From: Syncephalis fuscata S228
Taxonomy: Eukaryota; Fungi; Zoopagomycota
Assembly: GCA_025786725.1 (NCBI GenBank)
Contig: JAHLTZ010000015.1
Location: 248,001 to 312,000 of the forward strand
Direction of reading: 5' to 3'
Length of the DNA stretch: 64,000 nt
Position numbers and translations under genes: made by a program
In this document: positions 1 through 64,000 of the stretch, one piece after another
Layout: every line of letters begins with the position of its first letter
Position numbering within the stretch: the stretch's first letter is position 1
The notes under the pieces: model-generated
The model's input: the letters and a program-made list of their open reading frames with translations, nothing else
What the model was told of the DNA's origin: nothing
The model's database searches: none

Positions 1-3000
1 ACGTTCAACATTGGAAATTATACGAGATGCACGTGCTATTGCACCACCTCGACGTGCATTTAGCAATACAGATGCCGATTCTACTGGTCCACATTCCTCT
101 TTGTCAAATAACGACACTATAGATGAGCAAGAGCATTTATCGACTGTAGGAACGTTTAAAATGGCAAAACATAACAGTTTAACCGCTCGAGTTAATCCAG
201 TACCGCAAGTAGGCGATAAACGACCGCCAACAGAAGAGAATGTATCGACAAGTGCAAAACGCCAACGTTCAACATCACTGTTGGAAAATGGTCATAAAAC
301 GATAGGTCGATCTACTACAGCCATGAGCAGTAAATTAGACAAGCGAGCCATGGCCCGAGAACAGGATAATACGCTGCTATCAGAAACATCGTCTACCAAT
401 ACACCCAGTCGTCCAGCACATGTATCGAATTCAACTAAAAATAATGCATTTTTAGAACGTGAAAAGGTAATTAATAGATTATATATACATTTATATCGAC
501 TAATTAGTTTAAATAACGACTATTTAGTTTGTATTACCAGCCATTCCTGAACCAGTTAGTCCCACCTGGCCAATGGAGTCTATGAAAAGTCCTATACATG
601 ACACCAATGCACCAGTACAACAAACACCAGCTGTTAAACCACCCACAATAGCATCGACGGAAGAAGAAACGGCCACAACTAATGGTAAAAGTAAGTATTT
701 AATAATATATTAATAATAATAGCTTATTAATAATAAATAGATCATGCTAATACATCCAAGTCAACACCGGCACATGTTTCTAAACCACCACCACCACGCA
801 CAACTATTAAAAGTTCTAAACGTACTGTACCAGCAGATCGTGCTAATCGTGGTGGCAAAAGAGCCATTCCTGTGGATCCAGCACTGGCTATTGCCATGGA
901 ATTGGCATCAGATCGTCCTTTAATACTGGATGAATTTTTTGCACGTAATCCTGATCTGCCTCATACAAGTAAGTTGTGTTGATTAATATTGGATAAATAG
1001 TTATTTATTATTTATTATCTGTTTATTTATAGAATTATTGCCACAGCGAGCCTTTCCTGATCATATCGTTGCATTTGATGGTGATGACACTTTATCGTTG
1101 ACATCGATTAGTACAAATAATCAATCACCTGTACCTATTATTAATAATGATGGTAAGATTATTTATTATTTATTTATATAGGCGCATAGACAAATATTAA
1201 TAATACACATTAATAGTTAAAAATGGCCAATCTAAAAAGTCTAATCCTACTGGCCGTATTATTCGATTACACAAACCTGTTACTGTCGTAGATTCGACAA
1301 TAAAAGCCGAGTGTATAACTGCCACTAAAAATGACGATGCTATGAATGTAGACGCCAAGAACGACAGTAACAATGATGGTAGCATTAATACATCTTCTAA
1401 TGCAAAGACATCAGATAGCAGTGCAGTTACACTAAAGAAGAAAACGACAAAATTATCTATTATTAAGTCTACTGACACTTCTACACCGATCGCTAATGAT
1501 ACAACAGATACAGTAACAGTTACAGCTGTATCAGCATCATTGGCGTCTAAAAAACGCAAGTCAGAAGCTAGTACTTCATCGACTACAGCAACTAAGAAGG
1601 CAGATGTAACTAGTTCAACTAAGTTACAAACACCGTCTAAAGAGTTGACAAAAGATAAATTAACGACCAAAAGTTCAAATAGTACCACTGATGGACGCAG
1701 TGCAAATCCTACAAGCCATACAACAACAGCATCACCATCATCATTATCGGATACTAAATCCAGCAAAACTACATCTTTAACTATTGATACTAAAAATGTA
1801 CCTGTGCTGAATGTAGCACCTACTAGCACTACAGCACCTACCTCAACATCATCTCACAGTCATTCTCGTAGTTCTAACAATAATAACAGTAATAATCGCG
1901 GATCAAGTCAGTCTACTTCTTCTCGACCAGCAGGTAGAGATAATACTGGTAGTAGTAGCACCAGTATTGGTGGTCAACGTGGCCGATCTCGTAGTCGCAG
2001 TCGCAGCCGTGAACGGGACCGTGATCGTGAGATAGACGTCGTCGTGAAGCAGCCCATAACACTGCTAGCACGTCTAATAATAATAATAATGATAATAATA
2101 GCAACACAACAGCAACAAAATAATAATAATACAAGTAGTAGCAATCATCATCGCTCACCTAGTCGTGAAAAGCGTAGTAGTGGAAAAGATCGTCGTAGCG
2201 GTGGCAGTAGTAGCCGAAATGATAATGGCCGTATGTCATCGCCACCACCACTATCTGCTTCATCCAATCGCTCTAGTTCCAACTATAACAATGGGTCTTC
2301 TAGCCGTCGACAAAGATCTCGTTCACCTAGCGGCAATAGACGACGTGCAGGCAGCAGTAGTGGTACAACAAACGATAGAGACCGCGATAGAGATACACGG
2401 CGTCGTCAATCAAGTCGGTCTCGTTCACGTTCACGTTCAAGATCGCCTCGTTCTCCAGGCCGTTCTTCAGTATCTCGACGCCAATCGATACGCTCATCGT
2501 CACCTCCACCTACTTGAGTAATAGTGCTAATATCCAGCATATTGCTTCATCATCCACACATCGATCTTCGCCTAAACGATCCAGTCATCGTAGTTCACGA
2601 GATGAAGGTAATCGTGGTAGTAGTGGTCGTGAAAGATCGGGTAGCGGTGCAGCTTCTCTTCGATCACCACGTATTCAGCATCAACACCATTCTAGTGGCA
2701 GTCAGCATCATCATCATCACAACAACAACAACAACAGCAATCATCCTCTTCATCCAATCAGCATGATCAGTCAGATTATGCAAATAGAGAAGATATGATT
2801 GCTAGAGCAACAGTATCCGCTAATACTGCTACGTCTACTGCTGCCACCACTACTATTGCTGCTGTTCATAACGAAGCTGATACTCAGTCATCAAAGAATA
2901 GTGATACTACAGCCACTGCTCGTAATACACCATCACGTCATTTAAATCTATCTGAATACAAACAGCAACGACATGCAGATCGTCAGCCTGAAAAGTCTAA

Positions 3001-3959
3001 TGCTAGTGGTAATACTAGTGAACAACAGCAATCATCTTCTCAACAACAACAGCCGCAACAACAAATGGATGTTCGTCTTAAAACACTTCGAACGTCAGAG
3101 AAACAGAAGCTGCGTCTTAATTAGTAAGTTAATCAATTGTATTTTATTAATGATTATTTATATTAATTATCTGAATAGCCATTTTCAATTGGCCCGCCGA
3201 TACAATAGACTGATCGAGCGGGCTCAAGCCAAGAATGAACGATCATGTCTGTTGCCTATCGATTTGTTATGATTATGAATGAAATGATTGCTTTTGAGAC
3301 CATTCAGCAGATTCGGGCTGATGAATCTCGTGATGCCATACTTTCTTCCATTCCAGACTGGGAGTCGTCAGTAACGGCCTTACCTCGCTGGCTACCGATT
3401 TACAGCGATCACAAGAGAATGCGTTATCGGGTCTATGCTATCGACTAGCTGTTGCAGCACAGCAACGTGTACTTGATCTACGTCTTCGCGCTGAATCAGC
3501 TGTAAGACGTCAGCAATTGGCCGAAGCATCAGCCAATCCAGCTCAAATGGGCAATGACGCATTGGCTGATCAATTATCAAAAGCATCGATTGCCTTTTAT
3601 AGAGCGGATACTGACGATAAACGGCTTGAAGAATGTGGCGAGCAGCCGATGCTAGCTTTACACTAAGTAGCATTCGAAGTGAATTTCCAAGTGTTTGGCG
3701 TCGTATTGTTGAAGGTGACTCGCCGGCACTAGATCCAGCGTTTAGTCCTTACATTCCTATACGTCAAGTTGTACCATTTGTATGGGAATTGGTGTGTGAA
3801 TATGCACGTCGTCATGACATTCACGACTTGCCACCTATGTTGCCTATGGAACCATCGACAAGTACAAGTAAATCGGCATCAATGTCGTCGGCATCATCTT
3901 CGTCGTCTGCTCTTGGTGGTGGTGCTGCTACAACATCTACACCACGTAAAAGTTCCTAA
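1..3959 (+). CDS. Large S/T/R-rich low-complexity protein with a C-terminal helical domain resembling the AF4/FMR2 C-terminal homology (fungal Ebp1_C) domain; 5' end lies outside the window
   Basis: Multi-exon, with GT..AG introns near 467-540, 692-740, 969-1032, 1154-1217 and 3124-3178. RS-dipeptide tract at 1980-2510. Rejoined across frameshifts, the C-terminus reads ...WESSVTALPRWL...ALSGLCYRLAV...RLEEMWRAADASF...PAFSPYIPIRQVVPFVWELV. The family call is from recalled motif similarity only. Confidence 0.5.
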
Positions 3960-5594
3960 AACAACATATAGACATCTACATACACCTACACACCTATAAA
4001 TACACCACATAACCATAGAGACTAGTCACCACTTGTAAAGCATTTTGGATTACATAACAGCCCATCCTTTTATTTATACTTTTATATGTGACTACACTGA
4101 TTGTTGCTGTAGGATGTGTGATACTGCTACTCGTAAGAGTATACTGCTTGTACGATATTTTATTTGATTATTGACGATGATATTGATGATCATGGTCATG
4201 ACATAGTGTATTGGCACCTTTTAAATCTACACACATAAACGCATACACATGCACACACATTACATACACGCATATACAGCAAAGAAGAAATGATATACTA
4301 GTGTGATGATACATGGTCAACTTAAATCATTAGTCAATTGACAAAAAATAATGAATTTCTATGCCATTTTATATCGACTCTTTATGGTGTTAATGCTTTG
4401 CTTCAACATCTTATTTGCATCCTTTTAATTATTTCTCCTTCGCTCTCTTTCAATTGTTGTTTGCATTTGCATAAGTAAGGGGACTCTCATTAATTATCAA
4501 TGAAATGATAATATATACACGGCAACACCGGTCGGTATACTATTATTGTTATCATTGATCATCAACGAGAGAAGACGACGTGCATCATTTATAGGCCAAC
4601 AATTCATTTTCATCTATTTTATATCTACAATTTACAACATTTTTGTTATGGAGCGCGATTTCCTTTGTCTCTTTGTTCTATCTTTGTTTCGGCCATGGCC
4701 GTATATCTTTTCTCTCAACCGCTGCCAATCTTCTTTTTTGCTCTATTGTTATTTGCCATTATCAACATATCATTATCATTGTCATCATCATCATTACTGT
4801 CATAATAGTAATATAATAACAATAGATATTAGTAGATTGTGCCTATTTATACTATAACGTGTCATTGTTTAAAAGACGGCAATAATAATATTAATTGTAG
4901 TGTTTATTAGATGTTAGATTAGAGATGTATTTATTATGATGATTGATTGTATTTTGAAATATTTTATATTTTAAATTGTAGAATAAATGTATTATTATAG
5001 TATTAAGTATTTGTCATTATCGTTACTATCATATTAATTAACCAACTACCATTGCTATTATAACTATGACTGTTATTGCTATTGTTATGTATTTACACTA
5101 TTATAATTGTTGCTATTACAATGATTAAATATTTAGTATTGCTATTATTGAATATTTACTGTTAGTATTATTGCATTATTACATTTTTACTTCGTTAAAC
5201 AGATAGATAAATAAATAGATATGTAGTATATTATATTATATTAATAGGCTATGATATATTAATATAATAGTTGGAATGAGTGGGCTAATGATCATATATA
5301 GCTACCGCAATAATTGCATCTAATATACTATAGTCTAAAAAATAATCAATGAAAAAGGCTGTCGTTTATTAGCACTTAACAAACAAACAAACAACCAAAT
5401 ACGTCAACAAATGTAAAGAAATCATCGGTAAATAGCACCAATAGTAACTGCAGTGTTAGCAATATCGGCATCATTGTCACAACAACATTCTATACAAATA
5501 AACACGCAACATGAACATTCGCATAGCAAGCAACATAGCAATAGCCGAACAAACTCAAAAAGAGGAAGCGGCTCTTGGAATGTAGCATGCCTAT

Positions 5595-7042
5595 TTAGAT
5601 AAGATCGGCAACGTTCATTGGCATCTCATCGATTTGCGTGTTGTAGAATTGTTCAATTTCACGCATCTTAATAACAGCTTCGGCAGTGACAAAGTTAATA
5701 GCCACGCCCTTACGACCGAAACGACCACCACGACCAATACGATGGATGTAGTTTTCGCGGTTGGTTGGCATATCGTAGTTAATGACCAACGATACCTGCT
5801 GGACATCAATACCACGAGCCAACAAATCAGTGGAGATAAGGACACGGCTGGAGCCGGAACGGAACTCCTTCATGATAAGTTCACGCTGGCTTTGTTCCAT
5901 ATCACCGTGCATGGCCGAGACGGTAAAGTCACGCTTGCGTAGTTCTTCAGTCAAAAAGTCGACCTTACGACGGGTGTTACAGAAGATGACAGCCTGAGTG
6001 ATCGTAACAGTTTCGTACAGATCGCAAAGGGTGTCAAGCTTCCATTCTTCTCTCTCGACAGATACGTAGAACTGCTTGATACCTTCGAGGGTAAGTTCAT
6101 CGCGCTTGACAAGAATGCGGATTGGGTCGCGCATGAACTTGGTCGTGACCTCGAGCACATCGGTCGGCATAGTGGCAGACAATAGGACGACCTGGGTGCT
6201 TGGTGGCAAAAGCTGGAAGACTTCGTAGATCTGGTCCTTGAAACCGCGCGACAACATTTCGTCGGCTTCGTCGAGAACGAACATCTTCATGGCATCGGTG
6301 GCAATGGCCTTACGGTTGATCATGTCGAAGACACGACCTGGCGTACCGACAACGATCTGGATACCGCCCTTGCTCAATGTCTCCATATCCTCACGGATAT
6401 TGGTGCCACCAATACAGGCGTGGGCTTTAATGTCCATGAAATCACCCAAGGCTGTTACGACCTTGTTGATTTGCAGAGCCAATTCACGTGTGGGGGCCAA
6501 CACGAGTGCTTGTGGCTGCTTAACGGCAGGGTCGATCTTTTGCAGGATCGAGATGGAGAAGGTAGCGGTCTTGCCAGTACCAGACTGCGCCTGCGCAATA
6601 ACGTCGTGGCCCTTGATGGCCGGCATAATGGCACGCTGCTGGATGGAGGAGGGGCGCTCAAAACCGTAGGCATAAATACCACGGAGCAGCTCCTCATGGA
6701 GACCCATATTGTCGAAATTGTCAATCACCTCATCCCAGTTGGACTGTTACACATAACGACAAAACACAATCAAGTATGCAAAATACACATTTGACAATAG
6801 ATTGCAAATTACAAGAGATCGTTAGCAAATAGTCATCATCACAATATGTGCATTGCAATACTTGCCTCAATTTCGATCTCATTAATTTCACCTTGATAAG
6901 CACTATATTATTGATAGACCGTTGTTAGATGATCAGCTCATTTAGACGGATCTTTAACTGATCATGGCCCATATGCATACTAGATATAGGCCATGATCTC
7001 GCTACCACTCTCCGCCCACTGGACAAGCACTTACTCAGCCAT
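5595..7042 (-). CDS. TIF1: Translation initiation factor eIF4A (DEAD-box helicase)
   Basis: Exons 7042-7035 (ATG GCT GA), 6902-6866 and 6743-5595. Motifs [40 protein letters not shown] and HRIGRGGR. Intron 2 (6865-6744) is GC-AG. Confidence 0.98.
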
Positions 7043-7518
7043 GGTTATAATATTTTGTTCTTTTTCTGTTTTTCTTCTTAAACTGTATCGTCAGGCTATT
7101 TTTATCTAATAGACACGGACGACAGTGTAATGCAGGGGGTTCCTTTACAACAACGATAATGTGTGTGTGGGTGGTGTAGAGAAGGAAGAACAGAAAAAAA
7201 ACGGGGGTGGACTCATAAGCACCACTGTTATTACTGCACAGCATGCTTGCCGCACACACACACACACACACACAATGAACAGTGTGGATGGGAATGGCTA
7301 TTAAACAGCACCAAATTAATACCAGACACATTATTATGTGTGTGTACACTTTCAATCTATCTCCACTGGCAGATAAATACGCTTCAAAGGTGTGAATGAG
7401 TGTGAATGAGTAAGAAAAAAAAAGCGAAAAATATACAATTTATCAATGATGATTGGTTGAAAATGTTTATTCTGTAAACTAGCAATTTGCAAAAAAATAC
7501 TGATAATTATACTGATAA

Positions 7519-10278
7519 TTATACTGAAGCTGAAGAAGATGAAGGCGAAGATGATTTGGTTCGTTTAAATTGTTCAAGTTCCTTGGGCGAAAGTTCCATA
7601 ATCTAAATAATAAACAAGTTATAATATAGCACATGCAATGCATCGTATACAAATGTCACTTCATTAGCTTGTAACTTGTAGCTAGTAACGCATGGTCTTA
7701 CCCGTAATGATTGTGGATTGTATTTATACGGTAAAATACCCAGTGTACCATCAAATCTATTATTTAATCACAATCAGTTAAATAAATAGTTATTTTAATA
7801 TAATAAACACTAGTCTACGTTAATCTTACCGATGCTTTTTTACATCAAGATATCGAAGTTTGTCGGTGATCTTTTGTAAAATGATAACATTGTCCGCTTC
7901 TTGTGTGATCTTGGCAGATCCAAATATTGAATTAATATCCAACTGCTCTTTATCTTCTTTGCGGGGATGTACAACTAATGTAACATGAACATTGTTATCG
8001 GTGGCAAATCGACGAAATAGCGATAATGCGTCCTCTTGAATCTCCCAGCGTTCTATGCCTCGGCCTTGGCCTGAAGTCATAAATTGTAGATTGTCGATAA
8101 TGACATGTTGCACATCGTGGGCATAGAGTGCGTATTGCATAGCATCAAGTACTGAAGCTATTTGAGTACTGCCAAAGAATTTCATAAAATACATAGGTAG
8201 CTAGTATAGTGTTCATGTTATTAATGTGGTTGCTATGTAAATACTATTAATAATAAAATACGTACCTGCTCAAATCGATTGGCCAACTCTTCGAATTCAT
8301 TGGATTATTCGATAAATCTTGACCAGCATATTGAAATAGCATCTTCTTAGCTAGTCGAGCATTATTAATCTCAAAACTTCCCCATAGTGTACTAATGCCG
8401 GAATGACAGAAATCAAGCGATAATTGACTAATCACTGTTGTTTTACCAGCACCTGTAGGGCCGGTAAGTACTGTCAATTCTCCTGGTCGATGCCCTTTCA
8501 TGATCTTATTCCATGTAGGAAGTGTTGTACTCTGAACACCTTTAAGTTGATCAGGATAAAGTATTTCACGGAATATCTCATCACGTAATCGATTAAAGGT
8601 AATTACTTGTCGATGTTCATGTGGTTTAGCGTTCTTTAGCATTTCATTAAGATCATGACCGGCTACCATGGCCTCCCAAGCATTTAATGGTCGGCCCTTT
8701 TGATTGGATGCTGGCTGTTTGTTCAGCTCTTTAGTTTGACCTTTACCATTAACAATAAAACATCGACCAAGTCCCAGTTTGTGAGCAAGTTTAGTGGCGG
8801 CTGCATTGCCAGCCAAATCATTATCAAGCCATATGTAAATTTATCAAATTGTTCAAGTAGTGGCAATGCATCCAGTGGTAATTGATACTGGCTTGAGGGT
8901 AGTGCAACGGCTGGAACATTAGTAGATTGATAAACGGCCATAGCATCGAATTCACGTGGTGTTATTACAACTGTACGTTTTTTTGACTTGAATGCCAACT
9001 GATAACCAAATAGACCGGCTGCCGCTCCATTAGCCGGTTCGTATATAACACGCTCTTGATCATTCCAATCCACTCCTCGTACACGTGTAATAACCAATGG
9101 CGATTCTGATGAATTAGATGTTGGATCAACTTTTGGATCAACTCGAATACCAAGACGTGGAAATGTAACATACAATGAACTGGATTCAGTTTCATTATCG
9201 TTTATATTTGATTTATGTATTGCTTCATCGTCAATTGGCGTTTCAGCAGATAAATGACCAACACCAACACCGTATGCCTCTAATACCGCTGGTTGAATAT
9301 GCATCTGATCTTCTTTAGTCCCGCTAATCCATGCTAAAATATCTGGATGGTCCTTTAAGTCGTTTACATATCCGCTTACATCTATCGCAGGTAATCGATT
9401 ACCCTCTTGGCCATTGTCGTCACTTAGCGATACAGTAGCTGTATTATTGTCACCCATAACTTCAGGTGCACGAACCATACGTAGAAAGTCGACCCATCCT
9501 GCTGTAGTACCGCAGCTTTGACAATTAAATGACCCGCTTAGTTTATCTAATCGTGCTGTGTACTGCGGTGTGTACATTTGATTCAGAGATTTTGACTTAT
9601 TAGAAGAGGATTTTGTACAGCTTGGACAACGTAGTGACATTTCAAGCGATGTCGATCCAGGTCGATTTGGAATACGTAATCGTTGGATTACATCAGTTAC
9701 TTCACCAGGTAATGGCATGTAATGTTTTGAATGAAATGTACTTTGACTTGGCTGTTTTGTAGTCTTTTTAGCTAATGAAAATGATTCAGTTGGTGACTGT
9801 TCTGTCATTTCGTTATTACTTTTATTCTTATTATTGAAGTGATTTACTTTTGACAAAAAGCTAGATTCTTTTGTTGATTTATAACTATTTGAATCATTGC
9901 TCGGTCGTTTCTGCATTGTATTTTTTGTAGAGTGTGGGTATTGCTGTCGTTTGCCATTGTTAATTGCACTCTTCTTATTAAACATTGGTTCATTATTTGG
10001 ATGTGTATATTTGCGCGGTTCAGCAATATTTAAATCGGTTTAGCTGAGCCAATCTTTTTCTCGGACGGGTCTAATACCGGTAATTTAGATATTGTTACGT
10101 CTTTTGAACGTGACGTCTGAGTAATAGAGTTACTCGGCTGTACTGACGGTATTTCCTGACGTGTAGACACTGCCTCAGCAGTTGATCGCGAAGCATTCCA
10201 AGTTGATAGTGCACGTACTGTACATTCCGACCGTCTTAGACCTACAAGTAATGCCCGACGAGCACTGACATAAGCCAT
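7519..10278 (-). CDS. TWNK: Twinkle mitochondrial primase-helicase (T7 gp4-like SF4 helicase)
   Basis: Arg/Ser-rich presequence-like N-terminus (MAYVSARRALLVGLRR). Cys4 CPSC..CQSC, TOPRIM-like VVITPREFDAMAV and WLDND, Walker A GPTGAGKTT, WGSFEI, HVIIDNLQF, HVTLVVHPRKE and GSAKITQEADNV. Introns in the 3' part; single-base frameshifts near 10040, 8840 and 8295. Confidence 0.95.
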
Positions 10279-11331
10279 TGAGTTATGTGTTGTTAACTGG
10301 AGCGTAAGAACTGTGTGTGTGTGTATAATTATCGTAATATTATACTATTATTTCAAAAATAGCTCACCAAACATACAGCTTAGCTATCTAAAAAAAGTTA
10401 TGTGGCATGCAAGGCAAATAATGACTATCGTTGCAGCTATTTAAGAAAAGTCAGCGTCGTTTATTATAAGAAGCTTTTCCAAAAGTTTTTTCGTTGTAAA
10501 ATAATATAAATTTGACTTGATTTAATTCCACTTGACCAACTCGTACTTTAATCCCCTTTAATATGAGCAAGTGGGTGAGTAAGTGAGTGAATGAGTGAGT
10601 GAGTGAACGACTGCCACTATTACTATTATCAATTTGTTGTGTTGTTGTTATTAAACACTAAATATACCCGCGCCGCTCTCCTATACTTTGCTTTTGCGCG
10701 TGTATCTGCGGGTTTTTGTGTCTATGCTGTATGCATGTGTGTGTACTCATCTATAGGGATTGTCTATCCAAACTCTTTGTTATCTTTTATGCTTCGTTAA
10801 CTACCATAGCGTGCAGTATCTATTCTTCTACTCATCTTGATTCCTTTGCTTGGGGGTGCAATCTGTTCTCAAGTACAAAAGTGCAAGATTAGTGTGCCTT
10901 GGTAAGAATCCAAACCAGCCATCATAGTACATGCTTGTCATTGGCCAGCGTGGACGGTCTCCTCTGACAACAACAACTTCTTACCTACACGCACCGACGT
11001 GCACGAGCTCATTTTACGTGCGGCGTTTTCATCTGTTAGCAATTATTTTTCTTTCTTTCTCTCTTCTTTACATTGCAGGGGTGATATCTGTGATAACGAC
11101 GACGACTAAGCTTTAAATTTCTAATAGATTGCGATAATCAATTGACGACACGAACTTGGAATAGCTGGCAGACGACTAACGTGTACTTATTATCGCGTCG
11201 GCAATATTGACATATTCGTTGTTAGTGCTTTTGTTACTATATTGCTATTTCAACGAGATCATAATAGTCTAGCTATTCGTAACTGTGACACGGATAGATT
11301 CGTTTATTTATTAAACGTATAATATTTATTA

Positions 11332-14300
11332 ATGGACGGCGATTTACCCGAAGAGCCGCAGGCTACGGTAAGTTTAACGAGAAAATAAGCGCTAGAGTCG
11401 ATAGAATAGCACATAATCAAATATATATATATATATATGTATATATAATACTAATAATAACAACAACGGCTATTTATAGGCTATAAACGAACCAGAAATC
11501 AGTGGAACACCCCGGTTCACTCTACTACGTAGAACACCTGGTACACGCGTTGATGGACAACAAAAGCAGCAAAAACAACAGCAGCAACACCAGTCAGCAA
11601 CACCAACCATGTTGGACTTGGAACAACAACAGTTGGCGTTATCACAACTGACTGGAGATCTATCTCAGCCTGTTGAACGAGCCTCATCAGTTACTTCATC
11701 TACAACAGTAGATACAGCACCCGATGACATAGCTGCTATGGATGCATTTCTTCTTACGGCCCTTAATAATCCACGCGATCGTATATTTCTTTTAAAACTA
11801 GATAAAGATATGGAGCAATTTATAATGGATACTAGGTAAATAATAGCAATGTTTATACTATAATGATATTAACAATATTATACAATTCAATGATATCATA
11901 TCTAGTCGAACACGGCTTGAATTCCCTCCATTAAACTCATATCAACGTTTAATTGTTCATAAAGTGGCTGCCTACTTTAACCTCTCCCATTCAGTAGAAT
12001 CTAACAAGAAATCAGTAGTTATACTAAACAAATGTGAAGAGTCAGCCATGTAAGCCATTTATGCTATTTATTATTGCACTAATTGATCGATTAATACTAA
12101 CAATATATTATTAATACGCAATTAGACCAACTTTACGATTCTATGATTTCTTAGAACAAGAAAATGCTGCACCACAGCAATCCATGCGTATTATGCAGCG
12201 TAATCCACTCATGAAACCAAATCATCGATCACGATCCAATGCAGGAGGACGCTTATCAAAATCATCTTCACAAATAAATCCATCAGCATCAAGTGATAGT
12301 GCAGAGAGTTCATCAGAGAATGGTAGAAAGTTTATGACGATGGAAGAACGCGAAGCAGCCTATCAAGCCGCACGGGCCCGTATATTTGGTAATACTGAAC
12401 AGGCCAAATCAACTACTGAAGAAGTTATTGTAAATAACACATCTATAACTACCGATATAAATACAGCTATTAGCGAAACTGGTAAAGAAGATACGGTATT
12501 AACATCAAATGTAACCGTTATCAATAATACTATCCAATCTATTGACACTACGCCTATTACTGCAACACAAGTTACTGCTACATCAGCTATAACATCTACA
12601 GAAACTATACCAGCAACTTCTTCGCCAATATCACCATTGGAGACATCGACATTAATTATTAATGAAGGCGAGACACTTACCTGGAATCCCAACCAGTCAA
12701 AATATCCAGGTGCACCAGCCAGCGTATTTGGTATGCATCAATTACAAGGTGCATTAATGGCGGCAACAGCAGCAACGCCTACAACTCCAAATAATATAAG
12801 CAATAATGGTCAAGGTTCTATATTTGGACATTATGACACTAATATGAATGCAGTTATTGCCGCATGGCAACAATCAGCGGCTACAGGTGGCGCATCTTCT
12901 TCTAGTTCTCCTTCTTCGCCTGGTGTGGTGCGACATCCTTCGTTAAGGAATGAGCATCGATCACATCCATCAATAAGTGGCCATCAAACGAGTCAACAGC
13001 ATCAACGATCCAATAATTACCATACAGCTCGTTCTAATCCGCCTCCTGTTATATCGTATGCTCGTGCGGCTTCTAATCATAAGAATCCAGTTACGGGTAT
13101 GCCACCATCAACCGTTGGCGCTAATCTACCCTCTAATTTAACAATGAATGGTACAATGTCATATGCCAGAGCTACAACAACTGCCAATTCAACTCCCCCG
13201 CCTATTCATTCACATCCAATGGCTTCAGTTGCTGCTCATCCAGTCACTTCATATCCAATGGCTCAATGGCCTTCATATGAAAGAGAATGGGCATATATGC
13301 AACAACAGCAACAGCAACATCAACAGCAGCGTATTATGTCTTATCCTCATGGTATGTATACAGCTCCTATACAGCCAAATAATGCTTACCCATTACCATT
13401 GGCCAATAACACGACTGTGCCTACTCCAAATACCACTACAGGCACTCCTGTTTCTAATCCTATATCATCCACTCCTACTATGATGATGGGCAATCCATGT
13501 GTTTATCCAGAGCGACCTTATTCAACTGGACATATGCCTTTTATGCACCCATCGGCATCTGCAGAGTATACTCAAATGCATCCACCAACACTATATACGG
13601 CAACTCAACAGCCAACTTATCCCATTGATCGTCGTCCTCCACCTCGTAATGCAGAGCTATTCGATCCCAATAGACCCGATCCAAGAATACGTCGTACATC
13701 ACAGCAACAGCAGATGCAACAGCAACAGCAGATGCAACAACAAATGCAACAGCTTTATCAACAGCAAATGCTGCAGCAACAGCAAATGCAACAGCAGCAA
13801 CAAGTGCACCACCAACAACAACAACAGGTACAATACACTATTGCACCAACAGCAATATCGGCACCATATCGAGGTCATAGCAATGGAACAGATCGATCAA
13901 CTAAATCACAATCTCGATATACAACACAAATGAATCGAGCAGAAAGCGACGATTCAGAAACAGGTTCAAGGGCCAGTACTGCATCTACAGCAACTACTGG
14001 TCGAGGAAGTCGATCAGGTAATAATCGTCGTAAAACAGATGGTTTATTATTTGACTATAGTGCACAACAGTCATACGAAGGTGTAAAACCCAGTGATCGT
14101 AAGTAGTCTACTATTTGTTAATAACAAGAACATTTATATTTATGATAATATTTATATAACACCATTAGCTTTACCACAAATATCTCATATACTCTGTGTA
14201 TATCCATTAAGTGATAAAGATACGCTAAGCGATCTTTGTGTGCCTAATGCGCAACTAAAACAACTACCTCCGTCACCACAACATCCCACTGGTTGTTTAT

Positions 14301-14524
14301 TAGCCATATTTCGTAATGGAACACTGGCTCGTGATGCTATGTTAACACCATCAGATCGTATTCGATTTGCAATATGGCAACCGCCTGTTGCTGTAACAAA
14401 GAATGCAATTAATGAGCCACAACAACAGCAACAGCAGCAGCAACAACAACAACAATCCCCACTACCATCTACTACGAATAGTGAACTAGGTAAAGATGAC
14501 TGTAATTCCGTTGTATCTCCTTGA
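11332..14524 (+). CDS. R3H + SUZ domain RNA-binding protein (R3HDM/ARPP21/Rbs1 family) with polyQ, prion-like C-terminal region
   Basis: NPRDRIFLLKLD, then R3H NSYQRLIVHKVAAYF (exon ~11906-12049), then SUZ TMEEREAAYQAARARIFG. GT-AG introns, with a probable 5'UTR intron at ~10902-11078. Confidence 0.88.
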
Positions 14525-14719
14525 ATTAGGATGTTTGTTATTTTATTTCAAGTGTTTTTATAACACTTTTTTCTCTTCATTCATTTCTTTCATATATTTC
14601 ATTGAGGCTCTTTGCATGCATTTATCTATACCTATATAAACAATATTGAATACCATTGAGATCATTGTTTATTTCTCATTGCTATATACAAACGACATAA
14701 TAGACGTGTATGATCGCCA

Positions 14720-17069
14720 TTATTCATCAGCCATGGGTCATCATACCTGTCGTTAAAGGTGTCGACGATAACGAGTGCGGCGTGACACTTTCATCTTCTT
14801 CAAATATCTCGTCTAACAAATGACCGGCCATTTGATGCAATTCATTTTCTTGATTAAAGGTTGCCGAGTCTAATGCATCAGGACACCGGCTCCTTGTAAT
14901 ATATGTTTTGCCTATATAGCAATTAGTAAAGATACATTATATATGTTATTACCTACTTCAGGATAATCATCTAGCATAATTTGAACAAATGCTAATCCCA
15001 TTTGTAACATTACAGAATCATGAGAACGTAAAAAGTCAACAAATCCTATTGATAGTATTAAATTAGTAATAAATATATAATACAAATTACAATTATATTA
15101 ATTATTACCTGGCAATATTTGCTTTAATGGTAATCGATTAACAAATTCCTTTCCTCGACTAGCTATGTTCATTATCGTATAAGAGGCCTATGATCAAATG
15201 TTAACAATAGCTATGTATTCATTATAATCATCACCTCTTTGCGTATATCAAAATCATCTTCTGCAAATATTTTGCTAATAACATCTAATAAATTGGCATC
15301 CATCACTTGAAGTGCGTGTTTTTCCATTCTATTGCCGTTTTTGTTAACAAACACAGTATTCAATTTTGTCTTTTATTTACTTACCCGGCTGTTAAATTTG
15401 ATAATAACCATAGCGTTTCTTTACGTACAGGCCTAGTAAATAAAGCAACAATTATTATTAGTTAAATACCACCAATTGAATCACTGGCAATATTACCGAG
15501 ATGAATGGAGACAAGTACGTAGCCCATCAAAAAAGGTTGGACATTCTGTAAATGGATCGGCACATTCATTAGAACCAGCCAGAATATTGGATATTGCTCG
15601 TATCACTGGCAATACTAAAGGCCCTTCGCTCTTTAATCGATTTAATTGATCAACCTAATTGTTATAATCAGTGATCAATTAACTAGATTCATGCCCAATA
15701 TATGTATTACCATAATAGGAGCAAATCCGCGTTGTAATAACAATTCATTGACGGCATCGCTATCATTGCCATGAGTAAGATAGGTAAGTATCCAGCATAG
15801 CTCTGACAATATGTGGCATTCCTAAGTATTAATGCTCTTATCAGTATATTGTCATTGTAATAATACGTGTTCCATACTTGATCGGTAGTAAAATGACGCT
15901 TTAAATGATCCAACAATTTGACTTGAATATATTGCTCGGGACGTGTATCATTCCCATGCAGCATACTTGTTATAGCGAAACAAGCAGTTTGAACCAACTC
16001 ATCATTCTAATTCATCATAAATCAATATATATATATATTGTTTAATCGATCGATAACTTACCTGACTACCTAATAAATCAACCAATGGGATGGCAATGCC
16101 ATTTTTTCGTAAAAGTTGACGAGTGGCCGATCCTTCAAGAGCTAAATTACCCAATGCCCATGCTGATTGATTCTGTATTGACTATAGATGCCCACCATAT
16201 TATATAATTATTTTAAAGTTTATTAAATACCTTGCTGTTGTACAAGTATTCTGCCTTACCTGGTTACCGTGACGTAGAAAAGAAATCAAATAAGGCACAG
16301 TCTCATTTAATTTTTGACATTGTAGTTTAGGGCCGGCTGCAATATCTAATGCCATTATGTGTTGTATTACATTAGTCATTATATACGGCTATAATAAATA
16401 TATTGTCTTACTGGTAATACACCAAAGTGCTTGTAACTGTTCTTCGGCATCAGTGCTGGTCAAAAAAGTCTATACATTATTAGTATTACAATATATATAT
16501 CATATGATGAAAATAATATACCATTAATTGAGTAATACCATCGCCTTCAGTTATATAGTGCTGAACTGCCTCTGATGGTTCTATTACTAGCTTGCTTAAT
16601 CGTTTTAATGTGGAAAGGCGTATATTTCGATGACTATCCTACATAGATACACGTTGATATTGATGTTTAAATTTGATCAATTTTCTATATATTTACTTGA
16701 AGACGTTTAGCCAATGCCATGATCTCATTAGTATCAATGTTCGAACTGGCATTTTCTACATTGGATGTTAATAAGGGATATACTTGCTAAACATTATATT
16801 TAGTGCTATTTACCCTCAGAGTCGGTGGATAATTTACGATGACGGAAACGCTTTCCCAGTACTAACTGTTCTCGTTGCCGTCTTCGAATCTCTTGGTCAT
16901 GCGCCACATGTTTTGCGTGAAGTGCCTCAACTGACCGCGGCACTGACGTTCTTTTAAATGTCTCTTGACGACGTTGACGGTGGCTACTAGCGCCACCGCC
17001 ACGGCCTTCTCCATAATTAGCGTTACCGCTATTACTACTACGCAAATTGTAATGACGCGAAGAATCCAT
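14720..17069 (-). CDS. Divergent importin-alpha-like ARM-repeat protein (TMCO6/IMPA9-like)
   Basis: IBB-like basic N-terminus (RRRQREQLVLGKRFR). Spliced ARM motifs: QALWCITNIAAGP, NQSAWALGNLALEG, VQTACFAITSM, PVIRAISNILAG, RKETLWLLSNLTAG, FDIRKEASYTIMNIA. More than 12 short introns. Confidence 0.8.
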
Positions 17070-17204
17070 AGTGAAGAAAACAAGAAAATGTATTTGTATT
17101 TCAAACACTTTATTTCATAGACTAGATATACTCATTAATTACGACTCAAGAACGAAATGTAAAACCAAATGTTTTGCATAGACACCCATGACGTCATTTA
17201 TTCA

Positions 17205-18433
17205 TTATTTTACCAATAGTTGTGGCTGTTCCAAATAGCGCACTATTTGATTTAACAGTTGATGAGCCGCATCAGCCTTCAATGTAGATGAAGCCACCAT
17301 AGTAAGGGTAATTTGCTGTTCGTTATGTGGGAATTCCTGTTTAATTGAAGGAGCAGCCACTGTTCCAGTTGTATCTAACAAATAATCAAGTAGATTGCTA
17401 CGTGGAGATGTAGTAGCGGTGGCGGCAGTAGTAGTAGTAGTAGTAGCAGCTAAAGAGCGTGGCTTGCCATCCAATAAGTAGTTGTATAGTTCATCATTTG
17501 AAACGGTTTAGATTTGACGGGATGATTTGGATCTATTTTAACTGATTTTGGTGCACTGGCTGCTAGAAAAGAAGCGGTGGATGAAGAGAATTATTTACCA
17601 ATGTCTATAAACACGTATTAGCTTAAATCGTAGTTAAATAAAATGTTATATTACTTGTCTGAATTGTTGGCACGTTCAATAGCCATTAATTTAGCTTGAG
17701 ATTGAACGGGTATGGGTGCATTCATGGTAGGTGTGGCCACTTCTACAGTTGTAGCAGAATTGGATGTTTGTTTCAATGCCATTGCAGCAGCTCGTAAAAT
17801 GAAATCATCCAACGACAACTTTAATCCTTGTTTACCTATTGTTGTTATTATTAAATGTTAATACATAATTAGATTGTATAATTAAATAAATCTACTAACG
17901 ATTTAATTGTTGTATCAATCGATTTACTTGGTCAATAGTTACTTGACACTGACGCTGGACTAGACGGTCGCGTTTTGCTTTAGCCAATCGATCAGCAATC
18001 CATTGGCTGCCGCCTCGCTTCTAATTTAATACTCTATTATGAACAATGGCCTATACAAAATACATTTACTTACAGGCATATCTGCTTTGCCTGGTGGAGG
18101 TCCCTGCACGCCAGTTGGTTTAGGAGGATCGCGAGGCGTAATAAGACCAAGATACATAAGTATATCGCCCTTTAACAAGCGACCTTTTGGTCCTGTGCCA
18201 CGAATCTTGCTTAGTTTGTCCATTAAATGGTTATCCGTTACTAGACGGGCCACGGCCGGAGTTAATGTAGTGGCATGACGTTTGCTAACGACAGCCAGTC
18301 CGGATGGTCGCTTTGTAGCCGTTAACATTAGTCTAATGAGCTACTACTATATACAATAAACACTACATACCATAACCAACGCGCCATGTCGGCCGATAGT
18401 ATTTGTAGCCGCGGTAACAATGGGTTTAAACAT
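17205..18433 (-). CDS. PDX1: Pyruvate dehydrogenase complex protein X / E3-binding protein, lacking a lipoyl domain
   Basis: Mitochondrial-type presequence. PSBD TPAVARLV..IRGTGPKGRLLKGDIL. Degenerate core-binding domain (LKLSLDDFILRAAAMAL; LLDYLL; C-terminal LLNQIVRYLEQP). No acetyltransferase DHR motif. The exon 1/2 junction is uncertain. Confidence 0.8.
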
Positions 18434-18598
18434 GATAGTAGCAATCAAGATTGTGTGCGTGTGTGTACACGTCTGTCTACACACCAACGTATTTACTAGT
18501 CGTAGAATAAAAAGAATACTAAAGCCAGTTTTTTTTCTATCCGACTCTGCCCGTGTCAACACCTTTTTTCAATCTATTGTTGTCCACGCTATTGCAAC

Positions 18599-19014
18599 AT
18601 GTCGACATCTAAGAAGCAAGAGGTGATGGATCAGGTGCGCCAGGAGCTGGCCCTAGCCAATGCCCAAGAACTTATTAGTGTAAGCAGTGTTTAAGATCTT
18701 TATTTTAATTATTGACGTGAATCTACAGAAAGTTAATGACAAATGCTTTGCCAAATGCGTGTTAAAGCCAGGCCCACGCCTAGACTCAACCGAACAAGTA
18801 AGTTATTAGTATTATGAACAGTATTGAGACTACTGCTGTTAGTAGCATTTCTATCACTATTACTAGTATTAGAGTTTTATACTAATTTGCTTTTAATTAT
18901 TTTTTGTAGACGTGTCTTTCCAACTGCATGGATCTCTATTTAGAAGCTTGGAACGTCGTTTCTCGTGCATACGTGAGCCGTGCCCAATTGGAATCACGAA
19001 GTGGAAACATTTAA
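18599..19014 (+). CDS. TIM13: Mitochondrial IMS small Tim chaperone Tim13 (missed by the ORF track)
   Basis: Exons 18599-18679, 18729-18797 and ~18910-19014 give [42 protein letters not shown]...CLSNCMDLYLEAWNVVSRAY, with twin CX3C. Confidence 0.95.
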
Positions 19015-19211
19015 AAGCTATTTTCAATAACAACGCTTTACGAATAATTTATTCTATATAATGTTTAATTGTCATTTAATAATTCGTGTAGATTCATTGT
19101 TTATAACATTAGTAATAATATAATGACATTGCTAATATTGATGATAGTATATAAATTAATTAGAAAAACAAAATAACCATTTATTAAAAAAATCCATGCT
19201 ATTAATTGACA

Positions 19212-21076
19212 CTAATAATGGTTTGTTACCACTGCAGGTTTTGGCCTAGTGAGCTCAATTATAACACTTGGTATATAGCTGCTGCGTATGTTCTTTGAGA
19301 TAGGTACATTGAGTCGATCAAAATCGGGATAGACAGCCGAGAATGCATCCCAGAAGTCGTTATGGTCATATCGGAAATGTGACGGATCAACGGCAATACT
19401 CATAAGCAGCGTAAGTACACCAGTTCGGGCAATTTCCATGGCCACAAATACGGTAATAACAGCAATCAGTGCAACAAATAGTGCCAATAGACGTGCAGCT
19501 GCCTCACCGCTGCGGGATCCAAGCGTCGCATCATCAATTGGTGAACTACTTAGTGATGTAGCATAGAAGATAACAAATCGAATGGCATAGGTAAGAATAA
19601 TGCTAATGGCTGCGACGGCAGCCAATAATAAACCAGAGGTTGCTGATTGGTTGTAAGCAGATGACATGCGGCGAGTATGGATTAATGTACGTGATTCCCA
19701 GCCAGATGGATAGAAGCACTTGCCGACAACTGCTACATACACAAATGTATAGTCATGGAACGCGGCCATACGAGCAAGTACGCCGGTTCTACGGCAGGCA
19801 AATCCATTAGGATAAATGGTTGGGAACAATGAACCATAGCACAAAGCACCACCGAACTTTATGGCGTGGGCCAGGCTATGATGGATGGCCTGTGAGAGGT
19901 GGCTGGATGGCAGGTCGCTTTTAGTTGGCCAATAGCAGGCGGCAAAAACTCTAGTAGCCACTAAACGAATAAAATGAATGGTAATACGGAATGTCCAAAG
20001 AAAGCTTAGAAATACGAATATCAAAACAAAAAAGGAAAGTATTTTGGACGATTGGACAGTCGTAGCAATAGTTAATACACTATAGCAAAGCAAGGTATAA
20101 CCAGCCAATAATAGACTAACAACAACAGTGGTCATCCAAAGACCGACACGTCGAATGGCTACACTGTTGACTTCACGTAGCATAACAGAGGCATACAAAA
20201 TTGATTTCCACCAACGAGTGGCAGAAAATGAGATAACAAAAAATAATAATATAGTAATGACAAGCAAGTGCCATTGACGGAATAGTGCAATAATAATAGA
20301 TGCAACAATGGGCAGTATAAGGGATAGTAGAGTAGTTATACGCAATGTTCTAACGGCTGCAATGCGTACCATCGCCTGCCATACAAATGTCGCAAGTACA
20401 CCAAATATAACGGGCACTGGTATAAGTAATAGCCAAATAACTGGATATTGTTTTAAAGCAATAAAAAGAAGCATAGGCGTTGATTCTTTTTGACCCAGTA
20501 ATTTTGCCAAATCAAGACTAACAATCGCCATCATGATAATAAGATGCAATATAAATAGACCAAGGGCAATGCGTTCACCAAGTTGTCCATTGGGTAAATC
20601 GGGAAATTGATCGATGCGCGAGTGACGACGACTACGACGACGACGGTGATGAGTAGCCATCACGGCACTAGGATTAAGATGGGCACTGGCGATTAAACTT
20701 GAATGACGTTTGGTGGTTTCATATCTGCGGCAGTTGTTTTTAAGAAACTAATGGACGGAACAGTTGAATTAGACAAGTGATTCGCGGCGAGTGAGTTTCT
20801 ACCATTGTATTGTCCATTATTTCTACCTTCCTCGACAGAGTCGTGTAAATGGTGTAGATGATAGCCTTTCTTGCCATCTGGTGGTGACAATGGAATGGCA
20901 TCCATACTATGATCTGAAGTTGGTGTGGTGGACTTTTCATATGTGACTGCGGTTATTTCTTCCCCAACGACCGTTTCATTTGAATCGGTTGAAGAAGTAG
21001 ATGCAGTGCGACGATGACCATGCTTCACTTCATTGGTATTAACTGGTGGTGGTGATGGTGGTGGTACTGGATTCAT
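19212..21076 (-). CDS. PNS1 / choline transporter-like (SLC44/CTL) membrane protein
   Basis: About 10 hydrophobic segments, FLWT..I.HF, FGGALCYGSL and DYTFVYVAVVGKCF. The N-terminal ORF (21076-20693) joins by a frameshift near 20690. Apparently intronless. Confidence 0.75.
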
Positions 21077-21863
21077 AGTAATATTAATAGACAAAAAGTA
21101 ATACTACTATAATGGCCTAATAATAATAACAAAAACAAAAATCGCAATAACGCAATACCCTATAGAGATGGACCAGCCAATATGCAAACGAATAGATATA
21201 GAGTCGAAAACTAATGTGTAATTGAGTAGTAGTAAAGGGCAAAAATATAAGATAAAATGAAGGCAATGTGATATTCACTGAATAACGCACTACTTAATGC
21301 AACAAGACGGCCGAGCCAGCGGATGGGTATTAAGGAAGAAGTGCCGAGAATGTATCATTCAGACAAAGCAGTTATAGAAATAAAGAGTATATATATATTT
21401 ATTCGTGCATGGTGTCGCAGTTTAACACGTATTCTTGAACAAGGGGGATCGCTATTCAGGTTGTAACATTGCAACAATTGGTATTGGATTTACTCCTTTA
21501 TTCCATAATGGACTGCACAAATGATAAACGAGAAAGATGAGACAGACTAAACGATGCTTTATCATAAAATTTACTCTCCGTGCCATAGACACTTGTAATA
21601 TAGAAGATGAAGGCGAAGACAATAATACTGCAGAAATGATAGAGAACAATGGTAAATACAAGCGTTTCATAGGTGTGGAAGAACTATTTTAGAACAATTT
21701 TCTGGACTGCATTAGCGTGTGTTGGCCCCTTCTACAATCTATATTCACCAATAACTACTATCGCTCTTACAGTTCATTTCACTTTGCCTTCTTATTGTTG
21801 TGTATACGGCGTACGTACGGGTGCTTGTATATAGGTGCGTATTGTGTGTACATGCCTATGTTG

Positions 21864-22418
21864 TTACACATCTGCATCACCGAACGTGTTTTCGCCCGAG
21901 TACGTAACGTACAGGAAGCCATCTTCATCCTTGTATTCGTCATAGACGGACGACATCAGACCTGCCGTGGGTGGCAGTATGTCGTTGACGAAAATAAAGA
22001 TAGCCTTTTCCGAACTAAGCTTAATTCGTTTACGAATGACATATACAAACTGGCCCACGGTTAAATCGGCTGGCACAAGATATTTCTTCTTATCGATGAT
22101 GGCAATATCACTGCGCTCTACTTTTTCACAAATCACCTAAAGAGTAGTTGGCATATGCGATTGATTTATTACATTTTATTCTATGGATAGGTGTATAGTA
22201 CACGTCATACTTACCGGAATACGGTCAGGGTACTTTTGACGAATACGCTCTGCTTCGGCCTTGCGCTTCTCTGTAATAGCAATAAAACAACAGTTAGTTA
22301 GCTAACTATTCAATTGTATGTTTGCAGCGCTGCCGTTGTCCAGTAATGCAACTAGCCATCTAGTTAATATAGCATACCACTTACCGAATGGATGTTCGTC
22401 CTTAAATTTGGAACGCAT
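21864..22418 (-). CDS. ATG8: Autophagy ubiquitin-like protein Atg8
   Basis: Three exons: [11 protein letters not shown] / [19 protein letters not shown] / [11 protein letters not shown]...[23 protein letters not shown]...[12 protein letters not shown]. Confidence 0.98.
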
Positions 22419-23172
22419 GATGATGTGGATATGTGCACGGGGTACAGGGATTCGACGTTAAAACAAACGTTCGTTTGTGTGGGTGGCTGTTTGTGTGTGA
22501 GTGTTGGTAGGTGGTGTGTGTTGTAGCGCTAAAAGATAGCCTAGCGTATGAAATGAACAAAGGATGACCAAAAGACTGGTCGCGGTGATAGTGAACGAAG
22601 TAAGTAGTAAGTGAAGAGTAAAAGAAAAGGTTGCGAATGTGTTGGCAAGAGACTAGCGAGACTGGATAAAAGGGGGTGTGTGTAAGCGTGTGTGTGTGTG
22701 TGAACGTGTGTGTAGGTAGATATAGAGAGAGAGAAAGAAAGGATGACGCATCGTTTTCTCTATAGCTTTCTATATCCATCTCTATACAACTCATATTACT
22801 ACAGTTCTTACTCATTTTCTCTCTTTCATATCACGCATTAGTAACCTACCTTGGTTCTTGGCAAATCACATGACTCACTGTACATCATGTGGCATATGAT
22901 TGTATGTCCGCTATATTGATAATGATGATCCTACCATTTATATTATACGAATATGTAATAAACACATAATATGAATACATACATAATAAACACATTGCTA
23001 TACACATTATATAAATACGTAGTATACACACCATAAACATATAAACACGTCAATAAACACGCTATTATTTACTACTGGATTCATTGAATAAAAATGACAC
23101 CACATACTAAAAAGAATAAATGATGATGATGGAAAGTCATGGCTGTATGGCGCAGCATTAAATGACTAACAT

Positions 23173-26100
23173 TTACCGACGACGGGTTTGAATATCCAAG
23201 GTGCGGCGCTGTTGTCCCAGCCATGATACTGGTGCGGGTGGCTGTGGCGTGGCTCCTGGCCGGTGGCTCTTTGAATATTGCGTACTTTGCATACGACGGC
23301 CAATCTCATACCACGCCGATACAATAAGCTGTTGTTCTCGGCGGGACTGGTTGCGTACCTCTTGGCTCTGTGTCTTAAGACGGGCAATTTCCTCGTCACG
23401 CTTCTTCACCTCAGCACGTAGTGACGTAAGAGCCTCTTCGAAGGTCTCCTGTGGGGCGGCGGGTCCAGTCTTTGATTCTTTGAACATACGATCCTGCTGG
23501 CGAATAAACTAGTATTCATATATTACGTTAGTGATTTGCAATTAACATAGAAGTAAATGAGCCTATATGTATATGTCTATAGCGTATGCTGCTTACCTCT
23601 TTGGCCTTTTGCATTTTACTTGCAACTGCTGGATTTGCTCTTGTTGTTGGGCAATCTGGTCTTGCTGTTTTACATTGCGTGAGTCTCTAGTACGAGCTGT
23701 TGACGTATTTCGTCGGCGCCAGCCTGTTCCTTGCTTTCCAGTATTGTGAGTGTTTGCTTCAAATTGCTATTGTTCTGCTCCTTCTCAAGTAATTGGTCCT
23801 TGTGCTGTACAACTTGGCCTTGGAGTAGATCCTTCTCTTCGAGTAGCTGAGTAATACGCTCCAATTGCCGTTGGCTTTCTGCCTCCAGCTCGGTGCATCG
23901 GTCCTTAAGCGTGGAGTGTGTCTTTTCCAGGTCGCCAAGTTCGCGTGATGCTTCGTCGCGGATTTGCGCCAATGCATCAAGTTTATCTTTGTCAATTAGC
24001 GTCAAGTTAGACTTGGCAATGACAAGCTCTCTCTTGTTCTCGCTTAGCTCAACCTCCAATTCGGCCAATCGACGTTTAGTAGTGGCCAATTGCTCTTCTG
24101 ACTGATTAAGTCGTGAACGAAGTTGCAATGATACGTCGTGGTCAAGTCCTGTGGCTACAGCATTCTTTAACGAGCAATTTCGTTCTCTAGCGTCATGTTC
24201 TTTTGATGTGCTGCCAAATAATCTTCTTCCAGCTTGGCCTTCATCTTATTGGCATCGTCCAAAAGACTTTCAAGCAAGACAATGCGCTGAGAAGTGCCGC
24301 CATCGTCCTTATTGTGTCGTAGTTGATGGATTTCATGTTCCAATGCGACAATTTTGCTTTTAAGCTCAAATTGGCCACGACCAGCAATCACGCTATCCAT
24401 ACGTTCGCCAACGACTGGGCTCATAAGGCTGCCACTATCGTCATCATCGTCGTCATCACCACCACCGCCACCACCACCGCTTGTCTTCGACTCGGTTGGA
24501 ATCATTTGGCCACCACTAAGTTCTAGTTCACGTAGACGATCGTTTAATAGATTAATATGATCGGCATCGTTTTGTTTCTCTAGTTCAGCTAGCGTTACTT
24601 TTTCTTGGTAGCGTTGCAAATCAAAGTTAAGTCGGTTCTTTTCAAGTGTCAACTGATTACTCTTGCTTTGTAATTGCTGCACTTCTTCTTTATACGATTC
24701 AATCATAGGCTTGTACGCACTGACTTTGCGATAATCGTCTTCCATTTCACGATTTTTCTCTGCCAATAAAAAGTTTTGCTCTTCCAATGTCTATATTATC
24801 ATTTGTCATGCGATTAGTATACATTAGCGCTAAATATTCACTTAATATAATACCTTAATTTGACGACGATAATCTGATGTTTCTTCAAGTCGTTTTTTGT
24901 ATTTGTCGCGAGCAATTTCAGCCTTTTGCAATTTATCCGCCGTATGGCGATATTCCTGCAGCTGATCCTTAAGCTTTGCAGCTAGATCGGCCTTACGAGT
25001 GGCATCTTCCAGTTTACGATTAAGATCCATAATGGTGGCATTTTGACTTTCAACTTGCATTTCACTCTCGTTCAATTTGGTCTCACATCTGTCGAGATCA
25101 AATCGAAGCTGGTCAATCTCTGATCTTAGAATGTGGTCGTGTCTACCACTTTCATGGGCCGATGCTGCACACGTTCCAATTCACGCTTCTTGGCACGTAA
25201 ATCTTCACGTTCAGCCAACAGTTCATCCTAATGGTAATTAAATGCAAATAAATTCAATAATTAGCATATATCGTCACACTAAATGCTACTATCACTTACA
25301 TATCTGGCTCGCAATTCGCCATGCTCTTCAATTAGACCATGATGCGTCGATTCCAGCTCACGTTTTTGCGCAAGTATTTGATTATATTCCATTTGAATAC
25401 GATATACTTGTTCATCGCTGTAATAAACAACATTAAATATGGATTAATACAAACATAATGTCTAGCAATGTATGCTATTTACCTTTCAGTAATATCAAAT
25501 GTACTTGCTGCATCTGTACGAGATACAGTAGGTGAGAATAATAGATCGCTTTCGGCATCGGCATTTTCTGAGGCCAAGCTGCTCATTACCTTTAATGGTT
25601 CAGTATAGCATTGGTTAGCTATGCGACTAATGCAATATACAGTATAGCCATTCGGCAAGTTATTATTAGCATACCTCCTCAATGGTCACCATTAGAGCGT
25701 GCTGTGATTCTTGACTAAGACTTTGGATCTTTTCAATGTAAACTTGATTACGTCCACATTGAACGGCCATGGCAATGATTAGCTGGAACAGCTTGACAAG
25801 CTCAACCAAGTCATTTTCCTTGGCAATTGCGTTTAAATTAGGCACTGCAAGTGCACCGGCTGGAAAGCCGGCCGGAAAGCCAAGTATTTCCTCATAGTAT
25901 CGAGTTAATACTTTGTAGATCTTTTTAAGGTTATTGAATGTGAGGACCCAATTGCCATTGATTTCTGTTGGCTTGCTTGTTTTAAACCATTTTGGATCGC
26001 TGTACAATGCATGCATGACGATTAACAACCAGTACTAATCTCTAATAATAGCAATCCACTTACATATCCAGGAGAATGTCGTGCAACACAATACCGTCCA

Positions 26101-26368
26101 CCAAATCAAAGGCGTGATTAACGGGCTGTGGCAGATTATCGAATGTATTGACCTATAACGCCGTTACAGTAAATATTTGGCAATTAATACTGGCTTTAAA
26201 TTATTCGAAGCTCAGCAGTAGCAGCTAATAAAGCTAATAAAGCCAATAAAGCCAATAAAGCTACTATACTGTATCGTTTATCACATACATCCAGTTTGGA
26301 CTCAATAACCTGCCACTAGCTATACTTACCCATTCTACAAAGCCTATGGCAATATTTTCAACGTCCAT
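23173..26368 (-). CDS. Hook family dynein/early-endosome adaptor
   Basis: N-terminal Hook domain (FVEW/VNTF, DLVDGIVLHDILLD, NWVLTFNNLKKI, PNLNAIAKE, AVQC, IEKIQSL), long coiled coil, and C-terminal REQQLIVSAWY..SWLGQQR. Frameshifts near 25170, 24160 and 23705. Confidence 0.92.
26224..26263. repeat. 9-bp tandem repeat (GCYAATAAA)x~4 in Hook intron 1
   Basis: gctaataaa gctaataaa gccaataaa gccaataaa gcta. Confidence 0.85.
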
Positions 26369-27033
26369 GATGACAAAAGTCCGTGAAAGCGTAAAGAAAT
26401 AAACAAAGAGCCTTTGGACACCACTAAAATGGCATCAAGCCTTTTTACCAGGGGAGACGAGAATACAGGCACGACGTATAAGCACAATAGGACACAGTGT
26501 CAGTTCGTAGCCGGACCTGCAAGTTGAAATGCGCGGTCGCTACTACTCGAAAAAAGATGGAGGCGACTTGGATGGCCACCAAAGAATGGCAATGTTTTCA
26601 CAAACACGACTGAAGTCAGCTATACGCAGTGTAGCCAGTACCACCAGTGGCAACACGATTATACGAGTATATAAACAACGTATATCGAGATGCTAAAGGA
26701 GGATGACGGTAATATTGCTAAACACGAGAAGTGAGAGTAAAAGATGAGAAAGGAAAGATAGTAGCGTCAGCTATTCTGTCTATTTGTGTGTATACTCAGC
26801 CTGTCAGTCTATTTATTTCTCTCACTTTTCTGTGTGTGTGTGTGTGTGTGTGTAAAGCGAGTAATACTTGTTCTAATGTCATAGTCTTCATTCACATATT
26901 ATCATTATTATTATTTAAATAATATTTTGTTATCATTGTCACTGATATATTTAAATAACAAAACAGTCTAGCTTGACTACAGAAAAGTAAACATTATTTA
27001 TCTATGATACCATTTAATAAATGAGTTTAGTTA

Positions 27034-27333
27034 TTAAAGTTTTCGGCAAATCATATGAGTACTGCCCGGTTCGGGCGGTAGTTGGCAAAAGTAGCCTAGT
27101 GCCTGCATTTGCGCAAACATTTCCTTTGCGTCTAGCTTGGATCGTATGCAGCTCTGATGGTTAGGAGATGCTATCGATCCCTCGGTTGTGCTTTGCGTCT
27201 TTCGACACAGTAACGGTGCATCTAGAATATATTCAATATTGGGCTGCTCCAATACAAATTCTGTGAGGCGTTTTTCTTCTTGAACATGCTGATTATCTGC
27301 TTCAGATTGTTCCACAGATGTTTTTGATCCCAT
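27034..27333 (-). CDS. Small intronless uncharacterised protein (99 aa, 4 Cys)
   Basis: ATG-to-TAA ORF with coding-like composition between AT-rich flanks: YILDAPLLC...C...MQALGYFCQLP...MICRKL. Confidence 0.65.
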   Translation of the reverse strand: MGSKTSVEQSEADNQHVQEEKRLTEFVLEQPNIEYILDAPLLCRKTQSTTEGSIASPNHQSCIRSKLDAKEMFAQMQALGYFCQLPPEPGSTHMICRKL

Positions 27334-27672
27334 ATTATCTTTTAAACAATAGTATAGTGGCTACGATGGCACGAAAAGACGTTCAAAGAATGGTAAAGCG
27401 TAATATGGATGAAAAATAGATATAAAAGTGAACAACAACAAATGGCTGCTTTTTGTTTTAGAAACCATTCTGGTTCAGCTTATGACGTAATTGCCAGATT
27501 TATATCCTTCCATGTTCTGAATCTGTTATCTATAACTGTACTGGTCTTAATTACAAGACAGTTTTATATCGATGTATCATGTCAATGGTATTACTTGATA
27601 CTGGATGTTAGAAAAGTGGATACAATCCTGTTATTATTAATCATTTGATCAACAAAAATAATTGTTTATTTA

Positions 27673-28671
27673 CTAGCTACGATGTTTGGCAAATGTTTCT
27701 TGGATACTATGACCCGTTTGAAGATCGTTCATGCAAAGCTTGTCGATTTTGAATAAACGTTCACACAATGGAAGAATATCGGCAATCCATTCGGGACATA
27801 TGCGAATGACGCCATTGTTATCGGCCATAATAATATCATCGGGTCGAATACGGATAGCCGGCGAGTGGGTGCCTTGACAAATGTCTATGGGCTCACCTAC
27901 ACAATAAATATTAATACCAAATTACAGCCAATAAAGTATTTTATGCCTACCAACGGCCGATGGTCGTGTGTAATTGCGAGCACCGTAACATGATGTGCCG
28001 CGAGCATACACCTATTTGTAGCATAAAGGTAAATGCACCATGGCATAGCCAATTACTAGAGTACTTACGGGAAATCCCATAGCACGGCTCTCTTCAACAT
28101 CTCGACAGCACCCGTCGATAATAACTCCTTGGACACCTAGATATTTGGCACGCGTGCTCATTAGACCGCCCCAGACCGCGTTAATAGATCCTGTTCAACA
28201 TGACATTGGTTCAATGATGTCATGTTCTACAATGATATTATACCTGCAGGTGTACTCATAACAATAATGCTTCCAGCATTTGCCGAGTCGACCTACATGT
28301 AGTCAAGATAGGTCAGATACAAATGACATAGAATTGCAATTACTTACAAATGTCGGACCGGTACCGGTGCCTCCTTATCCTTTGTAGAAACATGCTAAAT
28401 ACTACGGTAAGTATTGCTCTCTCTATATACGTTGTAACATAATACCTGCCTTTACTGTATGAGCTGGCCCAATAATAGCTGATGCATTATTAGTAGAGGT
28501 GTGGAATTGAAGACCAGGTAGGAATCCATCGTATCCAAGTGCTTGCAGCGCATCGGCTACCTATTATATATATACGTGTATATATTGTATAAAAATGTTT
28601 ATTTTAGTTAAAAGGTATCAACATACGTCGCATGTAGAAAAATTGAGAAGTTGTTGGTAATCTTGGCTCAT
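27673..28671 (-). CDS. RraA-like / 4-hydroxy-4-methyl-2-oxoglutarate aldolase (missed by the ORF track)
   Basis: Spliced reading: FSTCD/VADAL, GPAHTVK, AVWGGLMSTRAKYLGVQGVIIDGCCRD, GFP/VYARG, IRPDDIIMADNNGVIRI. Confidence 0.9.
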
Positions 28672-29201
28672 TGTTCAAAAAGACAACAACAAGTGACAGT
28701 AGGTAGTGGCAGGAAAACAAATTGAATATGTAAGCTGAATATAGAGTATTGATAGCAATAGAATGGTATGTGTAAGACCATAAAACTCCTGAGGGGTAAA
28801 ATGGGAGACTTTTATTCGTAGTTAATTACACAGCTTAGCATTTTAGTAATTAAAAATAAAACGTGTAATAGTGTGCAGCTATCTAAGAATGTTTAATAAT
28901 AATAGAATATCAATATTATTGTGGGTTTAAAGTTAAAAAACAATATAGCTATTTATTATGTTTGTTGCATGCTGTATTGTCGATTTATATATCCATAGAC
29001 AGCTATAACAAAGAGTTAAAAATAAAAGAATATTGTTAAAGTATGTAAAAAGACTTGTCAATTATGTTGGCATTAGTCATGTGTATTTACAGTAAAACTG
29101 TAGCTGCATCATAACAATCCTATCTAAAGGCGTGGTATAAATTATTATTATTATAACATAATAATAAACAAACCTTATTTGTTCACCAAAAAGAAATAAC
29201 C

Positions 29202-30980
29202 ATGTCTGTACTCGATGAAACAAAGCCATATGTGCATGTTCCTGGTGTAAACCACTTGTCAAAGCCGCCTAGCCCACATCAAGCGACCAAAGTATCTAAA
29301 CTTCATGCTTCAAACAGCTTTGGAGCTGGTATTAAAATAGGCATTATAGATGGTGGTGTCGATTATACCCATTCTGCTTTGGTGGCCACTTTAGTCCTGG
29401 CCATAAAGTTGCATTTGGTTATAATTTTGTTGGTAATGACTTTACTGGCTTTAATAATCCGGTACCAAGCGATGATCCCATTGATACTTGCAATGGTCAA
29501 GGTACTCGAGTTGCCGGTATTATTGCCGGTAAACAGAACCCATTCTATGGTGTTGCACCTGATGCAACATTGGGTGCATACCGTGTATCTGGATGTGTCG
29601 GTACTACAGCTATTGGAGATTATTGTTATGCCAACTCATGCTAGAGCCGGTCCAGCTATGAATGACATAGTAATAATAGTTGAAGAAATGATTAGTCTCG
29701 GTGTAGTAATTGTAATGTCAGTTGCTAGTGGCAATCAGTACAAAAATATGGTGGACATTTCTTCGCCAATTCGATCCTATGTGTTGCTAGTTGGTGGTAT
29801 TGTCATACCATTCAATATGACTTACTGGTTTTCACTAAAAAGCATCTATGACGTGCCAATTCCTTATAAAACAAATTGCCATAATATAAATCATAAATTG
29901 GATTTGATAAACGCCGCTCCTGCTATTGGTAAACTATCAAGCGATGCCAGATGTCGACTTATTGGGGATGTCAAAGAAAATAATGCTTTTATGAGGTTTA
30001 ACAATTGTTTTCCTAGTCAATTACTGGCTGAAGCAAACAAACATAATGCTAAGGGCGTTATCATGGAATTAAAGGAACAATCATTACCGTCAATTGTTTG
30101 TAAACTTTCTTTATTCTACGTTCAGTCATATTACTTTAATCAACTATTAAAACATCTAGAAATAACTCATCCGGTACAATTGAACTTTGAAGAAAAAGTA
30201 GGCCAATTGAATATACCTGAAATGATACATGTAGATGCAAATTCGGCACAAGACTTTTCGTTGACTGCCTTATCCTATCCAAATGTTTCAGCAACAAGTG
30301 CCAGGTTATTTACGACTATACCAGTAAGGGAAGGTCTCTATGAACTAGCTGATGAATTATCGCTTGCAGCTGCCTATGCTGCAGGTACTGCTGCTCTTTT
30401 TGTTCATGACGACGACAGAAAAAGAGTAATGATTAGTTTATTAAAAGTTAGATTTAGCAATACTGCTTTGCCAATGATGGACAATACATGTCTAATGGTT
30501 AATTTGGTGGCTAACCAAGGTGCCGGTTTACTCAACGCTTTCCGTATTGTTAACAATAAAACAACTGTCGTGCCAGCAACGATCATTTCTCTGATGAGAG
30601 ATTTTGAGTCAAAGATGCCAATGGTCACCTCACTAGAACGATTTAAATTACAAATGCTAGTCAGGAACGACGTAAATATATAATGGGACAAATTCCAGTT
30701 GTCTCTGTTAGTCGTCTACATTCAAATCAAAAAGGCAGACAAAAATGTTTCAACGTGTACTTTCAGCTGCAAAGATTTCGTTTTCCGAAACAAGATTTGA
30801 ATTGGGCTACAAAGAGGTAAAAAAGTAATTGTTAAAATTATGACACCAAAATCATTGCGTAGTTGACAAACTTGAGTTTTCTCCGGTTATATTACAATCG
30901 ATATTGGCATGAACGCTACACTCTTACTGTCGTATGATGGTGTACGTGTTCCATATATCAAAATTATAAGTCCAATACAA
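29202..30980 (+). pseudogene. Decayed S8A subtilisin (PA/Fn3-type fungal subtilase)
   Basis: GAGIKIGIIDGGVDYTHSAL, then after a frameshift GHKVAFGYNFVGND...DTCNGQGTRVAGIIAG...GVAPDATLGAYRV. Catalytic His is Gln; GTSMA is ELSLA; QGAGLLNA is retained. Stops and frameshifts in the 3' region; no signal peptide or prodomain seen. Confidence 0.85.
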
Positions 30981-31479
30981 TAATAATGTTTTGGTATCAG
31001 ATAAATAAATGTAATTATAAATTTTCTCTGATTATATTGCAATTAATATTAATAAAAGTACGGTATCCATACTGTTGTATAATGCCGTTTGTGTTTCCTA
31101 TATTGAAATTACAAATAAAACTGACTAGAGCAACAATTTAATATAAATTAATTCAATGCAATTATGTTTATTATTTTAATTAAATCAAATGCAATAATAA
31201 TTGTTTTATTTTAATTAATCAAATAAAATCATGTTAATTATTTAATGTTAATTAATCAAATGTAATCTTAGACACATTATTACATAATAATTCTATCATC
31301 AATTTTAATAACTAATTCATAACTAATACGAGCAATTATTTCCATAGTTCAATACACAATAACACTGAAGCAATAAACGATAATCATGACAATGGATATA
31401 AAGAGAAGCTGTTGTTACACAATGCATGGTGACAATGTGTACAAAAACATTAATAAGTAGAGAGTAAATAGCATAAATA

Positions 31480-33904
<2,425 letters not shown>

Positions 33905-35151
33905 AATGAAAGTAATGGATATAAACTATTTGCAACTGCAGTTATAGCTGTAATACTTTTAACAATATATAAATGAATAAAAACGAAAGGAAATAAAGGA
34001 TAGACTATCAAATACGAGTACTATCTAAGAATAGCACTAACTATAGACGGGATAAATAATGGATAGTATATAAACGTAGCGCAATGCAAAAGTAAACAAG
34101 AGTCCAGCAGTGGAGGTGCCGTTTAAAAGGACGTTGCTGAAATAGAAAGTGCCAGCGGGGTTGCTTTTTCAATAACGAAAAGAAGAAGAAGAAGAAAGCG
34201 GTAATAACTATATAGCTAGTAAGCGATAGTCTTTTTACTGTCAAGTAAGCGTAAGCAAACAAATGAACAAACAAACAAGGATGAGAAGAGTGGAAGAGTG
34301 GAAGCGTAGAGCGGCTCAATTGCTTAAGTATAACTTGTCACTTATGGACAGTCAAACAAAAGAAACAATAGCCGGTCAGAGATGACTTGAAGGATAAAAA
34401 GAAGGAAATAGAACCAGTTCGTCAAATGTGGCTATGCCGAGTTAGTAATACTAATAATAACAATAATAGTAGTGTTTATTATTATTGTTGTTGTTGTTAT
34501 TGGTGTCGACTAAAACGTATGGTCGTACGAATAAAGCAACTCGGGAAAAAGACTACCGTATAAAATAAAACAATACACTTATGCACAATAAGAGTAACGA
34601 TAAAAGTAGCAACAACAACAACAACAACAACAGCAATATTAACTCAGTAAAAGAAACATCAAACAATTTAATCGTAATTTCACCTAACTGACCAGTATAT
34701 TTTTAACTAAACCCTGTCACTTGAATGGTCTCGTGGTGGATGTCGCGTGAACATTTTTGCTATTTCCTTTGTCGTTGGTAAAAATAGCCACTGTCAGGCT
34801 AATAATGACGCATGATGTTCATCAGTCAACGACTATTTTCTATTCTATTCCATTGGTGTGCTTGTGTATACTTGTGTATGGCCTATGCTTGTGTATGGCT
34901 GTGTAGTTTATCGTAGATCAGCTGATATGATGTCATACAAATGGGTAAATAGATTGGATGCCATGCCATTAAACGATAGATATCACTCGCCGTACTACCA
35001 TAATTAGTAACTACTACCACTGAAGTATATCGGAGTTTAGTTTCATCTTTTCTTTTTGTTACCATTAATTTATTCATTTATCATTCAATTAAGCTATCAA
35101 TTAGTATAAGAAGAGGAGATAGATTTTTGTATTTAATTCGTTCTACTACTA

Positions 35152-37439
35152 CTAAACATATCGACGTTTTTTATCACTAGGTAATGAAGAAGAGGATGGT
35201 GCAACAGCATGGTCATCACTATGGTTATCCGTAGTATCAGCACTTGTCGTATTAAGCAAGTCGGTTGAATTGGTTTGTACTGGATTTAACGTAGAAACCG
35301 GTTCAGTAGTCGCTACAGCTACTGGTGGTGTAGCCTCTTCCATTGGCGTATCTTCTAAATACATTAGCTGGTTGGTTAATATTAGATCACCAAGGATATA
35401 CGCATGGTTACCTTGACTAGTACTAGATATAGTTTGTGTGGCCGTTAACGGCAAACTATCAACATGATAGCTGGGTAGAGCGGGACAGTCAATAACCTTG
35501 GTCGTTGATAGTAAGAATCCACCACCTGAGCTCATATTCATCATAGGATGGGTTCGACCAGATAACACCTAGTAGGAGATATTAGACGTCACATATAGAT
35601 CATTGATATACATTAGTATGAGTGGCATGAGGTACTTAATGATAAGGGTGGTGGTGATACTATTGACATGTAGTACTGGTGCCACAGTAATAACATGGGA
35701 AACTCACCTGATGTTCTCGAAGCCAGCTTTCGGTCAATTGTACATTAAGACATTCAGGTGAACGGCGCATATGGACGGCAAGGTCGACCAATGGCTATTC
35801 AATGAAAATAGATTCATTAATGACAATGGAAATTGGCCTATTGTTTATCTTACTTCTTTATGGGCACCATAGAATATAATAGGACGAGATCCAGCGACAA
35901 AAGGCAATAGATGATTTAATACTGATTGGGGACATAATTGTGTAGACACTAGTAATCTAGAAAGTATTCATTAGTTAATTAATCGTCTATTAATTGTTAT
36001 TGTTGTTGATTGTTGTATTGTAATTACCCATCAAAATAGTTTGGTTGTAACATGTTACGGGCTTGTTCGATTCTTTCATTACGAATACGTCGACGATCAG
36101 TTGTTCTTTTTTGCCATGCGTTAAATGATTCTGTGGTGGTTGTTCCTTCTGCTCCTTCTACTATTGACGTTGTTGTTGCGGTTGTTACTATTGATAGTTT
36201 ATTAGTGTCACATTCATGTGTAAATTCACGTGCACAGATACACAAACATAGGCACATACATATATACATACATACACACTCTTTTTAACACATACCTTCA
36301 GGTTCTTCAGTTGGTGTTGCGTATATTTGTTCCCAACTAATCGTTCTTAATGGTTCAGTAATGTGGCGTGGAAAGTTAAGATAGCGTATAACATCAAAAT
36401 TATGGTTTTCACCATCATGAATAGCCAGTAATTCACCGTGACCACCCATACGATCCAATACAGCTGATACTAACATGCCTTGTGCATCATCAACGACCAA
36501 CATACGTGTACCGGCAAATACATTACCAAATGTTAATAATTGAGATAGTGTATCTAATCGAATATCCCTATAATAATAATAATAATAATAATATAATGAT
36601 CATATACAGTAAGTAGTACATTTCAATGATTAACTACACTTACATAATCTTCATGGGATTTTTGGTAAAGAAATGGTCACATACAGCATGTAATGTAGGT
36701 CGAATAGGTGTAAATACTTTAGAGAATCTAGTCATCTATTAATATAATGGCTATTATATACACAAATATTAAATACTTTTGTCGCTTTCTCCTAATGTAT
36801 TTGGCCTTTGAATATTCGGTCTTTTTCTCAAATGATTGATTATTTTCGGCCACTTTTTGAATTAATGTCTAGTATTAATTAGATTAAATATAATAACCTT
36901 AATAATAGCTAACCTCGGCATCAAGTTTGCCTTCAAGTCCTTCACGCTTCATTCTCTCTATATCGGTATGGGTCAGTTGTTGACTAGTACCATCTTGAAT
37001 GATATCTTTATTATTGGCATCTGAATCATAGGCTATGACACTAGTTAGTTTTATTTAAGTAAATAAAGATACGTCAATCTAATTACCTGCTTCATCTTGA
37101 TCAAGCTGATGAATGACCCGAAGTTGACGCTTGCCAATCACTTCATAGGATAGTCCAAATGGTTTACCGATAATATCATCGGCTAGGAAGGAACCAAATT
37201 TGCCTAAACTTACAGTACTACGCGTAGAGTGTCAGTTGTTACAACGTAAACTATTGTCACCACTCTACTTACTGTCCACGCTGTAGTCGAAGTACTTTAG
37301 TATTACCACTAGGCATACGGATAAACGTGTAGGCTGATTCTTGTATACATAGTGCTGTACTCTGAGTGTTATTGTCGGGTATGACAGTCGGTGTTGACGT
37401 ATCAACCGACACTTGAGCCGTTTCTTGATTAGTAGACAT
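35152..37439 (-). CDS. GCD10: tRNA m1A58 methyltransferase non-catalytic subunit Trm6/Gcd10
   Basis: LGKFGSF, NNKDIIQDGTSQQLT, SFEKKTEYSKAKYI, IRLDTLSQLLTFGNV, LVVDDAQGMLVSAVLDRMGG and GRTHPMMNMSSGGGFLLS. Confidence 0.92.
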
Positions 37440-39498
37440 TTAAAATGTATGTTATAGATTCACAATGCCACGTTAAATAAAATTTAATACTTAACGTAAC
37501 GTAATCTGAAGTCAAAATGGCAATAAAAAGATCAAAAAATAAAAATAAAAATATTTGTTATTGTTGTTGATTAATATTTATTAACATTTATTGACATCAC
37601 ATTAATTTACTTGTACTTATAGATTCTGTAATAGTATTTATTAGCTAATGGTTTACTATTAACACGGTGTACTATTACTATCTCTAGTAGCCCCTGATAA
37701 ACTATTTATATCTCTAGACGCAGCAACAGAAGCAGAAGCAGCAGCAGAAGAGGTATCAACAACAATAGCAACCCTTTCAAACTGCAACCAATATCTGCGC
37801 TGATAGATAGTGTTTAACCAATAGATTAGCAGCAAGGATGAACGGAATAATAGCTCTATTAGGTGATTTATTCACAATTGATGCTTTACACCAATGACAG
37901 ATCTCATGTCTGTAACTAGAAAGCAACATTTTCTTTCTTTACTTTTATCGGTTTATTTGTTTTTCTACTATTGCGGCCCTTACCGTAATCTGGCCACTCT
38001 ATTGCATTTTAGTGTGGTATACGTTTATTTATCCTTAAAGCGTTCTACTACTACTACTGCTGCTACTATTATTGCTACTACTATTGCTACTACTATTGCT
38101 ACTAACAAGATTCACATCGTCATATTACACACGTGGTGTGTATTCATTCTCCTCGCTTTCTTTATTTGGTCTCTATTGACTATCTATTCAATAGAGTGTG
38201 TTGTTATTGGTAGTAGAACGTGTGGTATCTATACTCGTGTGGTCTCGCCCCTCTCTCTCTTCTACTCAATTGTTGGTCAATAGCGTCAGTATAGCGGCAG
38301 TTGCGTGGTTGTGATTGCCGTAGTGGTCATAGACATTTCTGCTTTTCTATAGCATATATTTTAAACAACACCACGCGCACACACACCCACACATACATAC
38401 ATACACCGGTCCACACACACGCGCATACACCCGATTGCAGTTTATCGGACCTGGTCAAGTCACGACTGCTGGCTGTCGTACTGTTCTCCACATATTCGTA
38501 TATCCACGCACTTACACACCACGCTATTTGCCAAGTCTTAGTATTAAACGAGTTATTTGGTTTGAATAAGCTAACGGGGCCAGAGTGCAGGTAAGCTTAT
38601 GCGCAAGACCAGCTTATGGTCATTACTCTGGTATTGCGCTAACCTTGTTAAAACGCATATCTATGAACTATACCCGTGTATTACTTGCCAATACGACTGT
38701 CATCTCGACTTTTACTGTTACAATTTACCTAATTCTTTTGTTCGACTTTTAAAAGTTACCACTTTTATTGTACAAGTCAAAAATATTTGTGTAAACATTG
38801 ACTTGTTCATCACACACACACACCACAAATTACACTCACTCGCCCACTCACTCATTCGGTATTGCTTATTCACGCACTTCTCCTTGAACACAGACGACCA
38901 AAGCGCTATTGCTCACTGTCCTGCCCATACCTTCTTTCCTCCTTTTCTACCACACCAATAACATCGTCTCCGCCGTCATCCCCATACAAATAGGCCACAC
39001 ATCGCTATAAGCGGCGCGCTTCCTTTGTGTATAGCGTAGTGTCTGGGTTGATGAGTTGCGGGACTGAATCTTATTAGTTTCTTCCTTCACTACACTTCAT
39101 CTTACTATCGGTCTCAATTCACTAACTGGTCAACACCATACGAGCACTATTATAACACCACACGCCCACACCGTGTCATCGTTATTTGTCGGTCTGTCTT
39201 TCTTTCTTTCTTTCATTCTCAATTCTGCTCGTTCCCTCTTTCAACTCGTCTCCTTTCCTTTCTGCCGTGCTCCTTACACACGCATACTGCTCGTTTAAAC
39301 CTTTCTTTCTCCTTTAACAACAACACTACTTGATAGGCCCTTATTCCTACCAAGTTTGTGTGGGTTAGACGGATCGTTTGATACGGCGATAGCAGCAGCA
39401 GCAGCAGCAGCAATAGCAGCCACAGCGGTAATAACAATAATAATACCACTCTAGCAACGACTACGACTATTTACCGATAACTGCACCACCACCGCCAT

Positions 39499-39500
<2 letters not shown>

Positions 39501-39533
<33 letters not shown>

Positions 39534-39551
39534 TCACTACCATCACTACTA
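39501..39551. repeat. (CTA)n trinucleotide microsatellite upstream of VPS9
   Basis: ctactactactactactactactactacta... Confidence 0.9.
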
Positions 39552-39601
39552 CCGGCAACGACGACGATATTTACACAAACAACGGGTCACATCCTTTGCT
39601 G

Positions 39602-42305
39602 ATGATCGGTATCACTGAAGAAACAGTCATGGCACAGCCTATAAAATCATCTCTATTGGATGAGACGTTAACGACTACAGTGGCCGCAACAAGACCATCA
39701 CCCCGTCAACAGCCAAATACTGCACAAGGCAATGGCGGCAATGGCCATGCTGTACCGGCAATTACCGTTAATAATGACCATCGACCCGAATCGCCGTCGA
39801 CAAGTAGTTTAAATCGGCCCATATCGCTTAAATCAACGGGGAGAACAGCGTCACGTCCTACTGCTTTACAACTGCATTCAACATCTACACTATTAAGTGA
39901 AGGCGGTAATATTCAGGATGGCATTAATCAATCAGGTAAGTTATGTTGGACTATATGCGGTGTGGTAGCATGAATGCCAATCTTCTTTTGCTCATTTGCG
40001 TTATGGTGACCTTGTCGCTTAACAGCTTCTCCGCCCGGCACGCCGCGACTAACGGTTGCGACGACAAAGGCCGATGATGCGGGCGGTGATCGTACACCGA
40101 AGGCGAGTGCGCGGCAGCATATTGGTGCCAGCCCCAACGGCAGCATCATTAATAGTAAAGGTACTATAAGCAATCATGGTGTGTTATCGCCTTCATCGTC
40201 CCCTTCGTTACCCTCTTCTACCCTCGCTACCTCGTTATTATCTAATACATCGGCTAATACTAAACAAGATGATACGTTAGTGTCAGCCGATGGCGAGCAA
40301 AGTGCCAAAAAGGACGAAAAGCCAAAGTTTGATTATCGAAAGTTTTTGGAACAAATGCGACATCGTAGTTCTGCACCTATTACTCGATATTTAAAAAGGT
40401 ACGATGCTTATTAATGATTGTAGGTGTTGTAATGCTAAATGAGTTGTACTAGCTTTTTACGAGAGTTCCATAAAAAGGCATGGACAGTTAATGAACAAGT
40501 TCGGATTATTCATGACTTTCTCGAAGTAAGTGTTATAGTATACAATGGCAACTATGATATTAAGGATAAACTACATCTAGTTTATTGAAAACAAAATGCT
40601 TGAATGTGATCAATGGCGTAATTCATCTGAAATAGAATTGACAATGCACGTGAAGGCATGGAAAAACTTGTTATGAATCGATTATTTGGCGAGTAAGTAA
40701 TTGGTTTATTATTAACAATAATAGGAATGATAATGGTAATTTATTAATATTAATCTATTATATTTATAATAGAATTTTCTGTTCTTCAACTACCGATGAT
40801 GCTGAACGAGATGAAATTATTCATCAAAAGATTCAAATATTCCGTTGGATTGAAGAACGGCACTTGGATATTCCAATAAGTCCACATAACGCGTCCTATT
40901 TTGAGTTTGCACAAAAAGGTTAGTATAATAATATATGTATATATATTAGAATAGTAATTAATACAATAATATGCTGTCTATTATAGAATTGCTTAAGATG
41001 AATAATTACCGAGCACCGCGTGACAAACTTATTTGTATTCTCAATTGTTGCATTGTTATCTTTAGTAAGTGGAATAATAGCCCATTTAAATATGAATTAT
41101 ACTAACGATTATAAAGGCTTACTTCGCCGTATGGAGGGAGAATCGGCGGGTGCCGATATTTTCTTACCTATTCTCATTTATGTAGTTATTAAAGCCAATC
41201 CAGAACAATTGGTATCCAATGTGCAGTAAGTCATAACTGCAGTATTATTAATTAGTGGTCTATTCTGCTAGATATTTAATTAATCATCCTATTTATTCTA
41301 TTAGATATATTTCACGTTTCCGACATCCATCTCGATTGGAATCGGAAGCTGGCTATTATTTAACCAATCTAGTAAGCGATTAATATAAATCGTATATAGC
41401 AATATATACTAACACCATCATCTTGTTATAGCTAAGTGTCATTTCGTTTTTAGAACGATTGGATGCAAGTCTATTATCAATTACCAAAGAAGAGTTTGAT
41501 AGGTAAGTAATAAACATAAATACTGATATCAGCATATTAATATCTATTTATATGATGTAGCCATATCAGCCGTACGCTAGAGGAAATGGCACGAGAAAAA
41601 CCAGATGTGAGCTCACCGCCTGTGCGTTCTCCCATTAATTACGAAAATGTAACGCCTCCTATGACGCCTTCTTCTTCTTCGCGCGGCCCATCTCGGCGGC
41701 CTTCTTTGTCTGGCTCACCTGGTACATTATCGGGTACATCTACGCCATTACGCTCCAATAACTATAGTCTTTTCTCCAGGAGCGCCAATATAGCCCATCG
41801 AGTAGTGCGCCGTATCGATCAATTTTTAGAATCAAACGATCATGATGACACGGCATCTACCACGTCTACCGCGGCTCTATTTACCGGTGCTGCATCCCCG
41901 CCCAGTACAATCTCTACCACCACCACGGCCTGGTCGCCCACTGCCTCGCAACGTGGAATGAGTGGCAATAGCAGCAATAACGGCGGCAATACCATGGCCA
42001 ATGTCCCTTTAGGAGTCCGCCGGGCCCGTACGATGTCGATTGATTCCAGTACCTCATTATTTACCCTATCCGACGCCCAATCCATCCGAACACGCAGCAC
42101 CATCTCACGCAGCAAAGACTATTGCGTAGCATTTAATACATTGCGCGACATGTTCCCGAATGTCGATGTCGATGTCTGTGAAGTTGTTCTACAGGCCAAT
42201 CGTGGACATCTTCCACCGGCCATCGAAGCATTGCTAGAAATATCCAATAGCATTGCTAGTGAACACGATGAGCCATATGAAGATGAAGATGAAACTGGCC
42301 ATTAA
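39602..42305 (+). CDS. VPS9: Vps9 Rab5 GEF with C-terminal CUE domain
   Basis: FDYRKFLEQMR, EGMEKLVMNRL, YRAPRDKLICILNCC, GADIFLPILIYVVIKANP, SNVQYISRFR and EAGYYLTNL. CUE LRDMFPNVDVDVCEVVL. The start ATG could be 39602 or 39629. Confidence 0.95.
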
Positions 42306-42572
42306 GAATAACCGCACTTATGCTATACACGTACACAAAACGTATATAGGTTAAGTGTACGTGTACGTGTGTTTGTGTTTGTGTTGTGTGTTTGTGTGTA
42401 TAGGCTACTACAGTATATTCTCTTTTATTTTCTTACTTTATTACTTCTTTCTATTGTTGTTGTTGTTGTTGTTTACAGATTCCGTGAAGCGATCATTACT
42501 TTTGTTCTTTTAATTTAGTGGTATCTGATTCAATTAATTGTGTTTCTTGTTTGTTTTTGAGTGATTGCCAAC

Positions 42573-43724
42573 ATGTCCCACACGTCATCGCCTTCTTTGT
42601 TGCCTTTTAATAGCCGTACAAACACAGAATCGGTTGTCTCTTCGTCAGCATCTCCTCTTCTTTCTCATGGTTCCTTGTCGTTTCATTCAGAATATACAAT
42701 GTTAAAAAGTCCACCCCATGATAATAATGAGACTACCACTGACCATAGTAGATCGTTGTCAGATCCTGTGGGACCTGTATTGCCCACATGGAATACGTTA
42801 AATAGCCTGCTTCTATTACAAGCTATTTATCATTATGGTGACGATCGGTGGCCAACAGTGTCTCGTGTATTGCGACAACACCGTCTAGTTACACATCCTG
42901 AAGGATTGACACCCAAGGTAATTAAATAGAGAATTTATTGATCAGTTTTGTATATATGAATATTATATGAATATTATATGGCTATTCTTGTATTTTTATT
43001 AATATTAATATTATAATAAATATTATTATAGAATTGTGAAAAGCAATATAAACAATTGATTACTGAACTTGAAGAAGAACGGTAAGTAGGGTATATATAT
43101 ATATTTTATTTATATATCTATATCTATATCTATATCTATATCTATATCTATATATATCTATTAGTAAGAGTCGTCCGGATGAATTGCCAAGTACCAGTGG
43201 TGCACGCGGTAAGATCATTATACTATATTGAATAGAACAAGGGGCGATATTAGTATACATATACTGACCCATCAACGTTATATAGATATGCCTGCAGTAA
43301 TGAAACTAGCGGGTAGATTCCATGCTTTAAGAGTAGAAGAATTAAAGCGATGTATTAAAGAAGATGAAGATCGTATTCGGTAAGATATTTATATTTGTAT
43401 ATAGTATACAACTCAATAAATAATAAATAGTACACTGGTTGAAGAAATCCATCAAATACGTACTGGTCAATGGGATGAACATTTATTAAAGAATTCAGAC
43501 AAAGTATTAGCTGCTATTGCTACTACTACAAGTAATACAAGTAATACAATCAAGTCTACAGGAACAACAGATGATATGGAAGTTGATGAGACAACAATAG
43601 AGATTTAGTATCTACAAATAATGATAACCAAAAGATGTCAACACAAGAGGATAGAGATAAAGATAGGATAGTGGAAAAGGTGATTATTATATACAATATC
43701 TTTTATTAACTAGATAACTAAATA

Positions 43725-43755
<31 letters not shown>

Positions 43756-45105
43756 CAACAACAACAAAGTCAACTGATATGAATGTAGTATCTACTCAAG
43801 ATGAACCATCTACAGGAATGTCATTACGAGATAGACGAGATTCTATAAGCAAGCATACATCGACTATGGATAGTCAATCATTAAATATGCCATCTGACAT
43901 GGATATTGATCAAATATCAAGTAAAAGTCCTGATTCAACTCTTGAATTAACTGATGTGGCACCGGCACCAATGATAACACGATCACATAGTGCTCGTAGT
44001 ACGGAGAGTAACCAGGAACCGGTGTTGGTCAGTCAACTTTATTCTGACAATACCGCAATGATGGATGTTAAACCGATCTCTGACGATAAAAGTATGAAAT
44101 CAGCGGATACAACGATGAATACAATTGATATCGATACAAAATCATCTATAAAGAAGAGACCAGGACCAGTAGAAGCGAATAACGAAATGAGAAATATTAA
44201 GCGAGAATCAATGGAACCGGTCATTAATGAATTATCCCATCCATGTAAGTAGTAAATGTACTTAAATAGACTGATCTAATAACTACTTGTTAATTAGTAC
44301 GCTCTGCATCACCAACTGCAGAAATGGATATCAATGCATCTATGCTAGGTAATATAGTTGTATATTTATACAGATAATATAACATTGTATTGATTAATAT
44401 ATTTATATTGTTTATAGAAATAGAAACAGGCACAGAATCAGAACGTGATCCAAGTCATTGGAGTAAAGCATCATCACCGGCTACTCGACCAGAACTATCG
44501 ACAGAAGAAGAAATTGAACGATTAAAGACATGGCGTAAATTAGTACTAATGATATGGCGTGACTTGGCCAATCATCGATATGCCTCGGTATTTGCCCAAC
44601 CTATTCGACGTCAACAAGCACCAGGTTATTACGATATTGTACGACGACCTATGGATCTAAATACTGTGCGTAAACGGATTCGGGATAATGTAGGTTTATT
44701 TAACATTTATGCAAGTGGAAACTAAATGCAAGTATATAGAAAATCAACACGACTGATGAATTCCATCACGATATGTTATTAATATTCCAGAATGCCTTAA
44801 TGTACAATCCTGTAGGCAGTGAAATCTATCAAATGGCTCTAGAAATGATGGAAGAAGTAGATCGAGCCATTGTGGCCTTTAGACAAACTGAATCATCTGC
44901 CTGGCAAGCAGGACATCGTCGACGTAAAAGTAGTGTGAATATTGATCATATTCCATTATCAGTAAAGTCAAGATCATCTTCACCGCCTCTTCATTCATCT
45001 CATCATGTTATGAGTGGTGCCAATACTACCAATTCATCTTCATCACCACAACCACAACCACCATCAACGACTACAACAATAACAACAACAACAACAACAA
45101 CTTGA
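42573..45105 (+). CDS. BRD8-like bromodomain protein with N-terminal SANT/Myb-like domain
   Basis: LLLLQAIYHYGDDRWPTVSRVL; RVEELKRCI..IRTGQWDE; bromodomain NHRYASVFAQP..APGYYDIVRRPMDL..LIFQNALMYN. Confidence 0.85.
43111..43160. repeat. (TATATC)n hexanucleotide intronic microsatellite
   Basis: tatatctatatctatatctatatctatatc in an intron of the bromodomain gene. Confidence 0.9.
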
Positions 45106-45150
45106 TGATCGTGAATGACATCATTATATTAATAATAAAATGTGTATTTT

Positions 45151-46312
45151 TTATAATTCATCATGATCATCATCAAATGTTTGTGTCTTTTTATCCTCGT
45201 TATCTGTTGTCGTCGTATTCTTGACAATACCGAAATAAACACCATTCTAAATATTAATTAGTAAAGTATATATATATATATATAACCATAACGATATATA
45301 TAATCTACTTACTTCAGTTTGCCATAATGTATTTGTATTTTGATCACCTACTGCTGATACTTCCATTTGACCACGAATTGGTGAACCGTAGATGTAATCC
45401 GATGAAGCCGATAAATAAGTAGAAGTATCGACATGTCGTAGATAAACAGGCAATTCTCTTGTCCATACATCGTTGTCATCTACCTTGGCTAGTAATAATT
45501 TGCCATCAGGAAGATCAGATGCACATTCAACCTGCCAATGGTCACCTAATTTAAATAAATAAATAAATAAATAGAAATTAATTAATTAATTAATTAATTA
45601 TTATTATTATAATAACATTGTTAATGTATATATGGTATATTTAGTATAACCACACTTTTTCTTTTCCACTTACCAACATCATTATCGGCAAATCCACTTA
45701 CTTCTTGTTGTCCAGAAAGCGGTGAAGTAAAGGTATGACTGTGTAGATGTTTACCGGTCATATAATGCATAAGACGAATAGTTTGACCACATTGTACTGG
45801 TTGTCTATTAGTTACATAGTATAATTAGATTGATATGACATGTAAAGCTGTTGTTGTTGTTGTTGTTGTTATTTAATCTATTAACAGAATAATAAACTGA
45901 CCCTCGTGTACAAGTAGCATCCAATGCTGGTTTTACTAGCCAGAAACAATCCTGGTCCGATTCAGTCTCTAGTGCGGTAACAATTTGTTGTCCACTTCCT
46001 TGTCCCTGTCCTATAATAATAGCCATAACCATAATAACCCTTTTTATGAATAAACTATATTACACCTATAACTTTCTACGTACCGTATTTTGCTTCTTGT
46101 GAATGTAATTGATACCGTGTTGCTCGATGAACAAGTCGAATAGTACTGCCACAGGTTACCGCTTCAAAACCTATTAGATGATGAGTATCGTTCTTATAAC
46201 GAACGTACTACTTACCAGGTTCCAGTGTAAAGTCGCTAGCTATAGCCGTATAATATGGCAAAACTATAGCCATAACGGCCAAACCCGCCTTTAATAATAG
46301 TGGATTCAGCAT
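45151..46312 (-). CDS. SDF2/SDF2L1-like ER-luminal MIR-domain protein
   Basis: Signal peptide; VTCGSTIRL, LHSQEAKYG, GSGQQIVTA, CGQTIRL..LHSH, SPLSGQQEVS and PIRGQMEVS; C-terminal HDEL* at 45151-45165. Confidence 0.93.
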
Positions 46313-46841
46313 AACACAGAATGTTGTAGCAAGAAGAGGAAATGTAAAACAAGGTACTAGAAAGAAATGACTAACTCGTCGAAGTTGATCGTGGTGGGAA
46401 ATAGTGAAGACGTGGGTATAGTGTGACTATAACTCATACTCTAAATGATTTGTTTAATACTATTATTAGTAAAATGCTTAATATAAACAGTTATTAATAT
46501 CTGTTAATAGTAATAACAATAATAAACAGTTATTAATCCATATCAGATGAAAATGTTCATGTGTTCATACGACTATTTCTTTAATTATCCACTCACGCAC
46601 TCTATCATTTGGCTTATTGCTGCTCTCCTTCTATTACCTACTGCTTACTGCTATCACTACTAAATATACGTATATTTGCAGACTATTCTACTGGTGTAGC
46701 GGTCATAGACATTGCTACAAACTTGTTGTTCCATAACCAACCAACCATCACTCTACTTTAAGCTACAGCAAAGGAGTCGTACTCATTCTCTACTCGGTTA
46801 TTGTTGTTACTTTACAAGGCAACTCACTGCTACGTCAAGCG

Positions 46842-50163
<3,322 letters not shown>

Positions 50164-52814
50164 TATGAAGCGTTGACTGGTATATCTATTTCTATCTATT
50201 AGATACTATTAATTTTATATATTCATCTATCTATCTATATATTGTTTGTTTGTTTGTTTGTTTGTTTGTTTGCATATTGTTGTTGATTTAATTGCGATAA
50301 TTATTATTATAATCTTTATTACTACAACTATTACTACAAATGTTTATTAATTGTTTAATTATTTATCTTTATTATTTTTCTAATGTATATATATATAGCA
50401 TTCTGCAAATATCGGCTTATCTTGCTCATTGAATCAATATGTAAAAGTCATTGGTTTTATTATAATTTGATGTAATTTGGTGGTCAATTGACTAGATTTA
50501 CTACGATTTGTTTTATTAAATACAAAACTGGTTGATTAGCTACACTAGTCATTAAAAATATAATACTTTGAATATGCTATAGCAGTAACAACAATATGTA
50601 TTCGCATTATTACAATATAATTTATTTATCTATTAATTATACTATAATAATAAACAATTATATATATATTATTATATATACTAATATATAGCATATAAAT
50701 AAATTACAATAATGATATTATTTAATATCAAAAACTACTTATTATTATAGAATATATTGTCAGTAAATAGTGAATATTTTATTGTAAATAACATAGAAAT
50801 ATTATTTGTAATATTATTAACGCATCGGATATTGAAAGCAATGCGGACTGGCTTATCTCCGCCTAATTAAGCGGAATTGGCATAATGCCGCCTCAGCAAA
50901 TTACACCCTCTCAGTAGTAAAAACTGGTAACGGTATATTATTCAAAATAAGTTATGACCTACTAGCTTACACAAAGCATGAGTAGGCATAGAAAGAACAT
51001 AGCAAGTTTTAAAGCAAGGCCAATAGTAATATGAATTCATGCCAGATGTTAACTGTGGCGCTGTTAGCAAAGCAGGACACATAATAGTGATCACCTGATG
51101 GGTTGGCTGTTAGTAATAATATGTAAAGTACAATTGTAATGAATAGGACTAAACCGACAAAACCATCCATCAATAATACTAGTTTATTATGGCTTACCAA
51201 CATTTATTATAGTGTGATTTAAAATAACAACGAGTCGTTAACTTGGATCAGCCCATTGTTTATGCAACAAAAGGCCAGATTAAACCTAGACCAAGTGCAT
51301 TTGATTGTTGCGAGGCCTTAATGACTTGGTTCCAGCACCAAGGTTATTGTAAATAGTCATTAATAATGTCTTACAGTAATTAAATATATAGTAAAACATA
51401 TGTTAATTATTACCGGTTATTAAATACAGATCATTTAAAAGAGCGTTGCAATTATTGTCGACACCGCTATCTAAGATCCATCATTTATTTTCTATCTCAA
51501 ATTATGTTTACGCTTTTATCACACCCACTCCTCGTATAATTACCCCTTTTTTCTCTTTCTTTCTTTCACTTTTACGTCTCTTCCTTGCTTACTACCGACT
51601 TGGTTGCCGACAACGTCCTCCTTGTTTTCAGCGTGTCGCGTCTGCTATTGTTCTTTCTCTGCGTTGTCTATTGCTAGCTGACTGCGTTTTAGTTGTTGTT
51701 GTCATACTTGCCAAAGATTCATTGTGCGTACATTCGCCTATTCTTTGGCGCTATAGTATCTAAGATCGTAGCTGTCTTGCGAATACTATTGCTGTGGTCG
51801 CAGTAGTTATCATTATTGCTACACTACGCTTTAGTCTTTATACTTTCTTGTGACACTTTGTATCAAAGTATACGATATACGTCAAACACCTTTTCATCTT
51901 GTTGTGTGGTGCCTTTCTACTACAACGTTAAAGCCCTATTTTTAGTCCGAGTCTGCCATCCAATGCTATTTGTCTGGCATATCTGCCTTACTCCGCTGTC
52001 GTTTGTCAACTCTCCTCGCCTCGTTAACAGCGGCGCGGGTCAACCACGATTGCTACTTTGCTACCGCTCTGCTGTCTGTGCTGAGTCCTTTGGTGGTATT
52101 TGCTTTGGTTAATTCTGTGTGTATTGCTTATAAAGCGCTGTGCACACATCATAAAACAAAAAGGTAAGGTGTTAAAACGGCGGTTATCAATCTATATCTT
52201 TTTTAGTACAATTTGCTACACTATTGCTTAGCGATTGCAACCACGGTAATATGTGTTTATTGTTTTGGGAACGTTGTTTTAATAACTTGGTATGGGTCTA
52301 CATTCTCACATGAAACAACATCCATGTACATCGTGTTTATCAAACGAAACGAATATACCTCGTGTAACATTAAATCGTCTGTGGGTATCGTCTCTACATT
52401 AAAAAAAGTATTAATACAAGGCGCAACTAGTCCATAATAAGCGATGTTTTATCCACGACCATCTCCTACTTCATGACACGTTTCGACTAATATTGTGTTA
52501 CCACAATTATTTATACTGACCATTTGATGATTGCTTTAGATTCATTGATATTCATTGAACAATTGTGTGCCTCTGTGTCCTGTGTTACTGCGTGTGTGTC
52601 GAATCAAGTCCACCAATAGCAACAACAACACCTTAACGGTAATCTATAAAAGCCACCAGCACCATAAAAATAGCCATAGAACACTACAGCGCAAGTCTTT
52701 TAAAATTTAAAGATATCCATCGCTTTTACTTTTACCATACTTGACATCTCTCATTTAAGCTGCATCTATTTTTAACCTTTATCATTTCTTTTTATATTCA
52801 TACAACTATTCAGT

Positions 52815-53864
52815 ATGGTTTCTCTTGTCTCGCATCGAAGTGCCGCAGTAGATGCCGCATCGATGGTTATGGCGGCAGCTGCCTCGTCAGCAAAGACCAT
52901 GAACGCTATAAGGTCTTTCCAGGGTAAATCCCTACACATGTCGCTGGCTACACCGGCTTTGATTGAATTTGGTGATCTACGCTTTTACATCGTAGATTGT
53001 CCAACAGAATCGACATTGCCCATTTATTTACGGGTAAGTTGATCATATTCAATTGATGATTATCTAACCTATATTATTATTGCTGTTGTTGTTATTATTG
53101 CTATTAGAAATTCATGGAACTCAATGTCAATCATGTTGTGGTAAGTGTTACTAAAACAAGTTTCTTACCTATGTTCTAATATTAAACGTTCTTTTTTGGC
53201 TTCTCATGTCTATATAGCGCGTATGTGACTCGACTTATAACGCACGTCGCCTTGAATCGGCAGGTATTCATGTTCATGTAAGTCGGGCATCTGACTTTGA
53301 TAATAATGTATCTAATCTGTTTTATCTTGTTCTATTAATTATTAATAGGATTGGGCATTTGAAGATGGTGGCTTGGTAAGTAATTACTATGTATATAGTG
53401 ATATCAAATGACTAATTATTAATTAATTAATTAATATATTGTTTATTATTATGCAGCCTCCATTAGCTATTACTAGACAATGGCTTGCTCTAATGAACAA
53501 CATCAAGCTGAAGTACTCGATGCACGCGCCACGGGTGCTCCATTACCCGCCATCGCAGTACATTGTGTAGCAGGCCTAGGCAGGGCGCCTGTGTTTGTGT
53601 CCAGTAAGTCGTCATTAATCTACTTATTTGAAACAATGCTAATCATAGGCCATACGTTTATTACTATATGTCTTTTAACCCACATTAATAGTTGCACTTA
53701 TTGAACATGGCATGGATCCATTAGATGCTATTGATCATGTGCGACAATGCCGTCGTGGTGCACTTAACAGTCGTCAAGTTGATTTCTTGGCACGCTACAA
53801 GAAATTACGCCGTAGTGCATTCCGCGAACGAGTCCGTCGTCTACTCCGTCTCAATACACGTTGA
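52815..53864 (+). CDS. PRL (PTP4A)-type protein tyrosine phosphatase
   Basis: Six small exons: FYIVDCPT, VVRVCDSTY, GIHVHDWAFEDGG, IAVHCVAGLGRAPV, ALIEHGMDPLDAI, RRGALNSRQ. Probable 5'UTR intron at 52164-52539. Confidence 0.93.
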
Positions 53865-54494
53865 CTCTATGGATCGTCTCAGCGTCTCTACTATCGTTGT
53901 CATTATTGCTGTTCTCGTTGTTCTCGTTGTTGTTCCCACTATGATCAATATGATGCGCAACAAACCATTCTATTAAGAAATATTGACTACGCTCCAAAAA
54001 CCATGGCTTAAACTTAAACGGTATGGCATATCCTCTTCTACTTACCGTCTATATACATGCATCTTTCCCCTATCATTACTCAGACCAGCCAATATTTGTA
54101 ATTCTATGGTTTATATAAATAGATAGGATAACTATGTAAACTGATTACTTATATGTTATGGTTAACAAAAATATTATAATGGTGTTAGCTATCTATCCAC
54201 TAATATCAAACAAAAACATTAAATTTCTTATTTTATTTTTCAAAATCATTTTTATCTTTCTATTTTACTCTTTTTGCATTGCGAATCATGTATGTGTGTG
54301 TTAGTATATATATATATTCTACTCTTTATTTAACTCTATTTATATATATATATATATATATACGCACACATACATATCAATTTCCTCTTTCTCTTCTTTC
54401 ATCTTTTTATAATAATACCATCAGCTATTGTTTATTAAAATAATAAATGTGCGTTAAACCGAATAACTAGACTATAAATTACAAATAACAACAA

Positions 54495-56947
54495 CTATTT
54501 AACAGTGGGCCAACATGGCGTTTGAGTCGATATACTACGTAATAGATCATCAAGTGTAATTGTCGTATTTGATATGGATTTATCTGTACGATTCATCTGA
54601 CTCGTCGATGATCTACGACGACTATGATTTGAAGTTGTTTGAGTATCGATAACAATGATCGTCTGTGGATCATGACTATTAGTACAAATCTTACCACCAG
54701 ACATGCATATTAATTCACGAATATCAGGATTTGGTTTTGTTTTTAGTTGAAATTGTGCACCAGTAAATAATCGAGGTTTCTATTATTTAATACTATTGAT
54801 TAGCTGATTGATATACAAGTATTGCTAATTACCTGAGCACTCTCACGAAGTCGACTTTGACGTGGTGCATGGCATTTACCAACGGCAGAGTCACCTACTA
54901 CTTCGTATTTACTTGGATCTATCCAGTGGCCAGCTTCAGCACTTGCTACTATCCCTATAAGCAAAAAATTAAATATTTAACTGAATCAACACTAATTAAT
55001 GGCTATTTACACTTAATATCAACAATCCATCGACCTGCTAGTAACCCAGCCATATATTTGGCGGTACGTGGTGCAATTCGTTTCGTATCTGCAGGTACTA
55101 CAACATGAGTGACGTGCGGATTAAATTCTTCTACCATTCTAAATGAAAGTTGTTTAACAGTGGCCGATCTCATTATATCCTACAAGTAAACAAGTAAATG
55201 AATAAGCTTAGTATCTAGATTAGTTTGTTTACAGCCATATTATCTTACTCGTTCATTGCTTTTTAATCCAGTAATTAGAATGCATGGTGATGGTTCAGCC
55301 ATAGGTTCTTCAGAAGCAATACGTCGTACGGACCTCTTTTCTATAGAAGTCATAGATGGCGGTGTTTTACACACGCCTGGTTTACGACCTCGTTTATTTT
55401 TCTTTTCATGAGTATCGTCCAATTCTATCGCTGTAGCATTTTCTTTTAATATTTTGATTCTAATTTATCATTTGTTTTCAGCATAGTTGGTGTTTCTACT
55501 GTTAATGGTTGATTAAGTGGTGCTTTGCCTCGTGGACTTGTACACATACGACACTGTCGACGTTTTGATGTATTTAGAAATGTACACACTGAACAGGCCC
55601 ATCCCATGGGTGTATCAGTCGAGTTGCCTGCATCCATGACTGGTGACTGTATGGTTGGACATGGTGTCGACTATTTAATCAACGTCATCATTAGTAATAT
55701 TAGTAATATGATTACAATAGTAATATAGAATAGATGTAATTACCGGTGCTGATTGTCTCTGTTTAGTACCAAATAGCTTAAGACAAGTGTCGTCATAGCC
55801 TGAATAGTTTGCCGGTGAATAGTAATTATCCATGCAACGTTTTCTTAACGATACACGCGGTGTCTCTTCTACGTTCTATTTCTACTGTTAGTATTAAATG
55901 GCTAGTATTTCTATGCTACTTACGGTGTAAGGAGTTTTGTTTAATTTGTTTTTAGCAGAATTACGCTTTGCAGATTCATTAACTTGTTGTATTGAATTCT
56001 TATCGTCCAGTGTCTAGTATTAATAAGTATTTAACTTATATATATATATTCTTACCTTATCCATTATTTCACTAGTTGTAGTGCATTCCATCGGTGTAAA
56101 TGCTTGATCGGTAATTTCTATGGTCTCTTTTATAGATTTGTCATTATTTTTACTAGATGGACACTACAATAATTAAAACTACAATTAGTTGCTATTGAAT
56201 TGAATTTACATTTACATACTTTGTTTTTGATATGTGTCTCAATACGCATTTTGCCCTTGATGTCATTTAAATCATCGGTTATTTGTACATTTTTGTGAAA
56301 TAAATCTGCACTTTTCCGCCGTTTATCAACTCGATCTACTGATTTAGTATTATCGGCTGATGTATGTGCACGTTTAGTTGCTCCTACAGATGAGCCTTCA
56401 ACTATTTTATCCAATGCTACATGCTCTTCTATTGCCGTGGTAGTAGGTATCTGTTCATGCATTGTCACGGCTGCCGATGCTGTTGTCGACTGTAGACTCA
56501 ACGAAAGAGGCCGTGTCGGTTCTGTCTTTGTTAATGACCGGATCTTTAATGCACAGGTAACAAGTACATCATGAGATAGATTTTTACGCAAATTGCCAAC
56601 ACGGGCCGGTAAATTACAAACCGGACACTTGCAATGAACACCCAGTGCTTCTTCTGCACACTCGCTATAATAATAACAATAACAAGACTAATGAGTCATC
56701 AGATACAAATACCAAATAATACTACTTACGCGCAAAAGTTATGACCACATTCCATGGCTGTATGAGTCTTGTTCAATAAACAATGACTAAATTGCATTAT
56801 TGTAGTTAGTATTCATTATGACACCAATGACGTATGCATACTGTAGTTAGTATTCACTTACCAGATAGGACATTGTAAAAGTCGTTCAAAGTTGGACAAG
56901 GCACGCGTAAAACGCTTCGATACTTTAGGTGTGGTAGTGGTGGCCAT
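54495..56947 (-). CDS. BRCA1/BARD1-like protein: RING + RanBP2/NZF zinc finger + BRCT repeats
   Basis: RING LLQCPIC..CGHNFC..C..CPVC; NZF WACSVCTFLN..CRMC; BRCT LITGL..VTHVVV..PRTAKYMAGLLAGRWIV..WI..YEVVGD..PRQSR..PRLFTG. Confidence 0.85.
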
Positions 56948-57183
56948 TGTATTGAATAGACAAGCACAAGCAATAAAGTGGGTTAAAGGGAAAAAATGGA
57001 AAACAATGGTGTGCTCGTGAGCAGTGAAAAGTGTATAAAACGCGTCTTTTATTAATAATCCCAAATCAATATAAATACACTTCTATTAACACTTGTTTAT
57101 ACGTTCTACATCATCCTTGTCTCTTTCTCTACTTGTACCATATAGAATATTACGCCTAACAATAGACCGATATACAGGTAAGC

Positions 57184-57245
57184 ATCCATCCATCCATCCA
57201 TCCGTTGATGTATCTATCCATTTATCCATCCATCCATCCATTCAT
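57184..57245. repeat. (CATC)n tetranucleotide microsatellite
   Basis: catccatccatccatcc...atccatccatccatcca. Confidence 0.85.
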
Positions 57246-57316
57246 CTATGTAGTTGTGTATATACATATACTGTATGCATAATGGCTGGTTGGCTGATGG
57301 CTACAATATTCGCTTT

Positions 57317-57419
57317 GATATGATGAGTGTATTGGATGTCACTACCGCCGACTGTAATATTCCTCGCAAGGGAGTATTACCTGTGGAAACTAAACAACCT
57401 ACTGCCTTCCTTCTGATCT
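57317..57419 (+). ncRNA. Box C/D snoRNA, snR52/SNORD83-type 18S guide plus a second D' guide
   Basis: Box C ATGATGA 57320-26 and box D CTGA 57413-16. Box D is preceded by CTGCCTTCCTT, antisense to 18S AAGGAAGGCAG. D' CCGA 57348-51 is preceded by TGTCACTACC, antisense to 18S GGUAGUGACA. Internal 10-bp GCAA-capped hairpin. Confidence 0.88.
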
Positions 57420-57861
57420 ATTTGATATTGTTGTTTAAACGATTATATTTGCGTATTTTACTAATAGATATGTATACTAATATATTGTTTATGATACTTT
57501 AGGTAAATTCTAAAACAAGACATGGACTATTTGTATAATAAATAATAGATAATAAATACGTTAATTATATATATATATATATGTCATATGCTGTAGTTTA
57601 ATATGTTTTGATCGTGTTATAATGATATAATCATTGTTATATTGCTATTGTTACGTATACACTTTTATTAGTATAAATGTCTATTGACTTTTAATTAATA
57701 AATAAAGTGCGATGAAATGAAAGAGAATTCACCAACACGCTTCTTTACCAGATCCCATATATTTATCACGCAATAACCGTAGCCAATTAGTCATTACAAT
57801 AGTATTCGGTGAGCAACCGACCTTTTACTGTTGTTGTTGTTACTGTTGCCGTTTAGTTAGA

Positions 57862-58752
57862 ATGTATTTCTTGGTAGGTAGATGTCATCGGTGGTCTAGA
57901 TGTTGATGGCTAAATAGACGCCCATCAACACAGAAAGAACTCTCACATACGGTGCAGCTGCATCCTATGTACTTTGGACCGCGTATGCACGAGTATGTAG
58001 AGATGCGGCTACGAGCCGAGGTAGAAGGCTCATGTTCTGGCCGATACGGCTATGTTGTTGCTGTGCTACATCTGAACAAAATGAGTCGCGGTCGCGTTCT
58101 ACCAAATATTGGTCTGGCCGACTTTCAAGCACGGTATACGGCCGTCGTGTTTAAGCCGTTTAAAGGCGAGGTTGTTGATGGTATTGTCACGACTGTAAAC
58201 AAGGTAAATAGTATTAAAAAGTACTTATGAATAACAACCACTACTAATAGAATATATTAGATGGGATTCTTTGCCGATGTAGGACCGTTACAAGTCTTTG
58301 TTTCCACACATGTAAGTAATATAAATGAATTAATAACGCGTATTATGACAATTACAACAACTATTGCAATTATTTCAATTATTACAATATCATTATTATA
58401 ATAATAATAATAATTAAATAATATTAGTTAATTCCAGCCGATCTTAACTACGATCCTAATGGTGATCAGCCATGCTATGCATCAGAAGACCAGGTAAATA
58501 TCTGGATACTATATAAAGAATGATAGATTATTTAGTATCAATGTATCTAGTTAATTCAAAAAGGCTCTTTGATTCGATTAAAGATTGTTGGTACACGAAT
58601 GGATGCCACCGAAATTGTAAGCAGATATCGATATAGTTATCGATTATCATTATTATTATTAGTATTATTACCAGCCTGCTTTCTTATCAACATCTATCTA
58701 GTTTGCCATAGGAACTATCAAGGAGGATTATCTAGGTGTTATCAGTCAATAA
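57862..58752 (+). CDS. RPB7: RNA polymerase II subunit Rpb7
   Basis: MYFL/KELSHTVQLHPMYFGP, VEGSCSGRYGY, FKPFKGEVVDG, MGFFADVGPLQVFVSTH, IRLKIVGTR and FAIGTIKEDYLG. Six exons. Confidence 0.97.
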
Positions 58753-59072
58753 ATATACATTTGTTTATAATAACAATAATACACTTTTAATAATGATAGT
58801 GCCAAGAGATGTAAACTATAAATGGTATACTATTCATAACATACACTATTAATAGGTACACACCCGTTTATTCGACGTATATAGTAACAATCTGGCCACT
58901 ACGTAGTGCGTAGCCTTATTACCACCCTTGCTTTGATCCTTTCTATCTCTCTCCTTTCTTTCCTACTCTCTCTCTCTCGTACTCTTTTATTTGTTTAAAT
59001 ACGCTGGTGTCTTTATCTATATTTACACTACAGACCAGCAATAGTTACAAGGATTATTGACTAGTGTTTATC

Positions 59073-61609
59073 ATGGCGGACAGTACGCTCCGTCGTAGAA
59101 ATGTATCTGCGGAAGACACCGTTCAGGATAGTTTGAAGAAAGAAACGACAGCCACTAAGAAAGATGACACGAAAAAGAAAACAGCTCCACGTAGTCAATT
59201 GGTAAGTAACGTTAGGTTAATTCATAATACGCGTTATTATTAATAGTAACACGCTACTGTGCTATAGTCGTTGTTCTTGTCGAACCACCAAGACTGGATC
59301 ACGCCTACTATACTCACTTTGTTGTCATTTGTAACGCGTCTCTATCGAATAAGTTATGGCAACTTTGTTGTATGGGACGAGGCACATTTTGGCAAGTTTG
59401 GTTCATTTTACCTTAATCGTACTTTTTACTTTGATGTCCATCCACCACTTGGCAAGCTACTTGTGGGTCTATCTGGTCTATTGGCCGGTTACGACGGCTC
59501 ATTTGACTTCAAATCGGGTGCCACTTATCCGGAATCCGTCAACTATCCAGCTATGCGCCTTTTCCTTGCTATATTCGGTGCTTTGCTTGTGCCGTTGGCC
59601 TATGGCACCGCAATAGAACTGGGCTTTTCTAAACGGGGCGCATTCTTTGCGGGTCTACTCGTGCTTTGTGGTAAGTAGTAAACTGTGTAAAACGATGCAA
59701 CTATTATTGTGATTAACTATTAATATTGCTTTACATAATAGAAAATTCATTATTGGTCATTAGTCGATTTATTCTACTAGACTCCATGTTACTATTCTTT
59801 ACTGCACTAAGTGTGTACGGTCTAGCCGGATTCCATTCAGAACGCCATCAGCCATTTTCATTTGATTGGTGGGCCTGGTTACTGTTCAGTGGTGTTTCTA
59901 TTGGTTTAGTATCCAGTGTTAAATGGGTTGGGCTTTTCTCAGTTGCATTACTTGGTTTATATACACTGGGTGACCTATTCGTCAAGTTTGGCGATACTAA
60001 GATGCCCATTCGCACCTATGCTAAACACTGGATTGCTCGTATTATTGGCCTAATTCTTGTGCCTATTATTATTTATGCCTTTTCATTTGCTCTTCACTTT
60101 GCTGTACTTAATCGAAGCGGTGATGGCGATGCCCAAATGAGTTCATTGTTCCAGGCTGGTCTAAAAGGCAGTGAATTACTTGATAATCCATTGGAAGTGG
60201 CCTATGGATCATCTGTAACGCTTAAACCATCAACCTATGGTGTCGGTCTATTACACTCACACGTTCAAAGGTTCCCAATTGGTTCACAGCAACAACAAGT
60301 TACTACTTACGCCCATAAAGATGAGAACAACTATTGGGTAATAGAGCATAACTGGAATAAAACACATGAACGTGTTAATGCCGGGCTTACTTACTCCGAG
60401 GGTCCAATAGACTTTGTACAAGACGGCGATATTATTCGTTTATCGCACAAGGCTACAAAAGCCAATCTACACGTTAACAATCTACCGGCACCTGTTACAA
60501 AAACGGCACTTGAAGTAACAGGATTCAACGATGATAAAAATGGCGATATATACGACGAGTGGCGAGTGGAGATTATCAACGATCTTTATCAAAGCAATCC
60601 AACCCAGGTACATGCTTTAACGACACGCTTCCATCTACGTAGTGTTCAATTCAACTGTTTATTGCGTGCCCATAACAAAAACTTGCCAGAATGGGGATTT
60701 AAACAAGGTGAAGTGGTATGCGATAAGGAAAATGACCTTAAAGATATATCCAACATTTGGAATGTTGAATGGCATCGTAATGAACGACGTAAGTAATAGA
60801 ATAATCATAGTCATTACTATCAATGTTCTATGGCTAATACGTGCTATTCATCTAGTGCCCGTTGCGCCACCATCTTCATTCCGTCCATCATTCTTCCACA
60901 ACTTTGTTCATTTAAATATTGCTATGTGGACGAGTAACAATGCTTTGGTGCCTGATGATTCACGTTTTGATCGCGCCACTTCAAGAGCTTGGGAATGGCC
61001 CTGGATGTTAGTCGGTATGCGTATGGCTGGCTGGGGTAGTGAAAGCATAAAATACTTGCTACTTGGCAATCCGGCTGTTTGGTGGGGCAGTACACTATGT
61101 ATTATACTTATCACTGCTCTACTTGTCATTTATGATGCACGTAAACGACGTGGCTATAAAGACTGGCTACCAGGTTAGTAGGAAGAATAAGCTTAATAGA
61201 TAGACATTTAATTGCTATTATTATTATTATTATTATTATTAATCATTAATATATTGATATACATTAGGTGAATATGACGATTTCCTATTTGGTGGTATCT
61301 TATTGCTGGTGGCTGGTTCCTCCACTATGTCCTTTCTTTATTATGGGTCGTGTACTTTATATGCACCATTACCTGCCTGCTCTTTATATTTCCACACTTG
61401 GTGTACCGTTTGTTGTTGATCATTTTACACGTCGTTCTACGGTTAAAACACAGCGTATTGTCTATTCAGTTCTAGTCGTTGTTGTTATCGGTACATTTGC
61501 CTATTTCGCTCCGTTAACCTTTGGCTATAACCGACCCATTGAAGATATGAGTGGACGAGCATGGTTAAGGAACTGGAAAGTACTCGATTACTCAGCTCTA
61601 GTGGATTAG
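59073..61609 (+). CDS. PMT2: Dolichyl-phosphate-mannose:protein O-mannosyltransferase, PMT2 subfamily
   Basis: VVWDEAHFGKFGS, FDVHPPLGK, SRFILLDSML, SVKWVGLF, SGDGDAQMSSLFQ, MIR loop, AMWTSNNALVPD, LLGNPAVWW and MGRVLYMHHYLPAL. Confidence 0.95.
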
Positions 61610-61710
61610 TAGTAGGAGTATACATTTACACATGACATCTAAAATGTGGCATAATATTGGAATGATATAAATCAAATGTTTACTCAATCGTATAACAATG
61701 GCGATAATGT

Positions 61711-61750
61711 GATGTGATGTGATGTGATGTGATGTGTTGTTGTTGTTGTT
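61711..61750. repeat. (GATGT)n followed by (GTT)n microsatellite between convergent 3' ends
   Basis: gatgtgatgtgatgtgatgtgatgtgttgttgttgttgtt. Confidence 0.85.
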
Positions 61751-61776
61751 ACTAGTGGTAATAGTAATGATATGGT

Positions 61777-62916
61777 TTACTGTGGTATAGAAGAAGTACC
61801 TGGACGTAGTCTCTTTCGTTCAGCTTCCGCTTCTTTTTCTCGTTCAATTTCAGCCACAATGGCTTCTACCTCAGATTGATCGAGATGCTATCATTATTTA
61901 AAGGTTAATAATAATTATATTGGCAATTAATCATTATACTTGCTCTAATCTCTTGTCCAGCCGTCATTAAAGCAATTTCAATATTCTTGGATCCCGTTTG
62001 CACAACCTATTAGCAATTTAGTCTTCTACACGTTAAATACATATGTTTCACTGACTTCCAATAGCGATTTGACGGTCAATTTAATTGCATCCTCGCTTGA
62101 CATGTCTTCTTGATGATTCTTTTCCAAAAATTCACGTACTGTCTTTGAGCTACGACCAATAGCATTGGCCTAAATCAATGCGATTTATTAATGTTTATTA
62201 TTAGTATATATTTTATTAGTATACATACCTTCCAAGCAGAATAGGTACCGGCTGGATCTGTCTGGTAAAGACGTGGCTGTCCATCAAGATCAAACCAATA
62301 ATAAGTGTTGAAATACCAAATGGACGTACACCACCACGCTGTGTATATTTCTATTATTATTATTGTTAATTAATTAATTAATTAGTTTTATTCCATTAAA
62401 TCATTGCTATGTAATTGCATTTATTATCATGCCAATTTACCTGTTGAATACCGGCTATATAACGTGAAATATACTCAATGAAACTGGGTCTTCAACTGTC
62501 AAACGATGACTTTGGCACTCAACTCGTGCACGATCGACTAGAATACGCGCATCTGCCGTTAATCCTACAACAAATAGTAAGCATTTATTATACATTTTAT
62601 TATTGTTTTAATTACTTACCAGCAAATGCCAAGCATACATGGTCATCTAGCTGATAAATCTTGCGCACAGTACGAGGTTCCTGCAATTGAAGAGCCGATT
62701 TTTTCTCTACGCCTAACACGACTGCATCCTTGCCACGAACACCAACCTATTATTGTATTGCACACAACAGCTCGTCATCAATACGATTAGATGATGCGAT
62801 AGAAATGTACTAACTGCAGTTGTGCCTTTGCGCACCGCTTCCATAGCATACTCCACTTGGAAGAGATGGCCATCAGGCGAGAAGACGGTAAGTGCACGGT
62901 CGTATCCACTGGCCAT
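61777..62916 (-). CDS. PRE6: 20S proteasome subunit alpha4
   Basis: [87 protein letters not shown] and [12 protein letters not shown]. The last intron is GC-AG. Confidence 0.97.
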
Positions 62917-63406
62917 TGCGAATAAACTAGATGTGGATTCCTAAATAGATGAACTACAATAAACTAGTATCGAAAACAATACTAAGCAATGCCTGTAGCG
63001 CGTAGATCGGCGACGATGAAGCGAAACGGGAAAAGCAGTATATAGAGGAAAGGTATCGGCTACTATTTCGTTGATGCGGTGAAGTCGGTGACGTACGCAA
63101 ACCACCGTCTATCCGCTCGAAGTAACATCGAGTCAATTAGACTTGAGATTTGATAGTTCTGCTTATCCCCTGCCAATAATAGGAATAGCAAAAACTACTA
63201 AAACTAGAAAGAAAATTTAGACAAAATCATAGCAAATTGGTGAGCCGTCTATTGCTCCACCTCTTTCACCTTTCGCAGATCAGGTCGCCAGGTACGTGTA
63301 TTATGCGGTAATGTCGTTAATTATCGACTATAAACGATATTATACGGCAGAATTGCATTTATACTATTTTTATTTGCATAATGGCTAATTGCTTTATTAT
63401 TGCTAA

Positions 63407-64000
<594 letters not shown>

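Follow-up and report, generated by a model that had tools for sequence, protein, structure and literature searches.

BRCA1-BARD1 has been studied almost solely in animals and plants, and to our knowledge the standard yeasts are without it. BRCA1 of animals and plants combines a RING with a tandem BRCT, a phosphoserine pocket of the form S/T-G...R-T-x-K-Y and a hydrophobic E2 contact. BARD1 joins an N-terminal helix-RING-helix and a CPxCxxPA tail to a C-terminal tandem BRCT, and in animal BARD1 chromatin is read by the ankyrin repeats together with a ubiquitin-recognition patch of the BRCT region. The pairing of a RING E3 with a small ubiquitin-binding module also occurs in RYBP/YAF2-PRC1, Rad18 (RING and UBZ) and RNF168 (RING and MIU/UMI), none of which has a tandem BRCT; in PRC1 the NZF lies on a separate subunit.

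The gene analyzed here lies in a 64,000-nt stretch of DNA (the window) from the mould-parasite Syncephalis fuscata, an early-diverging fungus of the Zoopagomycota and not a Dikaryon. The encoded protein starts with a RING and ends with a tandem BRCT; between them is a long disordered linker followed by a single RanBP2/NZF zinc finger. The protein has the helix-RING-helix, CPxCxxPA tail and tandem BRCT of BARD1, as well as a THVVVP block, the S/T-G and T-x-K pocket residues and an RRSRL...PKLF linker, and BARD1 is its best solved match in both sequence and fold. Unlike BARD1, it has no ankyrin repeats, carries an NZF finger in the linker and has a hydrophobic residue where the BARD1 RING has Arg; its pocket reads R-T-x-K-Y, as in BRCA1, whereas that of BARD1 reads S-T-L-K-C, and a BRCA1 partner was not found in the S. 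fuscata genome. It shares with BRCA1 the RING and tandem BRCT, the phosphoserine pocket and the hydrophobic E2 contact, but is much shorter than vertebrate BRCA1 and is without a plant-type extended PHD or a recognisable coiled coil. The likeness to RYBP/YAF2-PRC1, Rad18 and RNF168 is one of working principle and not of family, although the nearest solved relatives include, for the finger, the YAF2 and RYBP NZFs and, for the RING, RING1B.

We consider it probable (roughly 0.6) that this protein, the sole detectable member of the BRCA1/BARD1 family in S. fuscata, is a self-dimerising E3 that recruits its own E2 and combines an NZF ubiquitin reader with a phosphopeptide-binding tandem BRCT, and that it represents a zygomycete family.

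Gene structure and expression

The gene at 54495-56947 is real and expressed, and is encoded on the minus strand. A single spliced RNA contig (run X1) of 1898 nt spans 56984-54580, from the RING through the second BRCT, and omits nine introns with GT-AG ends whose borders are exactly as modelled. Because the nine GT-AG joints fall within one contig, the RING, finger and BRCT exons share one mRNA, and the separate transcripts that the original prediction had named as one way it could fail are not what was found. The placement of the gene was also confirmed, as was every motif quoted for it (RALSNFERLLQCPIC, CPVCNLPARVGNLRKN, LITGL, RTAKY and the finger GWACSVCTFLNTSKRRQCRMC). In the RNA version, the encoded protein has ∼638 residues, with the start ATG at 56947. 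The coding features are as follows.

54495-56947, minus strand: complete coding region, ten exons per the RNA, from reading frames, splice motifs and the RNA contig
56947-56862, 56786-56730, 56664-56220, 56163-56056 and 56013-55924, minus strand: exons 1-5
55875-55744, 55670-55249, 55179-55011 and 54954-54833, minus strand: exons 6-9
54779-54498, minus strand: exon 10, followed by the stop codon at 54497-54495
55449-55456, minus strand: frameshift site, where the genome is one base short relative to the RNA contig

At the frameshift site, the RNA contig has an extra base behind 55451 and a change at 55455, and there is no joint between 55670 and 55248. The missing genomic base near 55451-55456 shifts the frame, so that the genomic reading ends in ESKY-stop at 55449-55451; the frame with the extra RNA base continues into the BRCT exons. 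The RNA shows the exon at 55670-55249 uninterrupted and without an intron, which corrects the earlier reader's model. A frame-rescue intron between the finger and the first BRCT (GTAGAA donor at 55499, acceptor at 55402) was considered and rejected, as the RNA contig is continuous there. The public gene model removes half of the finger by splicing because this dodges the 1-nt frameshift. Since GenBank model KAI9595408.1 thus hides the finger and the assembly contains indel errors, such features will be under-reported when this genome is surveyed for domains. In the analyses that follow, exons were searched individually, whereas whole-protein steps used the public locus protein (P0001), whose model has two splicing errors.

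The 1-nt frameshift is probably an assembly error. If the deletion were instead real, the gene would be broken in the sequenced strain, giving either a RING-NZF product without the BRCT or a pseudogene. The assembled genome does contain the frameshift and stop, and RNA and genome disagree at five additional sites, so that the RNA may derive from another strain or allele. However, the BRCT exons past the frameshift are spliced, undamaged and conserved, the orthologue in S. plumigaleata has an unbroken reading frame across this region, and the essential ubiquitin-S27a gene of the same window likewise has a 1-nt deletion, which points to indel errors in the assembly. We therefore regard a broken gene as improbable.

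The RING domain

The RING lies near the N-terminus and is divided among three exons.

56529-56917, minus strand: helix-RING-helix module encoded by parts of exons 1-3, approximately residues 11-93

The domain is of the C3HC4 type (C26 to C64) and ends in the conserved tail CPVCNLPARVGNLRKN. On P0001, the BARD1-type Pfam model zf-RING_6 scores 26 bits and zf-C3HC4_2 scores 25.8 bits. The BARD1 RING aligns with residues 15-94, both flanks included, and a family RING profile gives 60 bits to BARD1 with the flanks aligned, 57 to RING1B and only a weak 35 to BRCA1. BARD1 is thus the best match among RINGs with flanking helices, in agreement with the BARD1-like flanks that had been proposed. The RING model (pLDDT 92) consists of a helix at 11-23, the RING and a second helix at 77-93. 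Its nearest folds are dimeric RINGs, of which those of TRIM proteins (TRIM21) and Rad18 are structurally closer than BARD1 and that of RING1B is also near. The RING is therefore not uniquely BARD1-like: RING1B scores nearly as well, and Rad18 and TRIM21 are closer in structure.

The E2-contact Ile was also said to be kept, and this holds: I28 occupies the position of BRCA1 I26, where BARD1 has Arg, and the equivalent residue is I, L or F in all eight of the RINGs aligned.

The linker and zinc finger

Between the RING and the tandem BRCT are a long linker and a single zinc finger.

55744-56528, minus strand: linker (rest of exon 3 and exons 4-6), no recognised domain and no Pfam match
55527-55604, minus strand: RanBP2-fold, NZF-type zinc finger GWACSVCTFLNTSKRRQCRMCTSPRG with four Cys, from PF00641 and matches to solved relatives

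As expected from the original prediction, the region has no ankyrin repeats: Pfam searches of the single exons, of P0001 and of the orthologues gave no Ank match. Exon 6 encodes a motif conserved in Zoopagales, TPRVSLRxRxxDNYxxPANYSGYDDTC, which in the family alignment is common only to both Syncephalis species and Thamnocephalis.

The finger has its core, GWACSVCTFLNTSKRRQCRMC, at 55604-55542, with the ribbon WACSVC...CRMC. Its exon matches Zn_ribbon_RanBP (PF00641) with an E-value of 6.8e-5 and 22.5 bits, under the 27-bit cut-off. Fingers of this fold have diverse ligands: that of ZRANB2 binds RNA or single-stranded nucleic acid, and that of Nup153 binds Ran. Among solved structures, the best relatives of the S. 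fuscata finger are the NZFs of HOIL-1L, YAF2, NPL4, TAB2, RYBP and TRABID (E-values of 4e-5 to 6e-3), and the Nup153 and RanBP2 fingers score below the ubiquitin-binding NZFs. The latter are defined by a three-residue signature, Thr-(Phe/Tyr) plus a hydrophobic residue within the second CxxC (PMC11372445). The predicted TF...M signature is indeed present in full, with T-F after the second Cys (C-T-F) and Met within the second CxxC (C-R-M-C), and S. plumigaleata has C-T-Y and C-Q-M-C.

The signature is less constant beyond Syncephalis. The finger reads L-F in Apophysomyces, Q-F in Syncephalastrum and T-L in Tetraselmis; the ribbon is aberrant in Mortierella and the finger is missing from Lobosporangium. 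The complete T-[F/Y]...M signature is thus confined to the two Syncephalis species and is incomplete in Mucorales and the alga, which indicates that ubiquitin reading may not be the ancestral role of the finger in this family. These losses, together with the Pfam score below the cut-off, would also fit a finger that does not read ubiquitin at all but binds RNA or single-stranded nucleic acid, Ran or a protein, with the T-F...M residues being incidental. A complex prediction using finger residues 14-56 of the window translation (55449-55670, minus strand), Zn and ubiquitin from positions 1462-1689 (minus strand) of L006 scored 0.28 against a mark of 0.34 and gave no verdict. Against such a finger are the retention of T-[F/Y] and Met in both Syncephalis species, the ranking of ubiquitin-binding NZFs above the Nup153 and RanBP2 fingers and the defining character of the signature itself. 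We consider a finger that ignores ubiquitin rather unlikely, and favor a putative ubiquitin-reading NZF for S. fuscata.

The tandem BRCT

The C-terminal part of the protein comprises two BRCT repeats.

54890-55290, minus strand: first BRCT repeat (end of exon 7, exon 8 and exon 9), PF00533 E-value 1.9e-8 on P0001
54498-54889, minus strand: inter-repeat linker and second BRCT (end of exon 9 and exon 10)

The phosphate pocket described in the original prediction is present in the first BRCT, as T-G at 55272-55267 (in LITGL) and R-T-A-K-Y at 55068-55054, an instance of R-T-x-K-Y. T406-G407 aligns with BARD1 S575-G576, and T452 and K454 align with BARD1 T617 and K619. Across 11 sequences R451 and K454 never vary, and T406 hardly does. 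The tandem BRCT was modelled with a pLDDT of 82.7 and a pTM of 0.77. The second BRCT had been thought degenerate, but this is not borne out by the model, which has the strands and helices of a BRCT fold and a single disordered loop, rich in Ser, Thr and Arg (model residues 165-184).

The tandem BRCT also bears on the ancestry of the protein. A family tandem-BRCT profile has BRCA1 as its top scorer (109-116 bits), followed by BARD1 (93-95 bits), with MCPH1 as the next family at 41 bits. The top Foldseek matches are the tandem BRCT of BARD1 (E-value 3e-16) and then that of BRCA1. Against the PDB, the best match to P0001 is full-length BARD1 (77 bits), covering both the RING and the BRCT, and the language-model look-alikes are all BRCA1 or BARD1 clusters. 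These comparisons of score and fold place the domains in the BRCA1/BARD1 family.

The protein might alternatively be no relative of BRCA1 or BARD1, having arisen independently when a RING like that of Rad18 or RING1B was fused to a generic tandem BRCT. The RING is compatible with such an origin, given that its structurally nearest counterparts are the TRIM, Rad18 and RING1B RINGs and that RING1B scores close to BARD1 in the profile. An independent fusion does not, however, account for profile bit scores that place BRCA1 and BARD1 more than 50 bits over any other BRCT family, for a single PDB chain, full-length BARD1, that matches both ends of the protein, or for look-alikes drawn entirely from BRCA1 and BARD1 clusters. 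We consider this origin highly improbable; by bit score the tandem BRCT did not group with unrelated families, the other outcome that could have counted against the original prediction.

Relatives in other fungi and a green alga

The architecture that had been singled out as unusual, a RING, an NZF-type finger and a tandem BRCT without ankyrin repeats, is present on one transcript and recognized by Pfam matches. None of the large named clusters among the atlas look-alikes has both a RanBP2 finger and a BRCT. Homologue searches with P0001, the family alignment and the BRCT region yielded proteins of Syncephalis, Thamnocephalis and Tetraselmis and two distant matches, and nothing else. Orthologues occur across Mucoromycota and Zoopagomycota, and several are automatically named BARD1 or BRCA1. 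Those of Mortierella (KAF9144038.1), Dispira (KAJ1651227.1) and Syncephalastrum (ORY96497.1) are collinear with the S. fuscata protein and have the same domain order, as does TSEL_000930 of Tetraselmis striata, a green alga. Several of the fungal and algal orthologues have a RanBP2-type finger at the same place, and some have lost or altered it.

BRCA1/BARD1-like genes are not new to early-diverging fungi. The Mortierella and Dispira orthologues already carry the BARD1 name in GenBank, and a 2024 survey lists BRCA1 among the genes expressed in early-diverging fungi (PMC11061109).

Search for a partner

Exon-wise profile searches of the 29 Mb assembly (371 contigs) did not reveal a second BRCA1/BARD1-type gene. 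The family tandem-BRCT profile matches only the exons of the gene at 54495-56947, and the family RING profile, after this gene, next picks out Rad18 (L001) and a TRAF-like gene (L002). A second RING-BRCT gene did not come up with generic models for BRCT and RING either, and no other same-strand RING lay near any BRCT match. The search for a partner that the original prediction called for thus found none in the assembly, by generic models or by family profiles. The generic RING model missed the gene's own RING, which is split over three exons, and a partner whose RING is divided in the same way, or whose sequence is very divergent, could therefore escape as well. The gene encodes the only detectable BRCA1/BARD1-family protein of S. 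fuscata, a statement of absence of evidence in an assembly of uncertain completeness. A BRCA2 OB fold was found in the genome, indicating that the recombination pathway exists.

These results bear on whether the protein is an ordinary BARD1 orthologue that functions as an obligate heterodimer with a BRCA1-like partner that is divergent, RING-only, intron-split or unassembled. The RING, its flanks and the post-RING CPxCxxPA resemble BARD1 over BRCA1, several orthologues are named BARD1 in GenBank, and the failure of the generic model to find the gene's own split RING shows how a partner could escape. Conversely, the family tandem-BRCT profile finds no other locus, the next RING-profile matches are the Rad18 and TRAF-like genes, no BRCT match has another RING nearby on the same strand, and the RING of this protein keeps the hydrophobic E2-contact residue, unlike BARD1. 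An obligate heterodimer therefore seems unlikely to us, and we favor a protein that acts without a BRCA1-type partner.

Proposed mechanism

By analogy with the Rad18 and TRIM RINGs, two copies of the protein would pair by way of the helices on either side of the RING, and its own RING would recruit an E2. Two readers would then bring the predicted ligase to damaged or replicating chromatin: the tandem BRCT, through putative binding of phosphoserine motifs, and the NZF, through putative binding of ubiquitin, for example on ubiquitylated H2A or PCNA. With the NZF reading ubiquitin and the BRCT reading phosphoserine, the NZF would take over the chromatin reading for which animal BARD1 uses its ankyrin repeats and the ubiquitin-recognition patch of its BRCT region. 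This replacement of ankyrin repeats by an NZF suggests that reading of chromatin ubiquitin is a recurrent need of the ligase that different lineages supply with different modules.

More tentatively, zygomycetes and at least one green alga may keep a single self-sufficient BRCA1/BARD1-type ligase, a homodimer with its own E2 and with targeting by NZF and phosphoserine-binding BRCT. Such a ligase could be ancestral or alternative to the BRCA1-BARD1 heterodimer and the animal ankyrin/BRCT nucleosome reader, preceding or replacing both, although we hold this broader scenario with low confidence. A compact one-gene version in culturable Mucor, Mortierella and Syncephalastrum would offer a simple genetic system, in which the ancestral functions of the heterodimer could be sought among E2 recruitment, targeting to nucleosomes and the reading of phosphopeptides and of ubiquitin.

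With respect to regulation of the S. fuscata gene, an ACGCGT promoter box is present once, 93 nt upstream of the ATG, but the window as a whole shows no enrichment of the motif (11 copies, 10.96 expected).

A single transcript encodes the RING, zinc finger and BRCT domains

Reading frames and splice motifs define one intron-rich gene, whose exon borders were set by these frames together with GT..AG motifs and then tested against public reads. The features discussed here are as follows.

54495-56947, minus strand: gene of ten exons for RING, linker, RanBP2/NZF finger and tandem BRCT
55744-55875, minus strand: exon 6, in the linker
55604-55542, minus strand: finger, GWACSVCTFLNTSKRRQCRMC
55449-55451, minus strand: ESKY-stop, where the assembled genomic frame terminates
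57040-57045: ACGCGT box
63431-63700: ubiquitin-S27a gene

X1, the one public sequencing run with this stretch, yields a single 1898-nt contig that spans the gene from 56984 to 54580, its 3' end lying 85 nt before the stop codon. The contig omits nine segments of 42-75 nt, each GT..AG-ended on the gene's strand and exactly at the modelled borders. Because X1 skips the introns it is cDNA, and this one spliced contig places the RING, the zinc finger and both BRCT repeats on the same mRNA. The domains therefore belong to one gene, as the original prediction had it, and not to separate transcripts. The ACGCGT box, which resembles the fungal G1/S MCB element, lies upstream of the gene, 93 nt from the ATG and about 55 nt from the contig's 5' end; the window as a whole is not enriched in ACGCGT (11 found versus 10.96 expected).

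The X1 contig contains no intron between 55670 and 55249, and it carries one base more than the genome near 55451-55456. In the assembly the BRCT exons go on in a different frame after the ESKY-stop, whereas the extra RNA base restores a continuous frame in which the ten exons would sum to 638 codons. This 1-nt frameshift is most likely an assembly error, because the exons 3' of it are spliced and conserved, the S. plumigaleata orthologue is uninterrupted across the same region and the ubiquitin-S27a gene of the same window also lacks one nucleotide. The latter reads MQIFV...DYNIQK and shifts frame after NIQK by a 1-nt deletion in an A run, CCAAAAGAG, which is one A short of what the conserved protein requires. 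The gene is essential and its deletion resembles an assembly indel, which makes other frameshifts in the S. fuscata assembly suspect. A real, strain-specific truncation would gain from five further differences between X1 and the genome within 54580-56984, since these indicate that the RNA may derive from another strain or allele. Three change amino acids (M to V, D to G and P to S, all in the unconserved linker) and two are silent; all five are transitions, three of them A to G on the mRNA strand, and all are compatible with RNA from a different strain or allele. We do not favour such a truncation over an assembly error.

Exons were searched singly, and whole-protein steps used the public GenBank protein P0001 (KAI9595408.1, S. 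fuscata), retrieved via exon 3 with 100% identity. Compared with the X1 contig, P0001 is mis-spliced at two places: exon 5 begins fifteen bases late (55999-56013, losing TLDDK), and a false intron within 55249-55670 deletes the finger's second CxxC (RRQCR/IIKIL). The false intron apparently serves to avoid the frameshift and, because it cuts the finger, the precomputed domains of P0001 lack a RanBP2 finger.

Domain identities and conserved contact residues

Pfam assigns P0001 residues 18-80 to zf-RING_6, the BARD1-type RING (26 bits), and to generic RING models, and a search of solved structures aligns the BARD1 RING to residues 15-94, both flanking helices included. With a profile built from eight RINGs of the family, the scores are 60 bits for BARD1, 57 for RING1B, 48 for Rad18 and 35 for BRCA1. 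The AlphaFold model is helix-RING-helix (pLDDT 92), and its nearest folds, TRIM69, TRIM21, Rad18 (TM 0.8), RING1B and BARD1, are helix-flanked dimeric RINGs. I28, which lies opposite an Arg in BARD1 in the alignment with solved structures, occupies what we take to be the position of the BRCA1 E2 contact I26, and 8/8 aligned family RINGs have I, L or F there. By eye, a conserved Arg in LPARVGNL falls roughly where we presume the BRCA1 nucleosome acidic-patch anchor K70/R71 to be, and is a lead only.

The BRCT region of P0001 is recognized by Pfam (E 1.9e-8), and the top solved match of the protein is full-length BARD1, at 77 bits across RING and BRCT. Against solved BRCTs, P0001 scores 51-55 bits for BARD1, 50.5 for rat BRCA1 and about 39 for human BRCA1, an order that is reversed with the family BRCT profile (BRCA1 109-116 bits, BARD1 93-95, then MCPH1 at 41). 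Grouping with Rad18, Rtt107 or MCPH1 therefore fails for the BRCT pair, and for the RING it is weakly resolved. The predicted model is a complete tandem BRCT (pLDDT 82.7, pTM 0.77) whose top Foldseek match is BARD1 (E 3e-16), followed by BRCA1; the second repeat, previously read as degenerate, is not, having its strands and helices and one disordered loop. T406-G407, T452 and K454 align to BARD1 pocket residues, the motif R-T-A-K-Y reads as BRCA1-like, and R451 and K454 are unchanged in 11/11 sequences. As a description of this residue pattern, the label of BRCA1/BARD1 hybrid is fair.

The finger matches Zn_ribbon_RanBP with an E of 6.8e-5 and 22.5 bits, under the 27-bit cut-off. Its closest solved sequence relatives, HOIL-1L (27 bits), YAF2, NPL4, TAB2/3, RYBP, TRABID and HOIP, are ubiquitin-binding NZFs; the RNA-binding finger of ZRANB2 is placed amid them (21.4 bits), and the Ran-binding fingers of Nup153 and RanBP2 rank below. 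NZFs are RanBP2-fold fingers that bind the ubiquitin Ile44 patch through Thr-(Phe/Tyr) together with a hydrophobic residue of the second CxxC (PMC11372445). The predicted TF...M signature is present in S. fuscata (C-T-F and C-R-M-C), with C-T-Y and C-Q-M-C in S. plumigaleata, and its residues suggest that the S. fuscata finger binds ubiquitin. Searches with single exons and P0001 detected no recognisable domain between RING and finger and, in agreement with the original prediction, no ankyrin repeat between RING and BRCT. The exon 6 motif TPRVSLRxRxxDNYxxPANYSGYDDTC, kept in S. fuscata, S. plumigaleata and Thamnocephalis and not in other relatives, could be a docking site particular to Zoopagales, set in an otherwise disordered linker.

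The identities of the domains are established, and the residues for catalytic contact, the phosphate pocket and ubiquitin contact are conserved. The locus and its domains were correctly predicted; the interpretation is borne out in part, with the ubiquitin-reading and single-chain roles inferred. The protein would self-dimerise via its RING-flanking helices, like the nearest RING folds of Rad18 and TRIM proteins, and would bind an E2 through its own RING. Its recruitment to chromatin may depend on dual reading, in which the tandem BRCT recognises a pSer motif and the NZF recognises ubiquitin.

Distribution of the architecture

Syncephalis fuscata is a mycoparasite (Zoopagales, Zoopagomycota), and the gene is fungal, of an early-diverging lineage outside Dikarya. 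Searching 1.84 billion representatives with exon 3 gave 14 relatives.

Relatives found via exon 3, and state of the finger
Zoopagales: Syncephalis, Thamnocephalis (degenerate)
Kickxellomycotina: Dispira (degenerate)
Mortierellomycotina: Mortierella and Actinomortierella (same position, variant ribbon), Lobosporangium (missing), Dissophora, Entomortierella
Mucoromycotina: Apophysomyces (same position, L-F...I), Syncephalastrum (same position, Q-F...V), Jimgerdemannia

A collinear protein with RING, finger and tandem BRCT also occurs in the green alga Tetraselmis striata, showing 40% BRCT identity to Syncephalastrum (E 2e-25; RING E 2e-7, finger E 1e-3) and the finger signature T-L...V. Fingers in other fungi and in this alga indicate that the architecture predates Syncephalis, and the algal proteins hint that the domain order is ancient or of repeated origin. 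Among the relatives compared, only Syncephalis has the full ubiquitin-binding signature. Two T. striata proteins, P0015 and P0022, form a near-identical pair, both with RING, RanBP2-type finger and tandem BRCT in order.

BRCA1-complex genes are gone from model fungi and present in other fungi (PMC3969565), and Lobosporangium, Mucor and Rhizopus express Fanconi-pathway genes that include BRCA1 (PMC11061109, 2024); according to PMC8483008, databases hold no fungal BRCA1 orthologues. Our literature search found no paper linking BARD1 with early-diverging fungi or describing a RanBP2/NZF finger within a RING-BRCT protein, and large Atlas clusters did not include this domain combination. The gene represents a new variant architecture within the BRCA1/BARD1 family, and is not the first fungal BRCA1/BARD1.

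The gene is the sole copy detected in the assembly

In the 29.4 Mb assembly, the family tandem-BRCT profile matches three exons of this gene and nothing else. Exon queries found no paralogue, and no generic RING match lies near a generic BRCT match on the same strand, in a search made exon by exon, with a generic model that overlooked the gene's own split RING, and in an assembly of uncertain completeness. The next matches of the family RING profile are Rad18 (RING and UBZ-type finger) and then a TRAF-like protein. The Rad18 match, at 2998-3753 of genomic stretch L001 (G000:C246:115997-116752), has CPICKEFF...CPVC as its RING, then a UBZ-type finger, CPICGQIYGLSHLNAHVNRC, and looks like a Rad18 orthologue. 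The genome also contains a BRCA2 OB fold.

Several domain matches come in twos, with equal scores on separate contigs; the BRCA2 OB fold, a RING and a RanBP2 finger are examples.

Equal-scoring pairs in the S. fuscata assembly (G000)
C13:566791 and C236:2382
C135:177742 and C365:15577
C100:11244 and C235:285260

These pairs may reflect duplicated haplotigs or recent duplications; unlike them, the studied gene is single.

Follow-up and report, generated by a model that had tools for sequence, protein, structure and literature searches.

A divergent box C/D snoRNA of the snR52/Z13/U83 family with two predicted 18S rRNA guides, upstream of RPB7 in Syncephalis fuscata

The interval upstream of RPB7 in Syncephalis fuscata S228 raises the question of whether it encodes a box C/D snoRNA and, if so, to which family this RNA belongs, which ribosomal nucleotides it guides to and from what kind of transcript it is released. 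The interval lies in a 64,000-nucleotide stretch of contig JAHLTZ010000015.1 (assembly GCA_025786725.1, positions 248,001 to 312,000 of the forward strand), referred to here as the window, which also carries an eIF4A ORF, 100% identical to a protein of Syncephalis fuscata, and a 640-amino-acid ORF with a SUZ domain, for which a search at E<=1e-20 found no match. The original prediction placed a double-guide C/D RNA of about 100 nt in this interval, within the intron of a non-coding host transcript. Positions 57316-57421 of the plus strand of the window are confirmed as a genuine, conserved and transcribed box C/D snoRNA. With a probability of about two in three it is predicted to form a two-guide snoRNP of the snR52/Z13/U83 family that methylates 18S A431 (D guide) and A475 (D' guide) in Syncephalis fuscata.

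The elements of the snoRNA are listed below. Alignment A2 comprises 85 relatives collected from metagenome contigs, model R1 was built from the same number of relatives with the window and L005 left out, and L005 is a metagenome contig carrying the orthologous unit.

57316..57421, plus strand: box C/D snoRNA of about 105 nt, snR52/Z13/U83 family; match of the custom family model R1, single-copy
57303..57310, plus strand: external terminal stem, 5' arm, pairing with 57424-57431 in the MFE fold
57320..57326, plus strand: C box ATGATGA, read in the sequence and invariant in A2
57332..57339, plus strand: accessory element TTGGATGT, antisense to 18S ACAUCCAA (own positions 421-428) beside the D target; kept in L005
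57337..57346, plus strand: D' guide TGTCACTACC, +5 position opposite own 18S A475; identical in L005
57348..57351, plus strand: D' box CCGA, the commonest D' box of the family, covarying with C'
57354..57380, plus strand: D'-C' hairpin of 11 bp including two G.U pairs, loop CGCAA, from sequence and fold
57382..57387, plus strand: C' box (C'-like) TGTGGA, the family consensus, covarying with D'
57402..57412, plus strand: D guide CTGCCTTCCTT, +5 position opposite own 18S A431; in register with the snR52/Z13 and U83 consensus of Rfam
57413..57416, plus strand: D box CTGA, read in the sequence and invariant in A2
57424..57431, plus strand: external terminal stem, 3' arm, pairing with 57303-57310 in the MFE fold

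The general organization is that of a C/D guide RNA. The C box is found at the 5' end and the D box at the 3' end, the external stem of the MFE fold brings the two together, and both the D and the D' guide have at least 10 nt of antisense sequence with the target opposite position 5. The snoRNA is present in a single copy in the 29.4-Mb genome, where the exact guide-plus-box strings of D and D' are also unique. A second guide for A475 or A431 was not found elsewhere in the genome, where matches with one mismatch occurred at the level of a reversed-pattern control. The predicted double-guide RNA was thus recovered with all its boxes and guides in place; its hairpin was correctly located, but what had been read as 10 bp capped by GCAA is here 11 bp with the loop CGCAA.

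The targets were sought in the organism's own rRNA. The rDNA was taken from a genome contig (C187) with an 18S of 1979 nt, a 5.8S and a 25S of 3738 nt, and all three were scanned for ungapped duplexes obeying the position-5 rule. The D guide forms a perfect 11-bp duplex with the 18S and selects A431, while the D' guide forms a perfect 10-bp duplex, also with the 18S, and selects A475, the A of GGUAGUGACA. Both complementary stretches called for by the original prediction are therefore present in the organism's own 18S, and the accessory pairing that it had suggested beside the D target is likewise a real complementarity and typical of the family. The scan for further in-register targets of at least 9 bp found none for either guide in the 18S, 5.8S or 25S. 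An alternative D' box, CTGT at 57352, was rejected, as it gives no in-register rRNA target.

These matches can be weighed against chance. Both strands of the window were scanned for a C box and a D box separated by 50-170 nt together with a perfect guide of at least 10 nt, and only this locus was found, where 0.17 hits per window are expected from Markov shuffles. Shuffled guide segments reached the observed duplex length with p=0.0055 for D and p=0.011 for D'. About a hundred nucleotides are methylated in other eukaryotes, and on this basis we estimate that a chance 10-mer would land on such a nucleotide in approximately 2% of cases. A locus without functional RNA, in which short motifs have come together by chance in AT-rich intergenic sequence, would agree with the lack of any Rfam match at gathering thresholds across the window. 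Apart from the statistics, this explanation is opposed by the transcription of the region in the RNA run X1, by the architecture and D'/C' covariation shared with the family and by a conserved orthologue with compensatory stems, and it is extremely improbable.

In a search of Rfam in E-value mode weak matches were obtained to snoU83 (RF01179, 20.8 bits against a gathering threshold of 50), snoU83D (RF01175, 18.3 against 55) and snoZ13_snr52 (RF00335, 16.8 against 47, full-length over model positions 1-101). The Rfam comparison proposed with the original prediction therefore did point to snR52/U83-type families, but every score fell below the threshold, and score is lost to the inserted hairpin of 27 nt and to divergence around D'. 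In the alignments to all three families the D guide adjoins CUGA in a register identical to that of the window. The RF00335 consensus in addition has GGAUGU a few bases past the C box, in the same position as the element in the window. The sequence that marks the D guide of the family, UGCCUUCCUU abutting CUGA, is present in the window and has its target in the own 18S.

The relatives were collected from metagenome contigs with a pattern consisting of the C box core, GGATGT and the D guide plus D box, which gave at least 120 matching stretches, with 89 unique sequences among the matches listed. The order of elements in A2 is C box, UUUCGGAUGUAAA, a variable stretch, CCGA/CUGA, GAGCGCAAAACC, AUGUGGA/AUGUUGA, UAUUUCCGU, D guide and CUGA; among the matches listed, GGAUGU is found 7-9 nt past the C box and a GCGCAAA linker separates D' from C'. 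Position 2 of the D' box and position 5 of the C' box covary, with C-G in 60, U-U in 13, U-G in 6, C-A in 3 and U-A in 2 of the sampled relatives. This is the expectation for stem II of a k-turn, and the covariation fixes CCGA as the D' box and hence the D' guide in its register. CCGA/UGUGGA is also the pair found in the window, whose loop CGCAA occupies the position of the GCGCAAA linker. Model R1 gave a sole match in the window, at 57316-57421 (20.1 bits, E=2.7e-5), which is also the best in the genome; this score and the test of motif order are partly circular, as the relatives were collected with a pattern that also fits the window. The second match of R1 in the genome (contig C312, 18.3 bits) has neither C nor D boxes and was dismissed. 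The snoRNA belongs to the snR52/Z13/U83 family, whose architectural hallmarks it carries, but it is divergent and is missed by the Rfam thresholds; the proposed relationship to snR52 and SNORD83 is upheld by the register of the D guide together with GGAUGU, CCGA and UGUGGA.

Compared with snR52 of Saccharomyces cerevisiae (RF00335), the likeness lies in a D guide UGCCUUCCUU that abuts CUGA and serves 18S Am420, in GGAUGU past the C box and in the presence of two guides. The two RNAs differ in that the D'-C' linker is expanded to an 11-bp hairpin in Syncephalis, whose RF00335 score is sub-threshold, and in that the D' guide of yeast is directed to 25S Um2921 (PMC5199042) but that of Syncephalis to 18S A475. 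The Nc CD42 RNA of Neurospora crassa and human SNORD83A/B (U83) have an orthologous D guide (18S-Am417 in N. crassa, Am468 in human), but are listed with a D guide only, in contrast to the conserved second guide in Syncephalis. Nc CD42 is described as an intronic homologue of snR52/U83 (PMC2780460).

The orthologue was found through the neighbouring gene. Relatives of RPB7 were sought with its second exon (window 57934-58203), and one close relative of this exon with 81% identity was obtained, on the two JGI metagenome contigs L005 and L006. These are identical around the snoRNA and were counted as one species. An orthologous unit lies approximately 200 nt upstream of RPB7 on L005, on the same strand. 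Its 5' part consists of the invariant TATA 8-mer, a GTAAGT donor, a (CATCC)n repeat, a 9-bp external stem, the C box and TTGGATGT; the middle of a D' guide unchanged in sequence, then G and CCGA, a hairpin of 9 bp with loop GCGCAAAA and a C' box TGCGGA; and the 3' part of a D guide and D box that are likewise unchanged, TACTAAT and a TTTAG acceptor. The hairpin differs from that of the window by one compensatory change, A-T to T-A, and its loop keeps the family linker, while the external stem is retained in the same place by a different sequence. The stretch that begins with the accessory element, includes the D' guide and ends with the D' box is the same in both species; the sole difference is a 2-nt insertion in L005, which interrupts neither the accessory element nor the guide. 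The spacers to which no function is assigned (5 nt past the C box, the stretch from C' to the D guide and the flanks of the intron) are only about half identical. The D' guide appears to be under selection, because the stretch from the accessory element to D' is kept while the spacers have diverged, as seen with one additional species.

The identity of the two target sites follows from their spacing and surroundings. A431 and A475 are 44 nt apart in the own 18S, the same distance as human 468 and 512, yeast 420 and 464 and plant 424 and 468. A cross-kingdom table (PMC11542601) aligns Cm418, Cm462 and Cm414, and likewise Am424, Am468 and Am420, of plant, human and yeast respectively, and equates plant Am468 with human Am512, with an empty column for yeast. 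Arabidopsis 18S Am468 is assigned to SnoR17 (PMC8053127) and human 18S A512 is placed with SNORD70 (PMC5612246). Judged from these alignments, A431 is the equivalent of yeast Am420 and human Am468, and A475 that of human Am512 and plant Am468, for which methylation is predicted. The D target is the family target whatever the numbering, because the register of the D guide is the same in the three Rfam alignments.

The rRNA numbering of the original prediction agrees with both the 44-nt spacing and the table. Its statement that the Am512-type site is unmethylated in S. cerevisiae is borne out by the blank for yeast in PMC11542601 and by the complete yeast map, in which the 18S has no site between Am436 and Am541 (PMC5199042). 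Yeast snR52 guides 18S Am420 and 25S Um2921 in the same map, in agreement with the original prediction. The description of the organism as a basal fungus is also correct (Zoopagomycota, order Zoopagales). The term "animal-like" for the methylation is wrong, because plants methylate the same site (PMC11542601), and "ancestral-eukaryote-type" fits better for a site whose retained methylation in Syncephalis is a prediction.

The D' guide is the less certain of the two. Its duplex of 10 bp is at the lower length limit and it overlaps the accessory element by 3 nt; the accessory and the D' pairing cannot both be complete at the same time, because TGT is common to both. In L005 the accessory element shares only 1 nt with the D' guide, compared with 3 nt in the window. 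An element of this type resembles the extra base pairing described for C/D snoRNAs (van Nues et al. 2011, PMC3116282), where a conserved sequence complementary to rRNA adjoins the methylation target; snR52 is absent by name from the main text of that paper. In Syncephalis the pairing overlaps the target of the D guide by 2 nt (the AA of ACAUCCAA|GG), and it differs from the described type in that the accessory element also shares nucleotides with the D' guide.

The D' regions of the 89 sampled relatives, among the matches listed, were tested against the Syncephalis rRNAs. For 63 of these no in-register D' target of at least 9 bp was found, 13 had a D' guide of 12-15 bp to SSU G1595, which is the site of snR56 and yeast Gm1428, and a few had marginal matches of 9-10 bp. 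The A475 guide was present only in the window and L005/L006 and in none of the 87 other family members among the matches listed. In the single-guide alternative the RNA is a true snR52 orthologue that methylates A431 alone, the 10-nt D' complementarity is idle and the conservation of the stretch is due to the accessory pairing and to assembly of the C'/D' k-turn. The majority of relatives without a D' target, the listing of Nc CD42 of N. crassa with a D guide only (PMC2780460) and the short, partly shared duplex are all in agreement with this. It accounts poorly for CACTACCG, which lies outside both the accessory element and the box and is identical in L005 while other spacers diverged, and for the 2-nt insertion in L005, which spares the accessory element and the D' guide alike. 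A D' match in register has a chance probability of only about 0.011, and the nucleotide it selects is precisely one that plants and animals methylate (PMC11542601). A single guide is accordingly rated as quite unlikely, and the two-guide reading is preferred.

With two guides, the D' guide looks like a lineage-specific occupant of a family slot that changes freely. In the accessible text of Canzler et al. 2018 (PMC5824354), snR52 and snR56 form one fungal clan, CD_19, linked by switches of guide and target. The relatives agree with this in that 13 of the 89 among the matches listed have an snR56-type D' guide beside the snR52 D guide; the A475 guide differs from what is described for CD_19 in the accessible text in being confined, among the sampled relatives, to the window and L005/L006. 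The combination of an snR52 D guide with an A475 D' guide is new as far as checked against the accessible text of PMC5824354, and represents a known evolutionary behaviour. The proposed novelty of the combination holds in so far as it is absent from the 87 other sampled members, but it is small, because switching of D' guides in CD_19 is already described in that text.

No homologue of SNORD70 was found, either as an RF00575 match in 57000-57700 (E<=10) or in the genome (E<=1). Human SNORD70 (RF00575) and Arabidopsis SnoR17 are assigned to the homologous adenosine, human Am512 and Arabidopsis Am468, but have no sequence similarity to the Syncephalis RNA, whose guide sits in the D' slot of an unrelated family. 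The Am512-type site has no known guide in the surveys of Dikarya, and the N. crassa survey (PMC2780460) contains no 18S Am46x site. A tentative reading, which we consider somewhat short of probable, is that an ancient 18S methylation (human Am512, plant Am468) was lost in budding yeast and survives in Zoopagomycota by means of a guide that moved into the D' slot of snR52. The move could follow the loss of an original gene of the SNORD70/SnoR17 type. If true, this would be a definite instance in which a modification survives the loss of its guide RNA through transposition of the guide.

The features of the transcription unit and of the neighbouring RPB7 gene are the following.

57070..57077, plus strand: TATA box TATAAATA, an 8-mer invariant in L005 (alignment A1)
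57122..57177, plus strand: putative exon 1 or 5' leader without ATG; the left end is that of a 404-nt RNA contig, deduced from its length and the bin depths
57178..57502, plus strand: putative 325-nt intron with GTAAGC donor at 57178 and TTTAG acceptor ending at 57502; signals as in verified local introns, recurring in L005
57181..57250, plus strand: (CATC/CATCC)n repeat just past the donor, in the same place in L005
57460-66 and 57476-82, plus strand: TACTAAT branch motifs, read in the sequence
57503..57594, plus strand: putative exon 2 or leader, with two AATAAA motifs (57538, 57551) and a (TA)n tract (57566-82); RNA only to 57525
57595..57873, plus strand: RPB7 5' leader and first coding exon, ATG at 57863; RNA-supported by an X1 contig that starts at 57595 and skips 57874-57933

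The predicted TATA box between the genes is thus present, and the interval agrees with its description as lacking an ORF in that no ORF with any Pfam match overlaps the snoRNA region. In the relatives of RPB7 the translation of exon 2 has the Pfam domain SHS2_Rpb7-N. RNA evidence comes from one public run, X1 (2017), available as Logan contigs, in which minor isoforms are dropped. The run has the character of RNA, as each of the seven neighbouring introns is skipped, with GT..AG borders and on the correct strand, and adapters are found at contig ends. Two loose contig ends, at 57829 and 58650, come from joins in (GTT)n repeats. The depth is zero across the divergent promoter (56985-57121). A 404-nt contig maps to 57259-57525, and its length and the bin depths place it collinear to 57122, unspliced across both splice sites. 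The region 57122-57525 is thereby shown to be transcribed; a C/D snoRNA made from it would be a stable RNA of about 70-120 nt bound by fibrillarin, Nop56, Nop58 and Snu13.

The prediction of a clean intron at 57178-57502 stands with respect to its splice signals, which are present and kept in L005, but the X1 contig is unspliced and shows no junction. The 57177>57503 junction is not listed in X1, and the depth of 57503-57525 is fully explained by the 404-nt contig; this search has its limits, in that two joints located in repeats were discarded, the donor touches a masked repeat (57174-57255) and a mature RNA is invisible in contigs. The verified intron at 58617 has the same GTAAGC donor, and TACTAAT followed by a YAG acceptor is found as in the seven RNA-verified local introns. 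The distance from the D box to the branch A is 65 or 49 nt in the window and 62 nt in L005. This resembles the dependence on position reported for intronic C/D snoRNAs of mammals (Hirose and Steitz, 2001). Recursive splicing at AG|GT (57502/57503) found no support in the RNA and was rejected.

We regard 57178-57502 as probably an intron. Most budding-yeast snoRNAs are made from monocistronic precursors that are trimmed by nucleases, and the locus could similarly give a TATA-driven precursor of about 400 nt in which the GT...AG signals are unused. The collinear contig from 57122 to 57525, without a joint or extra depth on 57503-57525, fits such a precursor, as does the length of 325 nt, four to five times that of the verified local introns (57-85 nt). 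Unused signals would not be expected to recur as donor, TACTAAT and acceptor in L005 amid otherwise unalignable sequence, nor to keep a similar D-box-to-branch spacing in both species; furthermore, rare isoforms are lost from contigs, spliced non-coding hosts are often unstable, and the two repeat-located joints were dropped from the X1 junction list. A non-intronic origin is therefore a possible but the less probable explanation, and an intronic snoRNA remains the preferred one.

The host itself may be a short non-coding RNA or the leader of RPB7. The non-coding host of the original prediction is a possibility that agrees with the lack of an ORF; the X1 contig is unspliced, and linkage to RPB7 in both species makes an RPB7 leader another candidate. 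With RPB7 as host the intron would be a real one in its 5'-UTR, and the exon 1 of 57122-57177 and the leader from 57503 would both belong to that gene. On L005 the snoRNA and RPB7 are again found together on one strand, although the gene on the other side is different (an aldo-keto reductase), and the distance from acceptor to the RPB7 ATG is only 128 nt; in the window, RNA cover of RPB7 already begins 92 nt past the acceptor, with the contig that starts at 57595, and the uncovered gap between the RNA contigs is 69 nt, very AT-rich and half masked. A separate unit is indicated instead by AATAAA 35-50 nt past the acceptor in both species and by (TA)n at 57566-82, which could be the own TATA box of RPB7, as the contig starts about 13-29 nt later. 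X1 contigs 2 and 3 are moreover separate, with depths of 241 and 539, and the more distant RPB7 loci have no such snoRNA: the linkage was found neither in L127-L129 (exon 58-62% identical) nor in the at least 120 metagenome loci of the family. An RPB7 host is on this evidence a serious alternative, though less likely than not.

The proposed course of events can be summarized as follows. The RNA would be made by Pol II from the TATA-driven unit that directly precedes RPB7, and the snoRNA would most likely be released from the 325-nt intron, whose branch site follows the D box at a distance of about 50-65 nt. A fibrillarin snoRNP would then 2'-O-methylate 18S A431 via the D guide, the universal target of the family, with the adjacent UUGGAUGU element probably assisting by pairing with the flanking ACAUCCAA, and the D' guide would direct methylation of 18S A475, a site unmodified in S. 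cerevisiae.

A snoRNA backed by conservation is hereby added to Zoopagomycota, for which the literature search found no snoRNA survey, and standard Rfam annotation misses it. It is otherwise ordinary, as turnover of guides in the D' slot of clan CD_19 is already known. The family data give clean covariation support for the non-canonical C'/D' pair UGUGGA/CCGA. The second guide predicts that an early-diverging fungus has an 18S methylation of the type found in plants and animals but lacking in yeast, and the predicted methylation of A475 would bear on how the sets of rRNA modifications were pruned during fungal evolution.

The non-canonical C'/D' pair covaries in the snR52 family of box C/D snoRNAs. 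Across the metagenome family loci L007-L126, represented by 85 relatives in alignment A2, a D' box CCGA goes with a C' box UGUGGA, and a D' box CUGA with a C' box UGUUGA. The snR52 D guide and an snR56-type D' guide, directed at the yeast Gm1428 site, occur together in 13 of the 89 unique members, among the matches listed.

The organism's own 18S rRNA is 1979 nt long (rDNA contig G000:C187; L001 1081-3021 plus L130 1-280). Fungal 18S rRNA is usually roughly 1800 nt; the molecule is clearly longer than this norm and must therefore contain expansion segments.

Directly 3' of the putative donor lies a (CATC/CATCC)n microsatellite, both in the window (57181-57250) and in L005 (1113-1150), a metagenome contig from a relative with the orthologous snoRNA-RPB7 locus. 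The putative intron sequence around it is unalignable between the two. Possibly the microsatellite is an element that has been conserved, or else a repeat that has persisted. In both species a GT directly follows the putative acceptor:

window 57502/57503, acceptor junction, AG/GTAAAT
L005 1349/1350, acceptor junction, AG/GTGTAT

The contigs of the public RNA run X1 gave no evidence of recursive splicing at the window site.

Elsewhere, at 12184-14106 on the plus strand, the window contains an ORF of 640 aa that begins with a SUZ domain at its N terminus; a word-based protein search found no relative of it at E<=1e-20.

RNA supports an RPB7 leader of 268 nt or more (57595-57862), in which several short upstream frames start with ATG. 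In the X1 strain this leader has 1-nt insertions at four positions: 57623, 57632, 57639 and 57714. Within RPB7, RNA depth is zero at 58319-58419, where a repeat is masked (58381-58428) and no joint is listed among the RNA joints; the gap probably marks another intron, its joint having been removed by the repeat filter. The first two introns are:

57874-57933, first RPB7 intron
58204-58260, second RPB7 intron

RPB7 of L005 (1477-1851) reads as a single open frame across both positions, and counterparts of these two introns therefore seem to be absent there.
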